Shown: in pieces, positions 1 to 64,000 of the stretch
Layout of the letters: the number at the start of each line of letters is the position of its first letter
Numbering within the stretch: position 1 is the first letter of the stretch
Source of the DNA: Patescibacteria group bacterium
Lineage (GTDB): Bacteria > Patescibacteriota > Patescibacteriia > JACRDY01
Length of the DNA: 64,000 nucleotides
Assembly: GCA_041650515.1 (NCBI GenBank)
Contig: JBAZLA010000001.1
Span: 146,710 to 210,709 of the forward strand
Direction: 5' to 3'
The notes under the pieces: generated by a model
Databases searched by the model: none
What the model saw: only the letters and a program-made list of their open reading frames with translations
Told to the model about the DNA's origin: nothing
Program-made: the position numbers and the translations under genes

Positions 1-1490
1 CTGTATGACCAAGCTCGTGGAGAACCGTATCTTTACTAGAACTATTAACAAAAGAATTTTGATCTAATTCTGCACCAGCAATAGTTTTTTTAATCAACGG
101 CAGTTTGCGACCGATCACTGTCTCCCGGGTAACATTTAGATGAGAGACAATCGCCTCAGTACCTGATTCACCTTCAGTCATAAAATGGGCATCCGGACCA
201 AAAGCAAACGGCTGGTTAGTCAAAACAATCGGCGGCACTTGATATGGTTCTTTGAGCGCTGCCTTATTAGCATCAACTATTTCTTGGGCTAGCGGCCGCA
301 GCTCATTTAATACTTGGCCCAGCTCTTTAGTCTCGGGAGTTTGAAAACCAAGCCGCATCTCCACATCCACTTTATCAGCTTCACCAGCCACCATCGCGCA
401 ACCCTGAGGAATTATAATAATTGGACAACCGGTCTCGGCCAGTTTAATATAACCCGCCTCTAGCTCACTCCACATTTTTTCTAATTGCTTAGGCGAAACG
501 CTATCGGAGTTATAGACCTGCGTCATCTGGCGCAGATAAGCTGGCAAACCAGCATAAGTCTCGGGTACTTTGCCATCAGTTAATAATTCATCTGTCCGAT
601 CAGCTAAAACTTCCAATCGTTTAACCAGCCGCGGCCACTCAGTAGCAAAGACATCTTTATAGGTTTTCTTATTCACCGCATCACTCGCTGGATTAGACTG
701 GAGATCATACATGTATTTAGCGCCAGCGCGTAAACCCAATGTAGTTTCTTCTGATCCGCCCGGCGCATCAGCTAACTCAATCTGTTTGATGTAGGCTTGG
801 TCGATAAATTTACCAACCATACCAGCGGTATCAAGCATCAGTTGGATTTCCGCGCGACCGACACCCATTTTTTCTAAACTCGCCTCGGGTAGTTCTTTAA
901 TCCAACGTCTCATTAAAACTACCGCCGCTAGCTGCCGCTCCGAAGAAGCCAGCACTAAACTCCGCCAAGCCTCAGGGATTGCTTCGCGCAAATTCTCAAA
1001 ATTACTCAGATCCTGAACCCGCAAATTTTCTTCCAATAAACCAGGCGAAGCGAGGGCTTTTCTAAGCTCTTTATTCTCTTCATTGTCCGGAATACCTGCT
1101 AGCCACTTAGCCGCCTGCTGGCCCAAAACTTCGGCCGCCGTGCTAAGCCATCGTTGAGCCACCTCGGCGCGAGCAGCCTCAAAAAGATCCTCAACCTTTA
1201 GAACATCTTTGGGACATTCGGGCCAACCTTGGGTTTCAACGGTTGATTTAAGTTGATCTCTAATTTGCCAACTGAGGTCAATATATTCAGGCAGATCTTG
1301 CAGCCGAACGACATCGGCGCGATCCACATATTTTTGTTCGAGGCCAATGTCGGGAATATCACCTTCAGATAAATCATCAATTCTTCCTTTTCTGATATTT
1401 TTAACATCTAACCGATTAGTCATATCGGGGTTAAAATCTTCGCCAAATCTTGGTCCACCTTCTCGCATATTTTTTGGTTTATTTACCATA
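1..1490 (-). CDS. Zinc metallopeptidase (HEXXH motif; M3/oligoendopeptidase-like), 3'-truncated at window edge
   Basis: Read by eye as the reverse complement of 1-1490. Start is ATGGTAAATAAACC at 1490 (MVNKPKNMREGGPRFGED...). The frame stays open to the window edge and ends in ...DTVLHELGHT, a HEXXH zinc-binding motif. The ORF track does not list it because it has no stop in the window. Confidence 0.5.
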
Positions 1491-1619
1491 TTATTAATAA
1501 AAATTAGTCTTAAATTTATCTTAGGCTATTCGGCCTTTTTTGGCAACCAATCTAAATGATTAAACAAAAAACACCCCGAGGAGTGATTTTATTCAGTACT
1601 ATATTTTTTATCGAGGTCA

Positions 1620-1745
1620 CTCAGGGCAGGCTTGCCACCCTACGGGTGGTCCCCCGTAGGGGGAAACCTGCGACCTCCGCGTCCCAAACGCGGCGCGCTA
1701 GCCCCGCCCAAAGGGCGGTCGCCCTCTGGGCGAAACTGTACGCCA
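1620..1745 (-). repeat. Degenerate tRNA-Pro-like copy with double-hairpin insertion in T-loop
   Basis: The reverse complement shares the tRNA-Pro anticodon arm (GCTAGCGCGCCGCGTTTGGGACGCGGAGGTCGCAGGTT). A 30-nt segment TCCCCCTACGGGGGACCACCCGTAGGGTGG then replaces the T-loop. The 5' part reads GCGTACAGTT[TCGCCCAGAGGGCGACCGCCCTTTGGGCGGG]GCTAGCGCG, with an insertion in the D-loop. Confidence 0.6.
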
Positions 1746-2031
1746 TACCATAGCTAGATACCACTCTACTCAGCTAATAATTTTCTATAATCAGCTTAAC
1801 TAATTTATTACCTACACCGGATTTTAAAAATTTTTCCCTTTGCCAAGCATCCTTTTGACAATAAAAACTCTCATAATAAACTAACTCAAATGGTCTATTC
1901 TGACTAGTCCAACTATTACTCCCCAAATTATGTTCCGCTAATCTTTTTCCCGGTAATTTCTATGTTACGCCAACATAAGATTTACCGTTCTTTAGACTTT
2001 TTAAAATATAAATAAAAAACATATATCTTTA

Positions 2032-2105
2032 TCGGGGTGACAGGGCTCGAACCTGCGACCTCCGCGTCCCAAACGCGGCGCGCTAGCCAACTGCGCTACA
2101 CCCCG
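2032..2105 (-). tRNA. tRNA-Pro (anticodon TGG)
   Basis: The reverse complement CGGGGTGTAGCGCAGTTGGCTAGCGCGCCGCGTTTGGGACGCGGAGGTCGCAGGTTCGAGCCCTGTCACCCCGA folds as a 74-nt cloverleaf. The anticodon loop is TTTGGGA. Confidence 0.85.
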
Positions 2106-2117
2106 GCGATAAAAATT

Positions 2118-2198
2118 GAAGGAACAATTCGTACGCGCTAGCCCCGCCCAAAGGGCGGTCGCCCTCTGGGCGAAACTGCGCTACACCCCGATAAAAAA
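2118..2198 (-). repeat. 5' tRNA-Pro fragment duplicate with 31-nt double-hairpin insertion in D-loop
   Basis: The reverse complement is CGGGGTGTAGCGCAGTT[TCGCCCAGAGGGCGACCGCCCTTTGGGCGGG]GCTAGCGCG followed by unrelated sequence. It is identical to the tRNA-Pro 5' end outside the insert. Confidence 0.6.
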
Positions 2199-2392
2199 AT
2201 AATGTTCAGGCAATAAACGCAGAAAACTCGATCCAGAGTCTCCCCCACGCAAATGCCGAGGGGCAGCCCTTCGCTTCGCTCAGGATGACAGACTGCCGAC
2301 CCGTTCGTCCCGATTGTCATCGGAACTCAGGGCAGGCTCCAGGATTTTCTATAAATTTATTCCTGCTAGTCCGGAGTTTATCCCTTTACAAA

Positions 2393-2464
2393 TGCCGAGG
2401 GGCAGGATTGAACTGCCGACGCAAGGATTTTCAGTCCTTCGCTCTACCACTGAGCTACCTCGGC
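2393..2464 (-). tRNA. tRNA-Phe (anticodon GAA)
   Basis: The reverse complement GCCGAGGTAGCTCAGTGGTAGAGCGAAGGACTGAAAATCCTTGCGTCGGCAGTTCAATCCTGCCCCTCGGCA is a 72-nt cloverleaf. The anticodon loop is CTGAAAA. Confidence 0.85.
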
Positions 2465-2533
2465 AAAAATTCTCGGCATTTGTAAAGGGACTCTACCACT
2501 GAGCTACCTCGGCAAAAATTCTCGGCATTTGTG
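2443..2533. repeat. Tandem direct repeat (~49 bp x2) duplicating the tRNA-Phe 5' end plus upstream flank
   Basis: The sequence ctctaccactgagctacctcggcaaaaattctcggcatttgt occurs twice in tandem. A 3'-end fragment aaatgccgaggggcag occurs at 2253 as well as at 2391. Confidence 0.7.
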
Positions 2534-2626
2534 TAAGGGAAACAATGTAGTTTTTAGTCCAAAATTCATCCTCAACGGATAAAAACTTCAACACTTCAGC
2601 TATCTTAACAACTATCTGGTACAAAG

Positions 2627-2700
2627 TGGGCGTACCTGGGCTCGAACCAGGGACCTCGTCATTATCAGTGACGCGCTCTGACCAGCTGAGCTATACGCCC
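2627..2700 (-). tRNA. tRNA-Ile (anticodon GAT)
   Basis: The reverse complement GGGCGTATAGCTCAGCTGGTCAGAGCGCGTCACTGATAATGACGAGGTCCCTGGTTCGAGCCCAGGTACGCCCA is a 74-nt cloverleaf. The anticodon loop is CTGATAA. Confidence 0.85.
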
Positions 2701-2936
2701 ACTCTACACCAGACCCAAATTGCTTCCATTGATTATACAAACAACACGAATTACAGTCTAATATAATTTATAAAAAAAATCAATACCATTAATTACTTAA
2801 AAACGCTCCATTAAGAAGCGCTTCTAATTTAACAACCAAAAAGTGATAGAAACCGCAGTATCCGAAATAACCACACTTTTTACTCAAGAGTAAAAAGTTC
2901 GACTAATTGGTGCATTTGCTCACCATATCTCCTTAG

Positions 2937-4586
<1,650 letters not shown>

Positions 4587-5157
4587 TTAAATACTGATAA
4601 GTTGTCCGTACACTAACAACACCAGTTGCTAATGTTTACCCCGTAGAGTCTACGGGTTTAACTCTCTCAGTAGAGTTATAAGAGAAAATAAAGTTGAATA
4701 GATAGGTTACTTCGCACTTACGATTTACTATCACTTTTCGATTGTCAATGTTCCTTTTCTCACCTCTTAATTTTTTATCAAATTAAGAGACGAAAAAACA
4801 GTGCGGGCCAAATCAACGACTTCCACTGGGGAATGTCTACTCAGCCATCACTGTTTTTCCGTCTACTTTTCCCCTGTCAGGGGAAAGTTTAGATGAATTG
4901 TAATAATGTTTTTATGGAACTTTTTATGCCTTGCCTCGCCGGTGCCCTAAAAGGGCATAGGCGGGTTATTTTTAAAGCCCTCTCATTATATACCTTTGCT
5001 AGACCCTGTCAAGGGTGAGACAACAAGCCAATAATGCACAAATTATACCCAGTCAATTTATAACCTAAATAGTAAAATAACCATTGTCCAAACCCTTGAC
5101 TAAATTGATTGTCCGTGTTACAGTTACTAATCCATTTCTCACACCAAGGAGGGCACT

Positions 5158-5463
5158 ATGCCCAAAGAACGACCGAGTGTGTTGGCGTTCATCGCCTATC
5201 TGGCGGAACACCAAACGGAATTTCACCTGGGCACCTGGTACCAGGTAGGCAAACCAGGCGTCGATGCGCGCGAAAATGACCTACTCGTGGCCAACTGCCG
5301 CGACAAAGCCGAAGCGGAACACATAGCCGCCGACCGCGACGGATTCGAGGTCAAAGCCATCGTCGTCCTGGCCATGGACGGCTACGATGCGGCCCTGCAG
5401 CTGCATCTCGCGACCATGACCATGACGCTGATCTACATCGGCGTCGCTGACGAAACCGTCTAA
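5158..5463 (+). CDS. Hypothetical protein, GC-rich (~60% GC) island
   Basis: The 101-aa ORF has the ribosome-binding site aaggagggcactATG and a strong intrinsic terminator, aaagccacccccgtggctttttttt, directly downstream. Its composition is far above the ~45% flanks. Confidence 0.5.
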   Translation: MPKERPSVLAFIAYLAEHQTEFHLGTWYQVGKPGVDARENDLLVANCRDKAEAEHIAADRDGFEVKAIVVLAMDGYDAALQLHLATMTMTLIYIGVADETV

Positions 5464-5475
5464 CACCGGTTACTC

Positions 5476-5510
5476 TACCGCTCAAAGCCACCCCCGTGGC
5501 TTTTTTTTAT
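5476..5510 (+). terminator. Rho-independent terminator
   Basis: The stem AAAGCCAC/GTGGCTTT is followed by a T8 run. Confidence 0.6.
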
Positions 5511-5541
5511 TCACTAATTATTATAACAACATAAACCTAAT

Positions 5542-5697
5542 GGGGGTTTGGGGCGAATACGGCGCGAAGCCGAGCTCCGACCTTTTTTGATTACGCCGAG
5601 GAGCGAGGCGGGTAGAACGAGCTGGGGATGAACAACGAATCGCGCCTGATGAGCCCCAAAGCTTTTTTGGTTACTTTTTTGGCTACAAAAAAGTAAC
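5542..5697 (+). repeat. Structured intergenic repeat family, copy 1 (GGGGTTTGGGG...CCCCAAAGC TTTTTT + GTTACTTTTTTGGNTACAAAAAAGTAAC hairpin)
   Basis: It shares a conserved core with the copies at 13634, 23507, 26186, 51869 and 60850. The core is GGGGTTTGGGGCG-AATACGGCGCGAAGCCGAG...GAGCGAGGCGGGTAGAAC...AACAATGAATCGCGCC...GCCCCAAA. Confidence 0.75.
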
Positions 5698-5722
5698 CTA
5701 CCTGCTAATAAAATAATACCTG

Positions 5723-6238
5723 TTATTTTTTTAACCACGCCGCTAGCGCCTGTTGAGCTAACTCCAACCGATTGGCAAAATCTGGCTCCTTAATCTCAAA
5801 ACTAATATCCTTGGAATAATTATCTAAAATCTGTCGATGATCACCCAGATGTTTATCCAGATATTCCAGCGCCCAGTTATATTGTTTACTTTGGTACAAC
5901 TGGCGAAGAAATTTGGGGGATAGCTCAATATTAATCAAAAAATATTCGTAACCGACTTCGACCAACTTGGCCTTTAATTCTGGCCAAACCCGATCAACAC
6001 TCGCATCATAAATAAAACTATCTCCCTTAGCTAAAATCTCTGCCAAGCGTTGGTCACGAATGACCAAATATTTAGCCTGATCAAAAGCGCCGTGGTCTTC
6101 AATCACTTCGGTCCGCATGATGTCATTACTAAAAATCGGCAAATTCAAATTCCAACTCAAATAATGAGCAATCGGCGTTTTGGAACAACCCGGCACGCCG
6201 GTAAATAAAACGATAAACTTTTTTGATAATATACTCAT
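5723..6238 (-). CDS. P-loop NTPase / predicted kinase (Walker A GVPGCSKT)
   Basis: A 171-aa ORF. The N-terminal FTGVPGCSKTPIAHYL matches the P-loop. Confidence 0.5.
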   Translation of the reverse strand: MSILSKKFIVLFTGVPGCSKTPIAHYLSWNLNLPIFSNDIMRTEVIEDHGAFDQAKYLVIRDQRLAEILAKGDSFIYDASVDRVWPELKAKLVEVGYEYFLINIELSPKFLRQLYQSKQYNWALEYLDKHLGDHRQILDNYSKDISFEIKEPDFANRLELAQQALAAWLKK

Positions 6239-6342
6239 TCTAATAAACTTAGAGTTCAGACTGATTTACATAAGTATGCAGTATGCGGGAATTAACGCCC
6301 ACGGACAACGAGATTCAACCCCTGCATACTGCATACTAAATA

Positions 6343-6999
6343 TTATTTCTTCCGATTTTTCCTCCGCCACTCAGTAATTTTTTGGTGGTCGCCCGAAAGT
6401 AAAACCGGTGGTACGCGCCAAGACTGCTTACCCGCTTTAAAAACCTCCGGCCGAGTGTACTGCGGGTACTCGGCAAAATATTCTAATTCTTTGGAAAAAG
6501 TTTCTTCCTTAAGCGATTCTTGTTTACCCAGAACTCCGGGGATTAAGCGCGAAACCGCCTCAACTACCACCATGGCTGGAATCTCGCCGCCAGAGAGAAC
6601 ATAATCGCCAACCGAAATTCGCGCATCAACCAGTTTTTTGATCCGCTCATCAAAACCTTCATACCGGCCGCAAAGCATAACTAATTGATCAAGTTGAGAA
6701 AATTTCTGCGCCATTTTCTGATTAAACCTTTTCCCTGCCGGATCGAACATTATCACCAAACTTTTTTTGCCCTTTTTTATCTTCTCTAAACATTTATAAA
6801 ACGGCTCAACCATCAAAAGCATGCCTGGTCCGCCGCCATATGGTTTATCATCAACGGTGTGATGCCGGTCTTGAGTACAGTCGCGTAAATTGTGGATTTT
6901 AATCTGAATCTTTTTCTTCTGCTGAGCAATTTTAAGAATCGACTCACTAAAGTAGGAGCTAAAAATTTGGGGGAAGATTGTGATAATTTCGAATTGCAT
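6343..6999 (-). CDS. trmD: tRNA (guanine37-N1)-methyltransferase
   Basis: 218 aa with the TrmD motifs DDKPYGGGPGM, RYEGFDERI and SVGDYVLSGGE. Confidence 0.85.
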   Translation of the reverse strand: MQFEIITIFPQIFSSYFSESILKIAQQKKKIQIKIHNLRDCTQDRHHTVDDKPYGGGPGMLLMVEPFYKCLEKIKKGKKSLVIMFDPAGKRFNQKMAQKFSQLDQLVMLCGRYEGFDERIKKLVDARISVGDYVLSGGEIPAMVVVEAVSRLIPGVLGKQESLKEETFSKELEYFAEYPQYTRPEVFKAGKQSWRVPPVLLSGDHQKITEWRRKNRKK

Positions 7000-7154
7000 A
7001 CGCTATAGTACTTAATACATAGTACACAGTACAGAGTAAATTGACCAGCCAGCAACATTTGGCTGATGTACTCTGTACTCAGTACTGTGTACTATTATAA
7101 AACAAAAACCGTCGGTTTGTCACCAACGGTCTTCGTTTTATTCAATGAACAATT

Positions 7155-7481
7155 TTAGATTTTGAGATTATCAATAGAGTCAGTGTCGACGTCAGCACTA
7201 GCGGCGCTAGCAGCGCTAGCCATCGCATGGCGAGAACCTTCTGGTTCGTGGATTTTTAGATTAACTCGCGCATTCAAACGAGCACCCACGATTTTGAGCA
7301 AGGTACGAATTGATCGAGCAGTTTGACCCTGCTTACCGATGACATAACCCATATCGGCTTGATTGACGTGTAAGGTGATTAAAACACCCATCTCGTCAAC
7401 TTTACGTTCGGTTTTGACATCATCAGGATTACCGACGATCGCTTTGACAACATCCTCAACAAACTTCTGATCCTTTTCCAT
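7155..7481 (-). CDS. KH-domain RNA-binding protein (KhpA/YlqC-like)
   Basis: 108 aa containing VIGKQGQTARSIRTLL, a GXXG KH motif. It sits between rpsP and trmD as in the canonical operon. Confidence 0.7.
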   Translation of the reverse strand: MEKDQKFVEDVVKAIVGNPDDVKTERKVDEMGVLITLHVNQADMGYVIGKQGQTARSIRTLLKIVGARLNARVNLKIHEPEGSRHAMASAASAASADVDTDSIDNLKI

Positions 7482-7601
7482 AGGAATTTTAGATTACTTT
7501 ATTGTTAAATTGCAGGACTGCCGACCCTTCTTTGGTCCCAAGCGGGATTAGAGAATACAGCCTGATAGATAATATTATATACAAAACAATCAACTAGTCA
7601 A

Positions 7602-7970
7602 TTAAACTTTTGGCTCGTTCTCAGCGGGCTTTTCCTCGGCCGATTTTTCCTCAGCAGCTGCCGCTGGTTTTTCTTCGGCTCCTTTTGCGGCCTCTTTTTT
7701 CTTCAACCGAAAAGCATGCACCTTGGCCCCAGTAATAACACCTTGGCTAACCAAAAGATTGTGAACCGAAGCTGACGGCTGGGCACCTTTAGATAACCAA
7801 TATTTGATTCTCTCGGTTTCTAAATTAACAATTTTGGGATTAGCCCGACGATTCCAAGTACCCACAAATTCCAAAACATCGCCCAAGGCGTCTTTGGTTT
7901 TTTCAGCTACTGTTAAACGGAAAGTCGGCGCATTCTTGCGGCCAAAACGGGTTAAACGAATCATCAACAT
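7602..7970 (-). CDS. rpsP: 30S ribosomal protein S16 (with KE/A-rich C-terminal tail)
   Basis: The internal start MLMIRLTRFGRKNAPTFRLTV matches the S16 N-terminus. The upstream part of the listed ORF is probably not translated. Confidence 0.8.
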   Translation of the reverse strand: MLMIRLTRFGRKNAPTFRLTVAEKTKDALGDVLEFVGTWNRRANPKIVNLETERIKYWLSKGAQPSASVHNLLVSQGVITGAKVHAFRLKKKEAAKGAEEKPAAAAEEKSAEEKPAENEPKV

Positions 7971-8147
7971 AATTGAAAGGTTAAGGATTAGGGTTAAAGC
8001 AAACCAACGTGTTTGCCCATTGTAGGGACATTGTCCTAATTTTGACAGTAGCCCCAGGATACCAAAATACTTTGTTTTAGTCAAGAATCTTGACGGCTAA
8101 CCATCCAACGGGTAATATTGATAATTCATCAACAAAGGGGGGAACCA

Positions 8148-8837
8148 ATGGGCCAATGTCCATTAACAACTTTAGCTGCTCAGAAGAAGATTGACCTGCC
8201 CGGCGAACGACAGCTGGAGTGGATCTACAACCCAGCGCTAAATGAGGTCTCTTTCCGGCTTGATCGGGCAGGTAAGATCGTTTGGCTGATCAGTCTCCAT
8301 CCACTGCCTGGCGGACGATATGAAGAGACCAGTGTCGACATGCTAGGTAAGTTGATCGGGCGACGATGGCAAATGGCTGATGTCAACCTGGAATACCAGC
8401 TGGTCCAGGCCATCATCGAGGCGAACGCACTACTCGATGACCAATTTCCGCTGGTCCAACCAGGGATCTACCAGGCGGTCAAAGATTGGCTGGGGACGAT
8501 CCTTGAAGTTGGCGGCATGGTCAACTTGGTGCTTTGGCTCAAAAAAGTCGGACCAAAATCTGATGCCGGTCGGCTGTTCATCTACCGGGCCAACAACCAT
8601 CAACCGCCGATTCTAACTGGCCGGATCAACAACGCTGACGGCCTGGCCAGACTGATGGCCAAAACCCGGGCTGACGAACAGCCAAACATCTGCCGCCGGT
8701 TGCTGGAATTAATCCCGGAAGAAATCCGGGAAAACGCCAGCAGTCTCCGGCTGGCTGCGGAGATCGCCAGCAAACGCGAAGACTTCCGCGTCTATATGCT
8801 GACTGTCTTCAATAAACTAATTGACTTGGCCAAATAA
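8148..8837 (+). CDS. Hypothetical protein, GC-rich (~53% GC) island
   Basis: The ORF starts at MGQCPLTT after the ribosome-binding site aaaggggggaacc. Hairpin terminators follow it (accgcctcaccgcggttttttt and tctcccctttttaaggggaga). Confidence 0.5.
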   Translation: MGQCPLTTLAAQKKIDLPGERQLEWIYNPALNEVSFRLDRAGKIVWLISLHPLPGGRYEETSVDMLGKLIGRRWQMADVNLEYQLVQAIIEANALLDDQFPLVQPGIYQAVKDWLGTILEVGGMVNLVLWLKKVGPKSDAGRLFIYRANNHQPPILTGRINNADGLARLMAKTRADEQPNICRRLLELIPEEIRENASSLRLAAEIASKREDFRVYMLTVFNKLIDLAK

Positions 8838-8999
8838 CGCCAAGAAGATTAGTACCAACCGCCTCACCGCGGTTTTTTTAATTCTCCCCTTTTTAAGGGG
8901 AGAATTAAAATGGGGTTCTACCTCTCCTTTCTGAGGGGAGGGCAGGGTGGGGTTCTATCTCCCCCTACTAAGGGGGAGGTGGCCGCAGGCCGGAGGGGG

Positions 9000-11273
9000 T
9001 TACTTGGCGTACTGCTGCCCTTCTTCCAGTTTAATCGACAGCATTTTGGAAACACTATCATCACCCATGGTCACGCCATAAAGCACATCGCCCTTGGCCA
9101 TGGTGGTTCGATTATGAGTCACAATAATAAATTGAGTTTTGTGCGCCAGGGTTTCAACAATATTAGACAATCGTTCTGAATTGGCTTCATCCAGCGCCGC
9201 ATCCACCTCATCAAGAACAACAAAGGGGGAGGGATTGCAAGCAATAATGGCGCAGATCAAAGCAATCGCCGTCATCGCTCGCTCGCCGCCTGACAAAGTG
9301 TTGAGACTAGAAATCCTTTTGCCTGGGGGACAAGCCTTAATCTCCACCCCGCCATATTCTAATTCCTTGCTACCGTCGCCGATTCTAGCTTTTCCGCCTC
9401 CGGCGGACCCGCCGTAGGCGGGCTTGTTGACCACCTTACCACTCTCATCCAGCTCTTCTTCATCATCTTCGATCTCGATCATAATTTTTTCCAAACTCGC
9501 CTTACCGCCACCAAACAACACTTGAAAATATTCACCAAACTTAGCATTAATATTTTGAAAAGTCTCATCAAAACGCTTATGGATCTCTTCATCCAACTCG
9601 CGAATAATCTGTCGCAGACTTTCGATGGCCTGAGTTAAATCTTGATACTGCTCATTTAAAAATTCATAACGAACCTTAATCTCTTCATATTCTCTAATCG
9701 ACTCATCATCTAGACCACCGATTAACTCGAGCTGCCGTTTGAGCTTTTGAATTTTGTCATAAGCCTCAGCCATCCCGCTCTCGCCGATCGCCGGCTGCTG
9801 ACTGCTGGTTGGCAATTCAACATCTCCCATCTCTCGTTTAATCTCCCGTTCCAAATCTTCTTTTCGTGTCTCTAGTTTGGCTAGCTCAATCTTGATATCA
9901 TTAACCTTGATTGACAGATTATTAAGCTCGCTTTGCTGACCAGCAAACTGACGTTGCAGATCAAAAAATTCACCTTTTTTCTCTTGCTGTGTTAGGTTAA
10001 AATCAGCAATCGCCCGTTGGCTAGTCACTAATTCTTTAGCCACCAAACCCAAAGCCTCTTGGGTTATTTTTAGTTCCGCTTCTAATTCTTGATCAATTTT
10101 GATCTCCTCATCGGCTGGTTTCCTCACCTTACCCAACAAATCCTTAAGCCGGCCCTTGACATGATGAATTTGGTCTTTGACCTGGCCTAAGTGAACCAAT
10201 TCTTTAATCTGATCAACGTGGCTGATCAACGCTTCGTGGAGACTAATCAACTCTTCAATATACTGAGCCATCTCTTCAGCACCCAGGGGAATAAAATCCT
10301 GCTGGGCCTGCTCTTTGGCTAATTGAATTTTACTCTGCAAGATGAGCTGCCGTGACTGGAGCTGATTTTTCTTATCCAAAATCTGATTAAACTGCTGCTG
10401 TAATTTTTCAAATGCTTCCTGACCCGAATCTTCCTGCTCTAGTTGATTAAGCTTTTGTTGGATTGATCCCAAATTCTCGTGCTTAGCCAGTCGACCATCT
10501 TCAATAGCTTTAAACTCGCTCTGATATTTTTGCCAGTGTTCATTAATATCAAAATACAACTGACCATAATACTGTTGCTGGATACCGCGCAATTCCGTCT
10601 CAATCTCGCCACGCTGTTCAAGCCGCTTGACCAATCGACCGAGTGAACGATAACGCGGCCCTAATTCCTGCAAAGTCACGTCGGTTGTTTTAAGATTTTC
10701 CTCAGTCCGCAAAAGTTTATTCAGGGTCTGGTCCCGCTTGATTTGGTATTCTTTAACCCCAGCTGCCTCATCAAAAAACTCTTTACGCTCAGACTGGGTA
10801 GCCACCAAAAAATGATCCACCATGCCTTGGCCAATAACACTATAAGTCCGCTGACCAAAATTGGCCTTGGCCAATAGAATCAAAATATCCCCCAAGCGCA
10901 CCCGACTCTTATTCAATAAATATTCGCTTTCGCCGTCACGATAAAGCCGGCGGGTAATTACCAACTCAGAATAATCAATCTGAGCTTGGCCATCCTCATT
11001 ATTTAAATACAAAGAAACTTCGGCCATACCCACCCGGGATTTTTTATCCGAACCAAAAAAGATGACGTCTTCGCTCTTTTTACCCCGCAACGTCTTCATC
11101 GACTGTTCACCTAACACCCAGCGGATAGCGTCAGCAATGTTGGATTTACCGCTGCCATTAGGACCAACTACCGCTGTGATGCCTTTACCTTTACCATTAG
11201 CCGAGGGGAATTCTAAAATCGTCCGATTGGCGAACGACTTAAACCCTTGGATCTCGAGTTTTTGTAAATACAT
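9000..11273 (-). CDS. smc: SMC-family chromosome segregation ATPase, unusually short (757 aa)
   Basis: The N-terminal head carries GPNGSGKSN, the Walker A motif. A coiled-coil middle follows. The C-terminal head carries LSGGERAMTAIALICAI...VLDEVDAALD...QFIIVTHNRTTMAKGDVLYGVTM. Confidence 0.7.
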   Translation of the reverse strand: MYLQKLEIQGFKSFANRTILEFPSANGKGKGITAVVGPNGSGKSNIADAIRWVLGEQSMKTLRGKKSEDVIFFGSDKKSRVGMAEVSLYLNNEDGQAQIDYSELVITRRLYRDGESEYLLNKSRVRLGDILILLAKANFGQRTYSVIGQGMVDHFLVATQSERKEFFDEAAGVKEYQIKRDQTLNKLLRTEENLKTTDVTLQELGPRYRSLGRLVKRLEQRGEIETELRGIQQQYYGQLYFDINEHWQKYQSEFKAIEDGRLAKHENLGSIQQKLNQLEQEDSGQEAFEKLQQQFNQILDKKNQLQSRQLILQSKIQLAKEQAQQDFIPLGAEEMAQYIEELISLHEALISHVDQIKELVHLGQVKDQIHHVKGRLKDLLGKVRKPADEEIKIDQELEAELKITQEALGLVAKELVTSQRAIADFNLTQQEKKGEFFDLQRQFAGQQSELNNLSIKVNDIKIELAKLETRKEDLEREIKREMGDVELPTSSQQPAIGESGMAEAYDKIQKLKRQLELIGGLDDESIREYEEIKVRYEFLNEQYQDLTQAIESLRQIIRELDEEIHKRFDETFQNINAKFGEYFQVLFGGGKASLEKIMIEIEDDEEELDESGKVVNKPAYGGSAGGGKARIGDGSKELEYGGVEIKACPPGKRISSLNTLSGGERAMTAIALICAIIACNPSPFVVLDEVDAALDEANSERLSNIVETLAHKTQFIIVTHNRTTMAKGDVLYGVTMGDDSVSKMLSIKLEEGQQYAK

Positions 11274-11336
11274 AAAAACAAAAAAGTTGCTTCTATTTTA
11301 GAATAAAAACAACTTTGGCGCAAACGTCAGCTTGCC

Positions 11337-12173
11337 CTATGCCGCTTTCTTCGCCTGTCCCGCTGTCGGTTGTTCTTCTTTTGATACTTGCTTAACTACA
11401 GTTTGAGATTTTTCCACTCCCTTAATAAAGATCACCCGGAAAGTATCATGCTCAGCTCTTAATTCCAAACCAACCTGGGCATCAGCGCCCTGAATAGCCC
11501 TTAGATCATAATCAGCCCTAAGAGCAACTAGTTTTTCCTTGATTCCTTCCAGGGCGTGGTTACTGATCAAAAAATATTCGTCAGCGACTTCAGCCACGGT
11601 TTTTAAAAATCGAGAATTGGCCGCGCTATCCGGCTTAATGCGCACTGTCTCATGTTCATAGCTCCGCAAAATATCAAACAGTTCTTCCACCCGATCCTTA
11701 AGTGTTTTTTCCTTCTGACTCTCGGCAGACGCGGCTTCGGCTTTTTTATCTTTGGGTTGGTTCAAAGGTCGATCGGTCTGAATTAAGTCGCGCACTTTGG
11801 CCGACTCAGCCTCGACCATAGCTTGATCCTCAGGTGACAATCGATCTCTTACTCCCTGGCCGATTCGTCGCGCCACTTCGTTTAAATTATGACCAGTCAA
11901 AATATCAACCCGAAAAGTTTCATCATTCACCCCGTCGGCCATCGCTACAAAATCGACCTCGCCGCCGCCTAGTATTATATTTTCCTGTTGGCGAATATCC
12001 AAAACATTCATCCCAACTTGCTCTCGGATCGTTTCAAACTCTGTTTTGCCTTCCTGTTTGGGTTGGTCCGAATCTTTTTCGGGGTCTAGATTTTCCGCCT
12101 GTTCATCCAAAAGAGCTGGCTCTTTTTCTTCCGGTGGAATATATTTTTTATTAATTGGCACAATCTGGGCCAT
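11337..12173 (-). CDS. Hypothetical protein upstream of smc (acidic/charged, no recognised domain)
   Basis: A 278-aa ORF in an operon-like arrangement with smc. Confidence 0.45.
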   Translation of the reverse strand: MAQIVPINKKYIPPEEKEPALLDEQAENLDPEKDSDQPKQEGKTEFETIREQVGMNVLDIRQQENIILGGGEVDFVAMADGVNDETFRVDILTGHNLNEVARRIGQGVRDRLSPEDQAMVEAESAKVRDLIQTDRPLNQPKDKKAEAASAESQKEKTLKDRVEELFDILRSYEHETVRIKPDSAANSRFLKTVAEVADEYFLISNHALEGIKEKLVALRADYDLRAIQGADAQVGLELRAEHDTFRVIFIKGVEKSQTVVKQVSKEEQPTAGQAKKAA

Positions 12174-12255
12174 AGATTTTTCAAATTATTAATCCAAAAA
12201 GATGACTTTATATAATCATCTTAGATTAAAATGGTTTTCCCAGCAAATCATTCAA

Positions 12256-13485
12256 TTAGCCAAAGCTCAACCAGGCCGGTTTAAAAATCAGCAACAACCC
12301 GAGGAGTAAAATGACCGCGCCACCGATCAAATTGGAATATTTAGTGTATTTAGTTCCAATATTAGTCACGTGTAAAGTTACCATGGCAGCAACAAAAATA
12401 ATCAGGTCATCAAACATGAAGAATAAAACGTAGACCAAAATATATAAATACTGCTCCCAGCGGGAAATATTATTAATCGCCAATAGGGAAGTAAAAATAG
12501 CCGGAAAACCAGCCGAGCAAGCTAGTTCAACAATATTAACGGAGAAGGCTAGAAGGGCAATGCCCGCCAGAGCCAAAAGTAAATTCTTCTCCATTATTAC
12601 CCCTTTTATCCGGTCAAAAATTTTACGCCGTTTTTCTGATGAAGTTACTTTACAAACTGGACCGATTTTACGCGTCCGCCAATAATCCCGCAAATTATAA
12701 ATACCAAAAAGAACAGCAAACAGACCGATGCCAAAACGAATATACCAGAGATAGCCCAAAAATAAGAAAGCCTGCAGCCAAGCGGTCATAAATAAAAAGT
12801 AAACCGCACCCGAAGCAATAATAAAAATACCGCCGATCAACCAGCGCCGTCGCTGAGAATCCACTCCCAAAAGTAGGGAAATCAGAAAAACCAGCACCCA
12901 CATGGCACACGGGTTAAACCCGTCTAATAGACCAATCACCACCGCCAAGAGAGGCAAAGAAAAATAGCTTAAATCTTTAGTGCCCACAAAGGGTATTTTG
13001 AGCAAAACTGGCTTATCCAAGCCTTGAGCTGCCGGCACTGCTAACTGGCTGCCATTATCGTGTTGATTCAAGAGATTTTTGGCCGGACACTCGCCAATCT
13101 GACCCGCCTGACATTGACTAATCAAACCCAAAATTTCCTGGCCGGTCGTTGCGTCATCTTGATAACCAATAATGTGTTGATCACCGATCAGGGTAATCGG
13201 CACACCAGCGACAGCGATCGGATGGAGTTTGGCCACCTCAGCTAGTAGCTTGGCATTATCTCGATCATGCCAAACTTCATAATAATGAATAAAAATTCTA
13301 TCACCAAAATCTTTTTTGAGCTGATCCAAAAACTGTTCTTCCGTCGCACAATGAGGACAACCATCACCATAAAAAAAATAGATGTCGACGGGTTTGGGTG
13401 TTTCGGCGGCCTGGCCAGCCCAAACCGGCACTAGCAGACTAATAGCAACAACCAAGAAAAAAATCTTGCTCAATATTCTATTCAT
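12256..13485 (-). CDS. Thioredoxin-fold (CPHC) domain fused to CcdA/DsbD-like transmembrane thiol-disulfide transporter
   Basis: Signal peptide, then YGDGCPHCATEE, followed by a multi-pass membrane domain with the NPCAMW motif. Confidence 0.6.
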   Translation of the reverse strand: MNRILSKIFFLVVAISLLVPVWAGQAAETPKPVDIYFFYGDGCPHCATEEQFLDQLKKDFGDRIFIHYYEVWHDRDNAKLLAEVAKLHPIAVAGVPITLIGDQHIIGYQDDATTGQEILGLISQCQAGQIGECPAKNLLNQHDNGSQLAVPAAQGLDKPVLLKIPFVGTKDLSYFSLPLLAVVIGLLDGFNPCAMWVLVFLISLLLGVDSQRRRWLIGGIFIIASGAVYFLFMTAWLQAFLFLGYLWYIRFGIGLFAVLFGIYNLRDYWRTRKIGPVCKVTSSEKRRKIFDRIKGVIMEKNLLLALAGIALLAFSVNIVELACSAGFPAIFTSLLAINNISRWEQYLYILVYVLFFMFDDLIIFVAAMVTLHVTNIGTKYTKYSNLIGGAVILLLGLLLIFKPAWLSFG

Positions 13486-13633
13486 ATATAAATAATCAAT
13501 TTAAGGTAAAAATATTTTACCACACTCAATCAAGTGTAACAAGCAATTAATCACCGGCGGCTTCTATTCTAAAACTATACTCTTTCCGATTTTTAGTTTT
13601 AATTTTAAAACCATAAAGATATTAATCCAGTAG

Positions 13634-13789
13634 GGGTTTGGGGCGAATATGGCGCGGAGCCGAAGTCCCCATCTGGTCGATACTGACCAGGGGACGAGGC
13701 GATTAAAACTAATTTCAAACTAAACAATGAATCGCGCCTTATAAGCCCCAAAACTTTTTTGGTTACTTTTTTGGTTGCAAAAAAGTAAC
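13634..13789 (+). repeat. Structured intergenic repeat family, copy 2 (with ~70-bp 5' preface from ~13560)
   Basis: It has the same GGGGTTTGGGGCGAATATGGCGCGGAGCCGAAG...CGCGCCTTATAAGCCCCAAAAC TTTTTTGGTTACTTTTTTGGTTGCAAAAAAGTAAC architecture. The internal hairpin GTCCCC...GGGGAC is compensatory relative to copy 5. Confidence 0.75.
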
Positions 13790-13830
13790 ATATTAAGACA
13801 ATTTTAGTAACAATAAAAACATCCCCCGAT

Positions 13831-13968
13831 TTAGCGAGGAAGTCTTTTTTTGAGAATTTTATTCAGAGCCTTGGAGGGGCGGCGCTGGCGATTGATCACT
13901 TTACCTTTTTTAATCTGTTTTTGACGAGCAATTTTAGCGCTATTACCCCATTTAAAATTATTGGGCAT
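13831..13968 (-). CDS. Possible small basic protein (45 aa; MPNNFKWGNSAKIARQKQIKKGKVINRQRRPSKALNKILKKRLPR)
   Basis: A short, highly basic ORF with no clear ribosome-binding site. It was found by manual translation and is below the ORF-track cutoff. Confidence 0.2.
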   Translation of the reverse strand: MPNNFKWGNSAKIARQKQIKKGKVINRQRRPSKALNKILKKRLPR

Positions 13969-14027
13969 ATCAGAAGTTTAGTTACTAAGTAGCTACAGCC
14001 TAGCAGAAAATCCACTAACTGCCAAGA

Positions 14028-14765
14028 CTACCCCATCACCAGGTGTAAAACCCAGACCAGGGCGATGCCGAGAATAAAAATGCCAAAATTAACCAAATTA
14101 TCTCTCAGGCTAATATTATGCTTTACTTCCGGAATCAAATCTGAACAAGCAATATAGATAAAATTACCGGCAGCAAAAGGCAAAAGCCAAGCCATATTAA
14201 TCTGCCATGACAGTAAGTAGACTAATAGACCGCCGGCCACCGCTGTTAGAGCAGAAATAAAATTAAAAAACAGCGCTTTACTCTTTGACCAACCGCCATG
14301 TATTAATACACCAAAATCGCCCAGCTCTTGTGGCACTTCATGCGCCACAATAGCTAACCAGGTAACCAAACCAACCTGAAAATTAAAAAGAAACGCACCA
14401 GCTAAAGCCATGCCATCAATAAAATTATGAACACCGTCAGCCACTAAGATTAGGTAAGTCACGGGGTGCTTATGCTCCGACGGTGTCTTATGGCAATGAT
14501 GCCAATGGATAAACTGTTCCAGAAAAAAGAAAAGTGAAAAGCCCACCAACAGCCAAAAAAAGATCCCACTGTCCACCCCCAGCTCAGCAATCGCTTCTGG
14601 CAGAATATGAAAAAAAACGCTCCCCAATAGAGTACCAGCTGATAGCGCCACTAGCGGCAAAAGGATTTTCTTAAGCATTGATTCCTGAAACCACAAAACC
14701 GTTATGCCAATTAATGAAATTAAACTGACGGCCACCGTGCTGATAACAATCCAAAATAAAATCAT
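14028..14765 (-). CDS. zupT: ZIP-family zinc transporter
   Basis: 245 aa with the ZIP signatures HNFIDGMA and HEVPQELGDF, and multiple transmembrane helices. Confidence 0.8.
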   Translation of the reverse strand: MILFWIVISTVAVSLISLIGITVLWFQESMLKKILLPLVALSAGTLLGSVFFHILPEAIAELGVDSGIFFWLLVGFSLFFFLEQFIHWHHCHKTPSEHKHPVTYLILVADGVHNFIDGMALAGAFLFNFQVGLVTWLAIVAHEVPQELGDFGVLIHGGWSKSKALFFNFISALTAVAGGLLVYLLSWQINMAWLLPFAAGNFIYIACSDLIPEVKHNISLRDNLVNFGIFILGIALVWVLHLVMG

Positions 14766-14776
14766 AAATCAAAAAG

Positions 14777-15151
14777 TTATTTGTTACATTTTGGGCAAAG
14801 ACCCGTTAATAATAATTGGTGGGAGACATCAGTAAAATTTTTAACCTTAGAAAAATCATGATGACACGGTACACATTCAATTTTCTGACAACGCCGGCAA
14901 ATGATATGATGGTGCGGCTGTTTAGCTAGATAGTAGTATTTCTCTTTGGCTGTCGTCTCTTGAAAAATCAAACCGATCTTTTCTAATAAATGCAAAGCGC
15001 GATAAACTGACGCTAAATTAAATCGGCTGCCGAGACTCTGCCAAATTGCCCGGGCCGTCTTGGGCAGGTGATCGTGCGCTAATAAATCCAAAACTGCCAG
15101 ACGGGGTTTAGTTAGTTTAAAACCGGCTCCTTTGATGGTTATTTTGTCCAT
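14777..15151 (-). CDS. zur: Fur-family metal-responsive regulator (Zur-like)
   Basis: 124 aa with a winged-helix N-terminus and the C-terminal CRRCQ...CPKC metal site. It lies directly upstream of zupT. Confidence 0.8.
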   Translation of the reverse strand: MDKITIKGAGFKLTKPRLAVLDLLAHDHLPKTARAIWQSLGSRFNLASVYRALHLLEKIGLIFQETTAKEKYYYLAKQPHHHIICRRCQKIECVPCHHDFSKVKNFTDVSHQLLLTGLCPKCNK

Positions 15152-15290
15152 AGCTTGATTGTATAACTAATAGCCAACAATTGCAAATGGTTTGCAATTA
15201 CTCAAAAGTTTAATTAGCTGCTATAATACCCTTACTAATAAAGACGGCCCAACCTATCGACCAGGTAGGCCAGCCGACTAATCTAAAAAT

Positions 15291-16082
15291 ATGTTAGAAA
15301 ATAAATGCGATTACGCTGGAGACGGCGGCAGCTGCTGCTCGCACTGGCGCTCACCCAAAACCTGGCTAGCCGTTCTAGCTGTCTTAATGCTGGGTACGGT
15401 AGTTATTGTTGCTATTCTCCGAGACCGGATTGTTAACCAGCCCCAATGGCAAATCTCAGTCACTGGCAAAGCCGAGCTCTATTACCAACCCGACACGGCT
15501 AATGTCAACATCGGGGTCCAAGTGGATAAAGCCGCCAAAGCTGACGATGCACTCAAGCAGCTAAACGAAAAAATGGACAAAATTTACCAAGCGCTAACTA
15601 ACCTCGGTATTGCTAAAGAAGACATCCAAACCCAAAACTATTCAGTTTCCCCGCAGTACGACTATTTAGATAATACTACTAGCCTAAGTGGTTACAACGC
15701 CAATCAAACTCTGACTATAAAGATCAAAAATGTTGAAACCAGCTCTGATTTGGTAGCTAAAGTCATCGAAGCCGCTACTGCCGCTGGGGCTAACCAAATC
15801 AACGGCGTCAATTTTGAAACTTCCAAGCTAGAAGAGCTACGCCAAGAGCTACGCCTTAAAGCTAATGCTGATGCCCGCAATAAAGCCGGCGCCATTGCCG
15901 ACTCACTCGATGTTAAACTTGGCGATATTGTTGGCTGGTGGGAAAATTCGTACCCAATAGAAAGTAGCTATTACGGCTACGACAAAGCCATGGGCATAGG
16001 CGGTGGCGGTGGCAGCCCAGTCGTTCCGGTCGGCGAACAAAAACTTCAAACCGAAGTCAGCATCAGCTACAAACTAAAATAG
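15291..16082 (+). CDS. SIMPL/DUF541-family periplasmic protein
   Basis: 263 aa with an N-terminal membrane anchor. The overall pattern is typical of SIMPL domain proteins. Confidence 0.55.
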   Translation: MLENKCDYAGDGGSCCSHWRSPKTWLAVLAVLMLGTVVIVAILRDRIVNQPQWQISVTGKAELYYQPDTANVNIGVQVDKAAKADDALKQLNEKMDKIYQALTNLGIAKEDIQTQNYSVSPQYDYLDNTTSLSGYNANQTLTIKIKNVETSSDLVAKVIEAATAAGANQINGVNFETSKLEELRQELRLKANADARNKAGAIADSLDVKLGDIVGWWENSYPIESSYYGYDKAMGIGGGGGSPVVPVGEQKLQTEVSISYKLK

Positions 16083-16180
16083 AATCGACCTTAAAAACGC
16101 TCTCCGTCACTAATGGCGGGGGGCGTTTTATGTTAAGTGTTATACGTTTCATGCTATAAGTTACATGCTATAATTCAGCT

Positions 16181-18178
16181 ATGAAAATCTGGCAAAATAA
16201 AACTCTTTGGCTCTTCACCTTAGTCGGCCTGGCCGCTTTTGTCCTAAGCACTATTGCCTGGGGTGACAATTTTTTATCCGACGAATATGAGTTTATCTAC
16301 GCCGCGAACCAGATCCATAATTGGCCAAGTTTTGTCCAGGTTATAACAGACAAAATCGGTGGCGACTTTTGGCGACCAATACTTTATCTATCTTTTATTT
16401 TAGATTTTTGGCTCTACGGCCTCAAACCTCTTGGCTACCATCTGACTAACAGTCTGCTACAAACAATCAATAGTCTGCTAGTCAGTTTAACCATCTGGCA
16501 GATAGCCAAACTTTACTGGCCCCGAGCGACTGAACCAAAAAAACTTTTTGTGGCCATAGTCTCGGGTCTGCTCTTTGGCATTTTCCCCAATCATCACGAA
16601 ACGGTCACCTGGCTGGCTGGCCGAACCGACCTACTGGCCACCACCTGGTATCTTCTAGCCTTATTCCTCTGGCTCAAATATTTGCCAACATTTAATCAAC
16701 CAGCTTCAGCTGGCGAAAAATGGTTTCTGTTTCTCGCAACCGTTATTTCTTCAGCGCTAGCTTATCTCACTAAAGAAGTAAGTATTACTCTAATTCTTAT
16801 CCTATTGATCACTGCCATAGTTTATTGGCGCTATTACCGACTAACTAAAATCCAAACGATCAAACTAGCTGCCGATGGGATGGTTTTATCAATCGTCTTC
16901 TTTGTCTACTTAATCATCCGCCGACTATTAGTTGGCTACTGGTTTGGCGGCTACATGATTACTGGCTCATCAGCTTTTTTAAATCTTAATCTAACGACTC
17001 TAAAATATTGGCTTCTGGCTCCAATTAACATTCTATTTTATAGCTTCAACTATAGTTACTTCCGCCACCTCTTGGCCTATCAGCCCAAAACTTTTGATCT
17101 TTATTTAACCTACCTCCCTTGGCTCAAAATAATCATCTTACTGGTTATACTGCTAGTTATCATCGGAACTATTTATTTAGCCAATCGCCGGCGATCTTGG
17201 CGATCGGCAATAATTTTAATCAGCCTGGGGCTAGGTTGGATTTATCTAACTATTGGTCCGGCTTTTGGCATGCTCACTTCGCTGGGTCGCAATTTAGAAT
17301 CAACTCGCTTATTCTATCTACCCTCGATTGGCATTTGTTTCTTATTAGCCCTCTGGCTATCACTTTGGCCTAGGTTCTGGCGCTATTTATTTACTACTGG
17401 TCTGACTATTATTTTGATTGCTTTTTACATTTTTAATTATCAACCATGGTCACTGGCCAGCGCTTCAGCCGAATTGATCCAACAGACTCTCCAAAACCAA
17501 ACTAGCCAATTTCAACCAGCTGATTGGATCTATATTCTCAACGCACCGGACAACCTCTACGGTGCTTATGTCTTCCGCCGCGGCCTGACTCAAATGGCCG
17601 CTCTAACTGCGCCAGCACTCCAAAGCCAACAAGTTATTATGACCGGCCGGGGCGTTAGCGGTACTCATGCCGCCAACTGCCTCCTAAACCAGTCAACTAA
17701 ATTTTGGCTGATGACGCTTGACCCGATTACTGGCCTAGTTCAATCTTTCACCCTCAAAAATACGCCGGCTGATCAATCTCAAAAGTGGCTGACAATCACT
17801 GACCGACAATTTGATTATTCCGATCTAAAAAAATTAAACAATAACACTTATCAAGTGATCGGAGATCTGCCCACGATCTCGCTAGCTAATCTTAACCTCG
17901 ACCCACAAACAATCACCAGTCTTAGATTCAATCTCGTCCCCGTACAGGACTTAGCTAAAAAATCAATTCATCTTTATTGGACAACTACTAGTCAACCAGA
18001 CTATCATGAATTTTTGCGTCATATCTGGCTAATCACCGACATATCGGCTCAGTCGGAATCAGACCAGGTTATTTCTATCCCGGTCTGTCAGTACCCAGCT
18101 TGGGTTTTTGGCGGTCTAATCCAAAATTTAAAAATCACCCTGCCGTTTAGACCGGGTGATACCTTTATCTTAAAGTAA
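16181..18178 (+). CDS. Polytopic membrane protein with C-terminal extracytoplasmic domain (putative GT39/ArnT-PMT-like glycosyltransferase)
   Basis: 665 aa. About 12 hydrophobic segments occupy the first ~450 aa, followed by a soluble domain. Confidence 0.35.
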   Translation: MKIWQNKTLWLFTLVGLAAFVLSTIAWGDNFLSDEYEFIYAANQIHNWPSFVQVITDKIGGDFWRPILYLSFILDFWLYGLKPLGYHLTNSLLQTINSLLVSLTIWQIAKLYWPRATEPKKLFVAIVSGLLFGIFPNHHETVTWLAGRTDLLATTWYLLALFLWLKYLPTFNQPASAGEKWFLFLATVISSALAYLTKEVSITLILILLITAIVYWRYYRLTKIQTIKLAADGMVLSIVFFVYLIIRRLLVGYWFGGYMITGSSAFLNLNLTTLKYWLLAPINILFYSFNYSYFRHLLAYQPKTFDLYLTYLPWLKIIILLVILLVIIGTIYLANRRRSWRSAIILISLGLGWIYLTIGPAFGMLTSLGRNLESTRLFYLPSIGICFLLALWLSLWPRFWRYLFTTGLTIILIAFYIFNYQPWSLASASAELIQQTLQNQTSQFQPADWIYILNAPDNLYGAYVFRRGLTQMAALTAPALQSQQVIMTGRGVSGTHAANCLLNQSTKFWLMTLDPITGLVQSFTLKNTPADQSQKWLTITDRQFDYSDLKKLNNNTYQVIGDLPTISLANLNLDPQTITSLRFNLVPVQDLAKKSIHLYWTTTSQPDYHEFLRHIWLITDISAQSESDQVISIPVCQYPAWVFGGLIQNLKITLPFRPGDTFILK

Positions 18179-18208
18179 ACCTTCTACAATTGATGTGGAA
18201 TAATTATT

Positions 18209-20749
18209 CTATCCTTCTTGACCATTTAAGACGTGTGAATAACGATAATAGAATAACTTAGCTGCCTCTGTACAAACAAAGTAAGCCACAACAACAAATA
18301 ATATCAAAATCAGATGCTGGTTAGTCGGCGCCACAAAACCAAACACCTTCTGACCAAAATGAGTATAAGGAATAATCACTGTTGTCAGTGAAGCAACCCC
18401 GGTTAGCCAGAGGATTAAACTGGCCGGACGATGAGCTTTGAAGAATGGCAAAGCTGTCCGAATAGAAAAAAGTAAAACCAATTCAGTCAAAATACTGCCG
18501 ATAAACCAGTTGGTCTGCAACACCCCCGGAGAGATTCGATAAAAAATTCCAAAAAATAAAAAGTCAAAGGCTGTGCTGACAATCCCCAAAATCATTGCCA
18601 CGGCCAAAATCTGTTTAACCTGATATTTACGTGGCTGAGCAATCTCGTTCTTATCAACATTGTCAGCAGCGATAGCAATCATCGGAAAATCTGACAGGAG
18701 GTTTAGAAGCAAAATCTGCAGCGGTAACATCGGCAAAAAATCAATGAAAAGAGAAGCAATCGCCACCGCATAAAAATTGCCGAAGTTAGAGGTTAAGGTG
18801 GCACGAATGTATTTAGTGGTATTAGCAAAAATACCCCGACCTTCCTTAATCCCATCAATAACTACCTTCAAGCTCCGCTGCAACAATATTATATCAGCGG
18901 CTTCGCGAGCAATATCAGACGCTCCCTGCACGACCAAAGAAACGCTAGCGACTTTAAGCGCCGGCGCGTCGTTGATACCTTCGCCCAAAAAACCAACCTC
19001 ATATTTTTCTTCCAAAATTTGGATAATTTTATACTTCTGTTCTGGCGACACTCGGGCAAAAACCGAATAATTATCAATTGCCTCATGTTGCTTTTTAGGC
19101 GGCAAATCGACGAACTCAGTACCGGTTATAACCGATGTTGCCGCGTCAACTAGTCCCACTTCTTTAGCGACCGCGCCGGCGACTTCTTTACTGTCGCCAG
19201 TCAAAATTTTAATTCGCACTCCCAAATCTTTAGCTTGTTTGACCGCTTGAAAAGTACTCTCCTTAATCGGATCGACAAAACTAATAACACCCAAAAATTC
19301 CATCTCTTCTTCCAGACCAGCCAACTTATCAATCGCAATCTTAGCTGTCTTAATCGACAAATTTTTTCTAGCGACTGCTAACACCCGCCGACCCTGGCTC
19401 CCCTTATCCACCAGCCATTTAGCAATCTCCTTTTGTTTGGCCGCCGAAACATTCTTAGCTAAAGACAAAACAACCTCCGGTGCGCCCCGGACAATAAGCT
19501 CATATTTTTTGTTTTTCTCGACCAGCGAGACATTACGCCGCAATTCCGGATTAAAAGGAATATCACCGATTCTAATCCACTGTTTTAGCTCTGTCTTTTT
19601 AGCTGAGGGCAGTTTATCCCACAAAGCAATATCAAAAGGATCGAGTTTCTTTTTATCCAAAGCCGTCGCCGCTAGATTGGCATATAACAAAGGATCAACA
19701 GCCCCGAGAGCATAAATCTCGTCAACAGCTAAAATATTTTCAGTGATGGTGCCGGTTTTATCAGTACACAGGACTTCGATACCGCCCAAATCTTCAATTG
19801 CCGAAAGCCTTTTGACCACTACCTTTTTTTTGGCTAGATGCAACGCACCGCGTGATAGAGAAAAGGTAGTCACTAGTGGTAAAGCCTCGGGGATGACACT
19901 AACTGCCAGGGCGATAGAAAAAACCAACAGTTCCAAAAAATTAGCACCCTGACCCTTAATCAATATATTGGCGACAAAAACCAAAACTAGCGTAACCAAG
20001 ACCAAGCGCAGAATAAAAGAACTAATTTTGGCGATGCCTTTTTCAAAAGCGCTAAAATGTCTGGTTTCTAAAGTCAAACGACTAATACCGGCCATCACTG
20101 TATTTTTACCCGTCGTTACTACCATTCCAAAACCCTTACCATTAACTACCATTGTTCCGGCAAAACCTAAATTGATTGCTTGATATATCTCTTTAGCCTC
20201 CTGCTCCAAGACTTCACTAATCTTTCTAACCGGCACTGACTCACCGGTTAAAATTGACTCGTCAACTGTCAAATTTTGCACCTCCAAAAAACGAACATCG
20301 GCCAAAATTTTATCTCCAGTCTCTAGAACCAAAATATCACCAGGCACCAGCTCGGTAGAGAGGATCACCAGCTCTTTACCATCCCGTAGTACCTTCGCCT
20401 GAGAAGTGACATAATGCTTGAGCAGTTTTAGAGTTTTTTCCGAACGATATTCCTGGCAAAAGCCCAAAATAGCGTTAATTAATAAAAATAATAAAATCAT
20501 TGAGCTATCCAAAATTTCTCCTAAAGCGAAAGTGAGAACCACCGCTGCCAGAAGTAAATAAATAAAGGGCGACTTAAATTGTCGCAATAGGATGCTCCAC
20601 CAATGGACTTGACGTGAGCCCAGTTCGTTCGGTCCAAACTTAACTAACTGCTCTTTAGCCTGGATCGGAGTTAAGCCACCAGCCAAAGAGGTTTTAAACT
20701 CGCTAACCAAATCAGCCGCCGCCTGGATAGTATAAACGTAAGGATTCAT
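18209..20749 (-). CDS. Cation-translocating P-type ATPase (type II, Ca2+/Mg2+-like)
   Basis: 846 aa with the phosphorylation motif CTDKTGTITEN, TGES, the hinge GEGINDAPALKVA and flanking transmembrane helices. Confidence 0.85.
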   Translation of the reverse strand: MNPYVYTIQAAADLVSEFKTSLAGGLTPIQAKEQLVKFGPNELGSRQVHWWSILLRQFKSPFIYLLLAAVVLTFALGEILDSSMILLFLLINAILGFCQEYRSEKTLKLLKHYVTSQAKVLRDGKELVILSTELVPGDILVLETGDKILADVRFLEVQNLTVDESILTGESVPVRKISEVLEQEAKEIYQAINLGFAGTMVVNGKGFGMVVTTGKNTVMAGISRLTLETRHFSAFEKGIAKISSFILRLVLVTLVLVFVANILIKGQGANFLELLVFSIALAVSVIPEALPLVTTFSLSRGALHLAKKKVVVKRLSAIEDLGGIEVLCTDKTGTITENILAVDEIYALGAVDPLLYANLAATALDKKKLDPFDIALWDKLPSAKKTELKQWIRIGDIPFNPELRRNVSLVEKNKKYELIVRGAPEVVLSLAKNVSAAKQKEIAKWLVDKGSQGRRVLAVARKNLSIKTAKIAIDKLAGLEEEMEFLGVISFVDPIKESTFQAVKQAKDLGVRIKILTGDSKEVAGAVAKEVGLVDAATSVITGTEFVDLPPKKQHEAIDNYSVFARVSPEQKYKIIQILEEKYEVGFLGEGINDAPALKVASVSLVVQGASDIAREAADIILLQRSLKVVIDGIKEGRGIFANTTKYIRATLTSNFGNFYAVAIASLFIDFLPMLPLQILLLNLLSDFPMIAIAADNVDKNEIAQPRKYQVKQILAVAMILGIVSTAFDFLFFGIFYRISPGVLQTNWFIGSILTELVLLFSIRTALPFFKAHRPASLILWLTGVASLTTVIIPYTHFGQKVFGFVAPTNQHLILILFVVVAYFVCTEAAKLFYYRYSHVLNGQEG

Positions 20750-20812
20750 AGATTAAAAAAATAAATAGCTAGATTGCTATTATTTTATCATCTTATTAGA
20801 CAAAACTACAGA

Positions 20813-21652
20813 TCAACTCTTGGCGACCTGTCTTAGCCGGCTAATCAGTACCTTCTCACCTCTGGTTAGTCTGCCAGTCTGGCGCGAAATATTATAATGG
20901 TGATCCGCTAATAAATATAGCCCCTGCCTACCGGCTGGGGTCAAAAATTTTAACAAACGATCCAGTTGGCGCGGACAATTGGCTAAAACCCGCAACAAGG
21001 TGGCGGTTACTGGCCGCGAGAGATTAATATTTTTAGCAACAATTTGCGGATATGACTCCAAAGCCAAATGATTGATAATTGATTCCCAAACGATTCTTTT
21101 TTTTCCTAGATCAGCAACAACAAAAAGATGAATCTTTTTTGCCCCAGCTTTAATCAACATCTGACTAACTTCCTTAGCGATTGATCCAGTAATTAAAATA
21201 TCATCAATGAGAATTATTTCTTTACCCTGAATTTTCTTTTTGTCGGCTGGACCAGCTAAAGCATAAAATTTAATTATGGCTTTTGGCCGCTTGGCCGCCG
21301 AAAGAATTAGGGCGTAATTATCAAAACGTTTTATTTTTTTAAGCCTAATTATCGGCAAGTGTAATTGCTGACTAATATTATTGGCTAAAATTTCTGCTGT
21401 CTGAGGCAGGCTCGGGCTGACTGACGAAGGATAAGCTAAGACAAATTGACGCCGGTCAAACCGACCAATAGTTTTAACAATTAGTTTTGATAATTTTTTA
21501 GAGAAATAATTAGTTTGGGTTAAAAAACCTAATTTCAAAAAAGAGAGCTTTAGTAGAATCTCTTTTTTTCGAGGATTATTAAAAATTTTAGTACCATCCA
21601 ATATACTTTTACAAATTGAGCTTGATTTTTCTTCAATCTTCTTTAATGCCAT
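20813..21652 (-). CDS. ComF-like phosphoribosyltransferase-domain protein
   Basis: A PRTase motif, GKEIILIDDILITGSIAKE, lies in the middle. The N-terminal zinc finger is absent. Confidence 0.55.
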   Translation of the reverse strand: MALKKIEEKSSSICKSILDGTKIFNNPRKKEILLKLSFLKLGFLTQTNYFSKKLSKLIVKTIGRFDRRQFVLAYPSSVSPSLPQTAEILANNISQQLHLPIIRLKKIKRFDNYALILSAAKRPKAIIKFYALAGPADKKKIQGKEIILIDDILITGSIAKEVSQMLIKAGAKKIHLFVVADLGKKRIVWESIINHLALESYPQIVAKNINLSRPVTATLLRVLANCPRQLDRLLKFLTPAGRQGLYLLADHHYNISRQTGRLTRGEKVLISRLRQVAKS

Positions 21653-21744
21653 TGAGGTCGTTGATAAATTATTTCCATCTTATAACTATTTCTTGAAAGA
21701 AGTCAACATCCCGGATGACAAATTTAATCAAGAGAATAAACTCT

Positions 21745-21775
21745 TGACTTAATCAAAAAATCCACTAAGATTGCC
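21745..21775 (+). promoter_or_regulatory. Sigma70-like promoter (TTGACT-16-TAAGAT) for candidate ncRNA
   Basis: The sequence is ttgacttaatcaaaaaatccactaagat. Confidence 0.4.
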
Positions 21776-21782
21776 CCCAGTG

Positions 21783-22128
21783 GCAACTTACCTGGAGGAT
21801 TAAAGTGACAACGTTGATCATTTCTTCGACGTTCCTCTGGGCAGCAGCACGCCTGTTCTGGTTGAGTCTTTACCAACCGAATGAGCAAACGCTGCCCTCT
21901 TGCGCCAACACTTTGACGGGGAGAATGCCCGGCATTGTTTCACTCACCGTTAGTGGCCGTCTGCCGCTGGATACTCCCGGTGGGAGAATGCCCGGCGTCA
22001 CTCACCGCGGGTGAGGTCTTGAATATCCGTTTACCTCAGCCACCAGTAAACGGAGCCTCACTCGCTTTGGAGCTTTGCTCCACCTCGGACAATTTCGCCG
22101 CGTCTCGGCAGATTGTCCTTTTTTTATT
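21783..22128 (+). ncRNA. Candidate structured ncRNA (~345 nt), GC-rich, class unknown
   Basis: There is no credible ORF. GC is about 57% in AT-rich flanks. The motif GGGAGAATGCCCGGC-N-TCACTCACCG is duplicated internally at 21919-21948 and 21978-22010. Hairpins include ccgtttac...gtaaacgg and ggagc...gctcc. It ends with the intrinsic terminator ggacaat...attgtcc plus T7 at 22087-22128. Confidence 0.35.
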
Positions 22129-22206
22129 AACAGATGATACAAACAAATAATATAGATATAATAAAGGTAGCTCATAGACTACCTCTGCATACTATGAAAC
22201 TCAATA

Positions 22207-23349
22207 CTATAGTTGCAGATAACTATAGCCAAACCAAAAGGGCTGACCTTGGTAAAATTTTTCTGACATTTCAAAATTTTCATAAGCCACCCCGGCCGTT
22301 AGTCTCTTACTACCGCAAGGGTTAATAAACCCGCCAAAATAATTCTCTCGGCCGTTAACTCGCACGGCTAAATCATCTTTGTAAGTGCCCGGATATTTCC
22401 GCCAATACTGATAAAATTTTAGTTCATCATAGTAAGGTGCCCCACTACCCAAATCGCTCACCCAGGGGCCGCTCTCATCATTATCGCTAGAAACAGTAAT
22501 ACTGCCATCAGCCGCAATTCGTAAACTGTCTAGACCAAAACTAACATACGGATAAAAACACCAGCTGCCCAACTGCTGACCACCAAATAAGTCTTCAGCG
22601 TTAGCGATACGATCTTTTAGATACAGATTGCGCAACCGACCTAGATTACCATAAGTCGCCGAAATATTAATGTATTTCAAAGACTTTGTTTTTTCTAGAG
22701 GATTGTAGCTACTGATTTTAATTTCGCGCGGTGCTTTCTTATCAATTTCAACGATGAGATAAATTTTAGCTTTGGTGTTATCAAATTCCGACAGACGAAA
22801 GACCACTCGCAACACATCATCTCTAATCTCAGCGGCGCTAGCGAGCCCCGCTGGTTTATTCTGTCCGGGATCGAGAAAATTTAAAACTTCCTGGCTAGCT
22901 TCACCTTTTTGATTAATCAATTGATCAAGATCGGCAACAAACTGGAGATTATCTGGATAAAACTCAATCCGCTCTTGCTCTGAAGCATCATATTTATTGT
23001 CCGCCGACAGTAAAGAGACGCCCAAATAATTAAAAAAATGACTCTGGCCAGTCTGATCGGTCCAACCGATACGCAATAATCCTTGGGCCCAAACACCGCC
23101 CGGTTTATAATCCATCTCAGTGCTGCTAATACCAAAAACGATCCCGTCTCTTAGCCCCCACAGCGGATTATCATTATCACTTAGTGGTTGAATCCATTCA
23201 GATTGGTTAATGGCCGGCTGGTTAGTAATCCGACTAACTGCCCGCTGCACCCAACCCGACTGCTGACCCCGGTGAACCAAACGCTGGCAACCAACAACTA
23301 ATAGCAGAATAATAATGATAAATAGCAGGCAGCAAAAAAATCGTTTCAT
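22207..23349 (-). CDS. Hypothetical lipoprotein (signal peptide + LVVGC lipobox)
   Basis: 380 aa. The N-terminus is MKRFFCCLLFIIIILLLVVGCQ. Confidence 0.5.
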   Translation of the reverse strand: MKRFFCCLLFIIIILLLVVGCQRLVHRGQQSGWVQRAVSRITNQPAINQSEWIQPLSDNDNPLWGLRDGIVFGISSTEMDYKPGGVWAQGLLRIGWTDQTGQSHFFNYLGVSLLSADNKYDASEQERIEFYPDNLQFVADLDQLINQKGEASQEVLNFLDPGQNKPAGLASAAEIRDDVLRVVFRLSEFDNTKAKIYLIVEIDKKAPREIKISSYNPLEKTKSLKYINISATYGNLGRLRNLYLKDRIANAEDLFGGQQLGSWCFYPYVSFGLDSLRIAADGSITVSSDNDESGPWVSDLGSGAPYYDELKFYQYWRKYPGTYKDDLAVRVNGRENYFGGFINPCGSKRLTAGVAYENFEMSEKFYQGQPFWFGYSYLQL

Positions 23350-23506
23350 AAGTTAGCTTTCTTTAATATTGATTATCTGACCCTATTATACCAAGCTAAA
23401 CAAAAATGAACTACCATCGACTCAGCGGCGACGGTTCCGTTCGACTGACTACGCCAGGGTAGTTTTATTATTATTATTTCAAAACGACCAAGATATCAAA
23501 CTGCCC

Positions 23507-23712
23507 GGGGTTTGGGGCAAATACGGCGCGAAGCCGAAGCTCCGACCTTTTCTGATTACGCCAAGGAGCGAGGCGGGTTAGTCCGTAGACAGCTAAACAA
23601 TGAATCGCGCCTTATGAGCCCCAAAACTTTTTTGGTCCGCCTAGACTCGCTAGGCGAGGCTGGTTACTTTTTTGCCCGCCTTGCCGGCGAGGCAGGGTTA
23701 CAAAAAAGTAAC
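23507..23712 (+). repeat. Structured intergenic repeat family, copy 3 (preface from ~23440; extra hairpin inserted in terminal loop)
   Basis: It reads GGGGTTTGGGGCAAATACGGCGCGAAGCCGAAGCTCCGACC...GAGCGAGGCGGGTTAGTCCG...AATGAATCGCGCCTTATGAGCCCCAAAAC TTTTTTGG...GTTACAAAAAAGTAAC. Confidence 0.75.
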
Positions 23713-23956
23713 AACTGCAACAACCGTAGCAGGTAAATACAGCTACGGAATTAATAACCCGGGAGCTATATTAGAAAACGTACTCACCAACTGACGCTAG
23801 TGACTTATCTGGTTAACTAAAAAGCGGTTACTTTTGGACTAATGAAACGTTACAACTAATAGCGCCGGCTCGCTAAAATAATCTATGCTATACTTAAAGA
23901 AATAGTTACCCGATGTAATACCCCAAATAAGGACAAAAAATAATTGCTAAATCTAG

Positions 23957-24523
23957 ATGATGAAGCCAGACGAAGCACAAATTATCATCGCCTGCCAGCA
24001 AGGTGATTTAACCAAATTTGCCCAGCTTTATGATCAATATATCAAAAAAATCTATAACTTCGTCTATTATAAAACCAACCATCCGCAAACAGCCGAAGAT
24101 CTAGTTAGCCAAACTTTTATCAAAGCCTTAGAGAACATTACTAAATTTAAACTCGGCAGTCAGAGCTCTTTTTCGGCCTGGCTTTATCGCATCGCCCAGA
24201 ATACCGTCATTGATTATTATCGAACCAAAAAAGCCGATGCTAATATTAACGACTACTACGACTTAGCCTCAACCGAAGACACTCAGCTCAACGCCATAAC
24301 CAGCGAGCAAAAAGCCAAAGTCCAGACCTACCTACAAAAACTCAACCCCGAACAACGCCAGATTGTTATTATGCGGCTCTGGGACGAGCTCTCTTATCAA
24401 GAAATAGCCAGCCTCACTCAAAAAAGCGAGGCTAGCTGTCGCATGACTTTTTGCCGAGCAATAGGCCAATTAAAAAAAGAATTACTAATTATCATCGCTT
24501 TTATCACGTTATTAATCAAATAA
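23957..24523 (+). CDS. ECF-type RNA polymerase sigma-70 factor
   Basis: 188 aa with sigma region 2 (YRIAQNTVIDYYR) and a region 4 helix-turn-helix (LSYQEIASLTQKSEASCRMTFCRAIGQLKK). Confidence 0.8.
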   Translation: MMKPDEAQIIIACQQGDLTKFAQLYDQYIKKIYNFVYYKTNHPQTAEDLVSQTFIKALENITKFKLGSQSSFSAWLYRIAQNTVIDYYRTKKADANINDYYDLASTEDTQLNAITSEQKAKVQTYLQKLNPEQRQIVIMRLWDELSYQEIASLTQKSEASCRMTFCRAIGQLKKELLIIIAFITLLIK

Positions 24524-24527
24524 AAAT

Positions 24528-26081
24528 ATGAACGACAAAATAAGAATCATCCTTGATGACCTCTACGCCCAAGACTCTAGCCTACGCCAACACGAAGAAA
24601 CACTCATCCAACTAATCAATGATTTTTTAGCTACCAAGCCCGACGTCCAAATTGACGAACAATTTATCCATCAACTGCGACAAACCCTTTTAGCCAAAGC
24701 TCAAGAGCTCGGACACCCACCCAAAAAAGATTTATTGACCATGATTAACCGATACCGAATCAGCAACAAACTGATCTATATCGCCAGCGGCACTTTTGTT
24801 TTGGCGCTGTTAGTTAGCTCCTTAAAATATGGTGGGGAAAACAGTCTGACTCTAGACCAAGCGCTTAATTTTGATAACCAACTAAAAATCGAAAAAGCTG
24901 AGCATCAAGCTTTTGGTTCCCTAGCCACTCAAGCTAACCTAGCGACTACTAATTATACTAGCCAAGAACTAGGCCTGGCTAGCGCGCCAGTTGCTGATGG
25001 TCGCGGTGGTGGCGGCACGGCAACCAAAGTTATAAGTAGCGAAATAATGATCGAGCCAGGGATGATGCCCCCAATAGATAACTGGCAGCCAACTGAATAC
25101 CAATTTATTTATAAGGGCGAACCGATCGATCCCACCGACACTGAGATAACTGTACTTAAACGGATCAAAATCAACAGTAGCGGCAGTAAACTAGCCCAAG
25201 TACTTAACAAAATAACCTTTGGTCTAATCGAGCCAAAAAACTTTACCAATACCAGTGTAGATAACGTCACTATCTCGGAAAACAAAAGTCTAGGCTATAG
25301 TGTTAATTACAATTTCACCGAAGGCGCTGCTTCGATCTCTGAAAATTATCCCAAATGGCAGCGCTGCGGCGGTGGCGACTGCCAGTATCAACCACTAAGC
25401 CCGGATGATATGCTAAGTGACGCGGTTTTGATCAAATTGGCCGATGAGTTTTTAGCTCAATATAAAATCAATATGACTAACTATGGTTCAGCTATAGTTA
25501 GTAAAACCAACCAACGGGATATGCCAGTAGCTAGTGGCGCTCCTAGTGAATACTACTTACCGGAGAATATCACTCTAGTCTACCCGCTAAAAATCGACGG
25601 GCAAATAGTTTATAACGAAAACGGCGATCCCGACGGCCTGCAAGTCAATATTAATCTACGAGAAAAAAAAGTGGCTAGCGTCTGGAATCTAAACACTCAA
25701 AACTACCAAGCTTCCAGCTATCCGGCCCAAGATAGCGCCGAAAGTATTATTCAACTAGCTGAGCAGGGTGGCTGGCGCAACTACCATTATCCCGCTGCTC
25801 CCGAATCAAAAATTGTGACAATCGAGCTTGGCACACCAATCAAAGGTCTGGTCCGAATTTGGAATTACCAGGGCCTGGTTAGCGACGAGCTACTGGTACC
25901 AGCCTACCTTTTCCCGATAACCAAAGTAACTGGTGAAGACTACTACCGGACTAACGTGATTGTGCCGCTGGCTAAAGACCTGCTGATCAATGACGTCTAT
26001 CCGATACCGCTATTAGAAAAAACTAGGTCCAGTATCACTCCACCAGCCGACATTCAAATCGCGCCTCAACCAAACCAATAA
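24528..26081 (+). CDS. Putative anti-sigma factor (single-pass membrane protein with large extracytoplasmic domain)
   Basis: 517 aa. It begins 4 bp after the sigma factor. There is one transmembrane segment around residue 90. Confidence 0.45.
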   Translation: MNDKIRIILDDLYAQDSSLRQHEETLIQLINDFLATKPDVQIDEQFIHQLRQTLLAKAQELGHPPKKDLLTMINRYRISNKLIYIASGTFVLALLVSSLKYGGENSLTLDQALNFDNQLKIEKAEHQAFGSLATQANLATTNYTSQELGLASAPVADGRGGGGTATKVISSEIMIEPGMMPPIDNWQPTEYQFIYKGEPIDPTDTEITVLKRIKINSSGSKLAQVLNKITFGLIEPKNFTNTSVDNVTISENKSLGYSVNYNFTEGAASISENYPKWQRCGGGDCQYQPLSPDDMLSDAVLIKLADEFLAQYKINMTNYGSAIVSKTNQRDMPVASGAPSEYYLPENITLVYPLKIDGQIVYNENGDPDGLQVNINLREKKVASVWNLNTQNYQASSYPAQDSAESIIQLAEQGGWRNYHYPAAPESKIVTIELGTPIKGLVRIWNYQGLVSDELLVPAYLFPITKVTGEDYYRTNVIVPLAKDLLINDVYPIPLLEKTRSSITPPADIQIAPQPNQ

Positions 26082-26185
26082 AATAAACCGCCGCTCCAAT
26101 AATTATCGGAGCGGTTTTGTTTTACTGACTTCGCCAGCCTAGTTCCTTATTCTTATTTCAAAACGATAAAGATATTAAACTAATA

Positions 26186-26343
26186 GGGGTTTGGGGTCGG
26201 CAAGGGGCCGAGCCGAGTCTCCGACCTTTTCTGACTACACCAAGGAGCGAGGCGGGTAGAACCGTAAATAGATAAACAGTACTTTGCCCCTTGCCGACCC
26301 CAAAACTTTTTTATATTACTTTTTTGGTTACAAAAAAGTAATA
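26186..26343 (+). repeat. Structured intergenic repeat family, copy 4 (preface from ~26122)
   Basis: It reads GGGGTTTGGGGTCGGCAAGGGGCCGAGCCGAG...TACTTTGCCCCTTGCCGACCCCAAAAC TTTTTTATATTACTTTTTTGGTTACAAAAAAGTAAT. The closing helix GGGGTCGGCAAGGGGC/GCCCCTTGCCGACCCC is perfectly complementary and differs from copy 1 by compensatory changes. Confidence 0.75.
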
Positions 26344-26473
26344 TACCAACCAAAGTAAATACCCCTAGGACTGCTCCAATCCGATTTTACGTCGGACCTC
26401 GCAATGACGTGAACAAAAATTTGGCGGTTCGGCCTAAAACCTCTATAATTAGGTTATAATCTAGCAATAAAAT

Positions 26474-27088
26474 ATGTACCATCAACAAATCGCTCGTTCG
26501 ATCAGCCGATACCAGGTTAATATTGTTATTAAAATTCTGATCATCTCCGATTTTCTGGTGTGGTCAGCTAACCAGCTGCTCGCTCCTATCTTTGCCATTT
26601 TTGTCACCGACCAAATCGCTGGCGGCACCATCGAAGCAGCCGGTATCGCCTCCGCTCTCTATCTAGTCTTTAAATCACTTTTTGAAATCCCGGTAGGTAT
26701 CTACATTGACCGCACTACCTCAGAAAAAGACGATCTCTGGTGTGCCGTCATTGGCACTACTCTAACGGCCCTGCTCTTTTTTGGCTACTCTTTTATCCAT
26801 ACTGTCAACGGTGTCTATATCATCCAAGCGCTGCTTGGAATCACCTCAGCCATATCTTTCCCCGGCTGGTATTCTATTTTTACCCGACATATTGATAGAG
26901 AAAAAGCCGGTTTTGAATGGAGTGTTTATGATGTTTTCTTAGGCCTAGGTATGGCGGCAGCCGCAGCGCTGAGCGGGTTTTTTGCTGATCGGTTCGGTTT
27001 TAGCTCTCTCTTTATCCTATTAGGAATATTCACCTTACTGGGATCATTTATGTTAATAATGATTAAGAATAAAATTTACACTAAATAG
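26474..27088 (+). CDS. Half-size (6-TM) MFS-transporter-like membrane protein
   Basis: 204 aa, resembling the C-terminal six-helix half of MFS permeases. No partner half is adjacent. Confidence 0.4.
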   Translation: MYHQQIARSISRYQVNIVIKILIISDFLVWSANQLLAPIFAIFVTDQIAGGTIEAAGIASALYLVFKSLFEIPVGIYIDRTTSEKDDLWCAVIGTTLTALLFFGYSFIHTVNGVYIIQALLGITSAISFPGWYSIFTRHIDREKAGFEWSVYDVFLGLGMAAAAALSGFFADRFGFSSLFILLGIFTLLGSFMLIMIKNKIYTK

Positions 27089-27094
27089 AAATCT

Positions 27095-28168
27095 ATGATC
27101 AAATGGTCGCAGCTATCTAGACTCAAAAAAATCGGCGCTGGGCTGGGAGCAATCGTCGGTTTATTCGTTTGCTGTATTATTATTCTGGTCGGCCTGAATA
27201 TTTATTTAACTAAACAACGAGCCGGCGATAGCCTGGCCCAACGCGTTCACTATCCCGGAGCTAGCGGGGTAATCTCTGGTGATGATTTAGGCTTAGAATA
27301 CGCTACCGCCACTGGCCTAGCTAATGATGAGGCATCACCAATAATCGAACTACTGGATAATATTAGTACCAAAGCCACCCTGGAGGAGACGGCGACACCT
27401 AATACCCAGGTCCTAGGTGCACAACCAGCCTATGCCCAAGAAGGCGAATTGACCCAGAAAAAAATTATCCGCGACGGTTCGCTTAGTCTCTTTGTTATTA
27501 GCCCGGAAGATTCAATCCAAAAAATCAGCGACTTAGCGACCAGCGCTGGCGGATTTATTCAAAATTCCCAAATCTATGAAGTCAGTAATGGTAATAAATC
27601 CGGCTATATTGTCATCCGCGTACCAGCCACTAAATTTGGGGAAACTGTTTCCAAAATTAAAGAATTAGCCAAAGAAGTTGAACGTGAAGAAATTGAATCT
27701 AAAGATGTAACCGAAAGGTTTGTCGATCTGGAAGCTCGGCTCCACAATTATCAAGCCGAGGAAGCCCGCTATTTAGAAATTATGAATAAAGCCGTAACTA
27801 TTGATGAAACATTAAAAGTCTCCCGACAACTCAGTGCGGTCCGTGAAAAGATTGAAACTCTCCAAGGCCAGCTGCAATACCTTTCCCGCCAAGTGGAAAT
27901 GTCCACCATCAGCGTCAATCTGACATCTTATGACGATGTTAAAGTCTTTGGTCTGCGCTGGCGGCCGCTTTACCAGATTAAAAAATCCTTCCGCGGGCTG
28001 CTTGATGGTCTAACTGGCTATATCGACGCGATGATCGGCCTACTGATGAGCCTCCCGATTATTATCCTTTGGTTAGCGACCATACTAGTAATCGCGATCC
28101 TGGTCTGGAAAATCTTGCGCTGGGTCTACCGCCGCTTCATCAAGCGCCAGGCGCCACCAGTACAATAA
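27095..28168 (+). CDS. DUF4349-like membrane-anchored protein (N-terminal TM, coiled-coil, C-terminal TM)
   Basis: 357 aa with an architecture typical of DUF4349. Confidence 0.45.
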   Translation: MIKWSQLSRLKKIGAGLGAIVGLFVCCIIILVGLNIYLTKQRAGDSLAQRVHYPGASGVISGDDLGLEYATATGLANDEASPIIELLDNISTKATLEETATPNTQVLGAQPAYAQEGELTQKKIIRDGSLSLFVISPEDSIQKISDLATSAGGFIQNSQIYEVSNGNKSGYIVIRVPATKFGETVSKIKELAKEVEREEIESKDVTERFVDLEARLHNYQAEEARYLEIMNKAVTIDETLKVSRQLSAVREKIETLQGQLQYLSRQVEMSTISVNLTSYDDVKVFGLRWRPLYQIKKSFRGLLDGLTGYIDAMIGLLMSLPIIILWLATILVIAILVWKILRWVYRRFIKRQAPPVQ

Positions 28169-28179
28169 ACAAATTTAGC

Positions 28180-28215
28180 TAAAACCACCTGACACCAACC
28201 AGGTGGTTTTGTTTC
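28180..28215 (+). terminator. Rho-independent terminator
   Basis: The hairpin aaaaccacctgacaccaaccaggtggtttt is followed by gtttcc. Confidence 0.55.
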
Positions 28216-28318
28216 CGAATCAACTACAAATTGTGGATAACCCCCCCCCGTTACGAAACAGCTAAAAAATGTTATAATTATAAAAAGTTTAATATAAATA
28301 TAAATAAACCAAAGTAAT

Positions 28319-30400
28319 ATGAACAAAAAGACTTTGGGCTGGCAGATTAGCGCCTTTATTCTTTCTGGCGTTTTTATCTTTGCCGCCTATCATTTTGCTG
28401 CTGCTGTTTACGCTCCCGGTGACACTTTAGATCCGGAATGTGAGCCAGGTGCTGAAGGTTGCACGGTCACCGCGCCAGCCATCTCAGGCGAGAATGATGA
28501 CATCACCTCATTAACTGGTCTAACAGAACTAAACGTCGGCGACGGCGCTTTTACAATTACTGTAGACGAAGAGAACTATGTGGTGAGTATCGACGAAACA
28601 ACAAACTTCGGGGTAGGCGATGGTGTTCTAGATGTTGATGTAGAGAAAGGCCAAGTCGGTATTAACAGTGAATTAGAAATTACCAGCCCGGGTGGCGAAG
28701 AAGCTGACGATATCAGTCTGTCTTTTCGAATAGAAGGCCTAGGTACCAACATCCCAGAAGAAGCGCCCATTGGTGAAGATGTTGCTGGTTTTATCACCTG
28801 GGATGATGTCGAAAATGGCGGACTAGATGTATGGGGAGTATCAATAGAGGGCCCGGCTTTAAGTTTTGTTGGTCTAATTACTGGTGAAACTGATGGTCCG
28901 GCGATCGGCTTTACGGTAGCTCAAATGAGTGAAGGAGAATTTGCCGCTATTGCTGATGACGCTATTGCTTTTGGATTCAGTAACGGTGACAATGACAAAA
29001 TCCTCAATATCCTGGGTAATGGCAACGTGGGTATCGGCACTGACGAACCTGATAGCCGACTAACTATTGAATATGAAGATAGTTCGGATCTAGCGAATTC
29101 CTTGCTTGATATTACCGTTGGTTCAGACGAAACTCCAATCGCTGGTGAAAATTATGCTGGCGGGTTAAGCGTTAGCATGACCTCCACGACCGGCGCGATG
29201 GTCACCAGTTTTGATTATGAGAGTGCTGGTCTGGTAGCGGATGCTTCAGTAGTCGGGAACTATATCGAGTTAAAAACTAATGAAAATGATGACGCCTCTG
29301 TTGCCTATGTTGGCTACCAAGCCACATTAACCGAACCCGAGGAAACGGAATCACCAGCGTTTTTAAAAGCCGGGTATACCACTTATACAAATAACGGTGA
29401 CTGGGATTATACCCTGGCGGCAGTTAATGGCGACTTAATTCTAGCGCCTTATGCCTACGGTGTCGGTAATGGTTATGATGCCTATCTCCAGGGCGGTGAC
29501 GCCACCGAAGAAGATGGTGGCAGTGTTTATATCTACGGCGGCGCGGCGGCCGGTGAGGGAGATAGCGCTGGCAATGTTATTTTAGCTTACCACGATGATG
29601 CTATTCAGGGTAATGTCGGTATCGGTACCGATAGCCCAATGACTTTACTTCATATCCAGAACGATGCTGCCGGTGATATGCCGCTAGCTTATATTTCATC
29701 AGGGTCCAGCGAGACGCCAATAAGCGATAACTATGTTTCCGGACTATCGGTCGAAATAAATGCTACGGCCACAGACTACGGCATTGACAGCACTTTCACA
29801 AGCCAAGGATTAGAAGCGAACGCAATTGGCCTGGGTTATTTCGCTCAAATTCAAACTAATGCAGCCGATGATGCCACTTCAAAATATATCGGCTACTTCT
29901 CCATGATGATGGATACCGTGGGTAGTCCTGCCGAAACGAAAATCGCCTTTGCCTCAATGCCTCAAGTAGGGAACTGGGACTATACTCTAACAGCTCTCGA
30001 TAGTGATCTAGTGCTGGCGCCCTATGCCTTTCAAACTGTCGGTGGCAATGATGCCTATCTTCAAGGTGGCGATGGGATCGGTGGTGAGGCTACTGATGGT
30101 GGCACCCTCTACCTATATGGCGGTACTGGCTTTGGCGGGGGAGCGAACGGCAATGTCGCTTTGGCCTATGATGGCACTGAGGCAGTCGGTTTGGTTGGTG
30201 TCGGCACGTCTACGCCGCTTACTCAACTCGATGTCGCTGGCGGTATGCGCGCTATTCAGCTAACTTACGACCCTTGTGATGGTGACGGCTACCCTGAAGG
30301 CACTCTATTCTATAACGATGCCAATGATTATTATTGTTTCTGTAACGCGGCCATGGCGGCCAAACAACTCCACTCTCCAGCCACCGCTTGTTTCGAATAA
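28319..30400 (+). CDS. Large secreted/cell-surface protein, acidic G/D/T/A-rich with internal repeats and Cys-rich C-terminus
   Basis: 693 aa. An N-terminal transmembrane or signal segment is present. The modules DWDYTLAAVNGDLILAPYAYGVGNGYDAYLQGGD and NWDYTLTALDSDLVLAPYAFQTVGGNDAYLQGGD are repeated. The C-terminus reads CDGDGYPEGTLFYNDANDYYCFCN. Confidence 0.6.
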   Translation: MNKKTLGWQISAFILSGVFIFAAYHFAAAVYAPGDTLDPECEPGAEGCTVTAPAISGENDDITSLTGLTELNVGDGAFTITVDEENYVVSIDETTNFGVGDGVLDVDVEKGQVGINSELEITSPGGEEADDISLSFRIEGLGTNIPEEAPIGEDVAGFITWDDVENGGLDVWGVSIEGPALSFVGLITGETDGPAIGFTVAQMSEGEFAAIADDAIAFGFSNGDNDKILNILGNGNVGIGTDEPDSRLTIEYEDSSDLANSLLDITVGSDETPIAGENYAGGLSVSMTSTTGAMVTSFDYESAGLVADASVVGNYIELKTNENDDASVAYVGYQATLTEPEETESPAFLKAGYTTYTNNGDWDYTLAAVNGDLILAPYAYGVGNGYDAYLQGGDATEEDGGSVYIYGGAAAGEGDSAGNVILAYHDDAIQGNVGIGTDSPMTLLHIQNDAAGDMPLAYISSGSSETPISDNYVSGLSVEINATATDYGIDSTFTSQGLEANAIGLGYFAQIQTNAADDATSKYIGYFSMMMDTVGSPAETKIAFASMPQVGNWDYTLTALDSDLVLAPYAFQTVGGNDAYLQGGDGIGGEATDGGTLYLYGGTGFGGGANGNVALAYDGTEAVGLVGVGTSTPLTQLDVAGGMRAIQLTYDPCDGDGYPEGTLFYNDANDYYCFCNAAMAAKQLHSPATACFE

Positions 30401-30422
30401 TAAAGAAACATAATATTGAGAT

Positions 30423-31622
30423 ATGCTTAAAAAAATATCCGCTATCTTAGTTATCGGCTTTCTAGTTGCCTACCCCGCGATCAGCTTAGCTTCGACCACC
30501 GATGGCACCATTGACTCCACCTACAAATACGCCTGGGGTGAAAACATCGGCTGGCTTAATTTTGGTAACGAAGGCGGTGATATCCATGTCACCGATAACG
30601 GCCTAACCGGCTATGCTTGGAGTGCCAATTATGGCTGGATTAATCTAGATCCAACTACCAGCGGCGTGGCTAATGATGGCGAGGGTGATCTGAGCGGCTA
30701 TGCCTGGGGCGAAAACCTAGGTTGGATCGATTTTGCTAATGTCAGTATTGATGATGACGGTCAATTCACTGGTACAGCTACTGGCACCATCTCTGGCGTA
30801 GTTACCTTTGATTGCACTAATTGCGATGTCCGGACTGACTGGCGACCAGCCAGCACTCGCAGCGGTGGTGGCACCAGTCGAAAATATCCACCGGCTGATA
30901 CATCAATTACTATTAATAATTACGCTGCGACCACTAGCTCAACGAGCGTCACGCTCAATCTAGCCGCCACCAATGCTACCCAGATGATTATTGCTAACTC
31001 CGCCGACTTTGCTGGCGCTAGCTGGGAGACTTTCGCCACTACCAAAAACTGGACGCTGACTGACGGCGATGGCCAAAAAACTGTTTACACTCAGTTTAAA
31101 AATACCTACGGTCAATCGGGAATCGTTTCTGATTCTATCACCCTAGCTACTCCCAGCCAACCAGGCGGCGGGACAACTCCGCCACCAACCCCACCAGCTA
31201 ATAATAGCGAAGAGGGTGATGATCAACAGATTGAAGAACCTCAAACCTACGCCGCCGGCAGCTTGGTTAAAGCACCAGAATTTGCAACGGTTTACTATAT
31301 CGGCGATGATGCTAAGCGCCATATTTTCCCAGACGAACATGTCTACTTTAGCCACTACTCGGACTTTTCTCAAGTCTTAACTATTCCACTAACCGATCTT
31401 CAACAATATCCCTTGGGTGCCAATATGACTTATAAACCAGGCAGTCTGGTTAAACTAACAACTGATCCCAAAGTCTACCGCGTCGATACGCCTAATATCT
31501 TACGCTGGATTGTTAGCGAAGAGGTCTTCTATGCCCTGGGCTATAATTTTAGCCTGGTTCACGATCTGTCTGACGCTTACTGGCTAGACTACACAGTTGG
31601 ACCAGATATCACTAGCTATTAA
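30423..31622 (+). CDS. Secreted cell-surface protein with WG-repeat modules and Pro-rich linker
   Basis: 399 aa with a signal peptide. Three repeats read YAWGENIGWLNFG, YAWSANYGWINLD and YAWGENLGWIDFA. A PPPTPP linker precedes a C-terminal domain. Confidence 0.6.
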   Translation: MLKKISAILVIGFLVAYPAISLASTTDGTIDSTYKYAWGENIGWLNFGNEGGDIHVTDNGLTGYAWSANYGWINLDPTTSGVANDGEGDLSGYAWGENLGWIDFANVSIDDDGQFTGTATGTISGVVTFDCTNCDVRTDWRPASTRSGGGTSRKYPPADTSITINNYAATTSSTSVTLNLAATNATQMIIANSADFAGASWETFATTKNWTLTDGDGQKTVYTQFKNTYGQSGIVSDSITLATPSQPGGGTTPPPTPPANNSEEGDDQQIEEPQTYAAGSLVKAPEFATVYYIGDDAKRHIFPDEHVYFSHYSDFSQVLTIPLTDLQQYPLGANMTYKPGSLVKLTTDPKVYRVDTPNILRWIVSEEVFYALGYNFSLVHDLSDAYWLDYTVGPDITSY

Positions 31623-31639
31623 CCAAATATAAGTAAATC

Positions 31640-31672
31640 TAAAACAGCCCCGTAAAACGGGGCTGTTTTATT
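31640..31672. terminator. Bidirectional rho-independent terminator
   Basis: The stem aaaacagccccgtaaaacggggctgtttt sits between convergent genes. Confidence 0.6.
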
Positions 31673-31687
31673 ACTTCGTCGAAGGTA

Positions 31688-31888
31688 TTAGACGCGGGTA
31701 ACGTTGACCGCGCGAGGACCCTTTTCAGAATCTTCGACGTCAAATGTCACAGCATCACCTTCATGAAGAGAGTTGAATTCGACACCTTGAAGGCTTGAGG
31801 AGTGAAAAAACACATCCTTGCCATCGCCATCATCGGGGGCGATAAAGCCAAAGCCTTTGTCGGTCAGTCTTTTAATCTTTCCGTTCAT
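31688..31888 (-). CDS. cspA: Cold-shock protein (CspA family)
   Basis: MNGKIKRLTDKGFGFIAPDDGDGKDVFFHSSSL carries the RNP1/RNP2 motifs. The start is placed at the internal Met. Confidence 0.85.
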   Translation of the reverse strand: MNGKIKRLTDKGFGFIAPDDGDGKDVFFHSSSLQGVEFNSLHEGDAVTFDVEDSEKGPRAVNVTRV

Positions 31889-32118
31889 AATGAGAAAATA
31901 GTTGATTAACTGCAAAGTGGGTTGTGCCGCAGAAATTCGACTGCTTTCTACTTATGGCAAACTTTTTGCACCAGCAATATACCATATAACCAAAAACAAG
32001 TCAACCACCAACCAGCAACTGAGAAAAATATGACTAAAATGTTATTAATAATATTGACAAGAATTATCAAATGATATACCATAAAGCATCCACACTAAAC
32101 CAGGTTGGGAGATCCAGA

Positions 32119-32331
32119 ATGCCGAAAAAGTATGACATGTGGAAATTGGACGGGGTTGAACAAGAACGAGCTTGGGAAGGATTGACCCAAGCTGAAATTG
32201 ACAGCTACGCTTTGGGATTAGAGATGAGCCCGGATCGGTGGGCCTTAGTAAAAGCAGCCCTGCCGCGTTGTCCCGCTATTACTGAACTGATTGAATTTAT
32301 TCGACCTAAATCAGCCGAAACGGCCGGATAA
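32119..32331 (+). CDS. Hypothetical small protein (70 aa)
   Basis: The ribosome-binding site ggttgggag lies 7 nt before ATG MPKKYDMWKL. GC is moderately elevated. Confidence 0.35.
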   Translation: MPKKYDMWKLDGVEQERAWEGLTQAEIDSYALGLEMSPDRWALVKAALPRCPAITELIEFIRPKSAETAG

Positions 32332-32456
32332 ATTGTTGGATTAATTTTTAGCAACCCGGCTCCAGACCAACCAAAAAGTCTACATCAAATGTAGACCGAG
32401 CCCACCAGTGGAGTGGGATTTTTTTGTTAAAGCTTAAAATAGATTAACAAAAAACA

Positions 32457-33386
32457 CTATCTTAAAATAAAATTAAACAGATACCCAGTAAACATAATCC
32501 CCAAACCAACGACTCCAGCAAAGAGTAAAATTAGCTTTGTCTTCATTATTTTTTTTAAAATCATAAATTCGGGCAAAGACAAAGCGGTTACCGCCATCAT
32601 AAAGGATAGAGCCGTACCCATCGCCACGCCTTTTTCAGTCAAGACGCTCACCAACGGGATAACCCCAGCCGCGTTGGAATAAAGCGGTATGCCAAATAAA
32701 ACCGCCAAGGGTACCGCGTACCACCTGTTGGCGCCAGCATAGCGAGCCAAAAAGTCAGTTGGCACATATCCATGAATAATCGCTCCTAAGCCAACGCCAA
32801 TAATAATATACGGCCAAACTTTTTTTAAAATACTTAGGGTATAACCCCAGGCATAGGTTAATCGATCCGACCAAGATAATTGATTAACAAAAGCAGCACT
32901 ATTATTTCTGGTTTTGAAGATAAAATCAGCTACTAGATGTTCAATACGAAGTTTACCAATAATAATTCCAGAGGCAATAGCAATAATCAGACCGCTGATA
33001 ATATATAATAAAGCGATCTGCCAACCAAACAAACTGAAAAGTAAAACTAAGGCCACCTCATTGATCATTGGCGAGGCCACCAAAAAAGAAAAAGTAACAC
33101 CTAGGGGAATACCGGCTTCGACAAAACCCAAAAACAACGGCACGGCTGAACAAGAACAAAAGGGGGTAATAATGCCTAAAATCGAGGCTAAAATGTTACC
33201 AATATATTCGTTCCTCTTAACCAAGAACTGTCTAATTCTTTCTGGCGGTAAGAAAGAGCGGACAACTGAGATAACAAAAATAATAACTACCAACAGGACA
33301 AAAATCTTGATCGTATCATAGATAAAAAAATCTATACTGGCTATAAAAGCTGGCTGGCTAACTAAATATTGGAAGTAATCTATCAT
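32457..33386 (-). CDS. Predicted permease (DUF318/UPF0718, YraQ-like)
   Basis: 309 aa with about 8 transmembrane helices. It is followed by a thioredoxin-like CXXC partner, as is usual for this family. Confidence 0.55.
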   Translation of the reverse strand: MIDYFQYLVSQPAFIASIDFFIYDTIKIFVLLVVIIFVISVVRSFLPPERIRQFLVKRNEYIGNILASILGIITPFCSCSAVPLFLGFVEAGIPLGVTFSFLVASPMINEVALVLLFSLFGWQIALLYIISGLIIAIASGIIIGKLRIEHLVADFIFKTRNNSAAFVNQLSWSDRLTYAWGYTLSILKKVWPYIIIGVGLGAIIHGYVPTDFLARYAGANRWYAVPLAVLFGIPLYSNAAGVIPLVSVLTEKGVAMGTALSFMMAVTALSLPEFMILKKIMKTKLILLFAGVVGLGIMFTGYLFNFILR

Positions 33387-33392
33387 TATAAA

Positions 33393-33635
33393 TTAGGTTA
33401 TATTCTCCTGAAGCAACTTTTTAATCTTCTCTTTGCTCGGCAACAGGCCGGCCAATATTGGCCGACCATTAACCGCCAAGACCGGCAGTGACATCACGCC
33501 CATCGCCAAGGCTTTATCAATATCCTTTATATATTCAACCTCAATCGGCCAGCCAAGCTCTTTGGCCGCCTCTTGGGTTACTTTATAAAGCTGATGACAG
33601 GTCGGGCAACCCGATCCTAAAACTTGGATATTCAT
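33393..33635 (-). CDS. Small thioredoxin-fold redox-active protein (CPTC)
   Basis: 80 aa, beginning MNIQVLGSGCPTCHQLY. Confidence 0.6.
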   Translation of the reverse strand: MNIQVLGSGCPTCHQLYKVTQEAAKELGWPIEVEYIKDIDKALAMGVMSLPVLAVNGRPILAGLLPSKEKIKKLLQENIT

Positions 33636-33658
33636 AAAATTACTAACAAAAATATATA

Positions 33659-33853
33659 TTATTTTTCAAAAATAAACAAATCGTCAATTTTGGTTTGCAG
33701 CACTCTAGCTACATCATAAGCCAGCTGCAATGACGGATTATATTTCCCTTGTTCCAAAAAAACAATAGTCTCGCGTCGAACGCCCACTTTTTTAGCTAAA
33801 TCATCCTGGGTTAGATTGTGCCGAGCCCTAAGCTCTTTAATTCGATTTACCAT
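33659..33853 (-). CDS. XRE-family helix-turn-helix transcriptional regulator
   Basis: 64 aa. The helix-turn-helix is [24 protein letters not shown]. Confidence 0.75.
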
Positions 33854-33863
33854 ATCAATTATT

Positions 33864-34310
33864 TTAGACCCGACCGCCGCGGCGACTAAAATGCCAATAA
33901 GCTAGGCTAAAAACTAGCGCCATCCCTATAATTCCCAACTCGCCGATATGTCGCGGGGCTAGCCCCCAAGCTGTAAAATAAGACGTTTCAGATAACCAAG
34001 ACAAAATCAACAACCAATAGATTCCAACATAGAAAGCCCAAGTAGCCGCTTGTCTTTCTAGACCTTTGGAACGTTCATCTTTGAGTGGAAAACCCTGTTT
34101 AACCCTTTGATAAACTTTATACAATGAGACAGCCGCCGTCACCACTATAATAATCGCCAATGGCCCGAGTATCGTCACTCTGGAGTAGTCACCCTTAATT
34201 AGAAAAATAACTCCCAACGCTATCACCATCAGAATTACGGTTATAGTTAAAATAATAATCAAACCTAACCTTGTTTTGTCATTCATATTTTTTAGATTAT
34301 TTTTTACCAC
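33864..34310 (-). CDS. Small membrane protein (2-4 TM), partner of XRE regulator
   Basis: A 148-aa hydrophobic ORF that overlaps the next ORF by 14 bp. Confidence 0.4.
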
Positions 34311-34677
34311 AATTATAAATTTGATACAAAACCACGTTAAGAATTAGCAAAACACAGACCGAGTAAGAAGCAAAATAACCCGGCACTAAGAGCTCCGGGT
34401 GGGTTTTACTTAAGGCGATAGCAACAATACTAACCAAAGCTAATAACAATGAGTAAACAGCAATCGCTACCCGGGCCGCTTGGCCAGCCACCTGGAGATC
34501 GCGCTCGTCAGCTAAAACTTCAGTAACACGCTTTTTAAGCACATAAATCAGGCTAACTGCCGCCACAAAACAGATTATCGGCAAAATATAATCACCACGA
34601 ATAATTGACTGACCAATAATTATAGCCAAAGTCATGGTTAAAGATACTTGGATAATTTTGAATTTCTTCTTAGTCAT
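34297..34677 (-). CDS. Small membrane protein (4 TM)
   Basis: A 126-aa hydrophobic ORF. Confidence 0.4.
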   Translation of the reverse strand: MTKKKFKIIQVSLTMTLAIIIGQSIIRGDYILPIICFVAAVSLIYVLKKRVTEVLADERDLQVAGQAARVAIAVYSLLLALVSIVAIALSKTHPELLVPGYFASYSVCVLLILNVVLYQIYNCGKK

Positions 34678-34815
34678 GATTTTTAAGCTTAAATTGTTAA
34701 GTATTCCTAACTTAATGTTATATTATTCTAACATTACTGTCAAGTGGATAAAAATATCAAAGTTGACAAATAAAGCTACAACCGGCAACCTAGACAATAG
34801 AAAAGGAGGGCTAGA

Positions 34816-35058
34816 ATGACCAAAGATACGGGCCTGCAATGCCGCACCTGCGGCGGCGCTCTCTGGATCCAGATTTCGCCGGAAGACCTGGAATCGCCAG
34901 TGGCCATGGTCCACAACGACAGCTCAGGTGAGCCGTGCCACGGCTCACTCCAGCCGGTAAAGGCCACCTGCCAAAAGTGCAGAGAGACCTTTATCTTGGA
35001 CCGACTGATCCACAATAAAAGAGGTGTCCTTTGCCCTAAATGTCGTCCTACAAAATAG
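34816..35058 (+). CDS. Cys-rich zinc-ribbon protein (3x CxxC), GC-rich island
   Basis: 80 aa with the ribosome-binding site aaaaggagggctagaATG. It contains CRTCGG...C..C...CQKC...CPKC. The terminator cagagccccttacggggctctg is downstream. Confidence 0.5.
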   Translation: MTKDTGLQCRTCGGALWIQISPEDLESPVAMVHNDSSGEPCHGSLQPVKATCQKCRETFILDRLIHNKRGVLCPKCRPTK

Positions 35059-35528
35059 GACCGAGCCATTTAGGGCTTTTTTATTTAAAATAAGCTAAAA
35101 TAACAGAGCCCCTTACGGGGCTCTGTCAGTTCAACGAAGAATCGTTAGAACTTAAGCAGCTTGATCACCGCCAGCAGGGGCGGCGGTTTCCTCACTTGGA
35201 GTCTGAGGAGCAGCGGCTTGATCGCCACCAGCAGGGGCGGCCTGAGTGTTTTCGTCATCAAGATAAATCATTTCTTTGTGGTTATTTATTAGTATAGGTT
35301 TACACTAAACCTTAAAGCTTGTTAAGTATAACAGACTCAACTATTCTGTCAACCCATCAAAGCAAAAAATGTCTAAAATTAAACAAAATTCTAGTCAAAC
35401 AATAGTGATGGCTATTGACCAGATAAGAGAAGATAAGCCCACTACAATAGCTTCCTATTTTTAGCTAGTTGACAGAATATAGTTATGGGTATATATTCAT
35501 AATAGATCTAATAAATAATCTCAAATGT

Positions 35529-35705
35529 ATGCCTAACATGGATGGAACCGGCCCAGCGAGCCAGGGACCCAAAACCGGCGGTCAGCGTGGTAATTGCCCC
35601 GGCGCTGTTCCACGCTCCCGACCTTTTGATGGCCGGGGCGGCGGTCTTGGCCAAGGTCGCGGACGACGCGGTAATGGTCGCGGTCAGAACTTAGGCCAAG
35701 CCTAA
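35529..35705 (+). CDS. DUF5320-like small Gly/Arg-rich protein (MPNMDGTGPASQGPKTGGQRGNCPG...)
   Basis: The N-terminal MxxxDGTGPxxxGPxTGxxxGxC pattern is followed by an RGG-rich tail. The terminator aaacccgcacc...ggtgcgggttt is downstream. Confidence 0.5.
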   Translation: MPNMDGTGPASQGPKTGGQRGNCPGAVPRSRPFDGRGGGLGQGRGRRGNGRGQNLGQA

Positions 35706-35799
35706 AAAAATATAAACCCGCACCTTTTACTCGGTTACCCTAAGGTGCGGGTTTATATCACCAATTTAACAATTAAAGTAATAAATATCAACCAACTAT

Positions 35800-36078
35800 A
35801 TGCCCCGACCAAGAAACTGCCGTCAGATTTTTATCCAACCCAAAACACTATTCTATAAACCTCAAGGTATCCCATTAAGAGACCTGGCAATCGTTGAGCT
35901 TCATCTAGAAGAACTGGAAGCGTTGAGATTAAAAAATTTAGAAAATTTGGAACAAACCGAGGCGGCAGCGCGGATGAATATTTCACAAAGCACCTTTCAA
36001 CGAACCCTCTCTGCTGCTTACAAAAAAATCAGCCTGGCTCTGGTTGAGGGTAAGGCAATCGCTATCCAGAAAGAGTAA
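35800..36078 (+). CDS. DUF134/UPF0251-family putative DNA-binding protein
   Basis: 92 aa. The sequence MPRPRNCRQIFIQPKTLFYKPQGIPLRDLAIVELHLEELEALRLKNLENLEQTEAAARMNISQSTFQRTL matches the family signature MPRPxxCRxI...P....FKP.GIP. Confidence 0.7.
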   Translation: MPRPRNCRQIFIQPKTLFYKPQGIPLRDLAIVELHLEELEALRLKNLENLEQTEAAARMNISQSTFQRTLSAAYKKISLALVEGKAIAIQKE

Positions 36079-36104
36079 AATAATAAATCAATTATTACAA
36101 AAAG

Positions 36105-36551
36105 TTAAAACCACCGTCTGGTTTTGTTTTTATAGTTTAAATATTCTTGGCCAAAAGTTTTGATCATTTTTTCTTCCTCGTAGGGGATAAACATAAAATT
36201 AGTAACCAAGAAAAAAACCACCGGCGTGAGTAACGAAATCAAGTTACCCAAAAAAATAGCTAAACCCAATAAACTAATTACTCCACCCAAATACATCGGA
36301 TTGCGGCTAAAGCGATAAAGATTTTCGATAACTAAACGAGTGGAATCAGCAAAGCTTTCCGGCGTTTGATGTTTTCTAAATAACAACCAAGATCTTATTA
36401 TCAAATAAAAACCGACTATAACTAAAATCAGGCCGATCGAATTGTATGGAAAATTAATTAAATTAGCCGAAGGTATAAAATAAAAAAATAAAACACTAAT
36501 TATCAAACTGAGGTAAAAATAATTGGGCGGGATAGATACAATCTTTTTCAT
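36105..36551 (-). CDS. Isoprenylcysteine carboxyl methyltransferase (ICMT)/phospholipid methyltransferase family membrane protein
   Basis: 148 aa with the RNPMYLG motif and four transmembrane helices. Confidence 0.65.
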   Translation of the reverse strand: MKKIVSIPPNYFYLSLIISVLFFYFIPSANLINFPYNSIGLILVIVGFYLIIRSWLLFRKHQTPESFADSTRLVIENLYRFSRNPMYLGGVISLLGLAIFLGNLISLLTPVVFFLVTNFMFIPYEEEKMIKTFGQEYLNYKNKTRRWF

Positions 36552-36574
36552 ACTCTCAAATCAAATTTAAAAAA

Positions 36575-37408
36575 CTAACACAATAATAAACTCAAAGCCA
36601 TTACCGCCATGCCGGCAATCAAACCATAAATCACCAGATGATGTTCGCCATATTCCTCGGCCGCCGGTAATAATTCATCTAAAGAAATAAAAATCATAAC
36701 GCCGGCAATAGCGGCAAAAACAATTCCTAAAATTGTATTATTTAGGAATGGAGATAAAACAAGATAACCGACTAGAGCTCCTACCGGTTCAGCCAATCCC
36801 GAAAAAAATGAATACAAAAATGCCTGCCGCTTGCTGCCAGTAGCATAGTAAACTGGAATAGAAACAGCCATGCCCTCGGGAATATTATGAATGGCCACCG
36901 CCACAGCAATCATGATACCAAAATGAATATTATTTAAAGCACCAAAAAAAGTGGCTAGACCTTCGGGAAAATTATGGATAGCTAAAGCAACCGCCACTAA
37001 AATACCAAGACGAAACAATTTTTGACATTCTAGATGATGGTGGCGATGCCGACGACAACCACCGTGGCCCATATCATCGAGTTGGTGAAACTCATGGGGG
37101 TTTTCACAATGCGGCAACAATCGGTCTATAAGAGCGGCCAAAGCAATACCACCAAAAAAAGCCGCCACGGCAATCATTAGGCCTAGCTTAGAACCAAAAT
37201 CAGTAATGATTAACTCCCGACCGCTGGGAAATATCTCCACGAAAGAGATGTAAATCATCACTCCGGCCGAAAAACCCAAAGCCAATGATAAAAAACGAGT
37301 GTTAGTTCTTTTGGCAAAAAAAGCCAAAAAACTACCCACCCCGGTAGCTAACCCAGCGAGGAGAGATAAACTCAGAGCAAATAAGACCTCATTAATACCA
37401 AACACCAT
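36575..37408 (-). CDS. ZIP-family metal transporter with His-rich cytoplasmic loop
   Basis: 277 aa with HNFPEGLAT, HNIPEGMAVS and a HGGCRRHRHHHLEC loop. Confidence 0.75.
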   Translation of the reverse strand: MVFGINEVLFALSLSLLAGLATGVGSFLAFFAKRTNTRFLSLALGFSAGVMIYISFVEIFPSGRELIITDFGSKLGLMIAVAAFFGGIALAALIDRLLPHCENPHEFHQLDDMGHGGCRRHRHHHLECQKLFRLGILVAVALAIHNFPEGLATFFGALNNIHFGIMIAVAVAIHNIPEGMAVSIPVYYATGSKRQAFLYSFFSGLAEPVGALVGYLVLSPFLNNTILGIVFAAIAGVMIFISLDELLPAAEEYGEHHLVIYGLIAGMAVMALSLLLC

Positions 37409-37473
37409 AAATAGTTATACGACGATTAATATATTATAACGCGCCTCAAACCACCGGCCGAGCAACAGCCTAA

Positions 37474-38040
37474 TTAAAGCCTAGAACCAATAAACAAAAT
37501 GACAAATATACCCGCGGTATTCAGAACATAAGAAAGGAGATAGAAATTCCTATTAGAAATACCCGACGAAGCAAGTAGCGAGACCCCGATCTCATCGGGC
37601 AAGGGAGAAGCAACTAAAACAGCTCCCAAAATAGGCAAAAAATATTTCTGAACCAATAGCGACATTTTAGATTTTAGATAAACAAATATCCTTTGTTGCG
37701 CTAGCCGCTCGATTTCATCAATAAAAGAATGCCGGATAAACTTAAATAAAATAAGATCCGAGACTAAAGCACCAAGACCGGCGACTAGGCCAGCCAAGAT
37801 AATATTTTGTCCTTTAGCTAAGATCAATAAAATTACGGTGGCCGGCGCGGCGGTAAAACCATAAACATAAAGCATACCAACAATAAAAATACCAACATAC
37901 CCTAGCGAGATCAAAAAATCGTGCCAAGGCTCAAAGTTTCTCTCAATAAACAAAAAATAAGCCAAAAAGACAGTCAATATTAGAGCCAAAAATTTGGGAT
38001 AACGGAGATAAGAGAATAAGTCTTTTATTTTCATAAACAC
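37474..38040 (-). CDS. Hypothetical polytopic membrane protein
   Basis: A 188-aa hydrophobic ORF. Confidence 0.4.
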   Translation of the reverse strand: MFMKIKDLFSYLRYPKFLALILTVFLAYFLFIERNFEPWHDFLISLGYVGIFIVGMLYVYGFTAAPATVILLILAKGQNIILAGLVAGLGALVSDLILFKFIRHSFIDEIERLAQQRIFVYLKSKMSLLVQKYFLPILGAVLVASPLPDEIGVSLLASSGISNRNFYLLSYVLNTAGIFVILFIGSRL

Positions 38041-38117
38041 ATTATATCTTATTATAAAACTAAAAACATCTCCTTGCCATTAGAAGCTGGCTAACCGCCC
38101 AGAAAATCATAAAAAGG

Positions 38118-38915
38118 TTATTCTAATATTTTTTTGATTGCTAATAGAGACTCCCGGGCGGCTTCTTCACCGCTAGCCATTATCTCCGGCCCGGCTTGAT
38201 CAAAAAAATATTTTTTAATGCCCAAAAAATCTTTGCATATTATCTTGGGTTCGATCACAATATCGGCATCAGCAAAAGAATACTCGGCTAACCGACGGGA
38301 CATTAACCTAAAACTAATATTGATATTTTCGAATAGTGATATCTTTTTTTGACTATCTTTGGGCGGATAGTGCTTGGTCAGGTTGACGGCAATAACTAAG
38401 TCGGCGCCCATTTCTCGGGCTAGTCTTGAAGGCAGCGGATCAACGACCCCGCCATCAACTAAAATTTGACCAGCCAGATAAATCGGCGTAAAAATTCCCG
38501 GCACCGCCATACTAGCATAAACCGCCTCAGGGACTTTACCTTGTTTTAAAACAACTCTTTTACCCGACACCAAGTCGGCTGCCACTACGGCTAAAGGAAT
38601 CTTGGTTTCTGAAAAATCATTGTCACCAAGCCACTCATAAAGCAATTTTTTAACCTTTTTTTCGCTGACCACCCCACCTTTAATATTGAGCAAGACTGCC
38701 AGTTTTTCTCGTTTTTTGCCAACGGTTATCTCGGTTAGCTTTTCTAAATCGTGGTGCAGGGCATAATGCGCCGCCACCCAAGCACCAATACTCGTTCCAG
38801 CAATATAATCAATTGGAATATTATTCTCTAACAAAACCTTAAGGACGCCAATATGCGCTAAACCACGAGCGCCACCGCCACCGAAAACCAAACCAACTTT
38901 TTTTCTCTTCTCCAT
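38118..38915 (-). CDS. Patatin-like phospholipase
   Basis: 265 aa with an oxyanion GGGGARG, the nucleophile GTSIG and a DGG motif. Confidence 0.8.
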   Translation of the reverse strand: MEKRKKVGLVFGGGGARGLAHIGVLKVLLENNIPIDYIAGTSIGAWVAAHYALHHDLEKLTEITVGKKREKLAVLLNIKGGVVSEKKVKKLLYEWLGDNDFSETKIPLAVVAADLVSGKRVVLKQGKVPEAVYASMAVPGIFTPIYLAGQILVDGGVVDPLPSRLAREMGADLVIAVNLTKHYPPKDSQKKISLFENINISFRLMSRRLAEYSFADADIVIEPKIICKDFLGIKKYFFDQAGPEIMASGEEAARESLLAIKKILE

Positions 38916-39023
38916 AACCTTAATTTAATAATTCTAGCTCTAGTATAACACAAAACGCCCTTCGGAAAGAAAGAGCGCTTTGTGAGGTCAGTTGATGGAT
39001 ATACTCGGCATTATCAATAACTA

Positions 39024-40130
39024 TTATTCTCTTATCTTCAAAAAATACGAAGCTAAATAACTAGCGACTGGAACAGCGGCCATTAGGGCTATGCTACCAA
39101 CTAACATTCTTACTATCTCAGTTGCCACAATTTCATTACTGACCACCTGCTCAAACCCTAGAAAAGGTGGTTCGTGAACATTAAACAAAATTAATAATGG
39201 AAGTGACGCGCCAGCATAGGCAAAAAACAATGTGTTGGTCATAGAGCTTATATGGTCAACGCCCACCTTCAAACTACTAAAAAATATTTCTCTATTAGAG
39301 AATTTAGGATTAGCTCTTTTAAGCTGTTCAACCACCGAAATCTGACTAATAACTACGTCATCTAAAACACCTAAAACACCGATTAAAATTCCGGCCAACA
39401 GTAGCCCTTCCAGGTTTAAACTATTACCATATAAGTTAATTAAATAAATCGATTCTTCGCCCGCTAAACCAGACAACTTAACAAAAGATGAAAAAAATAC
39501 AGACAACAACCCCGCTAAAGCTAAAGAAAAAAATAAACTAGCGTTAGCTAAATGCGCTTTCCTATTCAAACCTTGAGTTAAATAAATAGCTAAAGCTAAA
39601 ATTAAAAAACCCCCCACAACAGTTATAAAAACCGGGCTGCCGCCGTTTATTATTCTAGGAATAATTATTTTTAGAATAACGACGAAACTGATCAATAGGG
39701 CAATCAGAGAACGAAACCCCTTCCACTTGCCAACGATCAAAACACTAATAGCAAAAACAAGAAATAATAAATAAATTTTATTAGTTCTGTAGTAGTCTAC
39801 TATATATATTTGGCTGTTTCCCTCAAAATCAAAACTTTCCGCTACCAAAACCTTGTCACCTTTTTGATAAATATTATTTTTGACAACTTCAAAATCGTGT
39901 ACCCCTTCAAAAATAAATTCTTTACCCTTGTAGCCATTTTCTAAGCCTCTAATCTTTATATTCTGTTGAGTATATACCCGACCATCTTCAGACTCTTTTT
40001 CAGTCTCTAATAAAATCTCGAGGACCTCGGCTTTGAATATTTTTTCCTCTGGAATATCAGCTCCTTCTTGCGCGAAAAGAAAAGAAGGTATTAATAATAG
40101 AACCAAAAATATAAATATTATTTTTTGCAT
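39024..40130 (-). CDS. YibE/F-like membrane protein
   Basis: 368 aa with a signal peptide and extracellular domain, then a polytopic region with DDVVISQISVVE...NTLFFAYAGASLP. Confidence 0.45.
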   Translation of the reverse strand: MQKIIFIFLVLLLIPSFLFAQEGADIPEEKIFKAEVLEILLETEKESEDGRVYTQQNIKIRGLENGYKGKEFIFEGVHDFEVVKNNIYQKGDKVLVAESFDFEGNSQIYIVDYYRTNKIYLLFLVFAISVLIVGKWKGFRSLIALLISFVVILKIIIPRIINGGSPVFITVVGGFLILALAIYLTQGLNRKAHLANASLFFSLALAGLLSVFFSSFVKLSGLAGEESIYLINLYGNSLNLEGLLLAGILIGVLGVLDDVVISQISVVEQLKRANPKFSNREIFFSSLKVGVDHISSMTNTLFFAYAGASLPLLILFNVHEPPFLGFEQVVSNEIVATEIVRMLVGSIALMAAVPVASYLASYFLKIRE

Positions 40131-40154
40131 ATGAGCGTATTATATCTCAATTCC

Positions 40155-40232
40155 ACTAAAATCAAAAACACCTCCCAAAATAGGAGATGTCTTTTCCTTT
40201 GTCTTCGAACTTATGCCTAGAAACAAAGATCA
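40155..40232 (+). repeat. 75-bp direct repeat, copy A (terminator-like hairpin + T-rich tract)
   Basis: It matches 40790-40865 at about 88% identity. The sequence is aaaaacacctccc...ggagatgtcttttcctttgtcttcgaacttatgcctagaaacaaag. Confidence 0.7.
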
Positions 40233-40252
40233 GCTATGTGACGCGTTCAGAA

Positions 40253-40768
40253 CTATAGATGAAGCTTTGCGCCTTGATATTTCTCTAATAATTTCTTAAT
40301 ATCCTTATTAGATTTTATAATAATTATTTTTTTATTACTATGTTTCTTTAATAACTCTAGTGCTCTAGGTTTTCTTTCCTGAGGATATTCTAACAAAATA
40401 TTTCTAATTAACTTAAGGCTTACTTTTTCTTCACAATTGTTTAACTTATCAATTCTATCTTTTAAAATTCTTCTCTTAAACACTCGCCAGAGACAAACAG
40501 AACGATTGATATCTAAAAATATTATTGCATCGGTTGCTGGAGCTATAATATCAAGGGTGCTTTTATAATTTCCTTCTAAAATCCAACGGTCAGTTTTTAT
40601 CAACTCTAAAACTTTTTTTCGCCATCCACTTTTTTCTGGACTTTTCCATCCTGGTTGCCAATAACATTGGTCTAAACTCACAAAAGGAAAACTCAATATT
40701 TCACCAATCTTTTTTGCAATTGTAGATTTACCAGACCCAGAAGAACCTATAATTAAAATTCTTTTCAT
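40253..40768 (-). CDS. P-loop NTPase (adenylate-kinase/FlaR 'topology modulation'-like)
   Basis: 171 aa with a Walker A motif in ILIIGSSGSGKSTIAKKIG. The gene is bracketed by the 75-bp direct repeats. Confidence 0.55.
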   Translation of the reverse strand: MKRILIIGSSGSGKSTIAKKIGEILSFPFVSLDQCYWQPGWKSPEKSGWRKKVLELIKTDRWILEGNYKSTLDIIAPATDAIIFLDINRSVCLWRVFKRRILKDRIDKLNNCEEKVSLKLIRNILLEYPQERKPRALELLKKHSNKKIIIIKSNKDIKKLLEKYQGAKLHL

Positions 40769-40789
40769 ATAGACGAATTATACCTTATT

Positions 40790-40865
40790 TCTCAAACCAA
40801 AAACACCTCCCTCATCAGAAGGAGATGTCTTTTCCTTTGTCTTCGAGCTTATGCTTAGAGACAAA
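40790..40865 (+). repeat. 75-bp direct repeat, copy B, abutting tRNA-His
   Basis: See copy A. Confidence 0.7.
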
Positions 40866-40938
40866 GGTGACCGACGGGAATCGAACCCGTATAGCTGGTG
40901 CCACAGACCAGTGCACTAACCATTGTGCTACGGTCACC
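40866..40938 (-). tRNA. tRNA-His (anticodon GTG) with encoded G-1
   Basis: The reverse complement is G-GTGACCGTAGCACAATGGTTAGTGCACTGGTCTGTGGCACCAGCTATACGGGTTCGATTCCCGTCGGTCACC. The extra 5' G pairs with the discriminator C, which is the His identity element. The anticodon loop is CTGTGGC. Confidence 0.8.
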
Positions 40939-40984
40939 ATACATTAATTATTAATTACTAATTAATAATTGGTAACTGTTGTAA

Positions 40985-41264
40985 TCGCCCTCAGTAGGAA
41001 TCCCACCCCTACGGGTGGTGGCCCGTTAGGGCCAGAACCTACAAGAGAACAGTTGCTCTACTACTGGTTTCCAATATTCGCCCTCAGTAGGAATCCCACC
41101 CCTACGGGTGGTGGCCCGTTAGGGCCAGAACCTACAAGAGAACAGTTGCTCTACTACTGGTTTCCAATATTCGCCCTCAGTAGGAATCCCACCCCTACGG
41201 GTGGTGGCCCGTTAGGGCCAGAACCTACAAGAGAACAGTTGCTCTACTACTGGTTTCCAATATT
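40985..41264. repeat. Three tandem 93-bp units, each ending (tRNA orientation) in the 17-nt tRNA-Arg 3' terminus and containing a tRNA-3'-half-like segment with 32-nt double-hairpin insertion
   Basis: The units begin at 40985, 41079 and 41172 and are essentially identical. The next copy at 41265 is the genuine tRNA-Arg. The ORF-track 113-aa frame 40969..41310 is a repeat artefact. Confidence 0.8.
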
Positions 41265-41336
41265 CGCCCTCAGTAGGAATCGAACCTACATATCCAGCTT
41301 AGAAGGCTAGTGTTCTATCCATTGAACTATGAGGGC
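41265..41336 (-). tRNA. tRNA-Arg (anticodon TCT)
   Basis: The reverse complement GCCCTCATAGTTCAATGGATAGAACACTAGCCTTCTAAGCTGGATATGTAGGTTCGATTCCTACTGAGGGCG is a 72-nt cloverleaf. Confidence 0.8.
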
Positions 41337-41389
41337 TCAATTCGCACGAGTAAACCCAATTCTATCATATTTTTTTCAAAAATCAACCC

Positions 41390-42448
41390 CTAACTCTTTT
41401 TCCGCTGGCGACCATGAAAAGCCTTATAGACCTCACGCAAATGTTTATCGGTAATATGAGTATAAATTTGGGTTGTGGTGATGGAAGCATGGCCCAATAA
41501 CGACTGCACCGAACGGATATCAGCACCAGAAGTTAATAAATCAGTGGCAAAACTATGACGCAAAGTGTGCGGCGTAATCTTTTTGGTGATGCCGGCCAGC
41601 CGAGCGTACTTTTTGATCAATCGTTGCACTGACCGCGGCGTCAAAAAACTCACCTCCTCTACTCCTCTGGACTCTGGACTCGGGACTCGGGACTTATTTG
41701 CCCGATCATGACTAACAAAAATATAATCCGAACCATCCCGTCGAGTCGCCAAATAGCGTCGTAACCAAAATTTAGCTTGGTTAGAAATAAAAACCACTCG
41801 CGGTTTGTCACCCTTGCCCCGGACGGTAAATTCTTCTTTAGCTAGATTAATCTGATCTTTTTGAAGATGGACTAATTCTGAGACGCGCAGACCAGTCGAA
41901 AACAACATTTCTAATATGGCTTTGTCGCGGAGCGGAATAATATTGGCAATATAATCATTACCATCTTGATCAATCTCAACTTTATTAATCTGTAACGGCG
42001 CAGCTAAAAACCGTTCTAGATCGCTGCCTTCTAAATATTCAATGTGCCGTTCGGACTGCCTCGCTAGCTCAATTTTTTCTGGTGCCAAAGACCTAATATC
42101 GTTTTTGGCTAAATATTTAAGAAAAGAGCGCAAAGCAATCAGATGATAGTTCTGAGTGCTACTCTTGAGATTTTTACCATGATCATCAGTAGCTCGATTG
42201 AGCCAAAGCCGAAACTGACGGATCAGGCTCGAGTCGACATCTTCAATCTTAAAACTTTTGTTTTTACTTTTAGCCCAATTAAAAAACCGCTGTAAATAAA
42301 AATCATAATTACGAATCGTAGCTTGCGCTCGACCACGTTCGATCTCGAGATATTCGAGAAAATTAGTGACTAGGGGATTAGCTGACATAATTAAGAAAGC
42401 AAAAAAGCATACGGCCTCTCCGCCGAATCGGCGGATTGGCCTAAGCAA
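41390..42448 (-). CDS. Tyrosine site-specific recombinase/integrase (XerC/D-like)
   Basis: 352 aa with an N-terminal SAM-like domain. The catalytic C-terminus reads HTLRHSFATDLLTSGADIRSVQSLLGHASITTTQIYTHI (R...HxxR...Y). It is adjacent to tRNA-Arg. Confidence 0.8.
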   Translation of the reverse strand: MLRPIRRFGGEAVCFFAFLIMSANPLVTNFLEYLEIERGRAQATIRNYDFYLQRFFNWAKSKNKSFKIEDVDSSLIRQFRLWLNRATDDHGKNLKSSTQNYHLIALRSFLKYLAKNDIRSLAPEKIELARQSERHIEYLEGSDLERFLAAPLQINKVEIDQDGNDYIANIIPLRDKAILEMLFSTGLRVSELVHLQKDQINLAKEEFTVRGKGDKPRVVFISNQAKFWLRRYLATRRDGSDYIFVSHDRANKSRVPSPESRGVEEVSFLTPRSVQRLIKKYARLAGITKKITPHTLRHSFATDLLTSGADIRSVQSLLGHASITTTQIYTHITDKHLREVYKAFHGRQRKKS

Positions 42449-42601
42449 AAAAACAAATATTGTTTTTTTGTTTTCTTGTTTTCTTGATTTATTGCTTTCT
42501 CATTATATTTTACGACACTAAAAGAATAAAGGCAAATAAAAAAACCGCCCCAGCTCTCCTATAGCTACAAGCGGCGAATTTATTGTCTTTCCCTCCTGGG
42601 T

Positions 42602-43795
42602 TTAGAACTCCAAGCCGTGGATGCCCAGCACAGCCTCGTTGCCATCCAGCATCTCGCGGATCATGGCGTCGAGATGCGGTATCGTCTCCGACGCCAGGTC
42701 CAACACCGTAACCGCCGTCTGGCCATTACCTTGGTTGACCACGGCGCTGATATTGCCGCCGGCCTCGGCAACCTTGCTGGTCAAGAAGGCTAAGACCCCG
42801 GGTTGATCATGATGCAGCGCGGTCAACCGCTGCTTGACGTTTGCCGCTGGTGAGCTACCGGCGGACGGGAAGTTGACGCTGTTTCTGACGACACCCCAGT
42901 GCAACCATTCGTACAAAGTGTCACTGGCCATCTTAGCGCAACGATCTTCCGACTCTTGAGTCGAAGCGCCCAAGTGTGGTGTGCAAATCACACCCGGATG
43001 ACCGACCACGCCGGGTGTGGCAAAGTCGGTAATATAACACAGATTCTGGTCGGCATCCAACATCGCCACAATCGTCTTCTCATCAACCACCCCGGCACGA
43101 GAGAGATTGGCGATAAACGACCCGCCAAACGCCGACAATACCTTGGAACCCAACAGGCCCTTGGTAGCAGCGTTAAGAGGCACATGCACGGTCAAAATCG
43201 CCGCCTTCGCCGCCACTTCCTCGAGCGGAAGTAGCGTCACCCCGGGTACCAGGCGCAAAGCGTTGGCCGTCGTCAGCCCGGGGTCACAGGCGACCACCTG
43301 CATTCCCAAGGCCACGGCTTGGTTGGCCACCGCGATGCCTACCTGACCTAAGCCGACCACGCCGAGTGTTTGACCCCGCAATTCGCGACCGGCAAAGGCC
43401 TTCTTACCTTTTTCAACTTCTTTTTTCATCTCGTCGGCCGTCTTACCGGCCAAACCCGAGACGAATTGCAGCGCGGGTACGACCTTACGCAAGGCCATAC
43501 CGAGGAGAACGAACAACAGCTCGGCCACGCTTTGAGCGTTAGCCCCCGGCGCGTTAAACACCGGGATGCCCCGCTCGGTCGCCGCCGCAACCGGAATGTT
43601 GTCCGTGCCGCTGCCGGCGCGAGCAACGCCCTGTAAACTCGGATATAATCCGATATCCACGGGGGCGCTGCGCACCATAATGCCGACAACCCTTTCCAAC
43701 ACCATTTCCGGACCAGCGGTGACAAAATCACAGTTGCTACCCGACCAATCCGGTCTCCCCAATCCATTCAACAACAGAACTTGGCGCTCTTTCAT
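42602..43795 (-). CDS. D-isomer-specific 2-hydroxyacid dehydrogenase, SerA-like (with C-terminal ACT-like region), GC-rich (~60%)
   Basis: 397 aa with the NAD-binding motif GVVGLGQVGIAVANQAVALGMQVVACDP and a catalytic HLGAST-type region. Composition is far above the flanks. Confidence 0.7.
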   Translation of the reverse strand: MKERQVLLLNGLGRPDWSGSNCDFVTAGPEMVLERVVGIMVRSAPVDIGLYPSLQGVARAGSGTDNIPVAAATERGIPVFNAPGANAQSVAELLFVLLGMALRKVVPALQFVSGLAGKTADEMKKEVEKGKKAFAGRELRGQTLGVVGLGQVGIAVANQAVALGMQVVACDPGLTTANALRLVPGVTLLPLEEVAAKAAILTVHVPLNAATKGLLGSKVLSAFGGSFIANLSRAGVVDEKTIVAMLDADQNLCYITDFATPGVVGHPGVICTPHLGASTQESEDRCAKMASDTLYEWLHWGVVRNSVNFPSAGSSPAANVKQRLTALHHDQPGVLAFLTSKVAEAGGNISAVVNQGNGQTAVTVLDLASETIPHLDAMIREMLDGNEAVLGIHGLEF

Positions 43796-43896
43796 CCTAC
43801 ACCTCTCCTCCTGGTTATTCAGATTTCAATTCCGGAAGCAAGCACTGCTCATATCTTAACTAGTTCTGATCTAAACTGTCAATTGATCACCATGGT

Positions 43897-43925
43897 TGAC
43901 TAAAAATGTCTCTCGTGATATTCTA
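43897..43925 (+). promoter_or_regulatory. Promoter for rpsO (TTGACT-17-TATTCT)
   Basis: The sequence is ttgactaaaaatgtctctcgtgatattct. Confidence 0.4.
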
Positions 43926-44037
43926 CGAATTACTAATTAATTTGGGCGCTAACCTCGGTTTTTGGCCAAAACCTTAGACTGGGATAGCCGCCAGGAGCCC
44001 AGCCTCGCCAGACGCGAGTCTAGGCGGGCAAAACGCT

Positions 44038-44403
44038 ATGTTATCCAAACAAAAAAAGGACAAGATCATTGCCAAATTTAAGACTCACGCTCAGGATACT
44101 GGTTCACCTCAAGTGCAAGTAGCTATTCTGACTGAGGAGGTTAAAGAATTGACCAAACACCTTAAGGAACACCCCCTGGATTATTCTTCACGCCGTGGCC
44201 TAATCCGTAAAGTTAACGAACGTCGCAAGTTGCTCAAGTATCTAGCCCGAGAAGATAATCAAGCCTGGGAAAAACTAGTTAAAGAATTAAAAATAAAAAT
44301 TCCTAAGGTCCGAGAAGAAAAACTACTCGAAGAACTGGAAGAAGAGATCCTACCAGTTGATGAACCAGCTGAGGTTGAAGAAGTTAAAGACGACACTCTC
44401 TAG
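44038..44403 (+). CDS. rpsO: 30S ribosomal protein S15 (with acidic C-terminal extension)
   Basis: The match is TGSPQVQVAILTEEVKELTKHLKEHPLDYSSRRGLIRKVNERRKLLKYL. Confidence 0.85.
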   Translation: MLSKQKKDKIIAKFKTHAQDTGSPQVQVAILTEEVKELTKHLKEHPLDYSSRRGLIRKVNERRKLLKYLAREDNQAWEKLVKELKIKIPKVREEKLLEELEEEILPVDEPAEVEEVKDDTL

Positions 44404-44501
44404 TAACTTTAAAAGCCCGATCCGGGCTTTTATTAATAAAAGCTATTGGCTTCTGCCCTGAGTAAAATCGAAGGGATCGGCCATCAGCTAACTGCTATTT
44501 T

Positions 44502-45002
44502 ATGATCAAACACCCAGAACAGCGCGTCGGCGTCTTCGTCGACAGCCAAAACATGTATCACACTGCCAAAAACCTCTACCGAGCTAAGGTTAACTTTAAA
44601 GAAATACTCAAAACCGCTATTGCTGGCCGCCGTCTAGTTCGAGCAGTGGCCTATGTTATCGAATCCAAAAGCCATGAAGAAGCTGGTTTTTTTGACGCCT
44701 TGGATAAGCAAGGTTTTGAAGTTAAGAGTAAAGAGCTCCAAGTTTTCTTTGGTGGCGCCAAAAAAGGCGATTGGGATATTGGCATGGCCATCGACACCGT
44801 CAAAATGGCTGACAAACTAGATTGCGTCATTCTGGTTACTGGCGACGGTGATTTTATCCCGCTGATCAGATACCTAAAAGAAAACAAAGGCTGTTTGGTT
44901 GAAGTCGTAGCTTTTAGTAAAACTACTTCGACTAAACTAATCGAAGAAGCTGACGATTTTACCGATCTTGGTGCTAACCCTAAAAAGTATTTAATTAAAT
45001 GA
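44502..45002 (+). CDS. NYN-domain (LabA-like PIN) ribonuclease-family protein
   Basis: 166 aa. RVGVFVDSQNMY...DWDIGMAIDTVKMADKLDCVILVTGDGDFIPLI matches the NYN catalytic Asp pattern. Confidence 0.7.
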   Translation: MIKHPEQRVGVFVDSQNMYHTAKNLYRAKVNFKEILKTAIAGRRLVRAVAYVIESKSHEEAGFFDALDKQGFEVKSKELQVFFGGAKKGDWDIGMAIDTVKMADKLDCVILVTGDGDFIPLIRYLKENKGCLVEVVAFSKTTSTKLIEEADDFTDLGANPKKYLIK

Positions 45003-45193
45003 AATTATTGAATAATCATTCAATTATTTCATCCTGAGTCCGCCGTGGCGGACAAAGGATCACTTATCCGTTTTATTAATAATTAATAAATAATTCCGGT
45101 GAGAAGCAAGTTGTTGTTAGTTACGCTGGCTTACTAAAAAACTTTAGTAGTCAGGAAAATAACAAAAACTTCCTCTGGGCCGGAGAAAAATTT

Positions 45194-47527
45194 ATGTCCG
45201 AAATCAAAGAATTTTCTTTGGAAATCGCCGGCAAAGAATTAAAAGTTCAAGTCGGTAAACTAGCCATGCATACCAACGCTAGCTGCACCGTCCAATACGG
45301 CGATACGGTAGTTTTAGCAACTGCCGTCATGTCTCCCACCGCACGGGAAGATATTGATTACTTCCCGTTGATGGTCGATTATGAAGAAAAAATGTATGCC
45401 GCTGGCAAAATCAAAGGTAGCCGGTTTATCAAACGTGAAGGCCGACCAACTGACGAAGCTATTCTTAGCGGCCGAATGATCGATCGTGGCCTGCGACCAC
45501 TCTTTCCTGAGGAGCTAAGAAACGACGTTCAGACTGTTCTGACCGTGCTCTCGAGCGATGGTGAAAACGATCCTGATACCATCGCCATTACCGCTGCCTC
45601 GATTGCTCTGCATATCTCTAACATTCCTTGGAACGGCCCACTAGTCGGTATCCGCGTTGGTCAGATCGAGGGCGAGTGGGTTTTAAATCCCAGCTATGCC
45701 GCTCGAGAAAAATCTACTTGCGACATCGCTTTTTCGGTGACCGCCGATAAGGTAATGATGTTTGAAGCCACCGGTCAAGAAATCGCCGAAGAAACCTTTT
45801 TCGAAGCGGTCCAGTTTGGCCTCAAACATGGTAAAAAAGTGATTAAATTTATCGAAGAAATCCGCCAAGCCGTTGGCAAAGAAAAAGTCCCGCTAACCCA
45901 AATCAAAGAGGAAGCGGCAGTGGCAGAATTCCCTGGCGAAGACACTCCGGCCGAAGCGATCGAAGCGGAGAAAATCTACGAACAAGCCAAAGCGGAAACT
46001 GAACAATTTATTCTCCAAAATTTGGATCAATACTTGTTTGATAAACCCAAGGGCACCAAACGAGAACGCAAAGAAATTTTGGCCGAACTTAAGGCCAAAG
46101 TCGAAGCTTTCTTATTGGAAAAACAAGTTGGCAAAGACAAACGCAAAAAAATCCTCAAAGATTTTGACCTCTTCGTGGAAGCGCAGATCTCCAAGGCGAT
46201 CTTGGCCGCCGACCGGCGCGTCGATGGCCGCAAATTAGATGAGATCAGACCACTAGGCTGTGAGATCGGCCTCTTGCCGCGCACTCACGGCTCCGCCCTG
46301 TTTAATCGCGGTGAGACACAGATTCTCTCCACTGTCACTTTGGGCTCACCCGGCGATGAACAGTTGCTCGACTCAATGGAAGAAAGCGGCAAAAAACGCT
46401 ATATGCATCATTATAACGATGCGCCCTTTAGCTACGGCGAAGCCGGCCCCTTGCGTGGTCCAGGCCGTCGAGCGATTGGCCACGGCGCTTTAGCCGAAAA
46501 AGCTTTATTGCCAGTTCTACCAACTAAAGAAGATTTTCCTTATACTATCCGCGTTGTCTCCGAAGTGATGAGCTCTAACGGCTCATCCTCAATGGGTTCA
46601 ACCTGTGGCTCGTCATTGGCCCTAATGGATGCCGGCGTACCAATCAAAAAACATGTCGCCGGTATTGCGATGGGTCTAGCGACTGATAGCCAAAACAATT
46701 ACAAAGTTATTACCGACCTCCAGGATTTAGAAGATGGTCCTGGTGGTATGGACTTTAAGGTAGCCGGTACCCGTGATGGTATCACGGCTGTCCAGATGGA
46801 CACCAAAACCAATGGACTAACTTTAGAGATGATTGAAAAAGCCTTAGCCCAAGCCAAAAAGGCTCGGCTCCAGATTATCGACCTGATGGAAAAAACCATA
46901 CCAACACCACGACCCGACCTTTCGCCTTATGCGCCGCGAATTGTCTCCTTCCATATCGAACCAGATAAAATTCGCGAGGTGATCGGCCCCGGCGGTAAAG
47001 TGATTAACGAAATAATCGCCGCCACCGGCGTTGATATTGATATCGAAGATGACGGCCTAGTAATGATTACCGGCACCGACCCAGAAAAAACTCAGCAAGC
47101 TGTTGATTGGGTCAAAAATATTGTTCGCGAAGTCCAGGCCGGCGAAATATTTGAAGGCAAAGTCACCCGGCTGATGGACTTTGGTGCTTTTGTTGAAGTG
47201 TTGCCTGGCCAAGAAGGCTTGGTTCACATTTCCGAATTAGCCCAAACCAGAACCGAAAAAGTGACCGACGTCGTTAATATCGGCGATAAGGTTAAAGTAA
47301 TTGTTAAAGAAATTGACGACCAGGGCCGAATCAATCTCTCAATCAAACGACTCGATCCTAATTATAAGGATCAACCTCGGTCGAGCTATGGTGACCGTGG
47401 CGGTAACGATCGCGGCGGCCGCAGCGGCTACCGTGGTAATAACCGCAGTAACAGCCATAGCCACTACCAAAATGATAAACCCAGTCCAACCACTCCAGAC
47501 AAGAAAAAGCACTTCTGGGAAAAATAA
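45194..47527 (+). CDS. pnp: Polynucleotide phosphorylase (with RGG-rich C-terminal tail)
   Basis: 777 aa with two RNase PH domains, a KH domain (IGPGGKVINEI) and an S1 domain. It is downstream of rpsO. Confidence 0.9.
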   Translation: MSEIKEFSLEIAGKELKVQVGKLAMHTNASCTVQYGDTVVLATAVMSPTAREDIDYFPLMVDYEEKMYAAGKIKGSRFIKREGRPTDEAILSGRMIDRGLRPLFPEELRNDVQTVLTVLSSDGENDPDTIAITAASIALHISNIPWNGPLVGIRVGQIEGEWVLNPSYAAREKSTCDIAFSVTADKVMMFEATGQEIAEETFFEAVQFGLKHGKKVIKFIEEIRQAVGKEKVPLTQIKEEAAVAEFPGEDTPAEAIEAEKIYEQAKAETEQFILQNLDQYLFDKPKGTKRERKEILAELKAKVEAFLLEKQVGKDKRKKILKDFDLFVEAQISKAILAADRRVDGRKLDEIRPLGCEIGLLPRTHGSALFNRGETQILSTVTLGSPGDEQLLDSMEESGKKRYMHHYNDAPFSYGEAGPLRGPGRRAIGHGALAEKALLPVLPTKEDFPYTIRVVSEVMSSNGSSSMGSTCGSSLALMDAGVPIKKHVAGIAMGLATDSQNNYKVITDLQDLEDGPGGMDFKVAGTRDGITAVQMDTKTNGLTLEMIEKALAQAKKARLQIIDLMEKTIPTPRPDLSPYAPRIVSFHIEPDKIREVIGPGGKVINEIIAATGVDIDIEDDGLVMITGTDPEKTQQAVDWVKNIVREVQAGEIFEGKVTRLMDFGAFVEVLPGQEGLVHISELAQTRTEKVTDVVNIGDKVKVIVKEIDDQGRINLSIKRLDPNYKDQPRSSYGDRGGNDRGGRSGYRGNNRSNSHSHYQNDKPSPTTPDKKKHFWEK

Positions 47528-47580
47528 TACTAGTACTCAGTACCCAGTCCATAGTAATCTAGTTTCCCACTTCAATCATA

Positions 47581-47615
47581 ACACCCCGGTTATTTCAAAA
47601 ACTGGGGTGTTTGTT
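47581..47615 (+). terminator. Rho-independent terminator of pnp
   Basis: The stem acaccccggttatttcaaaaactggggtgt is followed by ttgtt. Confidence 0.55.
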
Positions 47616-47702
47616 ATCTGTGTACTATGTACTAGGTACTAGGTACTAACATTATAAAAAAAGCCACCCGTAGGTGACTAGCTGCTGTAGGCAAGACTTT
47701 AC

Positions 47703-48113
47703 TCACGCCGCGGGCAGCTTGATCTCGGCTCGGACGATCATCTCCAGGATTTGCCGGCCGATCGCCTGGTCGCCCTCGATGACCACCCTCTGGGCAGCCA
47801 ACGACATCGCAACCTGCCTGGTCGCCACTTCCGCCTCGCGCAACGGCTGCTCACGGCAGAAGCTGAGGAAGGTGGCCACATCCAGCTTAATCATCGCCCA
47901 AGTGGCTTCTCCATCGGTTACCGCCGTGGGCACAACGGCCTGCAACACTCGGGGCATCGACCCGGTCAGGTCAATCTCCCACTGACGATCAGGCCAAAAC
48001 CGCATGGTAATGTAGCTCTGGGGCAACCCGTGATCACCCTGCTGAAGCAATTGCTTCAATTGTTCAAAAGCCATCCCAATCGCCGCATCAGCCCGATCTT
48101 TAGCATGTGACAT
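47703..48113 (-). CDS. SCP2-like lipid-binding domain protein, GC-rich
   Basis: Start is at MSHAKDRAD after the ribosome-binding site ggagga. The C-terminus reads VVIEGDQAIGRQILEMI, an SCP2-type signature. The terminator gccacccgtaggtgac plus T7 lies downstream on the minus strand. Confidence 0.45.
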   Translation of the reverse strand: MSHAKDRADAAIGMAFEQLKQLLQQGDHGLPQSYITMRFWPDRQWEIDLTGSMPRVLQAVVPTAVTDGEATWAMIKLDVATFLSFCREQPLREAEVATRQVAMSLAAQRVVIEGDQAIGRQILEMIVRAEIKLPAA

Positions 48114-48248
48114 TGGTCCTCCTGGTGGTACTACCCTAATGACATACAAAACAACTTTATCCTGCACAGTAACAAACCAACCTAACGAAGTCAAGATAAA
48201 AAAATAAAAAAATCCCCGAAGGGATTGTGCTGCCGGCGATGAGTAAAA

Positions 48249-48626
48249 TCAACCCAACGGCAGAAGCTGAGCCTGGCTCAGCCATTCCAACAGCTGCCGG
48301 CCGGCCTTCTGATTACCCCGAATCTCAATCCAACCGGTTGCGAGCGCCGCCTCAATTTCTCTCGCACTGAGGTGTCCGCGAACCAAGTTGAGAAAACCCC
48401 CAGATGTCATATTGATCACAGTGACATCCGGTGATATCGGGGGAATGGCAAAACGCTGACTTACCGGGATCGCGACACCAGATGTATCGACGTCCCACCA
48501 CAGGGTAACCGAACCAGCCAGCAGATGAAACTCAAACCTTTTTCGAGGCAAAGTAACATTGCCCACTTGTAGCAACTTTCCCAGTGCCCCGAAAACACCA
48601 TTCACCAAGTCACGAAGCTCGGGCAT
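48249..48626 (-). CDS. SCP2-like lipid-binding domain protein (paralog of preceding), GC-rich
   Basis: 125 aa. The C-terminus reads WIEIRGNQKAGRQLLEWLSQ. Confidence 0.45.
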   Translation of the reverse strand: MPELRDLVNGVFGALGKLLQVGNVTLPRKRFEFHLLAGSVTLWWDVDTSGVAIPVSQRFAIPPISPDVTVINMTSGGFLNLVRGHLSAREIEAALATGWIEIRGNQKAGRQLLEWLSQAQLLPLG

Positions 48627-48751
48627 AATAACCTCCTTGTTTTTTGTATCCGAAACTAGTCTATCACTTTACTAGAATATTTAATTACAGTCAATAAAAT
48701 AAAAAAGTAACACTTACCCTATCAAATCACCCATATGCTATAATTAAACCA

Positions 48752-50158
48752 ATGAAAATAAATCTTAATTGGTCTAAATTGTTCCCGCCTGATCTTAGCC
48801 GAACCAAGCTCGGAATTTTTCTAATTCTTCTGATACTAGCTTTAGTTCTCGGTGGGGTTTTATATTGGCAGCACCAAATTAACCAGCAGGATAACTTAAT
48901 CAAACTCGTACCAGCCAACGCCAATCTTTACCTTCACTTTAATTACCAACCAAACCAGCTAACTGCCACCACCCAACTACTCTTTAATAATCTTTTTACT
49001 GACTTAGATGATCACTTTTTAGCCAATTCCCCGGCTAAGCTTTCCGCTAATTTACAAAGCTACTTAAACCGCGAGCTTGGACTAATTGCCACCCCAACTG
49101 GCCACTACCTGCTGATTGCAAAAATAAAAAATGGCCGAGAGCTAAAAGCCCAATATCCAGAATTAACTATTTTTAAAAACCATTATTTAATATTGGGCCA
49201 AGACTCGGCTAATAGTCTAGCCAGCGACCAAAACCAAAGCCTCGGTCAAGCTCAGCCTTGGCCAGAAAAATATTCCGCTGGCTTACTTCAAGCTTACTTT
49301 ACCACCCAATTTATAACCGGTTCTCTAACCGACCAACCAGCCAAAGACCTGCTCAGATACTATTTCGAACAAAACCAACAACAATATTTCCAATTAGCGC
49401 TAGATAACAACCTTAACCTGGAATTAGCAGCCAATGCCAACCTGGGTGAGCTCTCACCACTGTTTTTGACCAACCTCAACCAGAATACTATTTTAAGTCT
49501 AGCTCTACCCAGCCTTAGCACCTCAGTTAGTCAACTGGGTAGCTGGCTACAAAATTTTAACCCCAATTTGGCATCAACGTTGCTCCAAACCGGCCAAAGC
49601 TATCTCCAAGATTACAGAATTGATCTACCATCCTTATTCTCTTTAGCTAATCATCCAGCCCAGATAGTGGTTTTGCCAGATCAAAAGTATATTCTGATTC
49701 TAGAACAGACCACCCTGGATGAGCTGGAGATTCTAGATAACTTACTTAAGCAAGCGACTGCCCGCCGTTTTCCGCTAAGAATAGCCAAAAAACTACCAGA
49801 CGGGACGCCAATCACCGAGCTGGTAGCTGACCCAGCTAAATTTCAACTAATCGCCGAAGACGTAGCTGGCCAAACTATTAAGATAATTAAAGACGGTTCT
49901 GAGATCTGGGAATTGGCCTATTTTAGCAATAACAATCGTTTAATCATCAGCAACTCACTAACCGACCTAAGAGCTCTAGCTAGTCAACAAGCCACTATTA
50001 ACCTTAAAACGCTTTGCCCGCGCCTACCAGCTCATCAATTATTCCTCCAACCAGCTTACTGGTTGCAAAACCAACCAATTTTGTCTAAATATAGCCAAAT
50101 TTTACCTAATTTAACGTTAAATATTCAGGGTCAGATGCTACTCGGCTGCTTCTTCTAA
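48752..50158 (+). CDS. Hypothetical membrane-anchored protein (N-terminal TM, Q/N/L-rich)
   Basis: A 468-aa ORF. Confidence 0.4.
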   Translation: MKINLNWSKLFPPDLSRTKLGIFLILLILALVLGGVLYWQHQINQQDNLIKLVPANANLYLHFNYQPNQLTATTQLLFNNLFTDLDDHFLANSPAKLSANLQSYLNRELGLIATPTGHYLLIAKIKNGRELKAQYPELTIFKNHYLILGQDSANSLASDQNQSLGQAQPWPEKYSAGLLQAYFTTQFITGSLTDQPAKDLLRYYFEQNQQQYFQLALDNNLNLELAANANLGELSPLFLTNLNQNTILSLALPSLSTSVSQLGSWLQNFNPNLASTLLQTGQSYLQDYRIDLPSLFSLANHPAQIVVLPDQKYILILEQTTLDELEILDNLLKQATARRFPLRIAKKLPDGTPITELVADPAKFQLIAEDVAGQTIKIIKDGSEIWELAYFSNNNRLIISNSLTDLRALASQQATINLKTLCPRLPAHQLFLQPAYWLQNQPILSKYSQILPNLTLNIQGQMLLGCFF

Positions 50159-50283
50159 CTAACAGCTGTGGACAAGTTGTTAACTTTCTGATTTTAAATT
50201 GTTATTTTTCTTTGTTAATAAAAAAGTAATCCACAGTTTTTTTAGCTAAATTTAAACAAAAAATATTAAATGTTGACATAGTT

Positions 50284-50312
50284 GATAGGGTGTCAAATTT
50301 ATGATATACTAA
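50284..50312 (+). promoter_or_regulatory. Sigma70-like promoter (TTGATA-17-TATACT)
   Basis: The sequence is ttgatagggtgtcaaatttatgatatact. Confidence 0.4.
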
Positions 50313-50319
50313 TAGTAGA

Positions 50320-50740
50320 TAACTTTTGTTCTTTCTAATCTTTTAGGGAAATGAACCGAATTGAGTTTGTTATTGGATGATTCGACAACAAATCAATCCT
50401 GAGTCCGCCTATGGCAGACGAAGGATCTAGTTGGGTTTATTTCTCTCTCACCCACTCGGTCTTTTTGGAGGCCGCAACCCTCCGCTAAAACAAAAAACAA
50501 AAACGGGCTACACCCTAAACCAGTCACTAGCCCAGACCAGGTGAGTGAGCGACGCGTAACTCAGTTGCAAGTAACGCCCAACGACCTAGAGGTTAAGTTC
50601 TATCCTAGCCCTATAAAAAAGGGCTTAGATAGCGGACCTGTGGGTCCTGTGGGGCGTCTAAAGTGCCTACTATTTATAAAATATCTCATCCAGAGTGGTG
50701 AGGGGGCGCTTCGGCGCCCCCTCTTTTTTTACTTTAAATT
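50320..50740 (+). ncRNA. Candidate ncRNA (~420 nt) bounded by promoter and strong terminator; class unknown
   Basis: No convincing ORF. The listed 81-aa ORF reads through the terminator. A strong terminator, gagggggcgcttcggcgccccctc plus T7, lies at 50700-50737. Internal hairpins are present, including atcctgagtccgcc...ggcagacgaaggat. Confidence 0.3.
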
Positions 50741-50924
50741 AGTACATAGTACTCAGCACCCAGTACACAGAAAAATATTAATCTAATAGCCTAACTAGTT
50801 AATTTACTTCCTAAAGTACTGGGTACTAGGTACTGGGTACTAGTTAATAATTGACAAAACCAATAAATTTGAGATAATGGGACAAACATTATCGAGGAGG
50901 GCTTTTTATTTAGGAATAATTGCT

Positions 50925-51284
50925 ATGGATAAGAAAACATTAGAAACAATCAAACAAGATCTGCTTAATCGCCGCAATCAAATTGCCAAAGAACTAAAAG
51001 AAACTACCGGCGGTGATAATAAAGCTATCGATGCCAACTTCCCTCAGTTTGGTGATAAAGAGGATGAAAACGCCAGCGAAGTGGCCGCTTATAGCGACAA
51101 CCTTTCGATTGAATTTACTCTACAAAAAACCCTAGAAGATATTGATAAAACCCTAGAAAGCATCGACAAGGGCACTTATGGTGTCTGCCGCTATTGCAAA
51201 CAACCCATTGATGAGAAGCGTCTCTTAGCCCGACCCACGTCGTCAGCTTGTGTCGGCTGCAAGAATCGCCTAAGCAAAAGTTAA
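50925..51284 (+). CDS. DksA/TraR-family C4 zinc-finger protein
   Basis: The C-terminus carries the finger CRYCKQPI...CVGCK. Start is at the internal MDKKTLE. Confidence 0.7.
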   Translation: MDKKTLETIKQDLLNRRNQIAKELKETTGGDNKAIDANFPQFGDKEDENASEVAAYSDNLSIEFTLQKTLEDIDKTLESIDKGTYGVCRYCKQPIDEKRLLARPTSSACVGCKNRLSKS

Positions 51285-51285
51285 G

Positions 51286-51735
51286 ATGAACTCTAAGACC
51301 AAATTTTCGCTCTGGGGCTCGACCGCTGGCGGGATATTCATTGCTGACCAACTAATCAAAAACTTTTTATTAAATCACCCCGATTATCAAGGTGATTTTT
51401 GGTTTTTTAAAATCCACTTTTGGCAAAATTCTGGCATTGCTTTCGGCCTACCACTAGCTAACAACTTGGTTATCGTTATCTCCCTTTTGATAATTCTGAC
51501 TCTAACTCTCTGTTGTTTAAGAGAACTTAGAAATAATAATTTTGTGTTAAGTAGCTATATTACCCTAATCAATTATGGCGCTTTCTCCAACTTTATCGAT
51601 CGAATAATTCATAAAGGAGTAATTGATTATATCGACGCCAGTATTGTTCCTTGGCCGGTATTCAATCTGGCGGATATACTGATTGTGGTGGGGGTTTTGG
51701 GGTGGCTAATTTATTTATTAAGAAACAAAAAGTAA
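51286..51735 (+). CDS. lspA: Lipoprotein signal peptidase II
   Basis: 149 aa with the NSGIAFG and FNLADI motifs. Confidence 0.85.
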   Translation: MNSKTKFSLWGSTAGGIFIADQLIKNFLLNHPDYQGDFWFFKIHFWQNSGIAFGLPLANNLVIVISLLIILTLTLCCLRELRNNNFVLSSYITLINYGAFSNFIDRIIHKGVIDYIDASIVPWPVFNLADILIVVGVLGWLIYLLRNKK

Positions 51736-51868
51736 TTTCTATAATCCTGTTTCCCCTCCCCAAGAGGGGATTTTTAGTTTGGGTTAATTTTTATTTTAAG
51801 TGGAGTTAATCTATATCCACATAATATAAGATATAGACAAATCCACCGCCGCTAAACTAATAGAACCG

Positions 51869-52049
51869 GTTGGGGTCTGGGGCGGATGCGGCGCCGAGTC
51901 CCGCCCCGGCCTCTTTGGTCTTTCCTTAGGGGCGGGACGGGTAGAACGAACTAAAGTTCAACAATGAATCGCGCCTCATTATGTCTCTTGGCGCCAAGAG
52001 ACATAATCCCCAGGACTTTTTTGCTACTTTTTTAGTCATAAAAAAGTAG
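51869..52049 (+). repeat. Structured intergenic repeat family, copy 5 (divergent; hairpin GTCCCGCCCC/GGGGCGGGAC)
   Basis: It reads GGTTGGGGTCTGGGGCGGATGCGGCGCCGAG...GGGCGGGACGGGTAGAACG...AACAATGAATCGCGCC...GACTTTTTTGCTACTTTTTTAGTCATAAAAAAGTAG. Confidence 0.7.
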
Positions 52050-52107
52050 AAAGAGTCCGTGACATAAACCACTCGATCCTTCGACTCGCCCTACGGGCTC
52101 GCTCAGG

Positions 52108-53643
52108 ATGACAATCAAAAAAACTATGATAACTACCATCAAAACCTGCGCGGTAATCGGCCTAAACTGCGAACCAGTGGAAGTGGAAGTCGATCTCAAT
52201 CGAGGCCAATCGTTTTTTGGGATCATCGGCCTGCCGGATAAATCAATCCAGGAAGCGACTGACCGCCTGCGTTCGGCGCTAAAAAACTCGGGTATTCCTT
52301 TCCCATCAAACAAAAGATTGATTATTAACTTGGCGCCGGCTGATGTGCGCAAAGAAGGCCCGGCCTACGATCTGCCAATGGCTGTGGGGATTATCCTGAG
52401 CGTCTTAGAATTAAAACCCGATTTAACTAACCATTTATTCATCGGCGAACTGGCACTGGAGGGTAATCTCCGGCCAACCCATGGTATTTTACCAATTGCT
52501 ATTTATGCCAAGGAACGAGGGATAAAAACACTTTGTCTACCCAAAGCTAATATAGCTGAAGCTAGCCTAATTCCCGGTCTGGAGCTTATCCCGCTTGATA
52601 ACTTGAATCAACTAATTGCCCACCTGCGCAATGAAAAAAATATCAAGCCGATCCAATCACCTGGCCTAGTTACTACCGACACGATCAACAACCTAACTTT
52701 AGATTTATCCTTAGTTAAAGGTCAACAACAAGCAAAGCGCGCGCTAGAAATCGCTGCCGCTGGCGGCCACAATATCCTGATGACTGGACCACCAGGCGCC
52801 GGTAAAACATTATTAGCTAAAACTCTGCCCTCGATCCTGCCACCGCTAACTACTGAGGAGATTCTCGAGGTGACCAAAATTTACAGTGTCGCTGGATTAT
52901 TACCAACTGACCAACCAATCATTACCGAGCGACCGTTCCGTTCACCACATCATTCCAGTTCTGGCGCGGCTTTAGTTGGCGGTGGCAAAAATCCCCGACC
53001 TGGCGAAATCTCACTGGCTCACCGCGGAATTTTGTTTCTGGACGAGTTCCCTGAATTTAACCGCCAAGTTATTGAAAACCTCCGCCAACCACTCGAGGAT
53101 GGCGTGGTGACTATTTGCCGCGCCGCCGGTAGCTTGGCTTTTCCGGCACGATTTACTCTAGTCGCCTCACAGAATCCTTGCCCCTGCGGTTTTGCGACTG
53201 ATCCGCACAAACCTTGCATTTGTACTCCCAGCCAAATTAACAACTATCGCCGTAAAATCTCCGGCCCAATCCTTGATCGGATTGACCTTCATCTAGAAGT
53301 ACCGCGCCTAGAGTTTGATAAATTAACCAGTGACAACCCCACGGACGAATCAAGCACTATCCGGTCCGCGGTGAGCCAAGCCCGACAAATCCAACACCGA
53401 CGCTTTGCTGGTTCAAAGATCATCACTAATGCCGAGATGGGCCCTAAAGAAATCAAAAAATTTTGTCAGGTCGATAATGCCGGTTTTGATCTTATCAAAA
53501 ACGCCGTTAACCAACTCCACCTCTCGGCCCGCGCCTATCATCGAATATTAAAAGTTGCCAGAACGATTGCCGATCTAGCAACTGAAGAAAAAATCAAAGT
53601 CGAATATCTAGCCGAAGCGCTACAATACAGAATTAAAAGTTAA
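52108..53643 (+). CDS. comM: YifB/ComM-family Mg-chelatase-like AAA+ ATPase
   Basis: 511 aa with Walker A ILMTGPPGAGKTLLAK, Walker B LFLDEF, a zinc-finger CPCG...C.C and a C-terminal helical domain. Confidence 0.85.
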   Translation: MTIKKTMITTIKTCAVIGLNCEPVEVEVDLNRGQSFFGIIGLPDKSIQEATDRLRSALKNSGIPFPSNKRLIINLAPADVRKEGPAYDLPMAVGIILSVLELKPDLTNHLFIGELALEGNLRPTHGILPIAIYAKERGIKTLCLPKANIAEASLIPGLELIPLDNLNQLIAHLRNEKNIKPIQSPGLVTTDTINNLTLDLSLVKGQQQAKRALEIAAAGGHNILMTGPPGAGKTLLAKTLPSILPPLTTEEILEVTKIYSVAGLLPTDQPIITERPFRSPHHSSSGAALVGGGKNPRPGEISLAHRGILFLDEFPEFNRQVIENLRQPLEDGVVTICRAAGSLAFPARFTLVASQNPCPCGFATDPHKPCICTPSQINNYRRKISGPILDRIDLHLEVPRLEFDKLTSDNPTDESSTIRSAVSQARQIQHRRFAGSKIITNAEMGPKEIKKFCQVDNAGFDLIKNAVNQLHLSARAYHRILKVARTIADLATEEKIKVEYLAEALQYRIKS

Positions 53644-53680
53644 TTACAAATTACGAATTACAAATTATCAATTTAAGACT

Positions 53681-54043
53681 ATGAAGGAAAATATTATCCA
53701 ACAAAAAAGCTACGTCTTTGCCTTGAGGATTATTAAATTATATGGATTCTTAGTTGAAAAACAGAGAGAGTTTGTTCTATCAAAACAAATTTTAAGATGC
53801 GGCACGTCGGTTGAAGCTAATATTGAGGAAGCAATTGGCGGTCAATCTAAAAAAGATTTCATTTTTAAAGTATCTATTGCTTATAAAGAAGCCAGGGAAA
53901 CTCATTATTGGATCAGACTTTTATATGATTCCGGTTTTTTGATTAAAAAACAATTCGGGTCGTTAATAGCAGACTGCGAAGTGTTAACTAAAATCACTGG
54001 TCGAATCCAAAAAACGTCTAAAGCTAAAGATTTTAATTCTTAA
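53681..54043 (+). CDS. Four-helix-bundle protein ('23S rRNA intervening-sequence protein' family, PF05635-like)
   Basis: 120 aa. The pattern SYVFALRIIKLY...LRCGTSVEANIEEA...SKKDFIFKVSIAYKEARETHYWIRLL is typical of the family. It is flanked by inverted CGAATTAC-type repeats. Confidence 0.7.
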   Translation: MKENIIQQKSYVFALRIIKLYGFLVEKQREFVLSKQILRCGTSVEANIEEAIGGQSKKDFIFKVSIAYKEARETHYWIRLLYDSGFLIKKQFGSLIADCEVLTKITGRIQKTSKAKDFNS

Positions 54044-54064
54044 TTCGTAATCTGCAATTCGTAA

Positions 54065-55363
54065 TTATTTAATGTAGCTGAGGGGATTAACGGTTTTACC
54101 ATTAATCCGGACCTCGAAATGCAGATGGGTGCCAGTTGAGTGGCCAGTGGTACCCATCATACCAATTGTTTGACCGCGCGTGACAGTGTCACCTAATTTA
54201 ACAAAAAGCTTGCTCATATGAGCATATAAGGTAGACAAACCACCACCGTGGTCAATTGCCAAAACATTACCATATCCATTATTCCAACCACCCCAACCAT
54301 ATCGGCTAATAGTCCCAGATTCAGCAGCATAAATGGGTGACGAATAATCACCATCAATATCCAAACCGCCATGTTTCCAGCCAAAATATTGAGTAATACG
54401 ACGTCCAGAGGTCGGCCATTGCAACTGAGTCGAGCTAGGAGTAGCTGAGGCTGGAGCCGATCCAACATAACTCCTAACCACCGGCTTGGGCGTTGGCGCA
54501 TAAACCGGTAATTTTTTGCCGCCGGGAATAATTAGCTCTTGGCCAATACTCAATGAGCTATTAACATCAAGGTCATTAGCAATCATAACTTGAGCAACCT
54601 CAATACCATAGAGCTGAGCTATCTTATTAATATTCTCACCGCGAACGACTTTATGTTTAATGCCAGAAACCGGCAGGATCGTCAGTTTATCGCCCGGCCG
54701 AATATAGCTCCTTTCAGTTAGCTTATTCTCCCACAGAACCGTATTGACTGAGATACCAAACTTCTCGGCGATCGAACCAATTGTGTCGCCCTGTTGTACT
54801 GTATAAGTTTCGCTCGCTGCTCTAGCCGGACCAGCCGTCTCGTTACCCGGAGAAATTTCTGGTTTAATCAGCGCCGTGCCGCCTTGAGTGGTGGCGGTAA
54901 TATCCTGAATTTCACCCTGGTTAGAAAATTTAGGTGTATTGGACGTAACCCCAGATTCATAGCCCAAATAACTAGAAATGTTTGAACCGGCCGGAGAATT
55001 ATCAATACTTTCTTCAACCAAGCCTAGTTCCTGGCCGCCGACTAACTGATAAAGAATTGTTTTTTTACCAAACTCCTCGTCGCGAAAACCATGCCAGCGC
55101 GCTTGAAGATTATTAGTAACCACCAAAAGACCCAATATCAAAATAATGCCATGGATAACATACCGATTGGTAATAATATCCCAAAGTTTATTACCTGAAG
55201 GGATATAAATTTTAAGTAATTGCCTCTTAAAAAACAGATAACCCTTATAGATCGGCAAAATCCCGAAGCCAAAAAGAAAACCACCAACAGCCTTTAGTGG
55301 TCTTTTAATCTTTGGCCAAAACCGGCCACCAAGAAAACCTATTCCCGTCTTCATCTTTACCAA
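54065..55363 (-). CDS. M23-family peptidoglycan endopeptidase with two LysM domains
   Basis: 432 aa. The LysM domains begin YTVQQGDTIGSIAEKFGIS and HKVVRGENINKIAQLYGIE. The M23 domain carries HxxxD...HLHFE. Confidence 0.8.
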   Translation of the reverse strand: MVKMKTGIGFLGGRFWPKIKRPLKAVGGFLFGFGILPIYKGYLFFKRQLLKIYIPSGNKLWDIITNRYVIHGIILILGLLVVTNNLQARWHGFRDEEFGKKTILYQLVGGQELGLVEESIDNSPAGSNISSYLGYESGVTSNTPKFSNQGEIQDITATTQGGTALIKPEISPGNETAGPARAASETYTVQQGDTIGSIAEKFGISVNTVLWENKLTERSYIRPGDKLTILPVSGIKHKVVRGENINKIAQLYGIEVAQVMIANDLDVNSSLSIGQELIIPGGKKLPVYAPTPKPVVRSYVGSAPASATPSSTQLQWPTSGRRITQYFGWKHGGLDIDGDYSSPIYAAESGTISRYGWGGWNNGYGNVLAIDHGGGLSTLYAHMSKLFVKLGDTVTRGQTIGMMGTTGHSTGTHLHFEVRINGKTVNPLSYIK

Positions 55364-55678
55364 ACCCTTCAGAACAAGCGCGGCCGATTGAATTCCGATT
55401 TTTTTAAGTATTGGGGAGATATGTTTTCAATTTAATCAGTCTCTAGTCTATCAAGATAGCCCCCCAGGGTCAAGCTAGTCTAGTGCTAGCTTGGCACTAT
55501 CAAAAATGGCAATAACTACCGCCCTTCAATCATGAATTAAGTTATTCACCAGAGCAGACAAAACAGTGGGTATCGAGACGCTCAACTAATAATCAACAAA
55601 TTGACATTTTTGGGCTAAAACTTTAAGATATTAGCTGTTGATTAAAATATATTTTAATTAAGTCTTAAAAATCAAATT

Positions 55679-57709
55679 ATGTCTAGTGGTCTCATCCTCT
55701 TCACGCTAGTCTGTGCTTTCTTGGCCATTGCTTATGGCTTCGTTCTGATCTTCATAATTCTCAAGAAGCCAACTGGCGACGAAAAAATGCAATCAATCGC
55801 CAAAGCGATTCAGGAAGGAGCTAAAGCTTATCTCAACCGGCAGTATCGAACTATCGCGATTATTGCGGCGATTTTATTTATCGCTCTTGGTCTGGCCTTA
55901 AACTGGTTAACCGCTTTAGCCTTTTTGGTCGGGGCAGTTTTCTCAGCTTTGGCTGGCTACATTGGCATGAATGTCTCGGTGCGAGCTAATGTCCGAACAA
56001 CTGAAGCCGCCAAAAGCGGCCTGGCTCCGGCCCTAGCAGTAGCCGTTAAAGGTGGTTCAGTCACTGGTTTGCTAGTAGTTGGCCTGGGGTTACTCGGTGT
56101 CGCTGGTTTTTATTATATTTTAACTCTAATTGGCCAAACACCAGCCGAAGCGACTAAAGTTCTAATCGGCTTGGGTTTTGGTGGCAGCTTAATCTCGGTC
56201 TTTGCCCGGCTCGGTGGCGGCATCTATACCAAAGCCGCTGATGTTGGCGCTGACCTAGTTGGTAAAGTCGAAGCTGGTATCCCCGAAGACGACCCACGCA
56301 ACCCAGCCGTAATCGCTGACAACGTCGGTGATAATGTCGGCGACTGCGCTGGTATGGCTGCCGATTTGTTTGAAACCTATGCCGTGACTTCTGTCGCGGC
56401 CATGCTTTTAGGCTCACTCTTATTCAAAGATTTTGAAGCCGCTATCATCTACCCGCTAGTCTTAGGTGGGGTAGCTATCCTAACCTCTATTGTTGGCAGT
56501 TTCTTCATCAAGCTTGGTCGCAGCCAGAATATCATGGGCGCCCTCTACAAAGGCCTGGCCGCCGCCGGAATATTAGCCGCGATCCTCTTCTACTTTGTTA
56601 CTGACTGGCTGATGAAAGGTAATGGCCAATATGAACCCTGGCAAATTTTTGTCAGCGCTCTGATCGGTTTAGTCATAACCGCCTTAATTGTGGTTATTAC
56701 TGAATATTATACTTCAACCAAATATAAACCGGTTCAAAATATCGCCGCTGCTTCTCAGACTGGCCACGGGACTAATATTATCGCTGGTCTAGCGTTATCA
56801 ATGAGATCAACCGCTTGGCCAGTTCTAGTGATCGCCGCTGGTATTTTTGGCGCTTATTACCTAGCTGGCCTTTACGGCATCGCCATCGCCGTCATGGCTA
56901 TGCTTTCTTTATCCGGCATTATCGTCACCATCGACTCATATGGCCCAATTACTGACAATGCTGGCGGTATTGCCGAGATGGCTAATCTGCCCGAGTCGGT
57001 TCGTCATATCACTGATCCGCTAGATGCGGTTGGCAACACCACCAAAGCGGTAACTAAAGGCTACGCTATTGGTTCGGCTGGTCTAGCCGCGGTGGTGCTT
57101 TTTGCTTCTTACATCCAAGAATTTATTGACCGGGGTAAAGAGCTGGTCTTTTTGCTCTCTGATCCGCTGGTTATCATTGGCTTATTTATTGGCGGACTTT
57201 TACCTTATCTCTTCGGCGCTTTTTCCATGGAAGCAGTGGGTAAAGCGGCTGGCCAAGTAGTAGAAGAAGTGCGCAGCCAATTCAAAAACAACCCTGGGAT
57301 TATGCAAGGAACTAGCAAACCAGACTATGGCCGAACCGTTGATATTGTTACTAAGTCAGCGCTCAAGCAAATGATTATACCCGCTTTATTGCCAGTGCTA
57401 ACGCCGATCCTGGTTGGCCTTATTTTGGGCCCGGTTGCTCTAGGCGGCGTCTTAATTGGGAGTATTGTTACCGGTATCTTTTTAGCAATCTCCATGACCA
57501 CCGGTGGCGGTGCCTGGGATAATGCCAAAAAATATATTGAACAGGGTAACTTTGGCGGCAAGGGCAGTGAAGCCCATAAAGCCGCTGTGACTGGTGACAC
57601 TGTTGGCGACCCTTATAAAGACACGGCTGGTCCGGCTATTAACCCAATGATCAAAATCCTCAATGTTGTTGCCCTACTAATGGTTAGTCTGCTGATTAAG
57701 ATGATGTAA
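55679..57709 (+). CDS. hppA: Membrane-bound H+(Na+)-translocating pyrophosphatase
   Basis: 676 aa. [19 protein letters not shown]...[21 protein letters not shown]...[14 protein letters not shown] carries the H+-PPase signatures. Confidence 0.9.
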
Positions 57710-57902
57710 ACAAAACACCACATCTCAGCCTTTAAGTAAACAAAACACCCCCGCCTAAGCGGGGTGTTTTGTATCTTATTCAGCTATCTCTATAGGCATA
57801 CCCTTGACTTATTCTAAAAAATAATTTAAGATAAAAAATCTTTTCGAAAATATTCCAAGGGGAGCTAGCGCTTCTAACTTTTCCTGCACAGGGGGGAAAT
57901 TT

Positions 57903-58160
57903 ATGATTTTTCTGAAAGTTAAACAGCAGATCGCCACCGAGGGTTTTGAAACCCAAGCGGTGGCGAGGGTCACCGAGCTGCCAGCCAAGCTGGAGCTCGG
58001 ACAAACGGTCCGGGTATGTTACCTGGGCCAAAACCGCAAATGGACTCTGACCGAACAGAAAGTTCGGCTGGACTGGGATGGTCAGTGGCGGCACTTGGGT
58101 GAGCCGATACCCGACCAGGCCGAAGGCGGTCGCCCGGTCGACAAGGCCGACACGTCCTAG
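57903..58160 (+). CDS. Hypothetical small protein, GC-rich island
   Basis: 85 aa with the ribosome-binding site cacaggggggaaatttATG. A T-run terminator follows. Composition is ~58% GC. Confidence 0.4.
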   Translation: MIFLKVKQQIATEGFETQAVARVTELPAKLELGQTVRVCYLGQNRKWTLTEQKVRLDWDGQWRHLGEPIPDQAEGGRPVDKADTS

Positions 58161-58245
58161 CAGCGCGACACCACAACCAAACATTGTGTGTGGATCGATC
58201 GCTGCTTTTTTTTATTATTTTAAAATGTTAAAATAGGGCTAACCT

Positions 58246-59385
58246 ATGATTGGCCACTCCAAAATTTCTTTTGCTTTTGCCACCTCGATCGGCACCGCTA
58301 TCGGTGTCGGCCTTTTTGCCCTGCCATACCTCGCTAGCCAAACTAGCTTTGCCACCTTGCTGGCTTATTTTATTGTTTTAGGTATTCTAATCACCATTAT
58401 TCAACTAATCTACGGCGAGATTATCACTAAGACAGAACAGCGTCACCAACTCTCTGGCTACGCCAAGATCCATCTTGGTCCACACTGGCAGCCTTGGGTT
58501 TTTGTGGTCGAGTTTTTGGGTATCATCGGCGCCCTAACTGCCTATCTAGTGGTGGGCGGAAAATTTCTCTACTTATTATCGTCGCCGCTAATTGGTGGCG
58601 GGGTAACACTCTATGTCTTGATCTATTTTTCATTGGGCACCCTACTAGTCTACTGGGGGATTCAGTCGGTGGCTGGCTCGGAATTAGTTTTGGTTGGCTT
58701 ATTAATTGGGACAATTATTTTTCTCTTTTTGGCTAACTACACTAGGCTGGATTTCCAGCTACTGACCAATATCAGCGCCAAAAATCTTTTTTTACCTTAC
58801 GGCGCGGTACTTTTTGCTCTGTGGAACGGTACGGTGATACCCGAAGTAGCTGAAGTGCTGGACAAAAACCACCGCCAATTAAAAAAAATAATAATCCTTT
58901 CGACTCTATTATCTATCATCCTGTATATTATTTTTGTTATCACAGTTTTTGGTCTTAGCGGCGATCACACGTCAAGCGATGCTCTAACTGGGTTAGCCCA
59001 ATATTTTTCACCAACCCTACTGACTGTTGCCCTGGTTCTTGGCCTACTAGCCACTTTCACCTCTTTTATTTCACTCGCTATGGCGGCTAAGAACTCCCTA
59101 ACGGAAGATTGGCGACTCAAGCCAAGGTTGGCTTGGTTTGGCGTTTGTTTTCTGCCGCTGGCGCTCTATTTTTTGGGCGCCCAAAACTTTTTAACGATTA
59201 TCAGCTTAACCGGTGCAATCATGTTTGGCGCCTATGGCTTCCTGATACTGCTGATTTATCTTAAAATAAAAAACCGGCCAACCGGTGATTACCATCTCAA
59301 CTTGCCTAAAACCCTGGTCTATTTTCTAGGCATCGTTCTGGCCTTAGGCGTTATCGGCGAAATCTTTTATACCCTAACTAGATAA
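58246..59385 (+). CDS. Amino-acid permease (HAAAP/Trp-Tyr permease-like, 11 TM)
   Basis: A 379-aa polytopic ORF beginning MIGHSKISFAFATSIGTAIGVGLFALPY. Confidence 0.5.
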   Translation: MIGHSKISFAFATSIGTAIGVGLFALPYLASQTSFATLLAYFIVLGILITIIQLIYGEIITKTEQRHQLSGYAKIHLGPHWQPWVFVVEFLGIIGALTAYLVVGGKFLYLLSSPLIGGGVTLYVLIYFSLGTLLVYWGIQSVAGSELVLVGLLIGTIIFLFLANYTRLDFQLLTNISAKNLFLPYGAVLFALWNGTVIPEVAEVLDKNHRQLKKIIILSTLLSIILYIIFVITVFGLSGDHTSSDALTGLAQYFSPTLLTVALVLGLLATFTSFISLAMAAKNSLTEDWRLKPRLAWFGVCFLPLALYFLGAQNFLTIISLTGAIMFGAYGFLILLIYLKIKNRPTGDYHLNLPKTLVYFLGIVLALGVIGEIFYTLTR

Positions 59386-59467
59386 AACCAGCCAGGATTG
59401 ATTTCCCCAGTTAATTCTGCTAAACTAGAACGACTTTTATAATTATTTAAACGTTAAATACCACGTT

Positions 59468-60742
59468 ATGATTATTACCAAAAATCAAATTAGCCAGACC
59501 CAGGTTGAGCTAACGATTGAGTTAACCGTTGATGAAATCAAACCGTTCTTAGCCAAAGCAGCTGACAAAATCTCCCAGACAACCAAGATTGCTGGCTTTC
59601 GTCCAGGTAAGGCCCCTTATGACGTTATAAAAAACCAAGTCGGCGAGATGACGATCTACCAAGAAGCAACCGAGGCTATCGTGGCGGCCACATTATTTGA
59701 GGCGTTAGAAAAAGAGCTGCCCGACGCCGAAATCGTTGGCCAGCCACAGATTAATATCGAAAAAATGGCCCCCGATAATCCACTGAGCTACAAAGCACTA
59801 GTCACTTTGGTTCCGGAGATCAAGTTAGGTGATTACCAAAATCTAAAAATCACCAAAAAAGAAATCAAAATTGACGAGGAAAAAATTAAAAAAACATTGG
59901 CCAGCCTAACCAAGATGATGGCTAAAGAAGAAATCAAAACCGGACCGCTAGCTAAAGGGGATAAAGCGGTTGTTTCTTTTCAGGTTTTTGTTGATCGGGT
60001 TTTGATCGAAGGTGGCGCCCATCAAAGCTACCCAATAGTCATTGGCGAAGATACTTTTATTCCCGGCTTTGAAGACCAGCTGGTCGGCCTGAGTAAAGGC
60101 GACAAAAAAGAATTTGAATTAAATTTTCCCGAAAAATACCACCAAAAAAACTTGGCTGGTAAATTAGCCCTCTTTAAAGTGGAGATTGTCGAAACTTATA
60201 GTTACCAGCCAGCTGAACTTACTGACGACTTTGCTAAAACCCTTAATTACCAAAACCTAGACGAACTTAAACAAAATGTTCGAACCAGTATTGAACAAGA
60301 GGCCAAGGTAAAAGAAAACCAACGACAGGAGTTAGAACTTTTGGAGCAATTAATCGCCGTTTCCACTTTTGGCGAGCTACCGCAGACTTTGCTGGATAAG
60401 GAAGCCCACAAAATGGTTCACGAGCTAGAACACGGCATCGCTCAGCAAGGCTTAAAGTTTGAAGACTATTTGGCTCACCTCAAAAAAACCGAAGCTGATT
60501 TAGAAAAAGAATTTTTACCAGAGGCCGCCAAAAGAATCAAAACCAGCCTAATCTTGCGCCAGATTGCTAAAGAACAAAAGATTGTTGTCTCTAAAGAAGA
60601 CCTTGACCAGGAGATCACTAAAATCAGCCAAAACTACCAAGATAATCCTGAAGCATTGGAGCAAATTAAAACAGCTGGCTATCGTCACTATCTAAGCAAC
60701 GCCATGACCAATCAGAGAGTAATGGATTTTCTAAAAAAATAA
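59468..60742 (+). CDS. tig: Trigger factor
   Basis: 424 aa with the ribosome-binding motif GFRPGKAP, an FKBP-like PPIase region and a C-terminal domain. Confidence 0.85.
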   Translation: MIITKNQISQTQVELTIELTVDEIKPFLAKAADKISQTTKIAGFRPGKAPYDVIKNQVGEMTIYQEATEAIVAATLFEALEKELPDAEIVGQPQINIEKMAPDNPLSYKALVTLVPEIKLGDYQNLKITKKEIKIDEEKIKKTLASLTKMMAKEEIKTGPLAKGDKAVVSFQVFVDRVLIEGGAHQSYPIVIGEDTFIPGFEDQLVGLSKGDKKEFELNFPEKYHQKNLAGKLALFKVEIVETYSYQPAELTDDFAKTLNYQNLDELKQNVRTSIEQEAKVKENQRQELELLEQLIAVSTFGELPQTLLDKEAHKMVHELEHGIAQQGLKFEDYLAHLKKTEADLEKEFLPEAAKRIKTSLILRQIAKEQKIVVSKEDLDQEITKISQNYQDNPEALEQIKTAGYRHYLSNAMTNQRVMDFLKK

Positions 60743-60849
60743 ACCGACAACCGATCGCTCCGCTAATCAGCGGAGCGATTTTGTTTTACTAAGCCACGCA
60801 TGCCTATCCTACTATCTTTGTTTCAAAACAACGAAGGTGCAGAACCAGC

Positions 60850-61004
60850 GGGGTTTGGGGGCGGCACGGGGCGGAGCCGAAGCTTCGACCTCTTCTGATT
60901 ACACCGAGGAGCGAGGCGGATTAATCCGTAAGTAGATAAACAATACTTTGCCCCTTGCCGCCCCCAAAACTTTTTTGCATTACTTTTTTGGTTACAAAAA
61001 AGTA
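60850..61004 (+). repeat. Structured intergenic repeat family, copy 6 (preface from ~60784)
   Basis: It reads GGGGTTTGGGGGCGGCACGGGGCGGAGCCGAAG...GAGCGAGGCGG...TTTGCCCCTTGCCGCCCCCAAAAC TTTTTTGCATTACTTTTTTGGTTACAAAAAAGTAG. Confidence 0.75.
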
Positions 61005-61169
61005 GATAATTACGTAGATGAGACAGAGCTCCCTTCGACTCGCTTCGCTCGCTCAGGGCGGGCCTTCGCGGAGTTTACCCTGAGTGAAACGAAGGGCTCA
61101 GAATAACAACAATAAGGTGGGCCTGCCCCTACTGTTTTAAAACCCCAAATTTTGTTAAAATAACGGCAT

Positions 61170-61673
61170 ATGTCTATCGCCATCATGTCTGATAGCCACG
61201 ACAATCTACCTAATATCAATGAAGCGCTTAAAATTATCAACCAAGCACAAATCCAAACCATTATCCATTGCGGTGATGTCTGTTCAGCCGAAGTAACCCG
61301 ATATATTAGCAAACATTTCACTGGCCAGATCCACCTAATTGCTGGTAATGTTGCTGGTGACCACGCCAAGAAAATTAAGCGCTATCGGTTAAAAAACGTC
61401 ACCTTCTATAATCAAACTGGCACTATAAAAATAGCTAACAAGACGATCGGATTTGCCCACCAGCCAGCTGAAGCTAAACAACTAGCGGCCACCGGCGGTT
61501 ATGATCTAGTCTTCTATGGCCATACCCACCGACCCTGGGAAGAAACCATTGGCCAAACACGTCTAGTCAACCCCGGCACCTTAGCTGGCCTTTTTGCTAG
61601 ACCAACCTTTGCCATTTATAACCCAACAACCAACCAACTTGAACTTAAAATTCTTTACACCAATAATTGTTAA
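61170..61673 (+). CDS. YfcE/MJ0936-family metallophosphoesterase
   Basis: 167 aa with the SDSHDN, GDVCS and GHTHRPW motifs. Confidence 0.7.
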   Translation: MSIAIMSDSHDNLPNINEALKIINQAQIQTIIHCGDVCSAEVTRYISKHFTGQIHLIAGNVAGDHAKKIKRYRLKNVTFYNQTGTIKIANKTIGFAHQPAEAKQLAATGGYDLVFYGHTHRPWEETIGQTRLVNPGTLAGLFARPTFAIYNPTTNQLELKILYTNNC

Positions 61674-61704
61674 TTCGTAATTCTTAACTCGTAATTATTG
61701 AACT

Positions 61705-62121
61705 ATGTTTCAACTCATCATCATCGGCAAACTGATTTTAGCTGGTCTACTAGGTGCCATCATCGGCTGGGAGAGAAAATTTCTAGCTGGCCGCCAAGCT
61801 GGCATTAAAACCTGCACCCTAGTGGCTATGGGTTCAGCGCTTTTTACTCTGCTATCAATTGACGGTTTCGCCGGCGCCTTGACGGATCCCAGCCGCGTGG
61901 CGGCCCAGATTGTAGTGGGTATTGGTTTTTTGGGCGCCGGCACCATTATGGTTTACCAGGGCCATATCGAGGGTCTGACTACTGCTGCTGGTCTCTGGTT
62001 TATTGCCGCTATTGGCATGGCGGTAGCAGTTGATTGGTACTTAGTGGCGGTGGTGACAACTATTGTGGTTTTCACTTTTCTCTACGTTTATAATCGTTTA
62101 TCAATCAAAAAACAATCATGA
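61705..62121 (+). CDS. MgtC/SapB-family membrane protein
   Basis: 138 aa with the IGWERK motif. Confidence 0.7.
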   Translation: MFQLIIIGKLILAGLLGAIIGWERKFLAGRQAGIKTCTLVAMGSALFTLLSIDGFAGALTDPSRVAAQIVVGIGFLGAGTIMVYQGHIEGLTTAAGLWFIAAIGMAVAVDWYLVAVVTTIVVFTFLYVYNRLSIKKQS

Positions 62122-62891
62122 GGTGCTTTGTCTCTCGACTAATCATTTCGGCCGGCCAGGAGCTGCTACGCCAGTTTTATCTTTTTAACCGTGACCAGGT
62201 CAGATATAAATCTAAACACCAGATCGTTACTCGAGCTGATATTATTGCCGAAAAAATTATCATCTCAGCAATTAATAAAAAATACCCCACTCACCAAATA
62301 CTTTCTGAAGAAGCCGGTTTGTCTAAGCAGACTTCTGAATACCTCTGGATTATCGATCCGCTGGATGGCACCACTAATTTTGCTCTAAAGAACCCGCTTT
62401 TCGGCATCAGCATCGCCCTGGCTAAAAAAGGCCAGATTATTTTTGGCGCGATCTATATCCCGTTTATTAATAAATTAGTATTAGCCGAGCTCGGTCAGGG
62501 TGCTACCATCAACGGTAAAAAAATCCACGTTTCTAAAAAGAAAAATTTGAACGGCGCCTTTCTGACTTATTGCCACGGCTCCAAACTAAACGACGTCAAA
62601 CGGGCGATTGCGGTTTATAAAGGTTTAAAGATTAAATACTCTGACGTCCGTCAAATGGGTTCTTCAGTGGTGGAGATGGCTTGGGTGGCCGCTGGCTATA
62701 CTGACGGCCATTTTGTCCCCGGCGCTAATCTCTGGGACGTAGCGGCTGGTTCATTAATCATCCGCGAGGCTGGGGGCCGAGTAACTGATTTACAGAACCA
62801 TCCCTGGGATCTAAAATCAAAAGATCTGATTGCTTCCAACGGCCAAGTTCATAATCAATTACTTAAAGAAATTAGAAAATATGATCTATAG
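62118..62891 (+). CDS. Inositol monophosphatase-family protein (SuhB-like)
   Basis: 257 aa with WIIDPLDGTTNF. The ATGA overlap with the upstream gene suggests translational coupling. Confidence 0.75.
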   Translation: MRCFVSRLIISAGQELLRQFYLFNRDQVRYKSKHQIVTRADIIAEKIIISAINKKYPTHQILSEEAGLSKQTSEYLWIIDPLDGTTNFALKNPLFGISIALAKKGQIIFGAIYIPFINKLVLAELGQGATINGKKIHVSKKKNLNGAFLTYCHGSKLNDVKRAIAVYKGLKIKYSDVRQMGSSVVEMAWVAAGYTDGHFVPGANLWDVAAGSLIIREAGGRVTDLQNHPWDLKSKDLIASNGQVHNQLLKEIRKYDL

Positions 62892-62993
62892 CTACTACTA
62901 CGAATTTACAAATTTCTACGAATATACTAATACTACGAATTAATTGCTTTATTCGTATATTAGTAATGATTCGTAAATTCGTAGTTAATAAAT

Positions 62994-63221
62994 ATGATTT
63001 ACCGTATCAAAATCAAAGTTGTCACCAAGGCCAGCCGCGACCAGATTATCCACGAACCGGACGGCAGTTGGAAAGTCCGGGTAACAGTAGCGCCGACTCA
63101 AGGCAAAGCTAATGACCGGGTGATTGAGCTTATGGCTGACGAGTTTAAAACTGCCAAAAGCAACATCCAAATAATTCATGGACTCAGGAATAAAGAAAAA
63201 ATAGTTGAGATAATAATGTAA
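62994..63221 (+). CDS. DUF167/YggU-family small protein
   Basis: 75 aa, matching the ...KANDRVIELMADEFK...IQIIHG pattern. Confidence 0.5.
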   Translation: MIYRIKIKVVTKASRDQIIHEPDGSWKVRVTVAPTQGKANDRVIELMADEFKTAKSNIQIIHGLRNKEKIVEIIM

Positions 63222-63235
63222 CTGTATTACCTGCG

Positions 63236-63772
63236 GTGGTTGGGTATCTAAAATGTATTTACCCACGACTGGGCATTACACCTTCCTACAATAGAAACCA
63301 TATGAGTGAAAAATTCTGGGAAAATTTAACTGAAAACCAAGACGAAGCCCAATTTGTCTGGAGGATGGTTCGTCAAGCAATTGAGCGCGTTGGTCGGCAA
63401 GATATTTTACAAAATCCAGCTGTCCTGGACTTAGGTGGTGGCGCTGGGGAATTTGCTAAATACCTAAATGCTCAAGGTCTCCAATGCGTAAGTTTGGATG
63501 TCCAAGACTGGGGGACCAATCCTGAATCACAACCGATAAGGGGCGACGCCTATAAAACACCCTTTGCTGATGGCAGCTTCGACATAGTTCATGGTTATGG
63601 AATATTTGATAATGCCATGTACCACCACAATTTTGCAAAATTACTGCCAGAAATCGCCCGCATCTTAAAAACCAGGGGCATCCTATCAATATTTGGTGCC
63701 AACTCTCCACCAATGGAAGAACTGAGAAAACATTTCAAGTCATTAGAACATTCTCTGTGGGAGAAAAAATAG
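63236..63772 (+). CDS. Class I SAM-dependent methyltransferase
   Basis: VLDLGGGAGEF is motif I. The start is uncertain and could instead be at 63302. Confidence 0.55.
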   Translation: MVGYLKCIYPRLGITPSYNRNHMSEKFWENLTENQDEAQFVWRMVRQAIERVGRQDILQNPAVLDLGGGAGEFAKYLNAQGLQCVSLDVQDWGTNPESQPIRGDAYKTPFADGSFDIVHGYGIFDNAMYHHNFAKLLPEIARILKTRGILSIFGANSPPMEELRKHFKSLEHSLWEKK

Positions 63773-63796
63773 TAAAATAATACTTTAATTTTATTA

Positions 63797-63832
63797 CCTC
63801 ACAGAATTATTAAAAGTCCGTTTGGTTAGCCA
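63797..63832. terminator. Bidirectional terminator hairpin
   Basis: The stem aaagtccgtttggttagccaagcggactttt lies between convergent genes. Confidence 0.5.
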
Positions 63833-63850
63833 AGCGGACTTTTAATAATT

Positions 63851-64000
63851 CTGATCTGCGACGTAGCCACGTGAGTATAAATCTGTGTTGTTTTAATACT
63901 ATTGTGTCCCAACAATTCCTGAACATAACGAATGTCTGTGCCGTTCTCCAGAAGGTGAGTGGCAAAACTATGGCGTAGAGAATGAAACCCGGCCCGCTTA
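63851..64000 (-). CDS. Tyrosine recombinase/integrase, C-terminal end (5' part beyond window)
   Basis: The reverse-complement translation reads ...[44 protein letters not shown]... Confidence 0.6.

Follow-up and report, generated by a model that had tools for sequence, protein, structure and literature searches.

A four-helix-bundle gene between inverted heptamer arrays in a Patescibacteria genome: a probable free-standing relative of rRNA intervening sequences

In the window (the whole 64,000-nt stretch of DNA from a Patescibacteria group bacterium that was analysed), a small gene of the PF05635/TIGR02436 four-helix-bundle (4HB) family lies at the junction of comM and a LysM/M23 peptidase gene, enclosed by two inverted arrays of tandem heptamers (Table 1). 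This cassette is probably a free-standing, promoterless passenger of the intervening sequence (IVS) type, transcribed by read-through and excised at the stem formed by its arrays. Comparison of homologous loci indicates that nearly all examined 4HB copies share one architecture, in which inverted arrays of 7–8-nt repeats abut the start and stop codons. The PF05635/TIGR02436 family is a very large one, and its members, which have no known function, recur as passengers in rRNA genes, cas operons and plasmids. A common architecture ties the free-standing genes to the classical IVSs of rRNA and suggests a concrete, testable model for these cassettes, in which they are transcribed by read-through and then excised by RNase III. 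In the literature open to search, heptamers beside 4HB genes are noted for Coxiella only.

Table 1. Genes, heptamer arrays and related elements discussed here (window coordinates).
Feature	Positions	Strand	Evidence
4HB (four-helix-bundle) gene, PF05635/TIGR02436	53681–54043	+	ORF list, profile matches, alignment
comM/yifB, Mg-chelatase-like AAA ATPase, co-oriented upstream host gene	52108–53643	+	ORF list, Pfam domains
LysM/M23 peptidase gene, convergent downstream host gene	54065–55363	-	ORF list, Pfam domains
Upstream arm, tandem heptamers AATTACA AATTACG AATTACA AATTATC AATT	53641–53676	+	Inverted repeat, TRF, folds
Downstream arm, tandem heptamers TAATTCT TAATTCG TAATCTG CAATTCG TAATTA	54032–54068	+	Inverted repeat, TRF
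Solo one-sided AATT-type array TAATTCG TAATTCT TAACTCG TAATTA	61664–61696	+	Repeat search
Gene-less hairpin, ACGAATT/AATTCGT core	62896–62985		Repeat search, fold
Solo AATT-type array AATTATT AATTACT AATTAAT AATTG, beside tRNA-His	40942–40977		Repeat search
Gene-less intervening sequence of 169 nt, helix tip of 16S rRNA gene	3296–3464	-	Rfam SSU alignment

The 4HB protein comprises 120 amino acids, with a pI of 9.6. An earlier note on this DNA had placed it in the '23S IVS protein' family, and profile searches bear this out: PF05635, its sole Pfam match, was recognized with an E value of 2.3e-26 (92.5 bits, cut-off 33.8) and TIGR02436 ('four helix bundle protein') with an E value of 2.6e-30 (104.8 bits, cut-off 24). 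A profile search of solved structures matched 2RLD, the nearest structure (E value 1.5e-30, 5 chains), and 2GSC. The helix-face motif RxxxSxxxNxxE, given in the literature as GxxRxxxSxxxNxxE (PMC3936711), is present, with R39, S43, N47 and E50 invariant or nearly so in an alignment that has 30 invariant columns. The median dN/dS within the family is 0.09 (n = 109 pairs); judging from such sequence comparisons, both the protein and the heptamer arrays are under purifying selection. No second 4HB gene or pseudogene was found in the window, including the 372-nt gap between lspA and comM. A defence or phage origin of the gene was rejected, since neither PADLOC nor PHROGs models matched the protein; only two phage records carry a distant homologue.

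The gene is free-standing and adjoins comM, as the same note had stated, with a gap of 37 nt. The arms (53641–53676 and 54032–54067, 36 nt each) are 78% complementary, with 85% over a 26-nt core, and the whole cassette covers 53641–54067 (427 nt). The flanking strings quoted previously could be placed at 53642–53667 and 54041–54067, and they are indeed inverted to this degree, but the 8-mer CGAATTAC proposed as their motif is not what repeats: it occurs once at the locus and three times in the window (2.3 expected), and its reverse complement is absent downstream of the gene. Exact CGAATTAC was thus dropped as a repeat motif and, because it is not enriched, a description as tandem heptamer arrays was adopted, with units of the general form AATTACN upstream and NGTAATT downstream. 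TRF detected a period of 7 with AATTACA x3.7 in the upstream arm, which stops 4 nt short of the ATG, and TAATTCG x4.7 in the downstream arm. The core common to the sites is ATTACGAATT, with 17 matches at one mismatch or fewer versus 7.9 expected, a number reached in none of 100 shuffles.

Both arrays overlap the ends of coding sequences. The upstream arm opens with the stop codon of comM (TAA, 53641–53643), while the final codons of the 4HB gene (AAT TCT TAA) fall within the downstream array, whose outermost bases are the stop codon of the M23 gene (TTA at 54065–54067). When the window's 54 ORFs that reach 100 aa were compared for inverted matches between their flanks, the 4HB gene came first with a score of 16, ahead of 12 for the runner-up. 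In the MFE and centroid folds of 53630–54080 the upstream array pairs with the downstream one; the fold of the whole cassette is unexceptional (z = -1.54), and the arms of the window are among the weaker ones (22/26), both of which count against excision at an RNA stem. Rfam identified no family over the cassette or its arrays, and no rRNA at the locus. The provision of stop codons in all three frames was considered as the purpose of the heptamers, AATT- and CTAG-type units each bringing a TAA, but this idea was dropped because the units of other subfamilies (L158, L170) lack a TAA per unit.

A single 4HB query matched over 7,000 clusters. Of 78 homologous loci, which represent about 15 phyla, 68 have inverted arms with a score of 12 or higher (background mean 8.1), the median arm length being 27.5 nt, or approximately 4 units (4–5). 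Period-7 arrays are 30-fold enriched at the ends of 4HB ORFs (5.36 versus 0.17 per kb; 84 loci). The same heptamers flank the gene in most of 80 homologues, again from about 15 phyla, and in another Patescibacteria genome (L003), where a homologue of 75% identity occupies an unrelated locus, they lie on both sides of it, in agreement with the earlier proposal that gene and inverted repeats act as one unit. Arms of the same locus match each other better than arms of different loci (p = 6.5e-7), with duplex energies of -41 and -33 kcal/mol, respectively (p = 4e-6), and the arms remain 82–97% identical in comparisons whose synonymous sites are saturated. In many loci, the order of unit variants is perfectly mirrored between the arms (36/36, 37/37, 32/32, 31/31).

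The upstream neighbour was co-oriented with the 4HB gene in 77/77 loci and the downstream neighbour in 55/77, the median gap between the upstream stop codon and the 4HB ATG being 47 nt; in six cases a tRNA gene on the same strand is no more than about 60 nt away from the cassette. L005 and L176, where the upstream neighbour is divergent, count against our explanation. In the window, a scan for promoter- and terminator-like sites found none between comM and the 4HB gene and none after the latter. From the anatomy of the cassette and the co-orientation of its upstream neighbours, we infer that a cassette directly downstream of a co-oriented host gene, here comM, would be transcribed by read-through. 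The arrays would then pair in the transcript, the predicted duplex of approximately 26–36 bp enclosing the ORF from before its ATG to beyond its stop codon. Cutting of this duplex by RNase III could part the cassette RNA from that of the host and leave an AU-rich leader, from which translation might proceed without a Shine-Dalgarno sequence. Owing to this proposed self-excision at the RNA level, the cassette would be tolerated in rRNA, in tRNA leaders and between operon genes at little cost to the host.

RNase III excision without religation has been shown experimentally only for rRNA elements, namely those of Coxiella, Leptospira and Salmonella. The Coxiella IVS has 428 nt and a 28-bp terminal stem, inside which RNase III cuts, and carries 2–4 tandem heptamers GACAGAT directly before the ATG of S23p (PMC4990558); its protein is not detectably produced, which counts against the proposal. 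4HB genes also occur within cas operons (PMC3936711) and in 16S and 23S rRNA insertions of CPR genomes (PMC11270868). The window itself holds a related element: in the Rfam SSU alignment its 16S rRNA gene has an insert in place of a 5-nt loop, composed of inverted heptamer arrays (3325–3355 and 3410–3442; fold -68.5 kcal/mol). The link to rRNA IVSs that had been drawn from the gene family is borne out by the Coxiella match and by this 16S hairpin, and is stronger than the earlier note knew. No cassette inside rRNA was present among the fetched loci, so for rRNA copies the family-wide claim has two sources, the Coxiella paper and the gene-less 16S insert of the window.

A second explanation, possible but clearly less probable than RNA excision, places the function of the arrays in DNA: they would form the inverted termini of a mobile but non-autonomous cassette, which would move with the help of an enzyme acting in trans or through recombination of arrays with like units, with solo arrays and hairpins as landing pads and the RNA stem as a by-product. 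We note that the two explanations are compatible. Selection on RNA only should favour G:U pairs in the arms, yet 37 mismatches are G:U-compatible in the sense RNA versus 41 A:C, and sense and antisense duplex energies are equal. This strand symmetry leaves RNA-only selection on the arms without support; that of the mismatch spectrum fits the DNA-level explanation, as does the perfect mirroring of unit variants. Array copy number, moreover, differs between cassettes that are 90% identical.

Site occupancy varies. In at least 12 relatives that conserve the synteny dksA-lspA-comM-M23-HPPase, the comM/M23 junction measures 40–110 nt and contains a terminator but no 4HB gene; the cassette thus appears to have been gained at the junction in the lineage of the window, which speaks for the IVS-type explanation. 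The earlier note had set its cassette against a resident gene with unique repeats and conserved flanks; instead, the repeats are found elsewhere and syntenic relatives lack the cassette. The closest ComM relatives, only 60–70% identical (70% for the nearest), have 4HB cassettes that belong to different subfamilies and occupy different junctions, with L170 and L171 having theirs in the lspA-comM gap. Among Nostoc plasmids whose neighbour genes are 98.7% identical, the cassette is present in some and absent in others. This difference, like the varying junction occupancy among CPR relatives, fits the DNA-level explanation. These 'empty' alleles, however, hold approximately 200 nt of unrelated DNA in its place, and neither a target-site duplication nor a clean empty site was recovered from the Nostoc comparison or from the nearest ComM relatives; at the window locus no direct repeat brackets the arms. 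The gene tables of the loci show no consistently adjacent transposase or recombinase, and the 77/77 co-orientation of upstream neighbours would be superfluous for a pure DNA element. An integron gene cassette was rejected, given that both flanks are heptamer arrays, that there is no adjacent IntI and that cassette loci are single and scattered.

Gene-less arrays of the cassette's unit and related hairpins, many of which lie near cassettes, are also in keeping with a DNA-level element. AATT-type arrays recur at two further sites of the window (40942–40977 and 61664–61696), and many are found in the flanks of other cassette loci. The site at 61660–61700 had been described as a palindrome but is actually a one-sided tandem array whose fold (-4.8 kcal/mol) contains no hairpin; it overlaps the stop codon of a metallophosphoesterase gene and ends 8 nt before an MgtC-family gene. 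The element at 62893–62995, reported as a gene-less palindrome of the same motif, is a true hairpin (MFE -28.4 kcal/mol) located between an inositol monophosphatase gene and a DUF167-like gene, and has the ACGAATT core in common with the cassette arms, but its period is 8–18 nt. Because gene-less arrays with the cassette's unit type are frequent near the cassettes of other genomes, and because L032 displays a decayed 4HB fragment amid such arrays, it is plausible that the 61.66-kb and 62.9-kb loci derive from a cassette. Of the earlier view, the unity of the gene and its repeats, which occur together at unrelated loci, is thus supported; the movement of the cassette and its solo derivatives are putative, and a palindrome at 61.66 kb is not borne out. 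The 40942–40977 array and the 16S heptamer hairpin were absent from the earlier note.

A third explanation, which we consider rather doubtful, gives the protein an active part: as a basic homopentameric ring, it would be a candidate cognate factor recognizing the arrays as DNA or RNA. The locus would then resemble a REP/RAYT system, its gene lying between inverted copies of the very repeat that the protein maintains or spreads, with solo arrays, hairpins and gene-less rRNA insertions as non-autonomous progeny. In its favour, unit type tracks the 4HB subfamily and not the host. AATTAnn units go with the subfamily of the window in about 15 phyla, whereas distant subfamilies use other units; one genome (L171) contains both an AATTTGT-type and a GCGATAG-type; all 8 distinct CPR 4HB genes from an unbiased scan have arrays, each with its own units; and copies on cyanobacterial plasmids use AAGTCGG or TCACTGG (TCACTGG x12). 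Unit class correlates with protein similarity (0/2000 permutations), although co-inheritance of gene and arrays alone predicts such a correlation. The unit core AATTA is invariant across phyla while positions 6–7 vary, a conservation beyond the needs of pairing, which pairing alone does not explain and which also speaks against the RNA-stem explanation.

The properties of the protein suit recognition of the arrays as well: it is basic (pI about 9.3–9.7), the homologues 2RLD and 2GSC crystallised with 5 chains, a Xanthomonas homologue is a pentameric toroid, and arms have approximately 4–5 units; solo arrays of the cassette's unit cluster around cassettes. Against it, the 4HB family is not known to have a nuclease, recombinase or polymerase motif, or any mobilising activity, and the window contains arrays of other units (GTACTAG, CTCGGGA, AAATTCA), yet only one 4HB gene. 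Protein and heptamer repeats may nevertheless possibly be cognate partners, which would bear on the abundance of heptamer repeats in bacterial intergenic DNA. In a more far-reaching form, to which we attach still less likelihood, the pentamer would be a putative sequence-specific heptamer reader with about one subunit per unit, and would form with the arrays a self-propagating system analogous to REP/RAYT, whose progeny would be gene-less arrays and hairpins in many bacteria, including rRNA IVSs, cyanobacterial STRR-type and Beggiatoa TAACTGA-type repeats. If true, this idea would provide a single origin and a protein partner for bacterial repeats that have been unexplained for decades.

It is very improbable that no cassette is involved and that the locus is just a normal resident gene with simple-sequence repeats (SSRs) present by chance in its AT-rich flanks, even though period-7 arrays without relation to the 4HB gene occur elsewhere in the genome and, among the long SSRs of prokaryotes, heptamers form the most common class (review, PMC4679880). 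The array enrichment at ORF ends, the recurrence of the architecture at unrelated loci in many phyla, the matching of same-locus arms, the top rank of the gene's flanking inverted match in the window and the syntenic relatives without cassette all contradict it. We give least credence to the gene being the Avd of a diversity-generating retroelement (DGR): PF05635 and the bAvd family are related, some of the close homologues match PF22296 as well and CPR genomes are rich in DGRs, but the genes called over 10 kb to each side include no reverse transcriptase (RT) domain, no template/variable repeat (TR/VR) pair was seen, and the structure search returned 2RLD and 2GSC, not Avd.

The cassette can be compared with several known systems. 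With Avd it shares a homologous, small, basic and pentameric four-helix-bundle fold; Avd works with nucleic acid and polymerase in DGRs, whereas the gene of the window belongs to a different subfamily, without RT or TR/VR pair. Cyanobacterial STRR sequences are intergenic tandem heptamers. The TAACTGA repeats of marine Beggiatoaceae likewise resemble the 4HB arrays in being intergenic tandem heptamers that often end just before a start codon (PMC4679880), and cyanobacterial 4HB genes lie between arrays of this kind (AAGTCGG; TCACTGG x12). Such SSRs were reported as direct arrays, with no gene linked to them, while those of 4HB loci are inverted around a gene; the terms '23S', 'S23', 'intervening' and 'four helix' do not occur in PMC4679880. 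REP/RAYT systems are similar in that a short repeat, inverted on the two sides of a gene, recurs in other intergenic regions as scattered solo or hairpin copies, but they encode a Y1 (HUH) transposase instead of a 120-aa four-helix bundle, and their repeats are palindromes of about 35 nt, not tandem heptamer arrays.

The closest likeness is to the ORF-containing 23S IVSs of Coxiella and Leptospira, which share the PF05635 family and a size of about 428 nt. The Coxiella IVS has, in addition, inverted ends with a stem of approximately 28 bp around the ORF (here predicted) and tandem heptamers of variable copy number right before the ATG. Both kinds of element are sense-oriented within the host transcript, but rRNA IVSs sit at helix tips (23S helices 9, 25 and 45), whereas the cassette of the window is intergenic (comM/M23) and its relatives lie in tRNA leaders and operons. 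The units differ (AATTACG here, GACAGAT in Coxiella), and the 4HB family is under strong purifying selection while the Coxiella copy is decaying. Short ORF-less insertions of less than 200 bp have been reported in CPR rRNA genes (PMC11270868), and a link between the arms of gene-less rRNA inserts and those of 4HB cassettes was not found in the literature covered. The 16S helix-tip insert of the window, an extended hairpin, is similar to these and to the short gene-less rRNA IVSs of Salmonella, Campylobacter and others, and its arms are inverted heptamer arrays, built like those of the 4HB cassette.

The open reading frame that follows comM in the window encodes a 120-residue protein matching both PF05635, '23S rRNA-intervening sequence protein' (E 2.3e-26), and TIGR02436, 'four helix bundle protein' (4HB; E 2.6e-30). 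This agrees with the family assigned in the earlier note, which had also described the gene as free-standing and next to comM; indeed, it starts 37 nt downstream of comM, and a convergent LysM/M23 peptidase gene lies on its other side. The nearest solved structure is 2RLD (Bacteroides thetaiotaomicron BT_0352; E 1.5e-30), with five chains, and the profile of the subfamily also reaches 2GSC, the Xanthomonas protein XCC0516, which is a pentameric toroid (PMC4990558). The 4HB protein is basic (pI 9.6; subfamily median 9.3). An identical protein is encoded by a 472-kb MAG contig from Patescibacteria (CPR) and was also found in a second sample, where the DNA of the locus is 100% identical across 4.2 kb.

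The 4HB gene is enclosed by two inverted arrays of tandem heptamers, referred to here as arms, and gene and arms together as the cassette. The flanking strings quoted in the earlier note are present where it placed them, and its view that they are reverse complements holds in that the arms form an inverted repeat, but this repeat is not perfect, being 78% complementary over 36 nt and 85% in a 26-nt core. The motif label it proposed, 'CGAATTAC', is wrong: the 8-mer is unenriched in the window (3 occurrences versus 2.3 expected) and its complement is absent downstream. When the 54 ORFs of the window are compared, the best flanking inverted match is that of the 4HB gene (16; next 12), and the MFE and centroid folds calculated for 53630-54080 both contain a predicted array-array duplex. 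The terminal codons and stop of the gene (AAT TCT TAA) fall within the downstream array. The first triplet of the upstream arm is the comM stop codon (53641-53643) and the last triplet of the downstream arm is that of the M23 gene (TTA on the plus strand, 54065-54067); thus, the cassette fills the intergenic space exactly.

Positions in the window of the cassette, its neighbours and other repeat features
Feature	Position	Strand	Composition or context
49-nt repeat	2442-2540		two copies, 96% identity
16S rRNA gene	2937-4590	-	1654 nt
Insertion in 16S rRNA gene	about 3296-3464		169 nt
Inverted arrays of the insertion	3325-3355 and 3410-3442		AAATTCA-type
Gene-less hairpin	7009-7093		inverted arrays, GTACACA/GTACAGA
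Solo AATT-type heptamer array	40942-40977		adjoins tRNA-His
93-nt tandem repeat	40985-41281		tRNA-His to tRNA-Arg interval; three perfect copies
Mechanically listed ORF	41390-42448	-	
Array within this ORF	41663-41696		CTCTGGA/CTCGGGA, 4.3 copies
Direct arrays	47617-47650 and 50815-50846		GTACTAG/GTACTGG
comM	52108-53643		
Cassette	53641-54067		427 nt
Upstream arm	53641-53676		AATTACA/AATTACG, 3.7 copies
4HB gene	53681-54043	+	120 aa
Downstream arm	54032-54067		TAATTCG, 4.7 copies
LysM/M23 peptidase gene	54065-55363	-	
One-sided heptamer array	61664-61696		downstream-arm type unit
Gene-less hairpin	62896-62985		ACGAATT core, period 8 to 18 nt

Among short tandem repeats, a period of 7 dominates both in the window and in the related loci. 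The pattern AATTN3AATTN3AATT, with at most one mismatch, has 13 matches in the window versus 1.33 expected, a count reached in 0 of 100 shuffles; the sites lie in the cassette arms, at 61665-61696 and 40946-40977, and inside the 16S rRNA gene. The gene-less palindrome that the earlier note had listed near 62.9 kb is real (a hairpin of -28.4 kcal/mol); the one it placed at 61.66 kb is no palindrome but a one-sided array with a fold of only -4.8 kcal/mol.

The window contains further repeats. The AATT-type array at tRNA-His also adjoins the 93-nt tandem repeat, each copy of which begins with the 3'-terminal 17-18 nt of tRNA-Arg and which may represent either an att-like duplication or an artefact of assembly. 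The 49-nt repeat duplicates part of tRNA-Phe (2392-2465). The GTACACA/GTACAGA hairpin (-39.1 kcal/mol), whose 26-nt loop encloses a small GC hairpin, is flanked by two minus-strand genes. The direct GTACTAG/GTACTGG arrays enclose ~3.2 kb with three hypothetical genes, and the second of them is directly upstream of a good promoter-like site for a dksA-like gene. Since the CTCTGGA/CTCGGGA array lies inside a mechanically listed ORF, the true start of the latter is probably downstream of the array.

A 75%-identical homologue in another Patescibacteria genome (L003), located between a Mur ligase gene and tRNA-Glu genes, carries AATTACG-type arms that match at 36/36 positions. The comparison set comprised 80 loci from species-representative genomes, with homologues 56-69% identical, in Bacteroidota, Ignavibacteria, Chlorobiota, Verrucomicrobiota, Planctomycetota, Desulfobacterota, Pseudomonadota, Cyanobacteria, Nitrospirota, Gemmatimonadota, Lentisphaerae, KSB1 and CPR; the main statistics cover this one 4HB subfamily, and 10 more distant genes were included in addition. 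Almost all 80 loci have AATTAnn arrays right before the ATG, and the reverse complement begins in or right after the stop codon. Period-7 array density within 150 nt of the ORF ends is 30-fold that of the remaining flanks (5.36 vs 0.17 per kb). Arms, matched without gaps, score at least 12 in 68 of 78 loci (background mean 8.1), and their median length is 27.5 nt, or ~4 units. The unit logo reads A-A-T-T-A-[C>G>A>T]-[G>T,A], and many homologues end in '...(I)RNS*' (ATT CGT AAT TCN TAA), which is the array sequence itself. Arms of the same locus match better than arms of different loci (p 6.5e-7; duplex energy p 4e-6), and the order of unit variants is frequently mirrored perfectly between them.

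More distant members of the 4HB family show the same architecture with different units. An unbiased HMM scan across CPR comM loci (976 kb) detected eight distinct 4HB genes, and all eight lie between inverted arrays of 7-8-nt units, which include AATTTTC, GTAAGCN, TAGTGGN/TAGCAGC, ATGTTAT/GTGTTCT and GCGATAG. On cyanobacterial plasmids, the unit is AAGTCGG in Nostoc punctiforme and TCACTGG, present in 12 copies, in Euhalothece. Similarity between the proteins is correlated with unit class (0/2000 permutations). On plasmid pEu1 of Euhalothece natronophila (L176), the TCACTGG units occupy 1852-1950, after the 4HB gene, and CCAGTGA-type units precede it. TCACTGG is similar to the TAACTGA repeats that have been described in Beggiatoaceae and some cyanobacteria; the paper on the Beggiatoaceae heptamer nowhere uses '23S', 'S23', 'intervening' or 'four helix'.

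Judging from a median dN/dS of 0.09 (109 pairs) and 30 invariant columns, the 4HB protein is under strong purifying selection. At orthologous Flavobacterium sites the arms are still 82-97% identical, despite saturation of synonymous sites (dS about 1-1.5; expected neutral identity 0.34-0.46), and the arrays are therefore constrained in sequence, beyond their ability to pair.

With neighbour ORFs called crudely, the upstream neighbour shares the strand of the 4HB gene in all 77 loci where one could be called, and the downstream neighbour does so in 55 of 77; the latter provides an internal baseline of 71%, at which the chance of 77/77 would be, by our own arithmetic, 0.71^77, or ~5e-12. Two orientation exceptions, locus L005 and the Euhalothece plasmid, lie outside the 77. 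The median distance from upstream stop codon to ATG is 47 nt, approximately the length of an array, and six cassettes are within ~60 nt of a same-strand tRNA gene. A scan of the window detected no promoter-like or terminator-like site between comM and the 4HB gene or after the latter. Co-orientation, the short gap and the lack of such sites thus indicate that the cassette appears to be promoterless and transcribed by read-through. Published accounts also describe 4HB genes as passengers, located between cas genes (PMC3936711) or within insertions of 16S and 23S rRNA in CPR (PMC11270868).

Site occupancy across relatives, a comparison suggested in the earlier note, revealed conserved synteny without the cassette: the order dksA-lspA-comM-M23(-HPPase) is kept in at least 12 of 80 metagenomic loci with ComM relatives of 51-60% identity, and there the comM-M23 gap measures 40-110 nt and holds a bidirectional terminator hairpin and no 4HB gene. 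In a larger protein collection, the closest ComM relatives are 66-70% identical (best match 70%). A cassette lies between lspA and comM in L170 and on each side of comM in L171, where the two belong to different subfamilies and have different units; L173 has none at comM and one adjoining the trigger factor gene; L132 and L158 carry other 4HB subfamilies directly downstream of comM. Of the eight distinct 4HB genes in the CPR comM loci, five immediately adjoin comM, on either side. The recurrence of cassettes of different subfamilies beside comM (L132, L158, L170, L171 and the window) could reflect a preferred site or a sampling effect.

On Nostoc plasmids, the cassette is missing from xisH-xisI regions that are 98.7% and 94.6% identical and have ~200 nt of unrelated DNA in its place, and two 90%-identical cassette copies differ in array copy number (4.5 vs at least 9 units). 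The comparisons show that the cassette has been gained and lost repeatedly, as a unit, and that slippage has occurred within the arrays; neither the CPR comM loci nor the Nostoc plasmids revealed a clean empty site or target-site duplication. In two of the Nostoc plasmids (L175 and L179) the cassette adjoins xisH/xisI excision-factor genes and a Tn7-like tnsA-tnsB module, and in L179 it replaces xisH. An Opitutales MAG locus (L032) has eight CCTAATT/AATTAGG arrays within 2.5 kb (1300-3730) around a tRNA-Ser gene and a cassette, as well as a decayed ORF fragment (2181-2399) resembling the 4HB N-terminus, and looks like a graveyard of decayed cassettes.

The best-supported model, which we regard as reasonably probable, is that of a passenger cassette of the type found as intervening sequences (IVS) of rRNA genes. 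Its genomic context suggests that the cassette would be transcribed within the transcript of the upstream gene; the arrays are predicted to form a duplex of ~26-36 bp that encloses the ORF, and RNase III, by analogy with rRNA homologues, for which alone this step is demonstrated, may cut the duplex and free the cassette RNA. Excision at the RNA level would let the cassette occupy rRNA, tRNA leaders and operons without harm to host RNA. However, arm mismatches show no sense-strand preference for G:U over A:C (37 vs 41), and the AATTA core of the unit is conserved far beyond pairing needs; both results argue that excision is not the whole story. These features point to an additional sequence-specific, strand-symmetric constraint on the arrays, possibly a function in DNA, where they would serve as terminal repeats or as substrates of recombination. 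An alternative, which we consider improbable, is that the arrays are recognised, in the manner of REP/RAYT elements, by a factor travelling with the cassette, which would have to be the 4HB protein because it is the only such factor. Several observations fit this reading: unit type tracks protein subfamily and not host, even where one genome has two subfamilies; the protein is basic, and its homologues are pentameric; the 3-kb flanks of cassette loci frequently contain gene-less arrays with the unit of the cassette (46/82 arrays, often hairpins); and L032 combines its arrays with a 4HB fragment. Plain co-inheritance also explains much of this evidence.

ORF-containing IVSs with terminal inverted repeats, heptamers in Coxiella and widely annotated free-standing 'four helix bundle protein' genes are already known. 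The searchable literature yielded no description of the family-wide rule, by which nearly every copy has inverted arrays of 7-8-nt repeats directly at its start and stop codons, each protein subfamily has repeat units of its own, the cassette strictly follows the orientation of the upstream gene apart from the two exceptions, and purifying selection acts on the repeats themselves.

Within the 16S rRNA gene of the window, an insertion takes the place of a 5-nt loop at a helix tip (positions ~1157-1161 of the Rfam SSU model) and consists of inverted heptamer arrays and a short structured loop, forming a gene-less hairpin. Elements with heptamer arms thus occur in one genome both outside rRNA, with a gene, and inside it, without one. 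The 23S rRNA IVS of Coxiella burnetii matches the window cassette in construction and in size: it is 428 nt long, encodes a PF05635 protein, is closed by a 28-bp terminal stem that RNase III cuts, and carries two to four tandem GACAGAT heptamers directly before the ATG, in strain-variable copy number, the 5' RNase III cut falling at the start of the first heptamer (PMC4990558). By analogy, the window cassette would work like an rRNA IVS, but it falls outside the definition of one, which is location in rRNA.
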